Position numbers and translations under genes: made by a program | Part shown: piece by piece, positions 1-64,000 of the stretch | Numbering within the stretch: position 1 is the first letter of the stretch | How the letters are laid out: each line of letters starts with the position of its first letter | The notes under the pieces: generated by a model | Databases searched by the model: none | Told to the model about the DNA's origin: nothing | The model's input: only the letters and a program-made list of their open reading frames with translations | NCBI GenBank assembly: GCA_030295235.1 | Contig: AP026133.1 | Coordinates: 558,001 to 622,000 of the forward strand | From: Fistulifera solaris | Taxonomy: Eukaryota | Direction: 5' to 3' | Length of the DNA: 64,000 bases

Positions 1-310
1 TCCCACGAAAGTACGAGCTTTTTTAGAATCAGACGAATGGCAAGAGTACATTGGTCCCGAACAAGCCTTGTACAATGCCGTGAATCGAAGTTTGGATCGA
101 ACAATCGATGCCCTGGGGAAAGAGATCTTTGCGCAAAAGTTATTGGCTTATCGGCAAGCCATGAATGCTGTATCGCAACGTTGTCAGAACGTTCGATTTC
201 CATGTTCCGAATCGGGAGAACGTCGTTCTGCGACAGACTGCTTAGCGGCCGACATGGGATGCGGCTTCGAGTGTCTGGATCAAGTGAGCAACGAACTAAA
301 TCTTTGGTGA
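1..310 (+). CDS. 3' fragment of a probable diatom sulfotransferase-like protein (5' part outside the window)
   Basis: Frame ending TGA at 310 reads ...EQALYNAVNRSLDRTIDALG...FPCSESG...DCLAADMGCGFECLD..., a Cys-patterned C-terminus I associate with diatom sulfotransferase-like families. Catalytic motifs are not visible. Confidence 0.45.
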   Translation, partial: PTKVRAFLESDEWQEYIGPEQALYNAVNRSLDRTIDALGKEIFAQKLLAYRQAMNAVSQRCQNVRFPCSESGERRSATDCLAADMGCGFECLDQVSNELNLW

Positions 311-789
311 AGAACGGTGTGCACTCAAGAGAACATCTAGTAGAGGTAGCAGCTAAAGAGCTATGTAGCGTCTCTAGCTCGTTTCCTGAGGTCTTGGGTT
401 TGGCTGTAATTGGAGATTGCGGAGCTCGGAGCTCGATGAAGTATTATTTGCCCGATAGTAATATGTACTTGTAATAAGCAGCCAACAGCCAACCTACGAA
501 TACGATGACTTAAATGACCGAAAGAACTGTATTTAGTGACTGATGCACAATAGACTGGAAATCGATGGGAAGCAATGAAGACACGACGACGTCACAAGCA
601 AAAATCTACTTGCAAAGCCTACCAAGTACTACGTATCAATCACCCACCATGATTAACGGCGAGTGTTTCTCTCAAACAAAATTCTCCTTGACCTTGTTTT
701 GAGGAGAACGAATGCGAATTCATCAATAACCAATCCACTCCTCCGCCTATCGTTACCTCTGCTGCGCGTTTCCTGTCTTTATCGAAAGC

Positions 790-2602
790 ATGTCGCCATC
801 CTTGTCTCTGTGCAAAGTGGCGATTGTGGCCCTTTTCCTCTTTTTTTCTGCTTAGCTGCACTTCTCGGGCAACAACTTGCGTTTGACTCCAAGGCTTTAA
901 GAGTCCAAAAACCGGGAGCACAGAGTCCGACCAAGAGATATGACAATCTTTGCAAGATACTTGGTGATCAATCCCCCGCGTCGTTATGGGCCCAGAATCT
1001 GAGGAGTATCTTACAAGCGAGCCAAAGTCCTCTCGATGTAGATTATCAATTGCAGAATCCGACAGCGCAAGTACTGAAACTGATTACTCCCAGGCTACCT
1101 AGTGGGTTCAAATCAACTCCTCGTGACTGGCAAGCTCTGGAAAATGTGATCGAGATAACTAATCGAAGACTTGCCTACCTGAGTGCAAAAAACGAAGGTC
1201 AATTGATTGAGGAAGCCCGTCCTTTAAAGATTCTAGTTATGGGCGGGTCTGTGACAAAAGGGGTCAACTGTAAGACAGGTATTAAGGATTACCATGACGT
1301 TGAATGCAGTTGGGCGGTCCGTCTTGAAACATTGCTCAATAATTTGGCCGGTGATCGAGTGGTGGACGTACATTTGGCAGCGGTGGGTGGAACGAATTCG
1401 GCTACAGCGCAAGCCATGCTAGAGTATGATCTTTTACCAGAAAAGATGAGAGAGCCCGATATCATTATCAACGCCTACGCAACCAATGATATGCACATTT
1501 TGACGCTTCAAGAAGCGATGAGTCAAAATATCTCGTTGCGAGAGAAAATCTTTGGGATGGCGCAGAATTTTACACGCACCGCGCTCCAGCAATGCACTGA
1601 GGAAGGAAAGGCACCCTTACTTCTTTGGCTTGATGATTATTTGGGGAATGAACAAAGAGAAATACTCGCTACTTCGGATTTCATTCAAAGCCTACAAGTA
1701 CTCGCGGGCTATTACGGATTCGGACTGATGTCCTATGCGGATACGGTACGTGATCTTGTTTACGGCTCCACTACCGAGCGATCTTTTTCACCGCCCGGAT
1801 GGTACAAAAGGGACCCGAAATGAAACGAGAAATTCATCCACCATACCCCATGCATGTCGCGGTGTCGTATATTGTCGCCTACACCTTTCTGCAGTTCGCG
1901 TCGAATCACTGCGGCATGGAATCATGGAAAGTTACTTCGTGGGAGAACGATCTCGATTACTACGATGCGTCGATTCCAGATTTTCCTGGCACGAAAGGAA
2001 GTATGCATACTTTGGATTCGCCACCACTACCTCGACCAAAAGGACTCCCTCCTGCTTTGACCAGCAATCTCAAGTTGGACGACGTTTCAAGGCTGTGGCG
2101 CGAAGCGGCGCCGATACAGTGTGAAGTGGAAAAGGCAAACCGCGTTCGCTGTCCAGTCGGCTGGGTCAGTGGTTTCCGGCCGGACTCAAAGACGAATAAC
2201 ACCATGAGTTACTTTGCGCCATACATTCGGAAGCCTTTTGAATGGGAATGGCGGAACGACAAAGGGAAATTTGGATGGCTACCGACTCTCTCAAGTGGCG
2301 CAACGATGGCTTTTGACTTTCCTTTGGAGCAGGAGATCCATCGTATAGTTTTATTCTACATGAAGAGCTACGGGACATTGTGGGAAAGCTCAAAGTCACG
2401 ACTACATTTATACCTAGATGACGATGATATGGACGTCCCGTCTCTCGAATTGTTTTTACATGGCTTTCACGACAAAGAGACGAGTGAAGTCTATGTGAAG
2501 GAGGTGCAGCTAACACGCGGAGCGTCGAGGAGGCTTCAAATGACGGTTGAGCATGCAGCTGGGAAGACATTCAAGTTGATGGGATTCGCGATTTGCAGCT
2601 GA
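790..2602 (+). CDS. Type II membrane SGNH-hydrolase-fold protein, tandem copy 1 (frameshifts ~845 and ~1820)
   Basis: ATG 790 gives MSPSLSLCKVAIVALFL, which joins FFCLAALL across a T-run. Motifs MGGSVTKG, GGTNS, ATND and IHPP. Colinear with intact copy 3; one A missing at GACCCGAAA-TG. Confidence 0.8.
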
Positions 2603-3058
2603 ACTTGACGCCTCGGCACTTCTTTTGATAGAAACATACTTCCGTCTAATTTCGACATGATGCACGCTCGAAATATCACTAGAACACTCTAGCAGGTTCG
2701 AAAGTTGCTTTGAGACAAACAGCAAAAGAGCTCATCGATTAAATGTCAGTCGCTGTAAAGTATAGTCAACCGTGTATTATCATGAGTTGTTTTTATAAAA
2801 ACGATGCGGGCATTGCAAACGCTCCCATAGATGTTTGCATTCCACTTAGACTCATAATATCGCTAAACATAGACATTGCTCAAATGATTAGTGATTGGGC
2901 ATTCGTGGAAGTGACATCATCGTATAATGACCTTTTCCGCCTGTCACACGTCACACAACTCAGCGCGTGCCATTTTCTCTTTTGACAATTTTAGAAAACG
3001 ATGATTGTGTTGTCATCATAATCTCAACATTCGTTCCTCACTGACTATCGAACAAGGA

Positions 3059-4905
3059 ATGGAAGCTAGTAAAAACCCACAACGTCCCTGGTTGAATCTA
3101 AGAACGCAACTATTCGTTTTCCTGTCCCTGTTCTGCGCAGCGGACCTCTTTCGGCAACACCAAGCGTTCCAGACGAAGGCACCGGAAGTCTTTTTTACAT
3201 CATACTATCATGACGAATCCAGTCAACTCCCGGCTGCAGCAAATGACGGTATATGTGGCATACTCGGCAGTCAATCTCCTATGTCTTTATGGTCAAACCA
3301 CGTTGAGAATATTTTACGGGCCAGTCAAAGCCCTATCGACACAAATTTTGCTTTGAAGGATCCGACGGCCCAAGTACTAAAGATCATCACACCCAGACTA
3401 TACAATGGTCTCAAATCCCACCCACGTGACTGGCAATCACTTCAGAACGTGGTTGAAACAACCAATCGAAGACTCGCTTACCTGAAAGCAAAAAGAGACG
3501 GCCATTCGATTGAGGAAGCCCGACCATTAAGGATTCTTGTTATGGGCGGGTCCGTTACAAAAGGAGTCGGCTGTAAAACCAGCATCAAAAACTACAACGG
3601 TATAGAATGTTGCTGGGCTACACGACTTGAAACATTGCTAAACGGCCTAGTCGGTGATCGAGTGGTGGATGTACATTTGGCAGCGGTGAGCGCCACGAAC
3701 TCGGCGACGGGGCAAGTTATGCTGGAATACAACCTGATACCCGACGAAATGAGAGAACCCGATATCATCATCAGTGCGTATTCCACAAATGATATGCATA
3801 TTTTTACCATTAAAGAAGCCATGAGTCAAAATATCTCGTTACGAGAAAAAATATTTGGAATGGCGCAGAATTTCACACGCACTGCCTTGCAGCAGTGTAC
3901 AGAGGAAGGGAACACGCCGTTGTTGTTTTGGCTCGATGATTATATGGGCAATGAGCAATACGAAATATTAGGCACTTCGGAATTCATACAAGGCCTTCAA
4001 GTATTGGCCGGCTACTATGGTTTCGGCCTCTTGTCGTATGCGGATACAGTGCGTGATCTTGTTTACGGCACGACAACCGAGAGATCATTTTCACCAGCAG
4101 GGTGGTACAATAAGAGCCCAGATATGAAAAAGAGATCCATTCACCGTACCCGATGCATATTGCGGTAGCGTATCTTTTCGCATATACATTCCTGGAGCTC
4201 GCCTCGACATACTGCGGTCTTGAATCATGGAATGTGACAACATGGGAGAACAAAGTGGACTATTATAATGCAGCAGTTCCAGGACTCCCGGACACGCGAC
4301 AAAGTTCACAAACCTTGGACACGCCGCCCCAACCTCGCCCGAACGGACTTCCTCCTCACTTGGACTCCCACCTGAAGTTGGACAACATTTCGAAGTTGTG
4401 GAAGGAGGCTCGTTCAATGACGTGCGATGCTGACCGACCGAACCGGGTTCGCTGTCCCGTTGGATGGATCAGTGGCTTTCGACCGGATCACACTACATCT
4501 GACGTGATGAATTACTTTCAACCATACATTCAAGAGCCCTTTGAATGGGAATGGCGGATTCAAAACAAAAAGGCTGGCTGGCTACCCAAATCTGTGACCG
4601 GCGCTACGATGACGTTTAAATTTCCATTGGAACAGGAGATCCATCGCCTGGTATTGTTTTATTTGAAAAGCTATGGGGAAATGTGGGAAAATTCGAAGGC
4701 CGAGATAGAAATCTATTTGGATGAAGACATTGTCGATGACAACATCTCTCAAATTTCACTAAGTGGTGTTCACGATAAGAGGGCAAGCGAGATCTATTCA
4801 GAAGAAATCATATTGTCTCGTGGAGCGTCCAAGACGCTTCGACTCTCGGTCAGGCATACGGATGGAAAATTATTTAAGTTGATGGGATTCGCGATTTGCA
4901 GCTAA
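3059..4905 (+). CDS. Type II membrane SGNH-hydrolase-fold protein, tandem copy 2 (frameshift ~4130)
   Basis: ORFs 3005-4168 and 4153-4905 align end to end with copy 3. One base missing in ATGAAAAAGAG. Same FKLMGFAICS terminus. Confidence 0.82.
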
Positions 4906-5835
4906 AATCGTCGCTACTTCTACGTCTTGCAAGCAAACTGTTTTATCGATTACATTTTCGACGGATTATTTTCTTCAAGTCGCAATGAGACAAGAATGAG
5001 CTCAGATTAATGCATAACGTCAGGGCATGCTTGTTGCATGCCCTTCAAACTATGGGCATGATGACCAGCAGGACCTTATCACTTGACGACTTTGCGATAG
5101 AAAACATCTCTTCTCCAAATTCTTGTCCTGATCCAATCTGCCCTTTATTCTTTGAGAGGCGGCTCATGTTCGCTGCCATTGATTAGGGTATGGCTTTCGA
5201 CCTGATCACCCACTAGAAGACATAATGACTTGCTCATAGCAATGCATTCGATAATTCTTTAAGTGGATTTTTGGTTTGCCTGACTTCACAAAGTCTTTGG
5301 AAGGCTTGACGATTTCTAAAGAGCATTTTACGCGAAAAGCTATGAGGTGATATGAGAAAATTCACAGGCTGACGTAAAAGTGTAGCTGGAGGCGAGTATC
5401 CCATGCACTCTAGCGTTCCGCTCGCGGAGCGTCAAAGACTTAATTGACAGTTCAGCAAAGGGAAAACGAGCTAAAGTCATCGCTGATTATCTCCGTGGAG
5501 AAGCTTTGTGAGGATTGAGTATAGCTTGTTTGTTGTTTGCTTCCTATTTTAACTAGCATGAATCATGACTCATGACGACTCCTCATAGTTTTATATCTAA
5601 GGACTCCGGCTCGCTCATACCAGGTACTGTTCCTGATAATTGGACATCGACACGATGACCCACCGGTCATTGTTGTCGTAGTATTATCTTGTACGCCAAC
5701 CCCAAGGGGAAATCACCGCGTGCTCGTATTTATCGCGATTTTCCCACAAATTCTTGTTAGGATCTTTTCAGCTTTTCAACCTTTCCTTTCAGACTTTCAG
5801 CCCTCTTCCAACTAGAGAGCTTGAGGCCGACAAAG

Positions 5836-7683
5836 ATGGAAGCTCTTCCAAAGACACAACGCCCCTGGCTGAGTATTCGGTCGCAGCTATTTGTGATATT
5901 GTCTATATTCTGCATGGCGGATTTATTGCGGCAATATCAAGCTTTTGATACGAAGGCTCCGGAAGTTTATTTCACAAATAATAGAGCAAATAACCAGACT
6001 GACCACCCGATAACCACAAAAGACGGAATATGCGGCGTTCTTGGCAATCAATCTCCCACGTTTTTATGGGCGAAGAATGTCGTGAATATTTTACGTGCCA
6101 GCCAAAGTCCTCTCGATACAAATTACGTTTTTCAAGATCCAACTGCCCAAGTATTGAAGATCATCACCCCAAGACTGCACAACAGTCTGAAATCAAGCCC
6201 ACGTGATTGGAAAGCCATGGAGCATGTGATCGAAACCACCAATCGAAGACTCGCTTATTTGAAAGCGAAAAGAGAAGGCCACTTGGCTGAGGAAGCACGA
6301 CCTCTTAAAATTCTCGTCATGGGCGGATCCGTGACGAGAGGGATGAACTGTTACACTCGGATCCGGCATTACGACTATAACAAGTGTTGCTGGGCTGCTC
6401 GACTCGGGACACTACTTAACAGCTTAGCTGGGGATCGAGTTGTAGATGTACACCTGGCAGCGGTGAGCGCAACGAATTCGGCGACAGGACAAGTCATGCT
6501 CGAATACAGCTTGTTATCCGAAGAAATGAGAGGGCCTGATATCATTATTAGTGCTTATTCAACGAATGATATGCACGTCTACACGATGCAGGAAGCCCTC
6601 AGTCAAAACATCTCGTTGCGAGAAAAAATATTTGGAATGGCGCAGAATTTCACCCGCACTGCCTTGCAGCAGTGTACAGAGGAAGGGAACGCACCGCTGC
6701 TATTTTGGCTCGATGACTATTTAGGAAATGAACAAAAAGAGATACTTGCCACTTCAGAATTTATCCAAGGGCTCCAGGTTCTAGCTGGCTATTACGGATT
6801 CGGACTGATGTCCTATGCGGATACAGTGCGTGACCTTGTTTACGGCACGACAACCGAGAGATCGTTTTCACCTCCAGGATGGTACAAAGAGGACCTTAAA
6901 ATGAGAAGAGAGGTTCACCCACCGTATCCGATGCACATAGCTGTCTCGTACATTTTAGCTTATACATTCCTTCAACTCGCGTCGACCTATTGTGGTCTCG
7001 AATCGTGGAATGTGACATCATGGGAAAGTAAATTAGACTACTACAACGCACAAGTGCCCGGATTGCCCAACACGCAAGTAAGTAAACAGAGCTTAGACAC
7101 GCCGCCCCACCCTCGACCGGAGGGACTACCTCCTCCTTTGAATTCCAGTCTTAAGTTAGACGACGTTTCAAAACTATGGCGCGAAGTTCCTCCAAATACC
7201 TGTGACGCTGAAAAGACACACAAAACTCGCTGCCCCATTGGATGGGTCGGTGCATTGCGACCAGATCACATTGCGGATGACGTATCAAGTTACTTCCAGC
7301 CGTATATTCGAAAGCCGTTTGAGTGGGAATGGACAATGGATAGGAAGAAGCCTGGATGGCTGCCTAAGTCGGCGGAGAACGCAACAATGACGTTCGATTT
7401 TCCTTTGCAACAGGAAATTCATCGTTTAGTGATATTCTACATGAAAAGCTATGGAGACATGTGGGAAAATTCGAAGGTCGAACTAAAAATCTATTTGGAT
7501 GACGAAACAGTTGATGAACACGCTCTTCGGCTTTCACTAAGTGGTGTTCACGATAAGAAAACGAGCGAAGTCTATGTTGAGGAAGTTGATCTACCTCGCG
7601 GAGCGTTAAGACGACTTCAAATGACAGTTCAACACGTAGCAGGAAAATCCTTTAAGCTAATGGGATTCGCAATTTGCAGTTGA
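5836..7683 (+). CDS. Type II membrane SGNH-hydrolase-fold protein, tandem copy 3 (intact, ~615 aa)
   Basis: Uninterrupted ORF with an N-terminal TM segment and MGGSVTRG, SATNS, STND and VHPP motifs. Confidence 0.85.
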   Translation: MEALPKTQRPWLSIRSQLFVILSIFCMADLLRQYQAFDTKAPEVYFTNNRANNQTDHPITTKDGICGVLGNQSPTFLWAKNVVNILRASQSPLDTNYVFQDPTAQVLKIITPRLHNSLKSSPRDWKAMEHVIETTNRRLAYLKAKREGHLAEEARPLKILVMGGSVTRGMNCYTRIRHYDYNKCCWAARLGTLLNSLAGDRVVDVHLAAVSATNSATGQVMLEYSLLSEEMRGPDIIISAYSTNDMHVYTMQEALSQNISLREKIFGMAQNFTRTALQQCTEEGNAPLLFWLDDYLGNEQKEILATSEFIQGLQVLAGYYGFGLMSYADTVRDLVYGTTTERSFSPPGWYKEDLKMRREVHPPYPMHIAVSYILAYTFLQLASTYCGLESWNVTSWESKLDYYNAQVPGLPNTQVSKQSLDTPPHPRPEGLPPPLNSSLKLDDVSKLWREVPPNTCDAEKTHKTRCPIGWVGALRPDHIADDVSSYFQPYIRKPFEWEWTMDRKKPGWLPKSAENATMTFDFPLQQEIHRLVIFYMKSYGDMWENSKVELKIYLDDETVDEHALRLSLSGVHDKKTSEVYVEEVDLPRGALRRLQMTVQHVAGKSFKLMGFAICS

Positions 7684-7806
7684 GATTCATTTGCGCCTTC
7701 ACGCTTCATAATAGAAAATGAACACGTTCACATTAAGAACCGACGTATCCAGCTACATCGTCGTGACTAATGATACCATCGATCGGGTAGAGAGCTAGTG
7801 CGCAAT

Positions 7807-8175
7807 CTATTTCTTCTCATTATCATCTGAATGATTTTGAAGCGACATTATTTGATCAAACATCTTTCTTCGCTTTGGATCTCGCAGATTGGTTTGCTGC
7901 ATCTTCACCACGGCTCTTGCTAGCGCCTGGTTCTTTTCCCGCTCTTCCTGTATTTTACCCATCAGATCTTCGATTTCTTCTAAATCTTGACTGTCGCAAG
8001 AATCGTCGCTATCGGAGTCGTCAAAACTCTTTCTCTTTCGATTATTATCCGACGAAGAATCGCTGTCATCGTCGGAGTCATCCGAATCACCATCGTCTCC
8101 GTCTTCACGCGCTTGTTCCGATAGACTGAGCCGCGCCATATCCGACGTTTCGTCTTTTGCATCTGTTAGACTCAT
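7807..8175 (-). CDS. Small acidic, low-complexity hypothetical protein with coiled coil and basic NLS-like patches
   Basis: 122-aa ORF with ATG start, D/S-rich tract, RKRK and PKRRK motifs. Confidence 0.55.
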   Translation of the reverse strand: MSLTDAKDETSDMARLSLSEQAREDGDDGDSDDSDDDSDSSSDNNRKRKSFDDSDSDDSCDSQDLEEIEDLMGKIQEEREKNQALARAVVKMQQTNLRDPKRRKMFDQIMSLQNHSDDNEKK

Positions 8176-8476
8176 ATTGGGGACAGTTTCGGCACTTTAT
8201 TCTTAACGATCTGGGGCTGGCTATCATATCACGAAGAGGCATCAACCGCAAAAGTTTAGTGCCTCATGCGCATTTCGTTTTCCACGAGGGCCTACAAATG
8301 ATTGTGCACCGAAGAACATACGCAGAACATGTCTGGATCTTTGATTTAATCACATCGGTACTAAAATCTAGGAAGAATACAGACACTATAGTTGTTGTCT
8401 ATGGTCTATACGAACGGAATAATAAGTCATTTGAAAGAATCATGTAGCACCACTATTCGCTACACTATGTGATCAA

Positions 8477-9967
8477 CTAACAAATCCAGCAGACATTTTC
8501 TCTTGCCGACAACGTTTCATCGGTTGTGTGGTGCGCGACGTAAAGATTGATAATCCCTTTGCAGCAACACCAAAACTCGGCGCATCCTCTCAAATACCCC
8601 TTAAGAATACCTTCCAGTAGCAAGAGATGGATCAGTATGTATCAATAAGATTGCCTCACACAAATAATAGATAACTCTCTGACTTACCACAACATCCTTC
8701 GTCTTCGTGTCCATTCAAAGACCAATCACCAGCAGTTGTACGGTCGCAGATGTTCACACGGGTGTAGACTTTGCTAAAGTCTTCGAAGGACATCCAAAAC
8801 GCACCGTCATCTGCAGCAACGAAATTCAGCACTTTTGCAACTTCAGGGTGTTTTTTCCACATCGAACTCTTGTCCGACCATGCTCCCTTCCATTCGAAGG
8901 TTCCCCAAGGATTCCGCAGTTGAACTAGGCGAAACTCTTTTACTTGACGAGCTTGAATAATGGAGTAAGCGTGTCCAGCAACCAACCCTTCCTTCTCCAG
9001 CATTTGTTCTCCTGACGGTCCATCGGACTTTCCGTACTCTGTTTTGCCGATGCTGGCCGACATCAAAGCTTTTTGTTTATCATACTTCTTCAGCAGGGTC
9101 CACAATTGCTCGACTGTGTAGGTTTCTTTTGTCGATTTGAATCCACAAGCACGTTTGTCTTTTTTTGTCTTTCAGTGCTACCATGTCCTCCCTTTTCCAT
9201 CGAAATTGTTTGTTTTTCTTGTCCGGTTCTACCAAGGACATTTGAAATACCTTATCACCCGTCATACTGAGCCATCCCCAAAGTACAAAACCCCCATCCA
9301 GGGCCGTGTAACTTCCACAGAACTTCGCGTATGCTTTTTCGAGTAAAATGGCCCACAATTCATTGCCGTTTGGATGCATGAAACGGGGTTTGTTCGTTCC
9401 CTTGTGGCAAGGAATCCTGTCATCAATTGTAATAATCTGCCATTTTTCTTGAACCGGATCATAAATACGGACTTTGTACAGTCCTCGAGGATTGTATTCC
9501 TTGGTAATGAACAGATTGCGGATTGCGTGAGGGAACTCAGAAGCACAAGCGAATGCGGCCACCAGCCAGCAATCTCCCACAGCTCCTTGACAGAGATCAC
9601 TTGGTTCAATTTCTCCCTCAAAAAGTTGGGGGCGCTTTCCTTTGATCCCCTCAATATCTTGCGCACGGACCCATTCTGTATCCTTCTCCATAGCCTGAGC
9701 GCTTTGTCCCTTTCCACCGGTCTCTTGGTGAATACCGAGAGCCTTGGCACCTATAAACGATTTGTCTTCGTAAACGAACCAACAGGGTAACAGATACCGC
9801 CACAGACACCCGACCGTGAAGCGCTGACAAAGTACGCGCATGCAGGGCCCGCAATAAACTTGGAAGCTTCGAAACACCAGCGCGATCGGAGCTACAATAG
9901 GACAGCATAAGGTATTCCAGAAGAGCCCCGCATTTCCGGAAAAGAGGCTCGCACAGGTCGGAGCCAT
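8477..9967 (-). CDS. Calpain-family cysteine protease (CysPc domain only); intron 8687-8611, frameshift ~9160
   Basis: Catalytic triad motifs QGAVGDCW, GHAYS and RNPWG, plus LLEKAYAK. A GT-AG intron restores the frame to ...ENVCWIC*. Confidence 0.9.
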
Positions 9968-10329
9968 CTTTTGAAGAAGCAGAAGGATCAGATAGGATCA
10001 CAACTCTTGAATGAATTGAAGCACAATGAATGACTGGAAGGCGAACATATCCTTTTGAGCAAACCCATGATAGGTCTGTTCAGACTTTTTTCTTTTTGTG
10101 CTGCAAAACAAAAAAGGCGAAAGGTTCTCCGCGCAATGATACCAGTACCAGGTACTTAAAAAGTATTGCAACCCGAGAATCATCATCTCAAGGCTTATGT
10201 ATTCGGTACCGGATGGAGTACATTACATTGCGACGCTATGGATAATAAAGCCAGTTAGCGGAATTTGTGCAAATTGTCAATTGTAAATTCTTTCATACAC
10301 TTTATCGGCTTAACTTTGCTTATAGATGT

Positions 10330-12790
10330 TCATTGGAGGTAAAAGAGCGGCAACTCAAGTGTCCTGTTCAATTGTTGCCGCTCCGTAGGTCCGTCTTGCC
10401 AAGTGCAACCATTTTTATTGGCGGCCGCTTTCGGAACTCCCGCAGTCCAATGGCGCACCGTGCATGTTAAGTTGCGACCAGATAGCAGCAGTCCCCATTT
10501 ACCGAATCCGCCCATATTGTAGGCTAGGCACTCTCCCATTGATATTATGTACAGATCTACGAACACGGCGTAGTAGTCGGAAGGTGACGTTGGTTGACTT
10601 GGTTTCAGATCCATGTGCAGCGGGTCTTTGTCATGAAGACGCGTTGCCACTGGTGTATTTCGCGACTTCCCGTACTCCACAGCAACCTCACGGGCGTATG
10701 CCGAGTCCGAAGCGAAGAAGAAAGGTCCGCCAGGCCGTAAGTGCGAGATGCAATTTAGCGAATTGACAGTCCAATTGTAGACTTTAGCTGGATCACGCCC
10801 GTGCTCTTCTAGCCCATATTGCGCTCGCAAGTGAACGCTCGAATATTCGTAAGGAATGAGCTCGAAGCCCTTCATCTCCGACTCGATCTGTTTGGCCACT
10901 TTGGGTGCCGGTGTGAAGAAGCTACGCCAACAATCTCGGTAATGCTGACGCAAAGCGTCTTCCGACTCACCTGATTGCAAAGCTTGCTCTTTGTAATACT
11001 TAGAGCCATGATCACTTATCTGTATGCGGGACATTATAACTGTTCGATTGGATTGTGAGTATGCCACCAGTCGGTCTAGTGTATGAATGCGATCTGCGTT
11101 GGCTTTGAGAATATCATGAAACCAATCGGGTACAACCCAGTTTACACCACCCACCGGCGGCACCAGAAACTCGGTCAAAATGCCGGTCGCTCCCAGTAGA
11201 GGAGCAGCAATCGATTGGTATTAGCTGCCACTCGCACCATTGCAGGTAACAGACGAAGACGATCCGAAGTTCCTCCACACTTTTCATCACTCTCCATGCA
11301 GGTCATGATTATATACCGTGTCTCATTCCAATTTTCCGGGCTCAATCGTTGCCGCTGTTCTGCATGCCAGTTAAAATAATCTTTCATCCATTGAGGTATC
11401 TGCGTCGAGTCATTCCATATTCTAGTGGACGCAATAGCTTGTGGCTTGGGGTGAACTACCTCGGCACGCAACAATAACAATGCACCATCTTCTTCTGATG
11501 TCAGTCCTCGCATAGGAGGAGGGAAGATTCTATCATTTGTTAGAACGTGGCTGCTAGTATTTCTAGCCCGAGTGTATGTGGTGGTCAAGCGGCACTCCGA
11601 CAACGAAATAGCCGTCATATGCTGTAATGCGCAAGAAGCGTTCTGACTCATGTAAGACGCCAATTTCCCGTAACCACCCATTCCATAACTAACGCATTTT
11701 CCCAATGACAAGACGTACAAATCGACAAACGCATCATAATATTCACTGGGCGACCTTGATCTCCACTGTATGGCCTTATCCAGGTGGAGAGGGTTTTGTT
11801 CGTGTTGCGGCGAAATGACATGATAACCCCGATGCGTTCCGTACTCTCCAGCCACTTGCTGTGCGTACGATGCATCCGATGCAAAAAATAGGTAGGGATA
11901 CTCGGCTTCCACAAATTGAAGGCTGCAATTCACGGCGTGACGTGTCAATTGTTCCAAAAAGCGCGGATCCCGTTCTTCGACATTGTACAAGGCTCGCAGA
12001 TGAGTCGATGGGTATTTCCCTACTTCCAGACCATTGTTGTTCATGTATGTTTGTATCCTTTTCGCAATCGGCGGTGCAGGAGTGAAAAAGACCCGCCAGC
12101 ATTCTGCAAATACTTGGGAAAAAGTGGGTTCGTCGGGCAACAAGGTATAGTCGTAATACACCTGTCCGTGATCATGCGCTTGAAATTTGACACGAAACGA
12201 CGGAATGGAGTGATTGGAAGCAAACGTGAGTATTTCATCTTGAACCGTAACACGCTCTCCTCCGCTTCCGTTCCAGTCCGGTGGCAAGCGCCAGTCGACA
12301 CCTCCCACAGGAGGCAATAAAATTCTTCCAACGGAGCCGGACGGCCCCATTGAAACAATAAGACTCGTTCTGACAGCGCCGCCACTCGTACCAAAAAGGG
12401 TAAAGTCATAAGTCGATCGGCCAGTCCGCCGCATTTGATGTATTTCGGTAAGCACGAAACTATCATGAGTCGATGATTGTTGTCGTTGTGAAAAAGAGAC
12501 TGACGCGCTTCTTTGTGCCATCTAAAATAGTCTTTCATCCATTCCGGCAATGTTTCCGAAGATTCCCATAAATCTGTAGTATCGATTTGATAAGAAGCAG
12601 ATGGTTGAACAAAAGACACCATCAACTGTTGATCATTTTCATTAGTAATGGTGACATTCGATGACGCAAATGAATGATTAGAACGGCCGTGATCCAAATG
12701 CGTTTGCATTTCCCACAAAACGACAAAATAAAGAAGGCCAATCGCTGTAAAAACAGCTTTGAGGCCTCCATTATTTATTTTATTCTTCAT
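10330..12790 (-). CDS. Type II membrane protein with two tandem fucosyltransferase-like (GT-B) modules; frameshifts ~12320 and ~11178
   Basis: Three ORFs join at T-runs into ~820 aa. Each module has WMKDYFxWH, CGGxxDRL, EFLxPPVGGVxW, HLRAxY, FFASD and FVDLY. N-terminal TM helix. Confidence 0.7.
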
Positions 12791-13646
12791 ATTGTGATCA
12801 TGATGAAATGATTGATATTAGAGGAAGGAATGACTCTGTTTGGATTGCAACGAAAAACGAAAGACCGCGCGCATTCAATACTTGTTGTTAGACGCATCTT
12901 ATCCGATTACGGTGAGGGTTTGTTCTGCCCCATTCTCATCACTCTTTTCGAGAGTATAGAAGACCTTTCTCCACGACTGCTTTATGTTGGGTCATGAGTC
13001 ATGAGTAATGAAAAAATAGACTTCGGAGCCAGACGCTGCTGGTTGACCTCGTTTGTTTGGCCAGATTGAAATGTCTTACGTAAACTTAACTTGATTGAAA
13101 TAACGGTCGGCAGCTTTTTGACACACGCGTCGATGCTGGATGTTGAGACGTATCCCTATGTAATTAATTGTTTTGGTAAAATGACTATAGGCCAGAATGT
13201 ACTCTCAACTTTACCAAGACTGCATTTCTGTCATGAATCATTCTTTGTTCAAGCATGGTTACCATCCAATCTCCGTTCTTGGTGCTGAATTGGTAATCAG
13301 TCATTGGTTTCTATCTCTTTTCGCAGGCAGTGACCATGTACGAGACGATTCTTGATATGGAAGAGCCCTAGCAAATCGATATTGGCGACCTTTTCTATTT
13401 GAAGTCCGATTTTTACTCTAGTCCCGATTTACAGGGAAGTGAATAAGACGTCACACTTCGCAAGATCTCCTGCGCAGTACCGCACTAAAACGTGCGGCAA
13501 GAACGTCGTTGCAAACAACCCAACAGGAGACGCGACGATGAGAGCGATCTTTGTCCTCTTCCGCAGCAATCATTTGCTTTCTTCTTCTTTCTCTTTTTCT
13601 TCTTCTTCTTATTATTATTATCAATCACAAGAAGACTTTGATAAAC

Positions 13647-16600
13647 ATGTCATACAACAGTGTGAATAATCAAAACTCCGTCAATGTGACGGCGTTGTTG
13701 AAAAAGACGGAGCACTACGACAAAGACGAACGCTACATGGCCATTTCGGACCTGCGCGACTTTTTGAAGCGGCAAGAAGGAACGACGCACGATACCGCCA
13801 CGGAACGCAACATTTGCACGGCTGTCTTGCGTCTTTTGCACGACAAGTCGAATGATGTCCAGGCCATGGCTGTGAAAACATTGTCGGATTTACTCACTAC
13901 GGTACAGCAGGAGCAAGTCGTAGAAATTGCGGATTCGCTGGCGGATCAAGTGTTGGACAACAGTAAATCCGAATTACGCGATGTCTATTCGATTGGGTTG
14001 CGCACACTCGTCAAGACGATTCCCGCTCCCATGGGAGAGCGTGTTTCGCAACGTTTGGTGGGCCGGCTCCTGGATGGCATTCAATCATTGGAAGAAGAGA
14101 TTGTGCTAGCCTGTCTGGATACTTGGGCGGAATTGCTCACGCGGTTCGGATCTTCGGTAGTGCACGTATCACGACAGCATCAGCCTCTTCTCTTGCAATG
14201 CTTGAAGTTGTTGAACTCACCGACTCCCGTCATTCGCAAACGATCGGGAAATTGCATGGGAGTTCTCTCGACCGTACTCAGTGATGTGCTCTTGAATCAA
14301 ATGATTCAATCGCTACTCGAGCCTATTGAAATTCCCAAAAGCAAAGATCAGGATACGAGAGCCTGGATTCGGACCCTCTGTACCGTTTCGGGTTCTGTCG
14401 GACACCGCATGAGTCAGCAGCAAATTGATCGTATTCTTCATTTGTTCTTGCAGTTTACGAAACCGGCCGACGCGGTGACGGGAGATGACGAGGATGACGC
14501 CGAAATGGGGGTTACAACGGATGAACACGCGATCAATGTCGTGAATGAATTGCGTGAATCGTGCTTCATGGGATACGAGTCTTTCATCACGCTGTGTCCC
14601 AACGAGGTGCAACCGCACATGGATAAGATAATTCAAGCGGCGTTGGCTTATATGAGTTACGACCCGAATTACAGTTATGGTATAGATGATGAAGAGGACG
14701 ATGTAGCCGAAGACATCGATGGTGACGATGATGACGACGAAGAAAATGAATATGAAGAAGAGGAAGAAGACGATGAGGAGGAAGAAGACGACGACGACGA
14801 AAGCTGGAAAGTCCGTCGCAGTGCGATTCGTGCTCTCAAAGGAGTGGTGATTGCCTGCAGCAAAGATCCGACGCGATTGTGGACCAAGACTTACTCGATT
14901 CGGCAGGGAAAATCCAGTGTCGTGGCTTTGGCGATTCTGGGTCGTTTCCGAGAGCGCGAGGAAAACTGTCGGGTTGAGCTTATCGACTGCTTCAATCAGA
15001 TGCTCGCTTCTCTCGTTGCCGCGGACGAGAGGGGTGTCCTGCGTATTGCCAATGACGAGACTATGGATGACGAAAGCGCTTCTTCTATTGACTTCGGGCA
15101 GCTTTACACGTCCAAGCTTGTCAAGGCTTCCGAAAAGATTCTAGAAATAAAGAAGGGCAATGAACGCTCCAAATCTAGTGCGCTATCGTTGCTCTCGACT
15201 CTCTGCAATGTTCCAGGTGGGATAGGCTCCTCTAGTGCCATCTCTTCGGTCTTTAATCATATTCAAGTCTTCTTATCTTCATCGGGTGGGAAAGACGCCA
15301 CCGCGCACCGCGAAAGTACGAGCAAGGGCCTTCGTCTGGACGCACTGACCACTGTCCATGCCATCCTTTCGTCGAAGAACCATGATCCGGCATGGATGAG
15401 AGCTGACATTCAAAACAAACTTCTTCCCCAGTTATGTCTGTCGGTTCAAGAACAGTGGTATAAAGTCATTGCCGAAGCTTTGCGGTCTTTGGCACATGTT
15501 CCAATAATAGTTGTATCGGGGGTGGATCCGGCTTCCAAGGACTGCAAGGTGGTGGCTCAAATGCTGTATGATGCCATCCAGCCCTTGTTGGCAACGCATG
15601 ATGTTGATCAGGAAATAAAGGATTGTGCTCTTGATGCGTGTGCTGCCCTTCTAATGTTTATGAATGACAGCTTGTCGAATGAACAACGCGAAAATCTTTT
15701 GAAACTTTTATTGGATCGGATGCAGAATGAGACTACGCGCATTGCGGCCATCAAAACCCTTGCTGTAATTGCTGGCTGTTCCAACAAAATTGATTTGTCT
15801 CCGATTTTGGCGGAATCGGTCCGCTCCATGGGTTCGTTCTTGAAGCTCAGTAGCCGTTCGTTGCGGCAAACTGCTCTTGAAGCTTTAATTGTTGTGGTGA
15901 ACCATCATGGCAATTCTTTAAATGATCCGAGTGGAGACTTGTATTCTTCGGTCCTGGTCGATCTGGAAACTCTTGTCGTAGCGACAGATTTGCATGTGAC
16001 CCAACTCAGTTTGTAAGTTCTCAACATTTCTTGCCCCTGATTTTCTTTTCACCACTAATCATTGCTTTCTTTTAACGTCAGACGCGTCTGCGAAGCAATT
16101 CTGTCGGTGTGCCCAGCAGCGGGTGCTACATTCAGATCTAGTGTTTTAGGACGTGCTCTTGCGCTGTCCACGGCGTCGTCTCTTCAAGATACTGCTCTCG
16201 TGTCCTTGCTGGCTTTGTTTGAGCGGTCCATTACGAGCAGCGCAGTCGAATTCCAGGAATTATTCGAGAAATTACACCAGCAGCTCAAGCCTGATATGAG
16301 TAAGTCGGCAACATATCACTTAGCCGAATGTATTGCAGCTGCTGCAAGTGCAACTCGCCCGGAAAACACGAAGACTGTGCTGGACGGAGCTTTGGACGCA
16401 ATGAAAATTGCTATTTTGGATGAAACGGACGGTGCAAAAGTCAAGGACTTGCAACTATCAGTCCTCATCGCGGGCGACATTGGTCGCAAAGTAGATACAG
16501 TCGCTGTTTTTGGGGCCGATTTTGCGGATGCTTTAAGAGTTTCGTTTGTACGTCTCCTGGATCATTCTGTAGACGAATTGATGTACGCAGCGGCGTATGC

Positions 16601-17684
16601 TCTAGGGAACGCTTCAGTAAAGTCGCCATCCGTCTTTCTCTCGGAAATTGTCCAGCGTATCGACTCTAGCAATAAGAAACAGAAACATGTAGTGCTCTCC
16701 GCACTTCGTGACTTTATCAAGTGCGGGCAGAAGCTATCGGCGACGGATATTACGTCCGCCTCACTACAGAATATTTTGCCTCCCCTAGAGCATAACTGCG
16801 GCGATGCCGAAGAGGGTGTACGAACTATGGTCGCCGATTGTTTTGGTTCGCTAGCGTGTCTCCATCCCGATGAAGTTCTTTCAAAGTTGCAGTCCATCTT
16901 GTCCGCGCATTCCGAAATTTCCGCTCCCGGTGGAAAAATCCCTGAAAAAGATGAGATTTCGAAGAAGAATGCCTGGGTAAGCTGGACTGTCATTACCTCA
17001 GTAAAACAAGCTATCGCCGGAAAAGTGGATGCTGTAAAACTTGCTGCCGCCATGCCGACCTTCGTCGCAACATTGAAACAAGAGGAACTGTCGCTTAGAA
17101 CGACGGCCCTTCTTATGATCTACGCTTCTGTTCACCATCTGCCTCAAGCTATCACAGGTCTTCTGGATGGAATTATTTTCCCAGAGCTTTACCGAGTGGC
17201 GAACCTGAAACTTGAGCGTAAGGTCGACCTTGGGCCGTTCACACATACAGTAGATGACGCTTTGCCCCTTCGAAAAGCCGCACTAAGTATCTTTGCGAGC
17301 TGTTTGGAAAATGCTCCTGAATCTATGGACATAAACAAGTTTTTGCCAGTTCTAGCCAATGCCATGGGTGATGCTGAAGATATTCAATTGCATGCTCATC
17401 AAATTGTGATCTCCATGTGCGCGCGACAGCCTAGCTACTTAGTCGCTTCAATCGACACATTCGTGGACCCTCTCGAGAAAACCATGAACAAGAAACCGGG
17501 TCAAAAGACTGGCACTGAGCTCGAGCGCCTGAATGATTGGATTAAGAGCTCTATTCGCGTCATGATAGCTCTCAATGCATTGGATGGTGTCCCGAGCTCA
17601 GGTAAATTCGGTCAGTTTGTTGAGCGGACCAAATCAGATGCTAAGTTTGCGGAAAAAATTCGAACGATTGAGGAAGAGCGTTAG
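13647..17684 (+). CDS. CAND1: Cullin-associated NEDD8-dissociated protein 1; intron 16013-16081
   Basis: DKDERYMAISDL, YDPNY plus acidic loop plus SWKVRRSA, EREENCR, and VDLGPFTHTVDDALPLRKAA. The intron keeps the frame. Confidence 0.95.
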
Positions 17685-18263
17685 TATTGTCGGCGATCTA
17701 ATATTGCTTTCTCAGTTTAGTTGTCATGACGATTAGCTCGTTTTATTTTGTAAAAATCGCATTATGTCTCATCCGCCGTAACAGTATCTCTCGTGGCTCC
17801 AGTTCTTAGAAATCTATCCGTACTCTCATACACGCCCCTACCCCTCAATGAACTTTTTTTCCCGTGTACCGACGCAAGGTGGACAAGGAATATCCGTTCT
17901 GAATGTAAAGCTAGCATTAAAACTATCCACTTTATCCGTGTTCGCGTTATGACGGGTGAGGGTATCACAGGCTTTCTTTTTTTCATGTTAGAATGAAAGA
18001 AATGTTTGTGTTGTCATTGTACCTGTCAATCTTACCGGGACTGGATTGGTTCGTGTTCCAGAAAGTCAAGACTACAGTTTAGGTGATAGTTCAAGCAATA
18101 CCTATAGCCCAATGTCTACACGACCCCTGTTGTTGTCGCTTTTATTTGCATTTTGCGTTTGCAGACTCGTCTTGATTTCGTTTCATTTTGGTCGTCAACC
18201 AAAAGGCTTACTACGCAGTATACGCCTTTCGTTTTATTCGCATTGATAGCTATTGCCATCAAC

Positions 18264-18612
18264 ATGACAGAGTCGGACGCAGGGGATCTTTCCATACAAG
18301 AATTGCAGGACACGGTGAGCCGCTTGGCATCGCACAAGGGCGTGCAATCGGTCCTGATATTGAACCGGGAGGGCGATATTCTAGCCGAAAGTATTGCCAA
18401 TTCTACGCCTTCATCATTAAGTGGAGATGATACACCGAAACACGATCTAGCAAAACAATCGCACAAATTACTCGCATCCGCACGGACGTACTTGCAATCT
18501 CTAGACCCCAACGACGAAGTTGCCTTCCTGCAGCTGCGATCCAAAAAAGAACCATGAAGTCATGATTGCACCACATGAAGGATATGTTTTGGCAGTTTCT
18601 AAGCGATTGTAG
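18264..18612 (+). CDS. DYNLRB: Roadblock/LC7-domain protein (dynein light chain roadblock-like); frameshift ~18548
   Basis: TVSRLASHKGVQSVLILNREG...LDPNDEVAFLQLRSKK joined across an A-run to NHEVMIAPHEGYVLAV. Confidence 0.8.
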
Positions 18613-18738
18613 GAATATGTCGATCCTGGATGTACCAGTACACGCAAACAATGACCGTAGACAAAGTACGATTTGATAGTTTGATAGTCTAAAATCCGAA
18701 ATGTTGACTCGGAAATACGAATTATGTCTTAAACCATT

Positions 18739-20826
18739 CTAGTCAATCTCGACCACCTCCTTGGTGAACGTATGGACGGATGATGTTTGGCTGAAAATCG
18801 GACGCAGATCGTCGTCGTCGCTATCGTCGTCTAAGAGTTGGATGATCGGCCTGTTATCCTTCCTTTCCAGAGGAAGGAACGACTCGAGAGAACTAAGAAA
18901 GTCGTCTATATGACCTTCCGCTGCTATGAGGGAACAAGTTTCCGCTTTTTTCGCTCGCGGCGGATCCTTTATCAGCGATGGCTTTACAGCCGCTACCGTG
19001 GTTGATGTTGCAAGCTGCCCTAAGCGAGAGGATATGTTTTCGTCGTCACTGTCACTATCTAGCATTTGTATGATCGACTTTGCTGGAGAAGCGGAATAAA
19101 CGTTCGATTGTTGTCGTCTCGTAGGAGGTGAATTTTCAGGAGAATTTGAATACTTCTCAAAAATGCTCTCCATCGAATTGATTGCTAGGCCGACGGAATA
19201 GGACTTCGCCGTACATGTATTTGCGACAATCTGCTCATTCACGGGTGATGGATCCTTACGCACCAATTGTTCTGTATACGGTATGGTGTTTTGTTTTACA
19301 AACTGCGCAGCTGCACCAGCGGTGCTAGTTGCTGGTAAGGTGCCTTGCTTGTTCACGAGGGGCTCGTCATCTCTCATAGCCAACCCGTACGCCACATGCA
19401 ATTCTGCGGAGCTCCGAGGACCAACCTTGCTGGTCCGTGCTCCCTCGCTTACGACTACTTCCGACAAGAGCTCACACCGCTGGTATTTAGGTACCGAATC
19501 GTACGCCTCCAGCAAATGACAAGTCGTAGGATAGAGTTCTTGTAGGCGAACAATCTTTTGGCGTTCACTGTGCTGACTTGCTTGAGCATAAACCCATGCA
19601 AACTACCAACGCGCCGGTTGGTTATTTCTCGATCACGTTCGACAATGGCCTTCAATTCACTGTATGTCATGAAGCGTTGCGTACCAAAAGGAGGCGTCGG
19701 ATCACAGTCAAAAGTCATTTCCATTAATGACTGCATACGCTTTCGCCGATGACGACGGTTTTGTGCCAGAAATGCTCTTTCATCAGAGGGACGCACGTCG
19801 CTTTGAACAGCTACTTGACTAAAATTGGGTAGGGCTTCGGAGGAAGTAAAGACTGCGGGAAACGTCCTCTGCAGAATGCGACGATGCATTCGTTTCAAAG
19901 TAACAACAGTGTCATCCATGTGCTTAGTTTGAAGAATTTGAAAGCCCGTATGGAGTCGAATTTCCCATAACGCCGAAAGCAAAGTATCCGCCGGACACCG
20001 GTGCTGATCCTTTGTGATATCGCCCTCAATCAAGAATACAACTTGAGCAATTCCTGTTTCTTTCAGGCGCTTACGCTGTTCCATATAACGTGTTCCGAAC
20101 AGACTTGCTTTTAGATCTTCGGCTGATTTACGTTCCACAATGGTCCCTACCAGTAATTCTTCCACAACTTTTCCACCCTGCGTCCCCTGGGCGATCCAGG
20201 CCATATCCCCAATGGGCAAAGTTCTTTCTTCCGTTGGAATCCCCGATTGCTGACATGCCGACCGCATTTTATTTCGCTCTTGTTCTCTAACATCAATCAA
20301 TAAAACAACCCGCCATACCATTCGTTGATTCTTCCAATTCAATGCCCGGGCTTGTGCTTGCTCGACCGCCAATTGCTTTTTCGTCTTTTTTCTCCACCGC
20401 CGCCAGTTCAAATGTCCTTTTTCGTGAAGTTCCGTCATGGACTGCGGATTGATGATTAATACTACTTATTACAGTGGGTAAAGTTTTACGTACAATGCAG
20501 GATTCTCCGGCATCGGGTGAGACACCACTCATCACAACCGATGCCGCTTTTGGACGAGGCGTTTTTTCGGGAGGGACCATCATTTTTGCAATCGTCGGTC
20601 CCACAAACGGCAACGCCAATGCTTCATCGTACTTTACAACAGGATCTTTTGCTTTTTGAAGTGATTCAATGGCACGCTTCAAAGTGAAAACGAAGTTACC
20701 GTGCGCTCGTTCTTGTTTTTCAAGCAAACGATCCAGAGCGGCTTGATTGGCTTCGCACGTTGCCGTATGAAATTTGGGGCGTCCCGTTTTCTTTGTCGGA
20801 GGGCCTTTTTGATAAGGGTGCGGCAT
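18739..20826 (-). CDS. MUS81: Crossover junction endonuclease MUS81-like; frameshifts ~20420 and ~19545
   Basis: N-terminal HhH-like ALALPFVGPTIA. ERCC4 nuclease motifs LIDVRE, GDMAW, VERKS, RYMEQRKRL and LIEGD. Confidence 0.85.
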
Positions 20827-21233
20827 GTTTCGTGAAGAATACGTCCGATTTGATGAAGGAGAGTCAAAGAAAAACAATTGAGCATTAAATACTGGTAGTG
20901 AAGACTTTCATGGAAGGAGATGAATGACACGAAGCGGAAAGTAAATGCAACCTGCTGGCGCGGCTGGCGTTGCAACGGATAGCAACGGATGTCTGATAAT
21001 CGTTGACACTCATGACTGTTTCACTCGTGACGGGTTCCTTTTGAATATATGCGTGACGTCACTTCTTGACTGAGTCATACCCGCCAACAACAAGGCGACA
21101 ACAGAAAGAAAAAAACACGCCATTCGGATGATCACTGGATTTCGACAAGATATCATCCAAACGATCATTTCTTTATAGACTTCATATCTCACTAGAAAGT
21201 TCTCACCGTCCATCACAACGATATTAACCCGCA

Positions 21234-22114
21234 ATGAAGTATTCGCGCACCGTCTGCACTTCTCTGATTGCCTTGACTTCGACCACGTTGGCATTTCGTA
21301 GTTCGTCGTCTACCTTTCTCGGTCAATCAACAATTCGTCAAGCCTCTCGTGTCATTCCGTATTCCACCACGACTCCCACTATGCTCTTGAGTAAATTGTT
21401 TGGAGGAGGCGCTTTCGGTACAGAGCGTATAGCCTACCAAAACTTGGATCATCCCGGCCCCGAATTGGCACAATGGGCCGAGCAGGGCAAAATGCCCGCC
21501 ACGTCGGAACGTGATCCCCACCTTGCGCTAGCTACTTTTGCCGGTGGATGCTTTTGGGGTTTGGAATTGGCCTACCAGCGTGTACCGGGAGTGCAATACA
21601 CGGCAGTCGGTTATGCACAGGGACCAGAAGAGTTTCCCACCTACAATCAAGTCTGTGCGGGTGCCACGGGTCATACCGAAGCTGTCATGGTGTATTATGA
21701 TCCGAAAGAATGTGATTATTCCAAATTGTTGGATACCTTTTTGATCGCATCGATCCGACGACTGTGAATGGTCAAGGACGTGATTTTGGGTGAGTCTTGT
21801 TCTCAATTTATGTGGTTCATTGTAGTGCGAATTCTTTTGCTCAACTTTCATTCGTCTCTCACTTTAAAATTTGCAGAAAACAATACCGGACAGGAATTTA
21901 CTTTCACACCCCAGAACAAGAGGCCATCGCACGAGCGCGCTTTGAGGAAGAGGCCAAAAAATACAAAAAGCCCATGGCAACGGAATTGAAAGCCGCAACA
22001 CCCTTTTGGCCAGCAGAAAAGTATCATCAGCAGTATTTGGAAAAGGGCGGACGCTTTGGAATGCCCCAGGATGCTTCCAAGGGCGCTACAGAGACCATTA
22101 GATGCTACGGTTAA
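21234..22114 (+). CDS. msrA: Peptide methionine sulfoxide reductase A, probably plastid-targeted; intron 21790-21876, frameshift ~21740
   Basis: FAGGCFWGLE, TGHTEAV, QYRTGI, AEKYHQQYL and terminal IRCYG. Signal peptide ending TLA-F, then a Ser/Arg-rich transit peptide. Confidence 0.93.
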
Positions 22115-22295
22115 GATACTTTAAGAAGAGAAATGCATGTGCAAAATGTTTAAACTTCTTTATTCCGCGTTGTTGTTTCGCTACATGAGGCTTTGGTTCC
22201 TGTAGATAGGCAGGCAAGGCCAAGCCTAAAGTTCCAGGAACTTCAAAATACAATTAATTTGTAGATACAATTTGTAAGTATTGCCAAGTATGTGA

Positions 22296-23834
22296 TTAAA
22301 GAATGGTGGAATCCGAGGTATCCTCTTTGTCAAAATCGTGCATGACAATCGTATTGTCGGCACCATCACTGACGATTCGAGCACCATCAGTCCATATGGA
22401 GTTCAGCCACACCTTGTATCCCACAAACTGGTATAAGAACGTCATTCCATCGACGTCCCAAACGCGCACACTAGAATCCTGCCCGCCGCTTACAACAATA
22501 CCTGGGCGAGGACTGGAGAGACTACGCACAGAGGCAAGATGCCTGGATTCATATGCCTTGAGTGGTTTGAGAAATGGCCTTTTGGTGTCCACATTACCAA
22601 ACTCATCCAACCTGAGACGCTGCTGGAATAGGCTACCATCATTGCCACCACATACGATCGAGTATTGCTGAGTTCCTGTATTCTTTCCGCCAGTTTCGCT
22701 GTGGGCTACAAATGCACATGACTGAATAAATGCATTGGAAGACTTGCGTTCCATCGAGTCAAAAGGAGGAGTGAAGGAAGCAAGGGGCTGTCCACTTTCA
22801 TCATCTTCTAGTGAAATGAGTTCCACTTTTCCATAGGCAGTGCTCGCCACAGCGCATCCGAGCTCCGAATCAACATGCATGGCTACTAATGCGGCACTGA
22901 GCTTCCACGAATATTCCGGACTCTTGTGCAAAGCCAAGGGAAGTTCGTCGTCCAAGGGATAGCCCTGCACATGACCATCCGCAGTTCCTACCCAGAGATA
23001 CTCATCGTCCAGTTGCAATGCCACAACGAGAACTCCCTCGAGAGATTCCATCGACCCTTGGGAAACCAGTTGTTTTGAATCGGGATCATAGCCCCATAGC
23101 TGTACTCCACCACCTATATTTTCGTATCAGTAGATGATTCGCTTTGAGACTCATTTCGTTTCTCACAGATTGCACGGTTTGATCTTACACGCATAGTAGT
23201 CTGTCATTCCATTTCACAACTCACCTCGATCAGCCGAGCAAATTCTCGACCCCGAAAATGCCACTGCCAGTGTACCCCCGCCATCGAACGAGCCATACAA
23301 GAGACGTAGCGTCTGCTCCAAGTCGGCAGGAGACGCGAATGCTTCATCCGAATCGTCACTTTGTTGCTCGATCTCTGGTTTCAGATTGCTGGCAAGAACT
23401 TCTCCCGTTTCCAGATGAGTGACGTATAAATATCCTCGCGCACTACCACACACAGCTAGCGGGTAATCCACATCGAGTCTACGAACCCAGTCTGGTAAAA
23501 CGACGGCCACTTTGGAGGAACATGTAGCATTCTTCCACCGCGAAATTCTTTGTTCTTCTTGTTCGTCGAGTTGCGAAGCACGAGCTTTGAGACTTTCAAT
23601 CCATCTGGCCGAGTTACTACTGTCATCATCATTTCTCGATAAATTATCCTCTGGACTGTATCCCAAGCGCGTGCTTGGTTTCCGATGACCCTTCCATTCG
23701 GAATCCGTTGGGAATCGTCGGGTTGAGAACGTCGACCACGGTGCACGGCTGCGTTGAGGGACATTCACTTGGAAACTATCCGTCAACAAGAAAGCGTGCG
23801 CCGCTAATAAAATACCCCGTGTCAGTAAAATCAT
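22296..23834 (-). CDS. WD40-repeat protein with bipartite plastid-type presequence; intron 23224-23114
   Basis: Splicing joins the two ORFs in frame. WD motifs VSGGQDSSVRVWD and VSDGADNTIVMHD. Presequence ends LLTDS-F. Confidence 0.75.
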
Positions 23835-24375
23835 TATTGATAATCGTTTTTTCTTCTTTTCGATTGCAGACAAATACAATGATCCGCATAAGAACAGTCG
23901 ACCAGCTCACAGAAATTCAACCGAGCGTTTGGTGTTTGGTTTCCTTTCGGAATTCCGACATCACCCTACTTTTTGTTCAATTCAATTTGTCCGGTATTGA
24001 AGGAACAAGTTCTGCGATATTTGAATAGAAAGCACAAATGTCTGATCACACGTTTCTTAGTATAAGAAGATTGGCCATAGAAAAGTGACGAGCATTCGCG
24101 TTAAACTCCTTAATCATACTACGTACTAAATTAACGGATGACAAAGAGGGTAACTTTTTACAGAAACGTTGTGGAGTAGAGTTGTTGTTATTAGTCGAAA
24201 CAAAAACAGTGCGACTACAGTGTCGAGAGCGCACCATGTTGAAAAAATGAGTGCAAGCATCAGCCTCATCAGTTGAATACCAGGTACGGAGAAGTCATTG
24301 CTGTTCAGTTTTATCGTGTAAAAACGCCACAGCTACAATGCAGAAACAACAACAAGAGATATTCGTCTTGTCCAA

Positions 24376-25029
24376 TGAAGAGGAAACTGAAGAAGGAAAA
24401 AGTGATAACAAAGAAAACACTTTCACGCCGAACCTCAGCATTGGAAAACACTCTCCCTCACAGCATCGCTTTGATAGAATGTGAGACCAACTCGAATTTC
24501 AACTTAAAGACCGCTTTCAAAGCCCAACTGAATTGAAAAAGGGATTTGTCCAAGTTGGAGATAGGCATGGCTTTTTGGTGAGAAGGGAAGGCATGTCAAT
24601 TGTCTGCAACAGTGCAACCCCGAGCTCAGATGCGATTGCCCTTCTAAAATATCTTGCACGTTTCGCACTCATCCAAGGAACCAAATCAAAGTACCCGGAC
24701 AAGATTCACATTACTTCCATTTGTGCTACTCATGGCAATAGTTGTAATCCGGACGATCAACAACAACTAGAGCATTGTATTCAAGCTTCCGGTGCGATAA
24801 TAGACCGGACTTCAGAAGCCGTGTGGAAGGCGGTCGATCTGGCAAACAAGACCGATGTAAGTGCGAAAGATCTCCGCAACCATACTGCAGCCTGCAGTGC
24901 GCAAGAACTACGTGTTGACATTTGACATTACCAAACATTGCTAACTTTCGGCAGTGGGTCAAAAGGATTGAAACGGTAACCAGGAGGACATCATTGAACC
25001 GAACGAAGTACACGGATATGGCTTGGTGA
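24376..25029 (+). CDS. Fragmented hypothetical ORF (frameshifted gene or pseudogene)
   Basis: Abutting ORFs 24273-24536 and 24533-24925 plus a short third frame. No recognisable motif. Confidence 0.25.
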
Positions 25030-25067
25030 TACATCGCATAAGACGCTTAAGAACTAGAAATTTTTAG

Positions 25068-26124
25068 TTATTTCTTTTTACCAAACAAGACTTCCTCAAA
25101 TTGCTTCCACAAGATACTAAACAGGATACCCTGCAATCCGTTGGCCAAAATTTTGGTTTCCAATCCACGAAAGAACAAGCCCTGTACACCCGACTCTTGC
25201 AAGACATTCTTGACGACTTGCACGTACGTCAGTTGCTCTGGATGGGACTGTTTATAGACTTTGACGACACGAATAGAGTTCGAACAAGTATCCGAGATGG
25301 CCGACGAGCAGAAACCCAAGAGTGCGCGGCGACCCAGCTCGGCCAATTGGGTGTCTTGTTTCGGAATTTTTTCCGACAGGTAGTTGTAGGTGGCAAACCA
25401 CTAGAGATGGAGAAATGACGGATGAGAAAGACAGTAAAGAAAAGGACGCAAAAACATGACAAACAAGCATTTACGTACCGGATAATGTCCAACAAACGTC
25501 GCACTAGCTGCAGCCAACGATCCGTTGTATAACGTGAACACGCCATTCAATTTGATTTTATCCACAACCGATGAGAATTTTCCGGTAACCTGCATCGTTG
25601 TCTTTACGGTATCGACTGGCATGAGGAAAATACGGAACAGAGCAGCCGCTCCACTGGCCGCCATGGTCTTGACACCGACATTGAGGTCCTTGGTCGACTC
25701 GAGACCATTGAGAGCGGTTAAAACACCGGTATTGGCCGCTGTATCACCGAAACGACTCAGCGGACCTTGAATCAAAGCAGGAAGCACACCACGGTAGAAG
25801 CGAGGAATACCTCCATCGGCATACAGCGTTCGGAGTGCCGTGGGGAAAGTAGTTCCATTGCGATATTGATAGTTGATCTATAGAAAAGGAGAGAAAGAAA
25901 AAGTGCAAAAAACACAATGATGAAAGAATTGAGGCAAATCAAACTTCTTTGTCAGCAAAGTGATAGCAAACGGAGACTCACGGTGGTTCGCATCCACATG
26001 AGAGCACCGACGTTAGCACCATAGCAATGGCTCCGGCCGTTCCTCCACGCAGAGCACTGGCGGCCGCCTTGTTCATCACTTGCGAGAAACTCAGCACCTC
26101 CTCTTTTTTCGAAGCGTCCGTCAT
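25068..26124 (-). CDS. Mitochondrial carrier family (SLC25) protein; three exons, frameshift ~26020
   Basis: WMRTT/INYQYRNG, GGIPRFYRG, MPVDTVKTTMQ (PxD/ExxK signature) and GLFFRGL. Introns ~25982-25877 and ~25478-25401. Confidence 0.85.
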
Positions 26125-26894
26125 TTTCTACTTGAAGATTGTTAACTCTTGAAAATGAAAATGTCTCTTTCAGGATTGGTAACAATGATGACGAAGATGA
26201 AGGAAGGGCGCAATGAACTTTATTGTTGTTCATCGTCAAATAAAGACGGCACAAGGCGATGTTGTCGATGAAATTGACCCAGGACGGCGCATATTAGAGT
26301 CAATAGAACAGTGGGAAGCTAAATAGCAAACGTCATCCATTTCCAAACGACCGTTCAACCTGTGCGTGGAGCGTGGAGGAATGAATTTCGTGCATGGTGT
26401 CTGTCTGCGCTCGGCTTAGTTTACTGTGGCCCAAATTGTAGTATCAACTTACCCACGACTGGATTTTTAGTCATGAGGCATTCATGGCTCTTTTAGGCAA
26501 GCGGCCTTGTTCTTGTTTATACTTTGAAATTCTACAACTAGGTTGTCGGAATGCAGCGCTAGCCATACTTGACATTTTTTCATTACGATTTTTACCCATC
26601 AATGCTGTCAGATGTCAGATGGTTCCGGCGCTTCGTCGTTTCACTGTGGCCCAAACTGCTGGTTCTAGGCACCACGACTGATTTCAGTCACGTTCTGCTG
26701 CGTTTTCGTGTTTTGTTGAAAATTGAAACACATCAGAAGCATTTATTTTTGACAATAACATAATATCGAATTGCCTATCAACACAAGTTAAATAGAATTT
26801 GTGTGATGTTGGATACGCATCGATATTTACCAGTCAATCGATCAGTCATCTTCAAAACAGCAAGGAACGTTTATTATTTTGCGAAAGGAGTTTG

Positions 26895-27581
26895 ATGACT
26901 GTCGCCCAACGACACCAGTTCTCTCTTATCTTGGCCATGTTGTGGAGGTTATTAATTGCGAGAGGAACAGTAGCTTTTTCGACCGCCGCTAATCCTCTTC
27001 TCAAGTCTTCACCCCATTTCTTCCGTGTCACTGGAAACGGCTGGTTAGTAAGGCTGCAACGTACCGCTTTTCTTCTCTCCGAACGAAGCGATTCCTTGAA
27101 TTTCCGCTTGTATTCGAGTACAACCCCTCGCAACAACAACAATGGCAGCAACAATCACGACAATTGGAAAGTTCCCGAATACATTGATATTCCCGAGGAA
27201 AACTTGGATTTCTCGTTTGTTCGATCTTCTGGTGCCGGCGGTCAAAATGTGAACAAAGTCAATTCGCAAGTCCAGCTCCGACTAAACGTAAACGAAGCCT
27301 ATTGGATCCCATACGAAGTGCGACAACGACTGATGCAGCAACAAGCCAATCGGATCAGTAAGGAAGGTGTGTTGACGATTGCGGCACAAGAGCATCGCAC
27401 ACAAGTGGCCAATCGCAAGGCCGCCATACAAAAATTACGCGACATGTTGTTGCAGGCGTGGCCTCGACCCAAAGAGCGGCGTATACGTCAGGGTATTTCG
27501 ATCAAAACAAAAGAGCAACGCAAAGAATTTAAACGTCGAAGGAGTGATGTGAAAGCAGGAAGAAAAAAGGTCGATTTTTGA
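26895..27581 (+). CDS. ICT1: Codon-independent peptidyl-tRNA hydrolase, ICT1/ArfB (YaeJ) type, with organellar presequence
   Basis: FVRSSGAGGQNVNKVNS (GGQ motif), HRTQVANRKAAIQKL and a basic C-terminal tail. Start codon uncertain. Confidence 0.88.
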   Translation: MTVAQRHQFSLILAMLWRLLIARGTVAFSTAANPLLKSSPHFFRVTGNGWLVRLQRTAFLLSERSDSLNFRLYSSTTPRNNNNGSNNHDNWKVPEYIDIPEENLDFSFVRSSGAGGQNVNKVNSQVQLRLNVNEAYWIPYEVRQRLMQQQANRISKEGVLTIAAQEHRTQVANRKAAIQKLRDMLLQAWPRPKERRIRQGISIKTKEQRKEFKRRRSDVKAGRKKVDF

Positions 27582-27772
27582 ATCACATTGATACTGTGTT
27601 GTTCAATCAACTCGCAAATGATTAAGCTAAGTAAATTGTTCTATTAAGCATATTAGTCATAAATATCAAATCAACTTCCATCATTGGACTTACTTCTCTG
27701 TTCTAAGCTTAAGTCGTTAAGTATCCGCAGCACAAGTAAATCTCTCACTCTTCCAGAATGAACACGCCATTC

Positions 27773-28285
27773 TTATTGAGTTTTCTTAGATGAATTCGTA
27801 TGAGTAGGCGTAGCTGTCGCCGTCATCCACAGCAACCATAGCGGAATCGCCAAGTACGGGAAATACAAACTGGTCAAGAGCACACGTTCCGTAAATGTCG
27901 CCACATGTTCCGATGCCCAAAACGATGTCAAGATCGGTACCAACGTTGTCGATGTATGTGCTCCGTAGGCGATACACGCGGACCGAAAGCCATCGGGATA
28001 CGTCGTCTGGTCAGATTGACTAAGATAATAGACCGCGACACAGAAGAATGGTAATTGAAAGCATAATTCTAGAACCACCAAGGACTGAAACCACAACAGG
28101 TTGCGAGCGTTGCCCATGAGAGGATCGTTGAATGTGGCGACTTCAAATTCTCCCAAATCAATCAAACATTGAGGAAAGAATGAAAGAGGAATGACAGCTT
28201 GTCCATCCAGGCCAAGGGTAAAGATAATGTGGGAAGCAAAGAATCCGAGAAGTATCAGACGAGTTGTGCCAGTGAATGCGTCCAT
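27773..28285 (-). CDS. TMEM97: EXPERA-domain membrane protein (TMEM97/sigma-2 receptor-like)
   Basis: Four hydrophobic helices with FNDPLM, ELCFQLPFF, YGAHTSTT and YFPYLAIPL. Terminal KKTQ is a KKxx ER-retrieval signal. Confidence 0.82.
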   Translation of the reverse strand: MDAFTGTTRLILLGFFASHIIFTLGLDGQAVIPLSFFPQCLIDLGEFEVATFNDPLMGNARNLLWFQSLVVLELCFQLPFFCVAVYYLSQSDQTTYPDGFRSACIAYGAHTSTTLVPILTSFWASEHVATFTERVLLTSLYFPYLAIPLWLLWMTATATPTHTNSSKKTQ

Positions 28286-28595
28286 GGAGCTTCGGTCGCT
28301 TTTGTAAAAGAATTGCTTTGAAGTGAGTGGGTATTAAGACTAAGAAAGAAGGACTATGGATTGTTATTCAATACGATAAGCGATTGCTAATAATAAAAGT
28401 GGGAAATTGTGGATCGTCCGTCGTCGGATTTACTACGTGCAACTCCTTGCGACTAGCTAGGGGGGGGAGACAAACATGATGGCTTTATCTCAAAGTTCCA
28501 TCTAACCGCCGATCGCAAAAGGTTGATTTTCTTTATCCCTGAAAAACTAGAAAAACTATGGAGTGCAAACACAGGTTAATACTCTTTACTTCCAT

Positions 28596-29724
28596 TTAAT
28601 AGAAAACGCGCTGTTTACTCCGAATGCGACCGCGACAGATGGGGCATTGGGTGCGGACCGATCCAACACAGGAATCGCAAAGGCAAAGGTGTCCACACGG
28701 GATCAAAACGTTATTGGATCGCCGGCTCTGACAGACGACACACTCCGCAGCAGTAAAATTGGCATCCTCCTTCCAACGCAAAAAGCCTTCCACGTGGGCG
28801 CTCGAAACTTCCACAACACCACCTTCTCCAAGACCATTGGTCGTATCAACGACAAAAAGACTTTTTCCGTGTGCCACTCCTGAGAGAAGTGACACCATGA
28901 AGGACGCTCGACGGATGTTGAACTAGTGAGCCCACGGGCCGTTCCGGCACGTGGAGAACATCGTTAACGAAATAGACAAGACGACCGCCTGCATACTTCG
29001 AAGGGTCATTTAAGGCAATTTGCGATGTGCTGGTGGCATAGGGACCGTCACAGTGAAAGTTGATACAGGCATTGGTCGGACCATTTGTCATGCGAAGAGC
29101 TACTTTGGACCCGTCCCTTTTCGACACTTGTCGAAAAGCAAGTCGAAGTTTGGCTAATACGGAATTGGTGTATCTCCTTGATGAGCATACTCAAGAAGTT
29201 GCTTGAACTGCTCATCTGGGATCACGAGGCGCATGTCCACGCGATTGGGCGAAGCATCTGACTCGGTTGCTTCCCACATATAGTCGAGGAAGCTAGAGAT
29301 TAGCTCACATTGATCTGCGGTCAAAATTCCAGCATCTTGCTGATAGCAAAATGTGGTGCATAGACCTGCTCCCTCACTTTCGGCCTTTCTGCGAAGCAGA
29401 TCAAGGGGAATAGGTTCATTAGAACGTTGTTCATCCGTCAACATCAAATAGCGAATCAGGGGGGTCAGAAGGGTCGTTGTACGTAAAGGTGCTGATCATT
29501 CCACGCAACCTCAATACCAAATGAATGGTTGACCCTTCTGTGATATTGTAAGAAGCTAAAGTACATCCATCCTCAAGTTGTTTTCCTGCAAAAATGATAC
29601 GTTGTTGGTCTACGAGGATTCCTTCTGTTTCGGCTATCAGTATCTTCGTCGTTGCAACAATATCACGCTGATTAACGCAGATAGATAGTGTCTTTCCTGT
29701 TGATGTCTTGACGTAGATCTTCAT
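28596..29724 (-). CDS. Ubiquitin-like + Fe(II)/2OG dioxygenase + RING-HC fusion protein (~375 aa; frameshifts ~29460, ~29175, ~28863)
   Basis: Four consecutive ORF pieces join by single-base shifts. Ubl [12 protein letters not shown]...[13 protein letters not shown]...HGV...RKSLF; CVVC...[11 protein letters not shown]...CPICR. Confidence 0.8.
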
Positions 29725-29762
29725 GGTCTCTTATTCTTCTCCTTGCAAAGCAAATAATCTCT

Positions 29763-29789
29763 TACCAGGTACCGGTACCGGTACCGGTA
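29763..29789. repeat. Self-complementary (GGTACC)x3+ microrepeat in a divergent promoter
   Basis: taccaggtaccggtaccggtaccggta, ~40 nt upstream of the Ubl-2OG-RING start. Confidence 0.75.
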
Positions 29790-30114
29790 GCAGGTATTGT
29801 AACACCGAGCTACTTTGTATTCTGCCGTGTGTGCTTTTCAAAGATAATGGCTTCTTTGCTTTTTTCTGCTCAAGTCGTGTGAGGAAAAAACCTGTGTACA
29901 CTTTGTAGTGTATACCCGCCTACGACCGACGTCAAAAAGTACCACGTTAGTCTGTCCATCATCAGAATTAATGGGCAATACCGGTACGAGAGTCGAGCGC
30001 TTTTCGGAGCCCCGTAGAATGATCAAATACTTGTACTTGCAATTTGCAACGAAACTTCCGACCTACTTGTATTTGATAATAGATCATTGCTTAGCGAGAC
30101 GAAAAACCATTAAC

Positions 30115-30789
30115 ATGCTGAGCAACCGTCTACGTCAAATACAACGCCAAAGCATTCGGGCTTTCAATTCCGAGGCAAAAATTTGGAATGTTTACCTTTC
30201 GGGTGAGTCGAGCTAAAGTCATTTTTGGGCAGCATGTCTTTGCCAAAGCAAGCAACTCACGTCAATGCCTTCTTTGCTCTGCCAACATCAGGCGAGATTC
30301 ATTCCGACTGGAGAAGTGTCATTGCGGAAGGACTGCAAAAGAAAAAATCTGCCCGTGCGACTAACTTCGCCGAACCTCATTCATGAAGACAGCGACGATT
30401 GTGGTGCCATCATTCTTGGTATGCAAGAAGAGCGGCCAAGCTGGGATCGATTGGGAGCGAGAATGAATGATATTCGTAACAAAACCTTGCTGTCCCAAGC
30501 TGATATCGTTGTGGTGCGCTTTGGAGACAAATACCGTCAATGGAATGCCGCATTTGATGCCGGGTATGCGGCGGCCTTGGGCAAACCTTTGATTACGTTG
30601 CATCCACCGGAAATTTCGCATATGCTCAAAGAAGTCAATGCTTCTGCTAATGTTGTCTGTGAAGAGCCAGAACAAGTAGTACAAACACTGGCTTATGTTA
30701 TTTTGGGAGAGTTACCTACAACACCAAAAGATGGCGATCGTTTTGTACCCATTGCCGATCGACTCGGCAAGGGAAATCCGAATCCGTAA
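30115..30789 (+). CDS. YtoQ-family protein (nucleoside 2-deoxyribosyltransferase-like fold) with mitochondrial-type presequence; intron 30203-30291, frameshift ~30345
   Basis: Spliced WNVYLSGEIHSDWR, then HEDSDDCG, VVVRFGDKYRQWNAAFDAGYAAALGKPLI and HMLKEV. Presequence MLSNRLRQIQRQSIRAF. Confidence 0.85.
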
Positions 30790-30828
30790 ATGCCACAATA
30801 TAATCTACATGCGATCAAGAATCTCTTT

Positions 30829-32057
30829 TTAAATGATTTCCATCCAGTCACCTCCCTCGCCACCTTGATCGTGGGCAGAATATTCCAAGATTCGAGCCAA
30901 CCAATCGGAAAAGAAGTCCATCCCCAACCAGTTGAGTGCTTCTAATTCTACTTTAAACTGCCGCATCTGACGAAGTTCTTCGATACGCCTATCGGGATCT
31001 TCTGCTGTAGCAATCCACCCGTGTGTTCCGCTGAGTAGATGTCCTTCCAATCGCTGCTCGTCAACTTCCGTCAATTCTTGAAAAACCTGCCTCGGCAAGG
31101 CTCTCCCCTCTCGTTCGAGCTGTTCAATTTGACACGGTCGCAATCCAATCCACTTCATTGGGACACCTACGTTGCTACTACGACGACTTTCTTGATAATT
31201 GTGCAACACCATGACCCCGAACGGATTACTATCACACACTCCGTATACTGGCAAACGGAGTACCCGATGCAAATGATGGACGCAAGCACGCGTTGCCAAG
31301 TCAGGAAAACCACGACCTGTCACAATGACACAAGGATACCGCTCAAAAAAGCGATCTTCGGACAAGCGTTTGTAAATTCCTTCTTTTCAACTACCAGAAT
31401 GCATTTTGCCGCGACCGTGGATATATCAAAGTTCAAACGCTGACCCAGCCATTCACTGCCAATGGTTGCACCTTGTATGGATTGCAGGTGCCGTCCATCC
31501 AAGACGCAAATGCCATCTTGCAGTAATTGCACATCACCCGTCCACCATCCCCGCGGCGATGCATGCAATCCCATGGCATGTCGAGGAACTCCCAACAGCT
31601 CGACTGCGTCCCAAATAGCGGCGCAGCATTCCTTGAAAGAAAAAAGTAGGGACATGGCAAGACATGATCATCATTTGTAAGCGATGCAGATTGTGCGCAG
31701 CCAACAAAAAGACACAACAAACCACTTCCACGGTTCCAAACTGACCTTGTGCGAACGAAAATGCGTGACATAAAAATAGTATACTTCACGCGTGGTTGTA
31801 GTACGGTTCGCTAGCAAAAGAGCATGACAATAAGAGAGCACTAACACAATGTTGGTGAAAGTGCGACATTGATTCCATTGACCAAATGCTTTGGCGATGC
31901 CGTTTCCTTTCAAGGCGGGGATTCGATTTTCGTCCAATTGATTCACTATATCATGAATCAACCTTTCGATTCGTGAAATGACAGTATCGGGTGTAACGTC
32001 TTCTTCGGACTCTTCATGGTTGACGTTCAATGACGCATCATCGACTTCGTTCGCCAT
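30829..32057 (-). CDS. SPO11: SPO11/Top6A-family transesterase; intron 31745-31632, frameshift ~31385
   Basis: TTTREVYY (catalytic Tyr), ILVVEK, IVTGRGFPDLATR, CDSNPFG, WIGL and KVELEAL. Confidence 0.9.
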
Positions 32058-32791
32058 GTTTGCGGGACCGGACTCCTCTTGTTATGGATCGCTTGAAGTG
32101 ATTGCGATCCCTTTCAATCGATATCTTGCTATTAGTTTGACGAAAGTGAGTAGGAAATTAAATACAATGACTAATAAACGATTAATATCCAAGAGAATGA
32201 AAACGACGGATGCTCTCCATGGACGAGAAAATCATTTTTTGTTGCGAGAGATGGTTGTGTTGTCGATTTTCGGTCACGTTCCGACACCTACACGAGTTAC
32301 TCCCTATGAGCTCTCGATACTTTTTGTCTATACGGCGAGACTAATTATCTATAAGTAGGAAATTTAGCATTTAATTAATTTCGATGCAAAAGACAGCAAA
32401 GATAATATCATCTGCTGACCAGATTTATGTGTTGTAGTGATAGAGCGGAGGAGTGTTTCTACTCCAGTGTCTCCTGTTTTCAATTGCAACAAAAAAAACA
32501 TGTAAGTTAACAGAATGAAAGAAAAATGTTACGATCCACGTGATGTACAAGTCCACAAAGAAAGAAAAAGTACTCGATAGGTGTTTCGAACATGTTGCTT
32601 CTTCTTGCATACCAATTTGTGCACCAGAGCCATGATAATAAGTGCAACCTTTCGGCCGTCGACACTGGCTGGGATGCAAATTATGCTGACTACTTTGTTC
32701 AGCACAAAGCTCGCTTACCATGAGAAAAAGAAAGCCGCTGGTCGAAATCTGAAAAAGATCACAAGCGTCTTCCGCGACAGAGATATGATAA

Positions 32792-33034
32792 TCACGTGTG
32801 ATTGTGTTGACAATATCCTTCGCACTCTTTGCAGTAATTTTGACACATGCTGTGACAATCGAGATCATCGAATTCATAGGGAGGTGCAAACGCAATGGCC
32901 GAGGCAGCCAGTGCCGTTCCCACAAACATGAGTCCCAGAGGAGTGTGCGTTACGGGGGCGTGCACGGGATGATGAAGCGTCGCAAACCCGTGAGCATCCA
33001 CGGGGAGCTTACGGAGTACGTTGTTGAAGATCAT
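32792..33034 (-). CDS. Small hypothetical protein with one hydrophobic helix and a Cys/His-rich tail
   Basis: 80-aa ATG ORF in a good start context, lying in a gene-sized gap. Tail CHSMCQNYCKECEGYCQHNH. Confidence 0.4.
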   Translation of the reverse strand: MIFNNVLRKLPVDAHGFATLHHPVHAPVTHTPLGLMFVGTALAASAIAFAPPYEFDDLDCHSMCQNYCKECEGYCQHNHT

Positions 33035-33597
33035 GGTCGATGCTGAATGTTAAAGAGATACTCTACGTTGGAATTGATAGGTGTTGTTAAGTATTTTGTC
33101 GTACCAATTTATGCGGTTACCAGCTCCGTGCGAGCGCCGCTCTACACGACGGTGCCGACGATAGCCGTGTCACTGATAACTGAAGGTTCGCATCATTACT
33201 GTAGTGTGGAATGCATTACCGGAGTCTTGCTCTCGTTCTCATTCGAAAAAGAATGTGGACAAGAACTGCCTTTTCACGACGCCTGCTGCTGTCAGTATTA
33301 TTCATCCAAATGCGAACCACTGCTGTCAAGCAAATAAAACCGCAGTCAAAAAATGAGCGGTCGACGGTCATGCATAGTCGCGGTCGATGCTCGATGCGAT
33401 TTTTCGGGACTGATAAAAGCTGAGTCACAAGAAAAGTAACTTTTGGGAAATTAAGCCTTTAACCTTATTGTTTTTTGTAGCCCCCTTTCGCCGACGATGA
33501 TGCGATGCGCGACGACCATGGCGAAGAAAATATTATTATAGAAAGCAAACAAACCAAATCATCATCGTTTGTTAAATTTCATTAAACATATTTGATC

Positions 33598-34539
33598 ATG
33601 TCGAGTGGTGACGAAACTTACTTAGAATCATTTGTGGAGAGTCTCACAACGTTGCCGTATCAAGTGCGGCGGAATTTGGAATTGGTGCAAGATCTCGATC
33701 GATCTTATCAAAGTGATTTGGCCAAGCTTCAAGAGCTGTACACTGCTTATTTGCAGCAAGCGGAAGAAAAAGTTTTACAACTGGAAGTAGCACCGATGGA
33801 GACTGGTAAAGGAGTCCGCGTCATACGGAAAGAAGATGCCGAAAAGGCACCCATCATCATTCCCACCACGGCCGAACTCATGGCCTACACTTACGACGCC
33901 GACGCTATGCGTCAAATCGAGGCATTACAAGCCGATTGCTTGCAAAAGGCAGATGAAAAGGTATGTGTTGCACGGCAGGCATACGAATGGATTGACGCGG
34001 TAGTGGAGCGACTCGACGATGACTTGCAGGCGCTTTCGAAAATATTACAAGCGCAAGGAGAATTTCAACAGGAAGAGGTAGCGCAACCGAACGACTTGGC
34101 CGCGTGTCAATTGGGAACCGAATGGATTTTGGCCAAGGTATTGGAGTTTGATACAAAGACGAGAACTTATAAACTGGTTGACGAGGATGTCGAAAGCCAC
34201 AAAGGTACAATCGCGTCATCCCCACAGTTGTATTTGTATTTTCAATCGCTCTCTCCGTCCTCATCTTTCCCTCTTATTCTTCTTCTAGTATTTCATTTAC
34301 CAGAAGATCAGGTTGTCATCCTCAGAGGAGTGGATCGTCTGAGCAAAGGTGACACGGTGTTTGCCGTGTATCCGGACACCACTTCGTTTTACCAAGCCAC
34401 CGTTGTACAAGTGCCACGGAAAACAGCCGGTCAGAGTTCGCCGTTTGTCATTGTCAGCTTTATGGATGATTCCGACGAGTTTGGTGTAACTCACGACAAG
34501 ACAGTTCAGTTGCAACACATCATGGTGCCTCCCAAGTAG
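33598..34539 (+). CDS. ING N-terminal coiled-coil domain fused to an SGF29-type tandem Tudor; in-frame intron 34205-34288
   Basis: YLESFVESLTTLPYQVRRNLELVQDLD and ADEKVCVARQAYEWIDAVVERLDDDL (ING-like). EWILAKV...YKLVDED and VFAVYPDTTSFYQATV...FMDD (SGF29-like). Confidence 0.85.
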   Translation: MSSGDETYLESFVESLTTLPYQVRRNLELVQDLDRSYQSDLAKLQELYTAYLQQAEEKVLQLEVAPMETGKGVRVIRKEDAEKAPIIIPTTAELMAYTYDADAMRQIEALQADCLQKADEKVCVARQAYEWIDAVVERLDDDLQALSKILQAQGEFQQEEVAQPNDLAACQLGTEWILAKVLEFDTKTRTYKLVDEDVESHKGTIASSPQLYLYFQSLSPSSSFPLILLLVFHLPEDQVVILRGVDRLSKGDTVFAVYPDTTSFYQATVVQVPRKTAGQSSPFVIVSFMDDSDEFGVTHDKTVQLQHIMVPPK

Positions 34540-34952
34540 CGTACCTAAAACAACCACGTCATTTTCAAGTAATCAAGGCTGAAATGTCTTCCTGAAAAGT
34601 GCTGCCTGCATTACATGCATCATCCATTGTCGACCAACTCCATACTTGATACTCAATATCGTTTGGATCGCTGTTAGTTTGGAGTTGTATGAAATACTCG
34701 ACAGCATGGAGGTGCCCTATCCCATTCACCTTTCGCGTTCCGTCGTAAATTACTCTACCAGTTAGGTCTCAGTCTATTCCTATATGAACTAATCCGGAGT
34801 GATGCCAAATAGTTAATCATAACAGTGATTTCGGCTATAGATGGTGAAAGTAGTTTGATAATGAAATTACTAAAATCGATGCTCGTGTACAAACAAAGAA
34901 AGGAATTCGCTCTAAAGATGAGGCTCGAAAGATGTTTCTGCTAAATTTTCCT

Positions 34953-35938
34953 TTACAGAACAGCACCCGTCAAAGCAAAGAGCACGGCACTGGCAACCGA
35001 CGGTACAGCAAATCGCTTCTCCGAACTACTCGCACCCGCGCTTCCATCCGTGTCGACACCGCACACATTCGGTGAGCAAGGACGCTCCTCACGGAAAGAA
35101 CCCACACACGGTGCACCATTTTCCGAAGGCTTGGGATTATCGCACACACGAAATCGAGATTGAGTGTTTTCACAGCAGGTGTTGTACTCGGTCCATTCAC
35201 CCCATCCTCCGTTGACGACGACTTCACCTCCGCTCCCACCCGACGTCGGTTCTTCACCACCCGAAGTCGGGGTGGTTGGTTCACTCGGAGTTGGTGCCGT
35301 TGGATCACCCATACACACGCCAAAGTCTTCCGCAGCAAATTGAGTTGAGCAACATTGTTCTCGGGTTTCAAAGAGAGTCTGATTCTCGATCGACAATGGA
35401 ACTTCACAAGCACCCGTGGCAACATTAGCAAAGAAGCACTCGGTAGATCCATCCGTTCGTTCACACGGAATGGATTCGGTGGCATCTCCTACACACACAT
35501 TGGCATTGACGGACAAACAAGTTCGAGAGCGCGTATTGGCCAGGTTGCAGCACGGAGTATACTCGGACCATTCTGACCATCCATCGCTGCCGCATTGATC
35601 AAGTTCGCAAGTGAAGGGCAATTCGGAGGGACCCGCACAGAATGTTCCGCCGCCCGATGGTTCTGGATTGTTGCAAACGCGGATCTTTTTAATGAACCCT
35701 CCACAACATATGCCGTCATCCACCCAATCAGACCATCCTCCATTTACAACCTTTTGCAGTCAAAAATTGAGACAGATGAGTTAAAAGAAAACTATAATGT
35801 TCAACGGGGCCGCTTCACTTATATGAAACAAAACGAGAGGGAGAACGTCACACAACGATACTTTCGTGGCGAACAGACGGAACGTACCACCTGTGCTGAG
35901 ATAGAAGCACATCCGGTAATAAGCAAAAGAAGCTTCAT
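34953..35938 (-). CDS. Secreted thrombospondin type-1 repeat protein, probably GPI-anchored; intron 35887-35751
   Basis: Exon 1 MKLLLLITGCASISAQV. Three WxxW...CC...RxRxC repeats, a P/T/S/G linker and a hydrophobic C-terminus without cytosolic tail. Confidence 0.85.
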
Positions 35939-36539
35939 TCGTACAGCGTTTCGATTTTTCACGTTGATGCAAATTGTTGACGACGAGGCGTTGCTCGCTT
36001 TTCTACTCTAGATCGTTGTCAATGAAGGTGTTCCGTGAAAGGTGCTATTGTTGATTGTTGATGAAGGCATTCGTGTCATCATAAGTTCAAATGATCTTAC
36101 ATCCCAATGTCCACCGTTCCGTCGGACTGCGTAAGCCAACGGAGAAGAGGGACGAGTTTTATTGGCATTTTGGCAGCAAACTTGGTCGGGGATCCGGGAT
36201 TTGTGCCCATCACTGTCATAGTATAAAACATGACCTATTGATGTCTGATTACCGGAGCATCGAATACATAAAAGGCCTATCTTCGTTGAATTCTAAATGA
36301 TATTTTTTGTATGGAATAATTTAAAGAGGGAAAAGCGCTTGGCGCCAAATGCCAAACGAAAACGCCCGTGCCCTCTTTCACAATTCATGATTGAAACGGG
36401 ACGTTAAGTCGCGACGGCATAATCTTTTAGTCATTGTGCTTGCCTAACGTAGTTCCGTTGAAAATGTAAACAGCAAAGCGCTTAAATTCAATATTTAATA
36501 CGGGAAATGATTAACATAAAGTATTTTACTTTTTAAATT

Positions 36540-38765
36540 CTAAAGAAACCAAGGAGCCTGCTCTTCAACGTAACGTCGATCAAGCGCCCTCATGGTAGGC
36601 TTCATGAACTCTCGGGGACGTTCATCGTCTACTAGAACTAGACGCGCGTCTAGACGAACATGGCGAATCGGTCTCCCGTCAATGTTCATTCTGCAATCCA
36701 TGTCTGCTTCAGGTTCGTCACAATATTCCAAACTAATGTCTTCTTGATCGGCAAATACCTTTACTTTGCGCGCAGGACCACAAGCCGATTGAAGAGCGTT
36801 CTCTGCCAGCATCAGCTGCCAAAACCGACCACCAATGGCGTCCACAGCTAAATGAGCCGACACCCACTGAAAGGCTCCAGCCAATATGGATTGAACACCA
36901 CGGTCACCCCAACAGCCCGCTCTCCACACAACTGTTTGGTAGCCATTGCGCTCTCCCAAATGCTTCATTACATCAACGGGTTCACCCCCTTCTATAGTTT
37001 CAACAACAACACCATATTCTTCAAGTTGCGCTTTCAGTTTCTGCGTTTTTCCGAGTTCGTCTTGAATAAAAGACATTTCCGACTTTGCCAACTTTTCGTA
37101 TTCGATCGCGGCTTGTGCGCACCGTTCGGCGTCTCCGGACTCGATTGCCATGGCGGCGGCTTGTGCTAACTCCGCACATTTGGCTGCGGCGTTGGCAGCC
37201 GCCAAAGCGGCCGCTCTGGCTCGTTCATTCAAACCTCTGCGCAACAAAACTCGGGTCTTTTTGCGTCCCGTGGCTCTCCAGAAAGACTCAACATCGACAC
37301 TTCTGGGTAAATTGGGATCTTTGTTTGATAGTGGCAGCTCTGGTAAGTCTGTGGCGTCCATAACAATGATTCGTTCAACACCCGCAGGCAGCTCTTCACC
37401 ATGGGTAGCTAGCCATTTCAAGCCATTGAGCCGTGCTGTTACCGACGTGTCGTCCGTTGGTCCATTTCCGGCTTTGGGAAATGTCGCAACTACAGCATCT
37501 ACTTGTTCGTACCACGGCATCATAGGAGATCCCATAGTCACAGGATCGCTCTCCAAACTTTCCTCTTCAAAATCAACGTTGAAAAAGTCACCATCATCCC
37601 CTTCGGGTGTGGTATCGGCCCAAATAACTTCCGGTGGCGGAGCGATTTCAAAGCGGCCCAGATCACGGTAACTTAGCTTTTTTCCATCTATTTCGGTACC
37701 AAAGGCATTGCCGTGACGTGCAAACGCCTGCACATTGTCGGACGCGACTACGGAACAGTGCAAGAATCCCAGTGGTCGTTTGAACTGACGAAAGTTATTG
37801 CGTGCCATGCGATGCAACTTGGAATTGGCCAAAATAGCATGATCCTCGATCACCGCTTTGCACAACGATTCACATGCCGTTCCTACAAAAACATCAATAC
37901 CTGCCGCATGCAGAGCGGATGCTCCCTTGAGAGCACGGGATTGAACAGGATCAGCGCAACCGATCACCACCCGACGTACGCCGGTCAATTGAATCAATCG
38001 TGTCATCGGAGGCAGGGCCGTCCCCTGCCTTTCGTTAGATGGCTCCAGTGTCACGTAGAGAGTGGATTGCGACAGTTCCCGACGAAAGGTTTCGTCTTCG
38101 GGCCACGAAACGCACCATTCGGAAAGCGGAGTAATGGATAAGCCCGCGTTTTCGAAGCACGCCCTGACTGCATGTGTGTTGTAATCACTTCTCCCGTGTC
38201 CCATAATCTTGCCTTCCGCGGAAACTAAAACGGCACCAATATCGGGCTGCGGGAAGGGGGATGAATCACTGATTATAATATGTTAGACTTTGGTAGAGCG
38301 TGCACTGTATCCAACGGACACGACTTACCCGGTAATGGCAGCATCGATAGCAAGGTGCATGAACTCCTCATCGCGGGCACTTTGTGCTGGATCGACGGCA
38401 GTTTGCGGCTCCTCCAAATTTTCTAATCTTTCTTCTAGTTTCGAAGCGGGTCCTTCTTCTTTTTTCGTAGAAGTGTCTTCTGCTGGTATGCTCTCCGAAG
38501 TTTCTTGCATACTCTTGGATGCGGCGGTCTCGTCCTTTTCCTCAACAATCTTGTCGGTATTCTTCTTGCCTACAATATCCCCTAATGCTTCCTTCCCCGA
38601 AAGCCCATTGACATCTTCAACGGATTTCTTGGCCATGATTGGCTGCATTTGGACCGCAACATGGAACGGAGTCCGCCGCCAGTTAGAGGGGGTAAAAGCG
38701 AGACTGCAGGTGATCAGCCAAAGGCTAGCAATTAACCCATGGGGTAAAAGAGTGCGTTTCATCAT
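36540..38765 (-). CDS. Plastid-type RibD/PyrR-like protein with degenerate deaminase domain; intron 38328-38269
   Basis: Presequence ends CSLA-F. FMHLAIDAA...PFPQPDIGAVLV...G.G, YVTLEP, RRVVIGCADP and GASALHAAGIDV match the RibD deaminase scaffold. C-terminal VMKHLGER...VVWRAG is reductase-like. Confidence 0.75.
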
Positions 38766-39188
38766 TAGATTCGGCTTTCGAATTCCTCGTTTTAAATGAT
38801 ACTGAGTGGTAATTGACTAAAGAATCATAAAAATAGAATGGATTTGGAAAACTAATAGTGAATGATATGGATCAGTTTTTCGCGTGTCGCTGCTGACATC
38901 ACTCGTGACGCTCGTACGGCGACCGAACTAGGAATACTTTTTGGCGCCCTCTAGACTAGCCCTTTACCAGTATCATCTAAGTGTACTGATCAATAGCTTT
39001 TCATAAGATGCCGGTTGTCAAAAATAATATCAAAACCAACCTCATAAGTCCTTGTGTTGGTTCTTCCGACGTTAGACGAAGAGTGAATCGGGCAAGTTAT
39101 GCTTCGCCCCATTAGACCACAACAAACTGGATACTCTAACTATTATTACTATTTGATGAATCAATCGGCTGCTTTTGTCATTGCAGCT

Positions 39189-39853
39189 CTACTTTCCCTG
39201 AGCTGTCAGCCATTCCACTACTTGATCAATGTTCGTACATTGCAAGGCGGAGATTGGTAAAACAACCCAAGGCGTCTCCATGACATAATTCAGCTGCAAA
39301 GCCTCAATTAATTCCTGTTCACCGACATGATCGGGCAAATCGATTTTATTCGCCAGCACTAACAATGGCGTAGAGCCGATACTACCGTCGTCGAGTAATT
39401 TGTGCAATTCTTTTTTCGCGGCGGGTAGTTTGTTGGGTGCCGCTGCGTCCACTACATACAAGACAACGTCACATCCTTTCGTGTATCGAGACCATTCCGA
39501 CCGATATTGTTCCTGTCCTCCAATATCCCAGCATTTCATGTTCACTTGTCCCTTTTTAAAAACTTTGACATTGAGACCGATCGTCGGGACCGTTTCGACG
39601 GGTTCGCCATGTGCCAGAACGGATAGTAGAGTTGTTTTGCCACTGAATTACAAAGAATTAGTTATCAACAGAATGACAGATTCAAGAAAGGAAGAGACGT
39701 TTGTTTCAAACACATGAAGTTGAGCACGCAGTAAATGAACCAATCGCCAAAAATAGCACTTCGATCGCCTTACCTATTTTCTAGCCCAATTACCACTATG
39801 TCCAGCTTTTTCGTGTAAAATATTTCAAGTAATCGAGTTAGTAGAGCCCCCAT
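39189..39853 (-). CDS. ARF-family small GTPase, ARL8-like; intron 39773-39643
   Basis: Spliced MGALLTRLLEIF...GLENSGKTT, then TVPTIG, WDIGGQ, LANKID and ISA. Confidence 0.88.
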
Positions 39854-40265
39854 ATTGTTAATTTTGATTAATTAGCTTCTAGCACTCTTTTTAGGTTTTT
39901 TTATTATTCTGTTGTTTGCGTTTTGTGTCGTGTTTTTTTGTCGTCATGTTCGATGTTTTGTTATCCGGAAAATGACCATGTCGCATGGCGAGAAGCGGTT
40001 TTCATTTGCTAAGCACAGATACTGTTTGTATGGAGGATGGAATATAAAAATCTACCAGTATAAACTTTTGTGTAAGCGACCTTTTCCCCCGACTCGATAT
40101 CACTTATCAGTCACGAAAAGGGTCCATCAAAATGTATTGCGTCGTAGGACCTGTGTCGTAGAACCCCACCTGAAGGAATCAAAACACGAGATCATTTATT
40201 TTACAAGTGCATACTATCCGTAGCGTCAATGCGTTTTATAGAACGCTGGAGTTCGTGCTTCTATT

Positions 40266-41585
40266 CTAAGCGGTGGTCCCCTGACAGCTGGACCCCATAC
40301 CCGCCGTACAACCAAAGCAATGATTGTCGGTGCGAATCTTGTACTCCCGTAAATCAAAGGAATCAATGTCAAAGACCGAAAGATTATCCTTCAGTCCATA
40401 CCCTAGCTGCTGATTGAAATCGCAATCAAACAATTTTCCATCATAACCAACACTCACCAAATCACGACACATCAGCGTATCGAGTGTATCGGCATTAAAA
40501 TTTCGTACCAACAAGTCCATGTAGTCCTTCAGTTCATCGCGTCGGTGCAAGAAATCGGCAAACCGCTTAATCGGCATATTCGTAATGGTAAACAAGGAAT
40601 TGAACAAGATGCCAAAATTCTCTTCCAGTTGTTCCTTGTAAACGGTTTCCAGTTTTCCCTGCTCCGGCGGCAAAAAGGCACCCAAAGGATTGTAGACCAG
40701 ATCCAAACCCAGTGCTTCGTCTTTGCCGTAACCAGCTTCGTTCAATGCCAGCAAAGCCGCAATCGACCGCTCAAAGACACCATTCCCTCGCTGCTGATTG
40801 ACATTCTCTGACGAGTAACAAGGTAGACTCGCAATGACACGTACGCGATGATTTTTCAAAAAGTCAATCAAATCCTCTTGACCCGGCTCTTGCAAGACGG
40901 TTAAATTGCAACGATCGATGATTTCCAAATCGGGCCGCATGGAACGTGCCATGCTGACCAAGTAACGGAATTGCGAATTCAATTCGGGTGCTCCACCCGT
41001 TATATCGAGTGTTTCAATCGAAGGCGTTTTCATAAGCAAGTCCAGACACTGTGCCGCTGTTTCGGCCGTCATCATTTCTTGTTTGCGGAGTGGTGAACTC
41101 TCGACGTGACAATGATCACAGGCTTGATTGCAGTACAAACCAATGTTCAATTGTAAAATGGTGGGTAATTTACGATCAAAGTTGGCAGGTAAGAAATCGG
41201 AAAAGCGTTTGACTCCCAAATCATTGAGAGCGCGGCGACGCAGTGTGCGTTCTTCTTTGCTCATGAGAATGGGTTTCGGTTTAGTAGATGAATCTTCCAT
41301 GCCAGCCAGTGTTTGCTCGACGAGCGATTGTCCAAACAAGTCCTTGCGACGCCATTTTTGGGTCTTTTCGACACGAATCTTGTCAATTTCGACTGGTGTT
41401 TTTCCATAGTCAGGAAAATCGGATCGAGATGTGGAGGAAGTATTGCTACGATTTTCTTGAGTGGAAGATTGCAGTGCACTTGATGTTGCAGAGGTTGTGA
41501 AGAATCGAGCACGTCGTTGAGGGGCCGTGAAGCCGGAAGCCACGGAAAGCCACGACAGTAGTAGCGCCGAGAAAGAAAGCCGCAT
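40266..41585 (-). CDS. arsS: Radical SAM protein of the ArsS (arsenosugar biosynthesis)/DUF3641 family, with plastid-type presequence
   Basis: CNQACDHCHVESSP (CxxxCxxC), DITGGAPEL, IDRCNLTV, ASLPCY, ITNMPIKRF, DCDFNQ and HCFGCTAGMGSSC. Presequence ends VASG-F. Confidence 0.85.
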   Translation of the reverse strand: MRLSFSALLLSWLSVASGFTAPQRRARFFTTSATSSALQSSTQENRSNTSSTSRSDFPDYGKTPVEIDKIRVEKTQKWRRKDLFGQSLVEQTLAGMEDSSTKPKPILMSKEERTLRRRALNDLGVKRFSDFLPANFDRKLPTILQLNIGLYCNQACDHCHVESSPLRKQEMMTAETAAQCLDLLMKTPSIETLDITGGAPELNSQFRYLVSMARSMRPDLEIIDRCNLTVLQEPGQEDLIDFLKNHRVRVIASLPCYSSENVNQQRGNGVFERSIAALLALNEAGYGKDEALGLDLVYNPLGAFLPPEQGKLETVYKEQLEENFGILFNSLFTITNMPIKRFADFLHRRDELKDYMDLLVRNFNADTLDTLMCRDLVSVGYDGKLFDCDFNQQLGYGLKDNLSVFDIDSFDLREYKIRTDNHCFGCTAGMGSSCQGTTA

Positions 41586-41691
41586 GAGTGAGAATGAATG
41601 AATGAATAAACGAAAGGGACTGAATGATAATAGATTATGATGGTTGCAACTGTATTTTTTACGTAATCAACAGATCTTTACCTGGAAACGG

Positions 41692-41755
41692 CGTTAAAAT
41701 TCAGCCTCGTCGTGGAGGCTACGTAGAAGCTTCTACTGGAGGCAGAATTTTAACG
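41692..41755. repeat. Nested inverted-repeat element in a divergent intergenic region
   Basis: CGTTAAAATTC (41692-41702) pairs perfectly with GAATTTTAACG (41745-41755), extendable to 16/17 bp. Internal palindrome GTAGAAGCTTCTAC at 41723-41736. Confidence 0.75.
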
Positions 41756-42026
41756 TCCTTACCTGGTATTGTCCGAAATTTTTTTACCTTCTTTTTCTGC
41801 GTCAGATTTGATTGGTTTCCATGGACGCCGCACTGGTATCCAAACCATTGCGACTATACCTCACTTTCACGTCAACTGTGCTTGCAACAGTGGAGTTGAC
41901 ATCCAAGTGATTCAGGCCAACCCAGTCCCGTGGAGCGAAATCAACCATATTATTTTACGGAGTCATCATTGTACTTTGCCTTGTCAAATCGTAACTTCAG
42001 ACCGCTTCACTTCATATTGCCTCACA

Positions 42027-42409
42027 ATGGGAAATCAACCGAGTTCCGCGACAGAGAATCCGTCCTCGGAGCCGCCAACTCTCGACGATACGGCAGCAGC
42101 GAACGTGCCTCCGTCAACGCGCTTGGATACGACACAAATCACTCGCCCCCAAAAGAAACGCGAGGGCATGGCATTGATTCAATACCGGTGTCGATCCTCC
42201 AAAGCCAAGTATGAGAAGTGCGTTTCCGATTGGTACGGTAATGAATTTATGAAAGGCGATTACGCGAATCAAGAAGAGGCGTGTGGGGACTTCTTTGAAA
42301 TGTACAAAAATGCGTCTTAAAAGGCGTACGGAAAGAATTCTGGGGCAACAAGAAGGAAAAACCCAAAGAAGGTAGCTTTTTGTCTGAGCTGGAAGATGAC
42401 GAGGAGTAA
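42027..42409 (+). CDS. Mdm35/TRIAP1-like twin Cx9C mitochondrial intermembrane-space protein; frameshift ~42308
   Basis: CRSSKAKYEKCVSDWYGNEFMKG...CGDFFEMYKKCVLKG once one A is restored. Confidence 0.75.
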
Positions 42410-42497
42410 GATTGTACCAAGGATGTGTTGCAAATAGAAAAATATAGAATGGCACTACAACTACAACCTATTTGACTCGCGAAACGATTCTTATTAT

Positions 42498-43407
42498 TTA
42501 CATGGAACGCAAAAGACCTCTCGCTCTGCTGGAATTTGGTCGAGCCTGCACGAACAAATTGTCTTCCCCCTGTTTGGTGTATTCTGACGTCGGGATCAAG
42601 ATACAGGACATCAAAGAACGCCTTGGGCGGCTTGGGCCCACTCTTTCGCCGCAACAAACGCGATGCCCACACCAGCAATCGCGTCAAAAACGTGGCTGGA
42701 ACGGGAATGTACAGTGACCATCGTTTGGGAATGAAAAAGAATCGACGAAAGGTGATTTTGGCGTATCGAAATTCCAAGGCTACGCGTTGTGGATTAATTG
42801 CCGTGGCTTTGATTTTGACGAGTAATTGTTCGATGATTCCGGGTTTGTTTTTGACGTTAGCACCCGGAATGAAGTCAATGATATTCGACATCCATCCGCT
42901 AACAGCATCCACTTCATTTCGAATAATGGCATCGCCGCGCTTGGAATTTTTGGAAAAGGCAGCATCGGCTGCTGTACTAAAGAGCAATTTCCAAGGTCCG
43001 TGTAAAGGACATTCTTCGGCGGCTTGTGGTGTCCCCCAAGCACGCGTGGCTTCTTGGGTGGGATTACAAGTGGCTAATTGGTGACATATGTTCGTGATAT
43101 CGTCCGCGACGACGCCCGTGGCATCGGAAATGGCATAAAAATTCACTTTTTGCGGGGCACGCGTTTGTGGATCGAGTTCACCACCTTTGACACCGTACTC
43201 AATGCTTGTTGGCGTAGTACCATCTAGTGCTTGAATGGCACGTAGTAGATCTATTTTCTGGAATAGTTGGGTTTTTAAGGCTTCGGCGTCATGGGATGCG
43301 CTCTCGATTCGTGTTGTGGTAAGGGGTCGCCGTGCGTGCGTCGGAGAAACAAACGAATGAACGTTTGCAATGATAGTATGAAAGAGCGAAAGTACTATGA
43401 ACTTCAA
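42498..43407 (-). CDS. PAP/fibrillin plastid lipid-associated protein; frameshift ~42568
   Basis: Presequence ends VHS-F. NPT, GPWKLLFSTA and FDVLYLDPDVRIHQTG-EDNLFVQAR. Confidence 0.8.
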
Positions 43408-43874
43408 TTGTATGAGTCGTTTATTTTGTCTTTTTCGTTAGCATGTAAATTGAATGTGTTGTCGAGAGTCTCGTCGTCGTCACTAATACTTGGTAGGCAA
43501 CGCACTGATTGGGCAAGTGTTGTGGATGTTGTGACCAAATCGGCGACGGATTTGTCGCAGTCCTCGGGACGAGTTTTGAGTCAGCTGATGTCACATAGTC
43601 AAGAAGCTTACTTTACTGTATCAAAACAAGTTTGCTACAATTTGGCCCACATTTTCTCCAAAACTCCCTTCACACCGTTTCTGCTTCTGCCCCGCCCTCA
43701 GATTCGTTGGTTGCGCGCGCCGCCGCCAGATTTGATTTCGCTCGCATCGCTCGCTCATCTTCTTTCCATCGATCAGGAAGCAATGCTTCCTATGCATAAA
43801 ATAGTCATAACGTGCTTTGCTTGTCTTCCCTATAAAAACATACTAAATTCGTTTGAAAGTATTTGTCATAAAGA

Positions 43875-45538
43875 ATGGGAAAAACACGAGTTGGAGCTAT
43901 TGTGCGCGAAGCGGTCGGTACCAAAGGCAGTGCCAACAATCAGAGTGCAGATCTGCAAGCTCTGACCGAAAAATACCGAATGTTCTGTAAGAATGTCAAA
44001 GGCCTGGTAAACTCGTTGCAACAACATCATGCTACTTTGGCTCAAATCGGGAAAACACGCTTAGCGGTACGTTTCTTTGCTGTACTTTTGTCGTTACAAA
44101 AATACTTCGTAAAACTTTTCGGATCTTTGATGCGACGCACTTTTGCTCACGTGCTTTGTATCCTTCAGGTGGCTCAAAGTGTCGCGCTTTTTAGCAAGAA
44201 CACTCCTTTGTGGGATGCTGGAGGGCAAATGCCTGGTGCCGATCGTCCAGCAGAGACAGTGTGTTCGTATGCATCGATTCATGATAAACTCGCCGCTAAA
44301 CATAACGGCTACGTGCAAAAGTATCAACAATTTGTCTTGCAATACGTTGTAGAATGGGAAAAAACCGTCACTACACGCGTCGAGAACGGTTTGAAAAAGG
44401 TTGAAGAACAGCGTCGGGAATTGAATCACTACCAAAAGAAGGTAGAAACACTGCGAACATCTTCCAACAAAGTCCTGACGTCCGGAAAATCACTAAAGGG
44501 AGAACAAGCCGAAAAGTTGAAACGCAACGAAGAAAAATTGATTACGGCCAAGCAATCGTACAATAAAATGTCGTCGGCATTGTGCATTCTGATGGATGAG
44601 ATTTCGGAGCGATATTGGCGTGACTTGCATCCCGTCATGATCAAGGCAACGCAATTCGATATGACAATTGCGTCGGATGAAGCCAAGATTACGGCCGAAT
44701 TGAATCAGGTGGTCTCGAAATTGAAGCAAGTGGCCGATCAGAATGGAATTACCGCTCAGGATCGTCTCAAAGATTTGGGTAGTTTGAATCCGGAATTGTT
44801 GTCGACGCGACCCGGCGGTGTGGCCGGATTTGCGGCACTCGAAGCGGATACGTCGATGCCGTTGGGTGGGTCTCCGTCCAGTGGAGGTATTTTCGGAACA
44901 GGAGGTGTCATTAGTCGCGACTCGTCGTTTGGAAGTTTCGACGTACCCCCGACGAGTGGAAACAGCAGCGGCTTTAATCCGATTCCGGCCATGGCCACCA
45001 TATCGCTTCAACAGCAATTGGCACCACCACCAACGCTCGATGATGTATACGGCAGTTCCATGTATGGGGCTCCTCCTGCTGCTCCGTACAATCCATCTGC
45101 ATCGTTTTCGGCTCCGCCTATGATCTCGTCGTTTGGTTCGGGCAGTTTCAGCGCGGATAGTACTTCCGGAGGAGCAGCGCCGCCCCGGCCGGTCCTCCTC
45201 CGCCGCCTCCACCGGGTGGTTATGGTCAAGCGATGGTATCCGCACCCGCCAGTATGTCCAGTCCCTATGCTTTGGATCCGTATGCGACGGCTCCTGCCCC
45301 GTCTTGGGGTGCTCCACCGACACCCAGCTCGCAATATTCCATGCCCCCGCCCCCGAACAACTTTGCTTCGGCATCTCCATCGTCGTCGTATGGAGCACCA
45401 CCGCCATCGTATGGAGCACCACCACCATCGTATGGGGGTCCGCCCGCGTATGGCAATGCACCTCCTCCGTACGGAGCACCGCCCAGTCCTTATGGGGCAC
45501 CACCGCCAGCGGCCAATAGCAACCCGTTCCATTACTAA
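43875..45538 (+). CDS. BAR-domain protein with Pro-rich tail; in-frame intron 44067-44168, frameshift ~45186
   Basis: Helical region RRELNHYQKKVETL...KLKRNEEKLITAKQSY, followed by YGAPPP repeats and terminal NPFHY. Confidence 0.75.
45387..45508 (+). repeat. Coding 21-bp tandem repeat (SYGAPPP-like, ~6 degenerate units)
   Basis: cgtatggagcaccaccgccat cgtatggagcaccaccaccat cgtatgggggtccgcccg... Confidence 0.75.
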
Positions 45539-45666
45539 ATGAATGCGAATTATAATACCATTTCCACTACTATAAATACATTTTGCATCTCAGTTAGGAC
45601 TGTCTCATACTCAACGTATTTATTACGTAAATCGTTTTTCTTGTTTAACAACCCATGTGTGTACTA

Positions 45667-47048
45667 TTAAGGAAATCGTTGCACCGCCAAGGTGCTTCCG
45701 TATTCTTCATACTCCGCCTGACTCAACCACAATTGTTGGAAGCTACCCAAACTTGTCAATATACTTCCTCCAATCCACCCCGCCGATGTTCGTTCTTCCA
45801 AATAAGGACTGCAATGAATTTTGGGCGTAAATGCACTGGGCCAACGCAATCGACTGGACAAGGCGGGTGCTAATTGCGAGACTCCAGCCATTCCTCCCAC
45901 GAGAAGTATTTGGGAGGCCAGTTCTTTTCGCATGGGCACGTCACCTACTGCACTGAGCGATTCGTGTAGCAATTGATGCAACGGGGCATTTGAGAGTGTG
46001 GCATGGGGCGGCATAGTCGAGGAGGACTCGATAAAGGGTGTCGAGTCAGAAAACAAAAGTTCATGAACTTGACACATATCTTGTGATACATTCAAAGTCG
46101 TTCCATCCGGTAACTGATATCCCAACGGCGTCGTGGTATCCTCCAACGATGGCGAGGAAAAGGGTACATTCGTCGGTGGTGTCAGCGAAAGAGGCCACGT
46201 GTATTCACTGGTCCGAAATTCTTGAAACAAATCTTGCATGGCCCACCGATGGAAGGCCGAATTGTTGTTTGCTGACGACGTAGTCTGTCTGATTTGATAC
46301 CGCGGACGCAGTGTCGCTTGTTGTGACAAGGCCGCATGCCACAAAACATGATCCAACCAATCCCCACCTCGCCCATTTCGGCGTTGCGCTTGTTTCAACA
46401 CTAATCCATCGACGAGCGGTGTCACCCGACATCCTCCCGCCCCAAATCGACCACAGTCGCCGTTGACCGTCCCATAGCAAAGGCAGCCAACATAGGTGTG
46501 GGTGCCACAAAGAGTGCCGGACATTGCCAAGTTTCCATACATAATTCGGTCATTTGTTGAATCTGTTTGCGTTGATTGCTGGGACTGGCCAAGTCGGTAC
46601 ATCCCGGTGCAACAAGCAATAACGGATGCACAACGGGTTGATCGAGAGTACACGAATCATCGTTCATGGCCTCACTCTTTGTCTCGGTGTTCTTCGTTTT
46701 CAAAGATACGGGACGACTGCGATGTTTCGTCGCGTGCCGCACCATCATTCGTTCCAGTGCTTGTTCCCAGACACTTTGATAGGCATCCCAATCATACACA
46801 CATTCCCCTTGCGATAAATACGCCACCGGATCAATCAGAGGTGCATCATCTTTCATCGACGGTGGTTGCATCACGGTGCGAATCTCTGTCACTGGTGATT
46901 TGTAACACGAGGAAAGGACCTTCCCCGATGCCTCCACGCCTCGGGAAGAAACGACGTAACGGGGTGCATCATCCCCGCCGTACCCAAAACGAGCCACGTG
47001 ACTGCCCACATCGCCCACAAACGAACCAGTTTCGTCGCCGCAGTACAT
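45667..47048 (-). CDS. ARP4: Nuclear actin-related protein, ARP4/ACTL6-like; frameshift ~46440
   Basis: MYCGDETGSFVGDVGSHVARFGYGGDDAP, VVDLGAGGCRVTPLVDG, YQLPDG and WIGGSILTSLGSFQQLWLSQAEYEEYG. Confidence 0.85.
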
Positions 47049-47383
47049 TTTGAATGTCAAAAAAAAGAAGTGTCGAAAATACTAGTAGGAAAAGGCGAGA
47101 AGAAGTAAAGTTTGCGGTGTGCTGTATTTATCATCAACTCGAGTTACAAATACTGCGAAAAAGTGGGAAAAAAACGCACTCGGCATCATCGTCATAGGGA
47201 TAAGGATACCAGTCGAAGGAACGAGGCAAGAAAACAATTTCGAAGCGTTTTGACGTAAAGTATCAATGCGTGCATGGCAATTGTTGCTAAGAACGATTGG
47301 ATAATGATAAAGAAATAGGTAGCTCAGCAAATTTGCAGAATGAACGGAGTAGAAAGTAACATAATCTAGCTTGGAAAAATCAC

Positions 47384-47436
47384 GATTCATGACTGAAATG
47401 CAGTCGTGACGAAAAACCGTCAACACTTTGGACTAT
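47384..47436 (+). repeat. Dispersed ~55-bp intergenic element, copy A
   Basis: GATTCATGACTGAAATGCAGTCGT...CAACACTTTGGACTAT. The first 24 nt are identical at 53733. Confidence 0.75.
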
Positions 47437-47598
47437 ACCACGTGCTAAACTGAAGGAAATAATAGGAGGACGATTTTCACAAGGCGTCTCGACGTAACAA
47501 ATTGATGCGTGCATTGCAACTGCTGTTAGAAGAAGCACAATAAATATAGCAGCAGAACGGAAGTAAAATAACATTTTCTTGCTCGGAAGTATATCGAT

Positions 47599-47652
47599 GA
47601 TTCATGATTGAATGCAATCGTGAAAACAAGGTCGCCTCAACATTGGTCTATT
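47599..47652 (+). repeat. Dispersed ~55-bp intergenic element, copy B
   Basis: GATTCATGATTGAATGCAATCGTGAAAACAAGGTCGCCTCAACATTGGTCTATT. Confidence 0.65.
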
Positions 47653-48025
47653 ACACTACGTAGTAAATAAGGAAGAAATGGTTCTCACACCAAGCTATTC
47701 GATATAAATTCAATCTTACAGTGATAATGCCGTGCTATGAACAATTGAATTATGATGCAAATGACTGGAGCTCATTATTGAATTCATGACTAAAACTGAA
47801 GTCGTGGCAGAGTTTAGACTACAATTTAGTCTATAGTAAATACTGAAAAGACGTCCAAACGCAAAAAATCCAACACATGCAACCTCGCCAAGAAACTCCC
47901 ACAATATATTACTCGTATTTGCTTTCCGCTTTCGTCCTCTATCGTAAACCAATTATCATCCATTGAATTTCATTTGAAAGAATTGAATTTGCTTCTTGCT
48001 TACTCTCCAAACGGTTTGGTTCCTC

Positions 48026-49124
48026 ATGGCGATGACGACAAGATTATACACTCTTCTCGTCGTGTCACTCGGCATGGTCGAACCTCTGAATGCATGGCTA
48101 TCCAATGGGCCTTTACGGTTGTCATCGTCGTCGTTGTCGTCGGGCGTCATAAAAAGGACTTTTTGTACACAGCAAAGGCTACACACTAAGAAGAAGAAAA
48201 AACGAAGGAGAGGATGAGGAAGAGGATGACTCGGTGAATAGCAAGTCGGGAGTGGGCATGGAACGAGCGTTTCAGCAGTTGGAACAATTATCATTTTGCC
48301 GAACGACGACGACAACAACAACAACAACAATCGTTTAGACAACAAAAATGGTACAAAAATACAAGCATCAACGGAGGATTTACATCTGACGTCTACTTCC
48401 ACTCCGACACCCGAGCAAGAAGTATTGTTGTACAGAATATGGTGCAAGAATTGGAACAAACTACCGAAGAAGATTTGTATTCCAATGTCTTGCAGGACAT
48501 GGGCGGTGGTAGCGGTGCTTCCCTGAGTGTTAGTGCAACAGAGCAGGGAAAAACAGCCGATATTCCCAAGCCCACCACCAGCGCCGATTTTTGAATCAAG
48601 CGCTATCGGAGGCACTGCAACAAGTACAAGTCAATACGCCCAGTGCCGTCGATTCCATTCTCGATGACCCTGAATTAATGAATGAAATTGAAGCCATCTT
48701 TGAACGAGGCAATGCAAAGTTGTTGGAAGGCTTGGAAGCGGTCCGACGCGAACAGGAACAACTCACGAAAGCTAGTATAGCAGCCCAGCAACAAACGAAA
48801 GAAGAGGACGCTGAGACCCAGGCCCGACTGGACGCAGCGGAACGGTCGATGCAAAGCATGTTACAACGTGTGAATCAAGAACGGTCGAATGTTGAACAGG
48901 CTGTGCAAGACTTACAACGTGCCCAAGAACAAGAAGAAAACGTTCTTTTGAAATTAAAACAGAATCCACTGAAACAAGGTGCCTTAATTGGTTTCTTGTT
49001 GTTTTCGTTCCGGTCTTTGACGGACTCCTTTGCCGTTTTAAATGATCCTTCCCAAGATTGGGCGATGGCATTAGTGCAAGGTGCGATTGCGTTGGCCTGT
49101 GCGGCCGTCTTTTATTTGTTGTAA
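48026..49124 (+). CDS. Hypothetical plastid-type coiled-coil protein with two C-terminal TM helices (several frameshifts)
   Basis: Signal peptide ending LNA-W. Acidic and coiled-coil segments are split across A- and T-runs. The ORF 48591-49124 ends in two hydrophobic helices. Confidence 0.6.
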
Positions 49125-49290
49125 TACGAGATAGAAAAGGATACCGCAATTCGAGACTAAGGACAGGAACACAAGAAGCAAAGCAGCTATAAATACAACC
49201 AGTTGTGTTATTTCTAATGCTTTAAGCCTCACATCGACGATGCGGTCTATTCTTTTTATAGCATCCTTTCAGTGAGTATTAAGCCATCAC

Positions 49291-49705
49291 TTACTTGTTG
49301 AAGGTCGAATCTCTGCCGAACGCAATTTCGTCTAATCCTTGTCCACTACGCTCATAGATACCTCCTCTTTCAATAAAGTTAGGACATGGTCGATACGCTT
49401 TGATGGGCCACCATGGTAGAACAACCGCAATGCCTCCCAATATTCTACAGCAAAGAATACAAGGTAAGTCGACAAAATCATGACTTCAGGCTAGAAATCG
49501 GATAATTCTATGCAGCGACGCACCTTCCACTTCCATCGCACATATCACACTCCGGGCACTTGACCGGTAGAGGAGTTTTTTCGGCTTGTGTTTCAGGCTC
49601 AGCGCTGAAGGGGTTCATTGCGAGGCGGTGATGGACGGCCAAGGGCGTAAAGGCCGGGACCTGTAGTGACAGAATAGCCAGGAGAATACAAATCAAGGAT
49701 CGCAT
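49291..49705 (-). CDS. Small plastid-type protein with DnaJ-like Cys motif; intron 49523-49445
   Basis: Presequence ends VPA-F. Spliced product CDMCDGSGRILGGIAVVLPWWPIKAYRPCPNF...YERSGQGLDEIAFG. Confidence 0.75.
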
Positions 49706-50250
49706 TCTTCTTTTTTACGGAGGCTTTTAAGCAATAAGAAAAGGTACGAGAGCTATGCTGCCTATTATACTCAATCGTTTTTCCTTTTCAGGTTTGTACT
49801 TGTATTATTTGTCATGGTCGCTTTGTTTTTCTTCAACCAAAAGCTTTCATATACTTTGTACCGTTCCGACAGATCCCCACGTACACACTTTCCACGCTTT
49901 TCAGTCCCTAATGATGATGACTAAATGCTTGGGTCCACGTGGAGTTAAGAAATGATAAGCGCAGCGGTACTAAGAGTTCTAACAAAGAGGAGGATCCCCT
50001 GACAACGTGTAAAGCTACGGTTGACGCGCATTTTTCCTGGACTTCAATGCGTCCGCCGTTCAAACGCAAGGTTTCAAGCATAGATCACAACAACGGAGGG
50101 AAACAACAAAGAAGCGGCTACGAATATATCTTCCTAGTCTCTCTGTTGTTATTTGAAAGAATATACTGAGCTACTTGTTGGGGGCTTGCTGTAAATTGAA
50201 AGATAGAGTAAAAAGAGAATCCTAGTTCTCTCAGCTCGAATATTCACTGG

Positions 50251-51725
50251 ATGCATCTAAAGCTAATTTCCATCCTGTGGCTCTTTTCTTCGGCATTCGG
50301 ATCGAACAATCCAACGAGTTATCAAGCTCTCGGAAGTGCTCGTTCTCGTTCTCGATCAAATAGCCCCGTTCCTAGAATTGAATTGGCGACGCGTGGTGGA
50401 TTCTCCGATCTGTACGTTTCGTGTTTCTTGGCGTTTTCAAAAGAAAATAATTGACAATTTATAGCATGGCTGTGACTGTTGGTTTCGACACTCAAGGTCA
50501 CGATGCACACCGAGTGTCTTTTTTGTTTGTATGGATGCAGCTTTCATTCAGTCACTCCGTTTACTTTACTCAATTCTCATCCTGTCCCTTTTTTTCTCCA
50601 GTGAAACGGCGCATTCTCAAGAAGAAGACAAGTCGGTCGCATCCATTGAACTCAATAATACCGAGCCCACTCTAACCGATCCACTTGTGGTCCCTCCTCC
50701 TCCCCCCTGTAGTAGTTTCCTCGACGCCTCCTCGTAAGTTTGGTCCCTTTACCATGCCATCGACTGCCGCTATGCCCGATGCCGTCAAGCTCTTGATTGG
50801 AGCAGGTGGTATTTATGCGGCTTTCCTTTACTACGGATCACTTCAAGAAGACGTTTTTCGTTACACCGCCGCAGATGGAACTTCCTTCAAACAAGCTTGG
50901 TTCCTTCAAGTTCTGGAAGCACTCGCGAACGTGATCGTCGGCTTTATCGGTATGCAAATTGCCGGTGCGACGCAAGGAATTCCGCTGACCATGTTTGCTA
51001 TTTCTGGTGCAGCGCAAGTATCGGCGAAAGCATGCACTAGTTTGGCCTTGGCGAATGGCTTGAGTTTCCCCGTTGCTACCTTGGCGAAATCCGGAAAAAT
51101 GGCACCCGTCATGGCCGGGTCCTTGCTTTTGGGTGGTGCCACGTACGAATTGCGAGAATACTTGCAGGTAGCCTCCATCATTCTTGGTACGGCTATCGTC
51201 AGTATGGGAAAGAAGAAGGGTGACGGACCGGGTAGTTCTGCCATGGGTGTCTTTTACATTCTCCTGTCGTTGGCGTTGGACGGTGTCACGGCTGGATTCC
51301 AGAAACGATTGAAAGTCGAGACGTCCAAAGTCGGTGTCAAACCCAAGCCGTACGATTTCATGTACTGGACCAACTTGTTCATGCTCGGCACTGCTGCTGT
51401 CATTGCCTTGGTACTTGGTGAATTGAATACCGGATTGGCGTTCTGTCTCGGCAATCCCGAAATCTTGTCCAATATCATCAAATTTGCTATTTGCAGTGCC
51501 GTCGGACAGTCTTTCATCTTTTACACGATTGCTAGCTTTGATCCGTTAGTGCTGTCTACAGTGACGACGACGCGTAAGATCTTTTCGGTCTTGTTGAGTA
51601 TCTTCTTGAAAGGCCATCAGTTGTCCTTGGTGGGGTGGTCGGGTCTGTCAATGGCGTGCGCCGGTATTCTTTCGGAACTGCAACATAAGTCGCCCAAGAA
51701 AGAAAAGCACGAGCACAAGAATTAA
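50251..51725 (+). CDS. UAA-family nucleotide-sugar/ATP transporter (SLC35B1-like); intron 50412-50601, frameshift ~50705
   Basis: YGSLQE, LSFPVATLAKSGKMAPVM, SLALDGVTAGFQ, GQSFIFYTI and VTTTRKIFSVLLS. Confidence 0.88.
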
Positions 51726-51848
51726 TTATGCGATGGATGCCTCCTGTAGTCTGCGTCTTTCGAAAAATGATATAAGTAATGGAAAGAATTGGCATTTGAC
51801 GTCTAATGTAATTCGTATTGCTAGTACATCGAGTGACTAATGATTATT

Positions 51849-53324
51849 TTACATCGGCATCATACCGTCTCGTCGTTCCTCGGAAGACACACGATCCAAA
51901 AGTGCATTCACTCGTTTCTTCACCGTTTCAATTTGCCGAGCCGTGCCTTGAATCAGCAACACCTTGCGCAGCTGATCGACGTGCATTTTGGTGCCCGTCG
52001 CTCGTTGCATACTAATAATGGTTTGACCCCTACGCCCAATCACAATACCAACATGATTGCCCAACTCAATTTCGGCATCCAGCACTTCCACTCCCTCTGT
52101 TCCCTTGCGATCGTCCGTACCCAATCCTTGAGAACTACCTAATCGATTGCGTGCCCAAAATTTTGTTTGTCGATCGTTGCTCCCCGTGGCAAGCATATGA
52201 CCAGCTGGATGCCATTGCAGATCCCAAATGGCCATATCATGTGCAAAAGGTACTTTGGCCGCCGGTTCTTCAGAACCCTTTGCTCCTACATTCCAGAACA
52301 AGAGCGTCCCGTCCATTCCACCCGACGCAAATACGGTTTGATTCAGTGGATGCCAAGCGAGACTGGTGACTTCTTTGTTGTGACCTTTTAACGATGAAAT
52401 CTCCTTCATGGCACGAATATCGTACAATTTGATGACTTGATCACGCGATGCCGTGAGCAACCAGTTGCCGTTGTCATTCCATGCGACTTTCGTCACCGTG
52501 TTGCGATGACCGTAGAGAGTGCTCAAGCAATTCCCGGCACGGGGGTCCCACAGTTTGACTAAATTGTCTTTCGATCCAGTGGCAATGACGGAAGAACGGG
52601 GATGCCAATGAGCGCTTTTGACATCCCAGCCGTGACCTTCCATGACTCGTTCTTCGGTGTGTGTGGCCCAATCCCATACGCGGACGGTGGCATCATCCCC
52701 GCAACTGACAAACTTGGTATCGGCCGGTGAGAACGAAAGGGAGTGAATGGCTTGATTGTTGTGCGAGTCGATAGACTGTACAGGCGCGATACTGGGACTC
52801 CAGTATTTGATATTTCCCGCTCCGTCGGAGGTTAATAAATAGTTCTTGTTGTGACTCCAAGCCATCGACCGGAATGTTGTATCGTGCGCACTCATGATGA
52901 GCTCGAAACTAAAATGGATACCATCCCACAATGTGAATTCTCCTTCTTGATTTCCCGTGAGCAATCTTCGTCCTCCCGGTGTCCAGCTCAAACACAAAAT
53001 GGGTGTCGAATTCTTCGCGCGCGTGACATGAGCACAATACGTGAGATACAATTCCGAGGGAATGGGAGCGGCGACGTTCGAAATCGGTAATCCCATGCGT
53101 CGCAAGCAACTGGAATGCGGCTGCAGATACTCTGCCGAGTGACGCGTGTGATGACTGCGACATGCCTTGCGGAACAAGCGATTTTGCAAATCGATCACCG
53201 CCGGTGTATGAAAGTCGACGCATCGGCGAATTAAGTTGCGTTCGGCGGCTTCTTGCTCGGCGTCGTCGGCGGAAAGTCCACCAGGTCCCGGGCCTCCCGC
53301 ATTCGAAACTTTGGGAAGGGACAT
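51849..53324 (-). CDS. WDR33: Polyadenylation factor WDR33/Pfs2/FY with C-terminal KH domain
   Basis: [36 protein letters not shown] and [17 protein letters not shown], then [27 protein letters not shown]. Confidence 0.92.
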
Positions 53325-53557
53325 TGCTACTCTGTACTCCGTATCTGAATGGATAAGCTAATATGTTTCAATGAAAGGAATGGACCTTGTATACACAAAA
53401 AAATCTATTAAAAATATTGCTTGCAGCGGACGACGATACGGATGGAAAAATTCGGCCCGATTTTCTGTGTACCTAAAAACACCACTCTCCCAGAGATTCT
53501 GGTAACGTGAAAACTCAAAAACCGCAGATTTTCTGAGTACGGGATGACACTCCACAT

Positions 53558-53664
53558 CATGATCTGATGATGAAGATGATGATCGATAATCAATGAAGCG
53601 ATGAACGATGAATGATAATATTGATGAATGTCATCCAAGATATTTCTGTCGATGCTAAAGAAAA
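53558..53664 (+). repeat. ~105-bp direct repeat, copy 1
   Basis: catgatctgatgatgaagatgatgat...agcgatgaacgatgaatgat.atattgatga...tttctgtcga.gctaaag, repeated at 54221. Confidence 0.8.
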
Positions 53665-53732
53665 TATTTTCATCGGAATAATTCTAATTTGAGCTCAAAC
53701 TAAGTTTGGATTGCTGTATGCGGAAATTTCGG

Positions 53733-53787
53733 GATTCATGACTGAAATGCAGTCGTTGAAATAGGTCGCCTACACTTTGGGTCTATT
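53733..53787 (+). repeat. Dispersed ~55-bp intergenic element, copy C
   Basis: GATTCATGACTGAAATGCAGTCGTTGAAATAGGTCGCCTACACTTTGGGTCTATT. Confidence 0.75.
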
Positions 53788-54220
53788 GTAAATACGGAAT
53801 CAAACATTTTCGAAGGATTTCCGACCTATTGTCTCTAGGTCTACTAATGATGGAGTCTATTTATAAAAATGAATAACGTTGAAGGTATTTGCACCCTATT
53901 TAAGGCAATGATTGTCGACTTAACTCGAGCACACGGCGCACATGAGGGTCCTTATTCATATGGCAACCTTTCTAGTAGGATTTGGTTTGCATATTTTTTC
54001 GCTCTAAGCAAGTACTAGGGTTGCATTGCAAGAAGTTTATTTCCGGAGATATTTCCATAAAGTTATTAATGCGTCTCCTTAATAGAGCCGGTTCTACTAT
54101 CCTTACTTTCTTACGAATTCGAACTTTTCGCCGAGATCCCTCCTTTGAAAATCTGTGCGCTCTCGAGCCGCCGCAGCCCCAGCGATTCCAGCCAAGAAAG
54201 CTGGACTAATTGCGGTCTGT

Positions 54221-54328
54221 CATGATCTGATGATGAAGATGATGATTGATAATAAACAAAGCGATGAACGATGAATGATGATATTGATGACTTTTATTCA
54301 TAGATTTTTCTGTCGACGCTAAAGGAAA
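54221..54328 (+). repeat. ~105-bp direct repeat, copy 2
   Basis: Near-identical to 53558-53664. Confidence 0.8.
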
Positions 54329-54561
54329 GGCACATCAAGATTTCTCTAGATACTATGATCATCATGTTAAAACGAGTTTCTAAGGAACCTAAACCTACTT
54401 ATGATCGCAAAGGTCCCGTGCCTTCTTTTTGCCGTCTCTCATTTTCTCGAGAAAGGCGAGTCTCGTGATCATCGAACAACGAAGGGTGTGATTTTACATC
54501 ATCTCGTCGTTTCCAAAGTCTCGTCTCGTTCTATCCTTGCCCGAACGGTTCATGGAGAAAT

Positions 54562-55521
54562 AATGAACGGTTGGTCACTTTTACAAGTGTTCTGCGAGAA
54601 AACCGGTGGCTTTTGTCGAAAGACGATTCGCCAATCGGCTACATTGGGGTTCGATCATGTTGACTGGAAAAGTCTATCGATTCATATGATTGCGGAGAAC
54701 ACGTGGTACCGCGAATTGCTTCCGTGGATTGCGGAGCACTATCCGTGGGTCGTTGAGCATGCATATTGTCAAGAGAGACCACCTCATCTGGAAATGTTAA
54801 AAACTATGTCCACGGTGAATGCGATTTGGAAACTGTAAAACGCTTTTAGGAATTATACCCTCAAGGCCTACGGGAGGAAGAACTATTCATGTCATTTGGC
54901 TATTAACCTCGATTCGTACGTTTGAAGGGAGGATTTGAACCCGAGGCGGAAACCTATATTTGGATTGCGTAACAATATTCCGAAAATAGGCCGATTCCTC
55001 ATCTGCGAACATGGTGATTTAAGTCGCCAGAAAGTAGATGATAAAGGAATTTTGCCAATTCACATGGTAGCGCGCCATTGCAACCGACTTCTGGTGCAGA
55101 AAATGATTCCTCTTATGATGAAAGCTTGTCCCGAGTGTGTTCTTGGAGAGACTGGCACATTACATCTAGAGCACCATTTATTAAAAAAATACACCCATCC
55201 ATTATCGACGATCTGGAAACCGATGAAGAAAAAAACTATGATCCCAAGTACCGCAAGATATGGCAAACGCGGCAACGCCATGTATCAGTGCAGCCCTACA
55301 TTCTCAACTCTCCTTGGGCCCTTGCGGAAGTCTTTTGCTTTTGGGCCCACTTACAGATAACCGATGTCTCACCAGCACGGTAGCAAACTATCCAGGGGCA
55401 CATAGCGAATACGTGTCGTGTTTTTGAAGGAGAAAACGTTCTTGACGAAGCACATCTGGAGGATTCTTACGACGGGAGCCACGAAAATTTGTATGAATCC
55501 GACAGCGATGAAGACTGTATA
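54562..55521 (+). pseudogene. Degenerate ankyrin-like repeat gene
   Basis: Broken frames contain DDKGILPIHMVARHC, MMKACPECV and YPQGLREE. Stops and shifts are far denser than in neighbouring genes. Confidence 0.5.
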
Positions 55522-55691
55522 GCGCGGATATTTTGAGCCATGAACATTCGTGTTTTAGTATTTCAACGTAATTGTGATGCACATTCGTTTCTACTGAATT
55601 TAAGCTATTGTTGATATGCGTATCGATGTATGGACAATCGATTACCCTCCGCCAAGCCAGAAAATGAGTCTGCTACGTAGTTTCGGAAGTA

Positions 55692-57200
55692 TTACGGATT
55701 GGCGAGTAGATCGTTCTCGGCGCGCTTCTTGATGGTATTCAATTGCCCCAATAGTGTATTCGCTTTCACGAAGCTACTTTCCGATTTTGATGCCAATTGC
55801 CGTTGCTTATTGTTTGCAGTATGATAAATCAACGACCTAGAAAAACCTTCCGTGTCCAAAGAAATGATTCGTTGCATATTACAAGCATGCCGTACAGTCG
55901 ACAGCTGCATGCCTCCACTGTACCATTCTACATTGCGCATGTCCAGACCATCAAATCGGTAGTGAGGTGCTTCGTACGGGGGCAAGAATCCGCCCGCACA
56001 AATATCCGTATGCCATCGCCACAGCTGATCACGTGTCGCCATCCAGCCTCCTTGGTTGTTGATGTACTTGTATTCCAATGGCTTGGGTCGCTTCGCCTTG
56101 GGCCAGTAATCGTCGTTCCGATTACTCCAGTAATCCCCAATGACATCGCTGATATTCAAATTGTTCTGCGCCGGACCACGCTGTGTTAGAACCCAATGCA
56201 GCCAACTATCATCCGGCATTTTGCGGACCCCAAGTGGGAAGATATTGGTTTCCCACAGCATAAGTTGATCGGCCGTAGGCGACTCGGGAATGTGTGCGCT
56301 GGTCGTTTCTTTATGAACATGACAGCAGATTGTCGGATCGACCTGTTGCCGGCCTTCAGTGAACTGCAAATCCAAAGGGACCGGTCCGGTATCGGTTTGA
56401 GCGGGATAATTTTGTTCATCGAGTAGAACTTCGACACGAATGAATCCAGGAATAGTACGACGCAGCTGTCCTTTGGTCATGACACCGTGATAATTTTGTA
56501 TAGCATCTGTATGCGACACAATATAGGAAGGTGGATCTTCCGGAGCTTGCTCGTAAAGTCTTTCTAACTCGTCAGTGACTCGAATAAAATGATGGACATG
56601 TTCCGCTGTGATGAGCATATCATCTTCAAAATTGACAAAGACGTCGTAGTCCAGCAATTTGTCCTTGATGACAAAACGATGTTGCCGCGCCAAATGTAGA
56701 ATATCGTATCGTAATTTGGTAAACGGATTCTGTGCTGTATCGTACGCGAAAGGAGCCGCATCGTTCCACACTTCCAATCCGACCGAGTCGGGTAGTGCTC
56801 GACGAACCAAAGCTTCTCGTTCGGGCAGCAATGTGAAGTGGCAAATAAGATACAAATCTACATCATATCCAGCATCTACCATGGTCCGTATTCCTTCCGA
56901 AACGACCGGAATCAGTGTCAATTGCAGTCGATCGGATCCTTTTTCGGTATTCCGTGTTCCCGAGTTGTATTCATTCAAAGCAGTGACAATGTACAATATT
57001 TTCTTTCTCTGGGGCTGTTTGGCCGATTTACTCTGTAATTTCCTTCTTCCTGGGAAAGCAAATCGTCCTGGGACGGTAATTGTGGATTGTGATACGAAAA
57101 GAGCAACGATGAGGCCGATCATGGCGATCATGGTAGCAAGTCGCATCGGAGCTCGTCGACCTTTCATCGACTTGGAATGAACCCAGTTGCCTCCTTGCAT
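55692..57200 (-). CDS. Type II membrane protein, putative GT-A glycosyltransferase
   Basis: 502-aa intact ORF with one N-terminal TM helix. LARQHRFVIKD...YDVFVNFEDDM (DxD-like), NNQGGWMAT and IYHTANNKQ. Confidence 0.65.
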   Translation of the reverse strand: MQGGNWVHSKSMKGRRAPMRLATMIAMIGLIVALFVSQSTITVPGRFAFPGRRKLQSKSAKQPQRKKILYIVTALNEYNSGTRNTEKGSDRLQLTLIPVVSEGIRTMVDAGYDVDLYLICHFTLLPEREALVRRALPDSVGLEVWNDAAPFAYDTAQNPFTKLRYDILHLARQHRFVIKDKLLDYDVFVNFEDDMLITAEHVHHFIRVTDELERLYEQAPEDPPSYIVSHTDAIQNYHGVMTKGQLRRTIPGFIRVEVLLDEQNYPAQTDTGPVPLDLQFTEGRQQVDPTICCHVHKETTSAHIPESPTADQLMLWETNIFPLGVRKMPDDSWLHWVLTQRGPAQNNLNISDVIGDYWSNRNDDYWPKAKRPKPLEYKYINNQGGWMATRDQLWRWHTDICAGGFLPPYEAPHYRFDGLDMRNVEWYSGGMQLSTVRHACNMQRIISLDTEGFSRSLIYHTANNKQRQLASKSESSFVKANTLLGQLNTIKKRAENDLLANP

Positions 57201-57373
57201 TGTTGTCGTTAATTTTGTCTCTGTGAATCAAAGACACTGTACAAGATGAGGTAGATGGTTTCATTTGTTTTTAGTATTGTGACCTTGGTTGCTTGGCCAA
57301 AAGGCTCTTCGTCGTTTTTTATTTTCTGTTTCCGTCATGCGATGGCGCGGTCATTATTTATTTCTGCGAGAAA

Positions 57374-57435
57374 TGACTCATGACTCATGACAGACTGATA
57401 ATGTTCAGTCGTGACAAGACAACACTTTGGGACTA
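57374..57435 (+). repeat. Dispersed intergenic element, diverged copy D, with tandem TGACTCA
   Basis: TGACTCATGACTCATGAC...CAGTCGTGACAAGACAACACTTTGGGACTA. Confidence 0.6.
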
Positions 57436-57640
57436 CAATACATGGAGCGGTATAGAAACCTTAACCCAAAATACTGCTTATGGCATGGTGAGACAACATG
57501 AATGAGAGAATTCGATGAACGCGATGTCGACACGATATCTTTTATTCGCTGCAGCACGCAATCGCGACCATGACACACATGATTTCAAACGTCAGTGTTT
57601 ACATTCATCTTTATTATGCCTTTACTATACAAGTAACTAG

Positions 57641-58495
57641 ATGAACATGGATATCGCTTGTATTATCTCCGCCGTACTCTTCTGGATCAGCGGCGGCTTT
57701 CGCGCCGCGCAAATGATGCAATGGAGAAGGCAACCCAATTTCAATTACATCATGTGGACGGATTTCGATGCGGAGTACCTCATACAGCAATGGGACTTTC
57801 GTATCGATCACCGTTCCTTCGAAATGGCGACAGGAATGATCAACGCAATTGCATGGTTTACCTTTGCTATTCCCATGCTCCATGTCGTTTGGTTGCAGTC
57901 GCTCAAAGGAAGACGCATAATCAGTATTCATGTCGCCATTGCGTTGATGGCGATTGGGGGCGCTGTGACGGAATTATTGGCGCGTTTGTTTTATATTGGC
58001 AGCACGTCGACGATGGAATGGATGGTCAAGGATTTTCAGCTCGAAAATTGGACCGAGAGTGCAGAAGGCGATCATTTGGGTTGGAAATCACTCGAAGTCA
58101 CGCATTTGGCCATCATGGGAGTCTTAACTTGGATTGACGCTCTCGAATATTTGTTTCTTTCCTTTATCTTTGCTTTCTTATTTGTTTCAGTCTGGCGTAA
58201 ATCGGAACGTTTGTTAGATGTCAAGTGGGCGAGGTTTGGAATGGTGCTCTCGGCACTTTCCTTGATTGATTTTGCTGCGGATCTCATGCGTTACCAGAAT
58301 TGGAGAAAGTATTCGCGCATTACTTTTGTGATCTCAGCTTTGAATCGTCTGGTTCTTTTTCCTGTTTGGCTTCTTTGGTTGGCAATTCAAATCCCCAAGG
58401 CCGAAGCGATTCTGGGAGAAGCATCGCAGCCAACGGAGGAAACGAAGAAGTTTTCTAGTAATCTGAACGACGACAGCAGCCATGTTGTTTCGTAA
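57641..58495 (+). CDS. Hypothetical polytopic membrane protein (~6 TM)
   Basis: 284-aa intact ORF with alternating hydrophobic helices. Confidence 0.7.
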   Translation: MNMDIACIISAVLFWISGGFRAAQMMQWRRQPNFNYIMWTDFDAEYLIQQWDFRIDHRSFEMATGMINAIAWFTFAIPMLHVVWLQSLKGRRIISIHVAIALMAIGGAVTELLARLFYIGSTSTMEWMVKDFQLENWTESAEGDHLGWKSLEVTHLAIMGVLTWIDALEYLFLSFIFAFLFVSVWRKSERLLDVKWARFGMVLSALSLIDFAADLMRYQNWRKYSRITFVISALNRLVLFPVWLLWLAIQIPKAEAILGEASQPTEETKKFSSNLNDDSSHVVS

Positions 58496-59086
58496 TCTCG
58501 CGATGCCGAGTTAATCCGTAGATTCTTAAATTCATGTAAATATAGTCTTTTGCAAATTCTTCATCGTAACAATGAACATCTTTCTTCCAATCCAACAGGC
58601 CAGCACTGCGGAAAAGACGTGATTTATAGCAGTAACTAGTCGAATCATGAACTATCATATTGCAACTGGCTTTAAAGAGAAAAGTAATGAATATTGGTAC
58701 TCGTGTGATACTTTAGGTCCAAGCTAAATTGCACTCTAGTTTTCGCAACGGTCTAGACCGAACGGTACTCAAAAGATACGCTCGTGGGCTCGTCGGGGAG
58801 ACGTTTTTGTCAAGCGATTAACAAGAAGCGAAAGTGCGAGACGACAATAAATTATTGAGGTAAATGTGTCATCACAAAATATCTTATCTTTTTAGCACAA
58901 CTTGATTCCTGGTATTTTAAAAGAGTCTTGGGCGTTGTGTTGTGCGTACTCATTTCTACTTTGACGTTCCTGGCTTTCTATTCTCTAACGAAATTGCTAT
59001 CATCCCCCGTCAGGTTAACCAAGACTGCTTTGATATCTGCGGCGCCATTTTCTTGCAAACGTAATCTGCGTTACTACTGATATACG

Positions 59087-59728
59087 ATGAGCTCAGCATT
59101 ATCGCTTCCGCCGTATCGAGTCTTTGCTTTTGGAGATTCGTTGACGGCAGGAACATCGGGGTACGAACTTCACCCGTACGCTCCGTACCTTGAAACTTCT
59201 ATCAATGCCAATGATAAATTGAATGGAAGGGAAGTAATTGTTCAACATCTAGGTTTACCAGGCTGGACCGCGAAAAGAATGCTGAACAATATAGACAGCG
59301 GACGGGCTGGCCTACGTGCCGCCATCCGGAACATTCAAAACCCTTCACCATCTTTGGTCATCATTCTAGTGGGAACAAACGATCTGGGCAATAAATTCAA
59401 AGAACGCGAAATTACAGAAAATATATTAAAACTTCATCAAGTATGCTATGACGAAGGTGTGCCCCGAACGATAGCTATCGGAATTCCTCCTTCCCGTTAC
59501 CAGAGCGAGGATGCTGATGCTGCCCTATTGGCAAAGTCGATCAACTCCAACATAGAGAAATTCTGTCGTGAAAATCCGGAGAGATCTACATTTCATCCCT
59601 TTCCTTTTCCTTTTGAACTGGATGGCGAAAACTGGGATGAAGATACTCTCCACTTTTCTCGCATAGGCTATCAAACCTTAGGAGAGAGTTTGGTGAATGT
59701 TGTGATGGAATTACTCAATGCTACATAA
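59087..59728 (+). CDS. GDSL/SGNH esterase, tandem copy A (no N-terminal anchor)
   Basis: FGDSLTAG, GLPG, GTND and DTLH. Confidence 0.88.
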   Translation: MSSALSLPPYRVFAFGDSLTAGTSGYELHPYAPYLETSINANDKLNGREVIVQHLGLPGWTAKRMLNNIDSGRAGLRAAIRNIQNPSPSLVIILVGTNDLGNKFKEREITENILKLHQVCYDEGVPRTIAIGIPPSRYQSEDADAALLAKSINSNIEKFCRENPERSTFHPFPFPFELDGENWDEDTLHFSRIGYQTLGESLVNVVMELLNAT

Positions 59729-60534
59729 CCACATTCGGAAAGGTGCTCGGCAATCTACAATCATCGAGTGTGTCTATCGAGCGACTCATATTGAAAGTAT
59801 TCTTGCTTGGAACGTAATGCGGATGGTTGCGGAACCTAGTAATGGAAAGAGACAGTACCATTTTGATCGATATCCCATCTGCGGGAATTGCGTAGTCGCA
59901 GCGATCCTTAAATTTAAGTTCCCACTCACACGAGAATTCTTTTCTGGTAGAGTAGCTCTAAACATTCATGATGATGCAGCAGCGGGACGGCCTTTTTCGA
60001 ATGTGGAATTCGAGTGGCGTCCGTGTGAAGCTGCAAGTAACCCAAGATGTGATTCTAAATTTCAAAAAGGCTACTTTCGGCTCTTGGAACCTATAGATCT
60101 TGGTCATACTTTTGTGAAACTTTGTCGAACAACGAATCTTTGTTCAATTCAATAGGCCAGCGTCATGAAACGTGACATGCTTCTACAGTAATATCTTGCT
60201 AGATGGTAAGCAACATCATTCCGAAATTTTACGAAGTGTTCAAAGAGAGATAGAAATACGCCATTGATTTTGGCACCTTCCGTGATTCTGATTATAATTG
60301 GAGCTACCAGGTAAGCCATGCAAGGTACATGCTCCTTAGTTTTGTAAGGGACACGTCGGAACGGTACTCCAAAGATACTATCGCACAAAAATCAAAAACA
60401 TGGTAACGCACGCGAGGGGATCCTACTATTTGTTTTGCGAACATGAATCAACATGAATTATTTACCATTTTACTTGGTAGCAGCTTAAATTCCAGCTTGA
60501 ATATAATATTGTGAAGAGTCTTGGTCATCGCAAT

Positions 60535-61359
60535 ATGCGGGCAAGGTAAGTTCTGTGGCGACGTTCTTTGATAGCCATTTTCTCTGGCAGGAGACTAAAG
60601 TCGTCCCCCGTCAGATCATCGAAGACGTTCACTTTGATTTTCTGCGGCGCAGCTCTCATGATATTGGCGTCGCTTCGTCAACAGATTGATAAAACAGCCC
60701 GTATAACTGTTAACGCAATGAGCTCAATGTCATCACTTCCGCCATATGGAGTCTTTGCTTTTGGAGATTCCTTGACGGCAGGAACATCGGGGTACGAACT
60801 TCACCCTTATGCACCTTATCTCGAGACTGCTATCAATTCCAGGGGCGGCATTAATGAAAGACAAGTCATTGTTCGACATCGAGGCTTACCAGGCTGGACT
60901 GCAAAAGAAATGCTGAACAATGTAGACGACGGACGGGCTGGCCTTCGTGCTGCCATTCGGAATATCAAAAATCCTTCGCTATCTTTGGTCATCATTCTAG
61001 CGGGCACAAACGATATGGGCTATGGATTCAACGAACAAGATATCACGGAAAATATATTGAAGCTTCATCAGGTATGCTACGACGAAGGTGTGCCCCGGAC
61101 GATTGCCATTGGGATTCCTCCTTCCGGCTACCAGAGCGTGCATGCCGATGCTGCCCGACTAGCAACGACTATTACCTCCAACTTGAAAAAGTTCTGTCAT
61201 GAAAACCCAGAAAGGGCTGCATTTCATCCATTTCCGTTTCCGTTTGTGAAAGATGGCGAGAACTGGGATGCTGATACTCTTCACTTTTCTAGAAAAGGCT
61301 ATCAAACTTTGGGAGAGAGTCTCGTAAATGTTGTGATAGAAGCACTCAAAGCCAGGTAA
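60535..61359 (+). CDS. GDSL/SGNH esterase, tandem copy B with N-terminal TM anchor; probable intron 60546-60590
   Basis: ATGCGGGCAAG|gtaag...ggcag|G keeps the frame. TM segment FTLIFCGAALMILASL. FGDSLTAG, GTND and DTLH. Confidence 0.88.
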
Positions 61360-62077
61360 CCACACTTGTACATTTGGACTGAAAACCCTCCAGAATAGTT
61401 GAGCTTGTAAATCCAGAGGCCCCTCAGATTGAAATTATTCTTGGTTGAAACGTAAAACTGATGGCGGCGAAACCTGGTAATATAAAAATAAAACGAGGCA
61501 TAGAGCGCTTTGATCGGGAACGACGGGACTGGCTTAGTCTTAGCTCCCCCTAAATCTAAGTCGACGCAAACACGGAGATTGTTGTCTGGTCGTAGCTTTG
61601 ATCATTCATGGTTCATATGATGATGTGAGAGCACAGAGCACGTAGATGTGGATCGTGGAACTCTCTTATTTATTTGGCGTCCGCGCCAAGATACGACGTA
61701 CAAAGTACAAAGTACGCTAATTCTGTGGCCTAATCCTCAAGTACAAAGGAAAAAAAGTCCTATATAAGGCATGTCTAAGTCTTAAATACAAAGAAAGTAG
61801 GTAAAATGGAGACACCATGCACTATGCACGTCTTGGTCATAGTTTTAGGTTTTAGGTCGAATGAAGGTCATTTATTGTATTCCCTTCTGTTCTCTATTTT
61901 CATGATTAACAAATCAATGGCCTTAATGCCTTTCTAAGATAGGCAATAAGCTTTTGAAGTACAGGCGGTCTTGGATAATCTCCCAATCGACTTTCATAAT
62001 GTGACCGCACATGAATTTTTGGCCTCGCCGCAACCGAGATTCGAGCTCATAATTTTCACAAACCAAAACTTTCCACC

Positions 62078-62896
62078 ATGCTCTTTCGATCCAGTCTCGT
62101 CGCCGCCCTTTCGGCTGCTTTCCTTCAAAGCGCTGCAGCTGAAATCACGACCGATGTCGTTGGAAAAGCGGAAAGATCAAGATCTTCGACGCTGCCGGAA
62201 TCCGAGAAGACCGAAACGCCATCATGATGACAATGGACTTTCTCTACGAGTTGGACGCCAACGAGAAAATTGTTGGAAAGAAAGGCTCCCAAAAACACGG
62301 TACCCAAACTTTTGCCAACCAGCAGTTCACCTTTTCTGATGTCGAAGAGGTGACTTACTCCAACGTCACGGCAGATTACTTCTCCTTCGAGGCGAATGTG
62401 TACGAGGCCGGTTCCATCAAGGTTGAGACGTACGTTTTCCGTGAAGATGGTGTTATCACTACTAGTGCCGAAGAAACGTTTGATGTCTTTGCAGGCGACT
62501 TCAAGTTTTCCATTGAGCTCATTGATTGGAAATGGTGCGATCCCTGTGACAGCAATGAATATGGCGCCTTCGTTGATGTGGGTATCGAGTTGAAGGGAAG
62601 CAAGGCCGAGCCGTCCGAGGAAGACCTCGGTGGTGGCATCCCTGTCATCTTGTCCAGCAAGATTTTGGCCGATGATGTCGTAATTGACATGCCCGCCGGA
62701 TACCCTAAGGTTGTCTCCAAAGATGCCTACGACTTGGATGGAGATGGTGTCGAAGACGGTGATGGCGGTGGCAAGAAGCTCTTTATTTTCCGTTTCCCCC
62801 AAAGAAGGGGGTGCCGCCCTTTACGACTATGACCCGATCATTCGTACAGGTGGGGAAACCTGCGGCATCTTCTGTCGTGCCCTTCCTTGCTTGTAA
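62078..62896 (+). CDS. Secreted acidic protein resembling coral SAARP/CARP skeletal-matrix proteins; frameshifts ~62166 and ~62798
   Basis: Signal MLFRSSLVAALSAAFLQSAAA. Then G(KS)GKI, LYELDANEKIVGKKGSQKHGTQTFANQQFTF, YVFREDG, GDFKFSIELIDWKWC and FRFPK...YDP. Confidence 0.7.
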
Positions 62897-62989
62897 TGTA
62901 AAAGCCCGAGGATGGATTCATAAGCGCATAACTTCAAATTACAATATTAAAAAGCAAATTACAAGCAAATACAATTTATCGATTCCACT

Positions 62990-64000
62990 TTAGTTATACC
63001 TTGATGCTTCGTGTAGTTCCAACTCATGGCCTGTGTTGTATTCGTTAGGGAACATATGCTGGTACTCAGACCCACCTGTCAGTCGTCTCACTCGTTCGGT
63101 CAAAATGCCAAATTTACCTTGTCGAATCACAAAAACGGATGCCACAAAACCGGCGACAAAAATCCAAAATAATTTACAAAACGACCCGCAAATTGTATTT
63201 GATGTTTCTCCGCCAGTTTGAGCAGGATATTGCTTCTTCTCCTTCGTAGGTGCAGGAACAGGCGACAGCGGATTCACGGGTGCAGCTACAGGTGAAGAGT
63301 TCGGCGAAACATTTCCCGATGGGGCAAAACCTTCTTTTCAACAAGATGAGTGTAATCGCAGTGGCTTTCTGCCCATCCTACTCGGTGGTTCTTTGTGTCA
63401 AACAAAACATCATGACCCATGATCGCGTTTGCGCCCAATAAGCTGCCACTTTGTGGAGGCTCTTCCATATTGAAGCGAGCATAATAAGCACCTGTTGCTT
63501 CACTTAGCTCCATGTAATGGGTTGGAGGAAGTGCTAAGAGCACATCGTACGGGTGTTCGGGGTCAAGGTTTCCAGCCAGACTGACAACTTTATTGGGGTC
63601 GCCGACTTCTTTATTTAGTTCAATGGCACCCTGTAATTGGAGAATGATTGTGGGCAATTTCTGAATCTGCTCGTAGGTTAGATAAACTGCTCTGTTGTTG
63701 TACGCTGACCCCGTCATGGACTTCCATACTTGCTGAAACGGTTCCGCGAGTTTGTTCGTAAGGTAAGTATCTGTAGTTCCTGACTCGATTATGACAGGGC
63801 CTTGATTAAGAGCTTCTTCCGATACATCGACTTGTATAATTTTTAAGCTGGGATCTGTCGAGTTGATAGAATCACCGCCTCCTCCTTCTCGTATATAAAC
63901 TTTTCGCAGCAGTACACCATAGCTTCGTTCCCAATCCTCATCGTGAAAGGTAAACACCATCGGAGTCAGGTGAAAACGATCGTCTGTACCACCCAATGTC
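62990..64000 (-). CDS. Membrane-anchored pepsin-like (A1) aspartic protease, C-terminal part; frameshift ~63322; 5' end outside the window
   Basis: IESGTTDTYL, LLGANAIMGHDVLFD...RVGWAESHC, a late TM helix and a cytosolic tail. Confidence 0.85.

Follow-up and report, generated by a model that had tools for sequence, protein, structure and literature searches.

The window, a stretch of 64,000 nucleotides of the Fistulifera solaris genome, carries on its + strand, at 33598..34539, an open reading frame (ORF) of 313 codons that extends from ATG to TAG. An 84-nt GT..AG intron of phase 1 lies within it at 34205..34288 (GT at 34205-34206, AG at 34287-34288); it is in frame, stop-free and T-rich, and the ORF runs through it. 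The coordinates given in the original prediction have to be corrected for this intron, which splits the first of two Tudor barrels and, if retained, adds 28 spurious residues within it. The spliced product has 285 aa and is letter for letter equal to P0001, the best database match, an entry named 'SAGA-associated factor 29 [Fistulifera solaris]' in NCBI and UniRef; at the splice junction, ...DEDVESHK is joined to VFHLPEDQ... in the protein. Exon 1 (33598..34204, + strand) comprises codons 1-202 and the first base of codon 203, matches P0001 to residue 202, and encodes an ING-type N-terminal domain, followed by a linker and by strands one to three of Tudor 1. Exon 2 (34289..34539, + strand, including the TAG stop) encodes the remainder of Tudor 1 and the whole of Tudor 2.

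The 28 intron-encoded residues are absent from P0001, from 5 other diatom homologues and from all 19 further rows of alignment A1. Among metagenomic ORF fragments from relatives, many break off at query residue 202/203 or begin at residues 199-204, which fits an intron at a conserved position in these relatives. In the sole sequencing run containing the stretch (X1), contigs continue straight across the intron, and X1 is for this reason probably DNA. As judged from its sequence, the locus is an intact gene of two exons, its product being a putative chromatin-reader subunit of 285 aa, nuclear by prediction.

An SGF29-type tandem Tudor

The C-terminal half of the spliced protein is matched by the Pfam family SGF29_Tudor (PF07039) in one stretch, residues 159-280 (34072..34521, + strand, interrupted by the intron), with 70.1 bits at a cut-off of 23.8. 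The same family was found in the unspliced ORF with an E value of 2.9e-17, and removal of the intron raises the scores of the domains with respect to the unspliced ORF. An SGF29 tandem Tudor in place of a PHD finger had been predicted for this region, and the assignment holds, with no PHD family found at E ≤ 10; the motifs WILAKV and YPDTTSFY, quoted in its favor, align with human SGF29 in a phmmer search of the PDB. With family profiles, the human SGF29 Tudor scores 81-89 bits (81 with a 62-sequence profile), and yeast Sgf29 scores 40.9 bits with the 62-sequence profile.

The residues that contact the histone tail are known for human SGF29, whose mutants D194A, D196A, Y245A and F264A lose H3K4me3 binding according to the accessible text of PMC10630320, and whose methyl-lysine site is described, in the available part of PMC4589357, as three aromatic residues plus Asp266. 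In a profile alignment, human D194, D196, Y245, F264 and D266 fall on D195, D197, Y237, F260 and D262 of the diatom protein, D195 and D197 corresponding to the pocket for H3A1 and Y230, Y237, F260 and D262 to the methyl-lysine (Kme) cage. Y230 aligns with human Y238, which we take to be the equivalent cage residue of SGF29. Throughout 62 family members these positions are kept almost without exception (D195 in 62, D197 in 61, Y230 in 62, Y237 in 62, F260 in 62 and D262 in 54), and D263, adjoining D262, is present in 62 of 62. Because the contact residues are conserved across the 62 members, there are good grounds to infer that the Tudor reads H3K4me2/3 together with the free H3 N-terminus.

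An ING-type N-terminal domain

The N-terminal half of the protein, a long two-helix hairpin, corresponds to the N-terminal domain of the ING proteins (residues 8-145; 33619..34032, + strand). The Pfam family ING (PF12998) matches the spliced protein with 54.0 bits (cut-off 23.9) over profile positions 1-101 of 102, and the unspliced ORF with an E value of 3.4e-14 over residues 8-145. When P0001 alone was searched against the PDB with phmmer, human ING4 was retrieved with an E value of 3.4e-10 and ING5 with 1.4e-07. A profile of the 62-sequence family gave 73.8 bits for ING5, 73.3 for ING4 and 52.4 for ING3, and a 20-sequence profile gave 25.2 bits for Yng2, 17.6 for Pho23, 16.4 for Png2 and 10.8 for Yng1, the family profile thus scoring human ING5, ING4 and ING3 well above the yeast ING-family chains.

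The hairpin signatures that mark membership of the ING N-terminal family, LP..R....LD and EK..A.Q......LD.DL, are both present, and the signature positions are nearly invariant in the 62 family members (P20 in 61, R25 in 62, D34 in 59, E120 in 60 and K121 in 61). That this N-terminus is an ING domain, as originally predicted, is therefore borne out by the full-length Pfam match and by the similarity to human ING4; the motifs on which the prediction had been based, YLE..LP..RN..DLD and ADEKV..A.Q.Y..ID....RLD.DL, align with human ING4 and ING5 in the phmmer search of the PDB. The PHD finger of the ING family is missing, the Pfam scan of the ORF having returned no PHD family at E ≤ 10.

The loop of the hairpin is extended by an insertion of 40 residues (61-100; 33778..33897, + strand), made up of a predicted β-hairpin (62-75) and a PTTEEL-like stretch that is conserved in the consensus of alignment A3. 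The insertion is found in both diatom rows of alignment A1 and is missing in 17 of the 18 others, P0256 carrying a different insert at this place. The N-terminal domains of ING4 and ING5 homodimerise; co-folding of residues 1-155 as a homodimer, in a run without alignment and without controls, gave a score of 0.00, which counts neither for nor against dimerisation.

Predicted structure

The AlphaFold2 model, for which the alignment of the family was used, has a mean pLDDT of 90.9. It consists of two helices (21-60 and 101-152, at pLDDT >90) followed by two Tudor barrels, and within the loop insertion the strands 62-67 and 70-75 form a β-hairpin, in a block of pLDDT 90-95. The top 11 matches of a Foldseek search against the PDB were all SGF29 Tudor structures, the best with an E value of 4.3e-09, and VIA-align superposed human SGF29 with a Z score of 13.8 (rmsd 2.8 Å over 122 residues) and yeast Sgf29 with a Z score of 13.0. 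ING3 was aligned with model residues 11-142 at Z 8.6 (rmsd 2.7 Å, 95 residues), with 23% sequence identity, more than any other helical match in the list. The N-terminal hairpin also matches many unrelated helical hairpins with Z scores of 8.5-9.9, and since the value for ING3 lies within this range, the fold by itself is not distinctive.

Comparison of the N-terminus with canonical SGF29

An ordinary SGF29 coiled coil at the N-terminus had been named beforehand as the observation that would speak against an ING domain, and a set of canonical SGF29 proteins, with 17 sequences from streptophytes (among them Chlorokybus, a fern and angiosperms) and three from red algae, served for the comparison. 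None of 11 canonical SGF29 proteins scanned (nine streptophyte, two red-algal) showed an ING match at E ≤ 10. A plant SGF29 profile searched against the PDB at E ≤ 10 found the SGF29 Tudor and no ING chain, and an HMM of the ochrophyte N-terminus scored no more than 6.4 bits on the 20 canonical proteins (hmmsearch). The N-termini of the red-algal SGF29 proteins consist of low-complexity sequence and show no coiled coil.

In profile-profile comparison of the whole proteins, the Tudors align at 99.8% probability, with a low-confidence extension into helix 2. When the N-termini only were compared (hhalign), the 62-sequence set aligned with plant SGF29, helix 2 on helix 2, with a score of 25.8 and a probability of 26%; reversed controls gave 18.2 and 18.4, and 25.8 was reached by 0 of 80 shuffles. 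The N-termini of the 18 non-diatom rows of A1 gave a score of 20.4 and a probability of 5.5%, the highest of 40 shuffles being 22.1. As the signal was lost in the second sequence set, it is not relied on as evidence that the N-termini of SGF29 and ING are distantly homologous; a common origin of the two, if very old, may nevertheless exist.

Since ING signal is found in none of the canonical SGF29 proteins scanned and the N-terminal profile comparison is not robust, the N-terminus is, by sequence comparison, ING-type and is not recognizable as the coiled coil of plant SGF29; with streptophyte SGF29 as the standard of comparison, the canonical coiled coil was not found. If the SGF29 N-termini of animals and plants resemble one another, the canonical type would be older than the divergence of these lineages, and the ING-type N-terminus would be derived, by recombination. 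The protein may have originated as an ING that lost its PHD finger, or as an SGF29 to which an ING domain was added. Of the reader swap put forward in the original prediction, the joining of an ING docking module to an SGF29 reader module remains the best description.

Distribution across algae

The best 120 homologues listed from a collection clustered at 90% contain both Pfam domains in 103 cases, ING alone in 12 and the Tudor alone in 5. The organism names given among them are those of diatoms only, and the two-domain homologues include complete transcriptome ORFs of several diatom species. When 1.84 billion representatives were searched exhaustively at E ≤ 0.001, 619 proteins were found, the best 150 of which were scanned against Pfam. 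Thirty of these 150 were picked as probable non-diatoms, with 29 above the Tudor cut-off, 25 above the ING cut-off and 24 above both; the five below the ING cut-off have weaker ING matches (13.9-18.6 bits), and eight of the two-domain proteins are named as non-diatom ochrophytes. The remaining 120 of the best 150, scanned at E ≤ 1e-4, have both domains in 21 cases, ING alone in 60, the Tudor alone in 36 and neither in 3. The single-domain rows are mostly short, many of them broken at query residue 202/203, and re-examination of ten placed them in the same family, their ING helices being weak or drifted. A PHD finger was found in none of the best 150 representatives of the 619 (30 scanned at E ≤ 1 and 120 at E ≤ 1e-4).

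The ING score within the family runs continuously from 72.5 bits to no match. In two diatom members, P0210 and P0203, it falls under detection, which indicates that the ING-like N-terminus can drift past recognition. A Tudor-only protein search with P0144 reached just 34 close relatives, and one foraminifer transcriptome stands among the named representatives of the exhaustive search.

The other named representatives are Triparma (a bolidophyte), Nannochloropsis, Tribonema, Vaucheria, Epipyxis, a second chrysophyte and Chrysoparadoxa. As they span the respective groups, the architecture is ochrophyte-wide, being found in diatoms, bolidophytes, eustigmatophytes, xanthophytes and chrysophytes. 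It is no oddity of this gene or genome, since ochrophytes in general have it as their standard form. In the ESM Atlas, a cluster labeled 'commonest Chlorophyta' (the phylum is known for 7 of its 56 members) has PF12998 beside the Tudor in 86%, which gives a lead, and only a lead, toward green picoalgae with the same architecture. ADA3 is the usual partner of SGF29. In about 20 chlorophyte genomes surveyed, ADA3 was not detected and 'SGF29' was reported only in six, from the Mamiellales and Chloropicon, according to the accessible text of PMC7915528; this absence of ADA3 comes from the paper's own searches with a poorly conserved protein, in a survey that does not include ochrophytes.

Both domains have already been annotated automatically. 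JGI uses the name 'SGF29 tudor-like domain/Inhibitor of growth proteins N-terminal histone-binding', and NCBI gives one orthologue the name 'Inhibitor of growth protein 4' and another 'SAGA-associated factor 29'. In the literature searched, whose scope excluded the supplements of bioRxiv preprints, we found no paper that describes or discusses the ING/SGF29-Tudor architecture, and SGF29 is unmentioned in the accessible text of a 2022 preprint on eukaryotic chromatin evolution. Although its domains are auto-annotated, the conserved architecture is thus apparently undescribed in the literature searched.

Discussion

Coupling of H3K4me3 to histone acetylation is provided by SGF29, through its Tudor, for GCN5 complexes, and by ING proteins, through their PHD fingers, for MYST complexes. 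The ING N-terminal domain anchors the subunit in its complex, namely NuA4 for ING3/Yng2, HBO1 and MOZ/MORF for ING4/5, and Sin3-Rpd3 for ING1/2/Pho23, and SGF29 is attached to the GCN5-ADA2-ADA3 module through its N-terminal coiled coil. The ING signature is common to ING subunits of different complexes and may therefore reflect the fold rather than a particular partner. For human SGF29, binding to ADA3 and GCN5 is reported in the available part of PMC10630320.

In this context, we propose that domain recombination joined an ING-type helical hairpin to an SGF29-type tandem Tudor. Like SGF29, the Tudor would read H3K4me2/3 at active promoters, and the hairpin would serve as the docking module, as it does in ING proteins, so that Tudor-type reading of H3K4me2/3 would be brought into whichever complex recognizes the hairpin. 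The likeliest host would be a NuA4, HBO1 or MOZ-like complex, contacted via an EPC/BRPF/JADE-like scaffold with EAF6, in which the Tudor would do the job of the PHD finger of ordinary ING subunits. An ING-type host is favored because the ING signature is strongly kept, because canonical SGF29 proteins are without it, and because ADA3 is undetected in chlorophytes. On these grounds we put the probability that the protein belongs to an ING-type complex, most likely that of a MYST acetyltransferase, with the Tudor standing in for the PHD finger, at roughly 45%.

A substantial, if lesser, probability attaches to the protein being simply the ochrophyte orthologue of SGF29, which would read H3K4me2/3 in the GCN5-ADA2(-ADA3) module of a SAGA-like complex; the ING-like hairpin would then be an ancient docking domain common to both families, or a swapped-in domain with the same docking role. 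Several observations that point this way speak at the same time against a MYST host. The Tudor is SGF29-type in sequence and in fold, and the size and plan of the protein, a two-helix N-terminus and a tandem Tudor in 260-300 aa, are those of an ordinary SGF29, the human protein having its coiled coil at 3-98 and its Tudors at 160-286 in the accessible text of PMC10630320. The best 150 of the 619 homologues apparently all belong to the same family, so that no second SGF29_Tudor family, and hence no separate canonical SGF29 for the GCN5 module, is seen among them. The decay of the ING score is continuous, down to no match in some diatoms (P0210, P0203), and one profile alignment places helix 2 on that of plant SGF29 with a score unequaled in the 80 shuffles. 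This last signal is, however, not robust, since in the second sequence set it falls below the shuffle maximum. The lack of ING signal in all 11 canonical SGF29 proteins scanned also argues against an orthologue, as does an N-terminus far closer to human ING4/5 than would be expected of a vertically diverging SGF29, and, from the accessible part of PMC7915528, ADA3 goes undetected in chlorophytes despite their reported SGF29.

Docking to Sin3-Rpd3 in the manner of ING1/2 (yeast Pho23), with H3K4me3 reading by the Tudor leading to deacetylation, appears improbable: the ING subunits associated with Sin3 do have the ING N-terminal domain, and Pho23 and Png2 are matched weakly by the family profile, but the scores of ING5, ING4 and ING3 are much higher, and the PDB hit lists offered no chain under the name of ING1 or ING2 with which to compare the N-terminus. 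It is hardly credible that two adjacent genes, or a mis-assembly, have been read as one ORF. The sole run that contains the locus does look like DNA, with the intron retained, but both domains lie in one uninterrupted genomic reading frame and recur together in 103 of the 120 best homologues, including the complete diatom transcriptome ORFs, as well as above both cut-offs in 24 of 30 scanned relatives, eight of which are named as non-diatom ochrophytes.

The reading that we prefer, an ING-type host complex for an SGF29-type reader, can be taken further, to a version that we consider doubtful. The protein would be a distinct, undescribed reader subunit through which an SGF29-type Tudor enters the MYST (NuA4/HBO1-like) complexes of ochrophytes and of the marine green picoalgae Mamiellales and Chloropicon, the GCN5 module of these organisms would be without its ADA3-SGF29 arm, and the patchy occurrence of the gene among marine algae would stem from transfer between the green and brown lineages and not from vertical descent of SGF29.

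A conserved natural chimera of this kind, in a major group of primary producers, shows that docking and reader modules are interchangeable. Its host complex would tell which half sets the identity of the complex, and how promoter methylation and acetylation are wired together in diatoms. From a practical point of view, the presence of 'SGF29' in algae should be treated with caution as evidence of a canonical SAGA acetyltransferase module.

Among known systems, SGF29 (human SGF29/CCDC101 and yeast Sgf29; PDB 3ME9, 3MP1) shares with the diatom protein the Pfam Tudor family, the fold, the acidic pair, the Kme cage, the size and the domain order. The N-terminus sets the two apart, being an ING domain in the diatom protein, and no such signal came from the SGF29 proteins of streptophytes and red algae that were scanned; docking to ADA3 is for this reason not to be assumed. 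With ING4 and ING5 (PDB 4AFL, 5ME8), readers of the HBO1 and MOZ/MORF complexes, the two-helix domain aligns over its whole length at 73 bits, whereas a tandem Tudor replaces the PHD finger and diatoms add the 40-residue insertion in the hairpin loop. The same N-terminal domain is found, at 52.4 and 25.2 bits, respectively, in ING3 and yeast Yng2 (PDB 8COK, 5J9Q), readers of NuA4, from which the diatom protein differs in the same way, by the absence of the PHD finger and by the presence of the tandem Tudor and the diatom loop insertion. The closest precedent for a Tudor/PHD reader exchange in an acetyltransferase complex is the GCN5 complex of Plasmodium falciparum, where, in the available part of PMC8396726, a PHD protein, PfPHD1, replaces the Sgf29 Tudor; as portrayed there, the exchange goes in the opposite direction and involves a separate large protein with no ING fusion. 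The diatom protein is best classed as a chimera of ING and SGF29 rather than as an ordinary member of one or the other family.

Diatom insertion and probably intron-split homologues

Both diatom rows of the family alignment carry an insertion of about 40 residues in the ING hairpin loop; of the other 18 rows, 17 lack it. In the reader protein, which joins an ING N-terminal domain to an SGF29 tandem Tudor, it spans residues 61-100 (33778..33897, + strand), and structure prediction confidently places a beta-hairpin there, with a conserved PTTEEL-like stretch after it. In some centric diatoms, as in the homologue P0087, the insertion exceeds 100 residues.

Among the representative hits listed (the best 150 of 619 proteins), dozens of metagenome-derived family 'proteins' are half genes, broken exactly at the position corresponding to query residue 202/203, that is, at the exon junction of the reader gene (for example P0078, P0094 and P0112; P0164, P0192 and P0204). 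These breaks probably arise from prokaryote-style ORF calling halted by a conserved intron, and they raise the apparent counts of 'ING-only' and 'Tudor-only' proteins in metagenome-derived collections.

Neighbouring genes

Convergent with the reader gene, a 119-codon ORF (34953..35312, - strand) contains one thrombospondin type-1 repeat (PF00090; 23.1 bits against a cut-off of 21.6). The repeat is flanked by a start rich in Pro, Thr and Gly and by a C-terminal tail that is hydrophobic, so the ORF may encode a small surface protein with an anchor. The first 109 residues of a 554-codon ORF (36540..38204, - strand) give a marginal match to Inv-AAD, an AID/APOBEC-like deaminase family (PF18785; 27.5 bits against a cut-off of 26.5), and this ORF could encode a nucleic-acid deaminase of the diatom with a long, uncharacterised C-terminal region fused to it. 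Three further genes, each a single ORF, encode enzymes of bacterial look: radical SAM/DUF3641 (40266..41585, - strand; 178.5 bits), YtoQ-type nucleoside 2-deoxyribosyltransferase-like (30265..30789, + strand; 169.1 bits) and RF-1-domain (26895..27581, + strand; 76.4 bits) proteins.

Comparison with red algae

In the SGF29-Tudor proteins of red-algal transcriptomes (P0321-P0323), the Tudor is preceded by a low-complexity N-terminus, acidic and basic, with neither a predicted coiled coil nor an ING signal, and thus what precedes the SGF29 Tudor differs among the lineages sampled.
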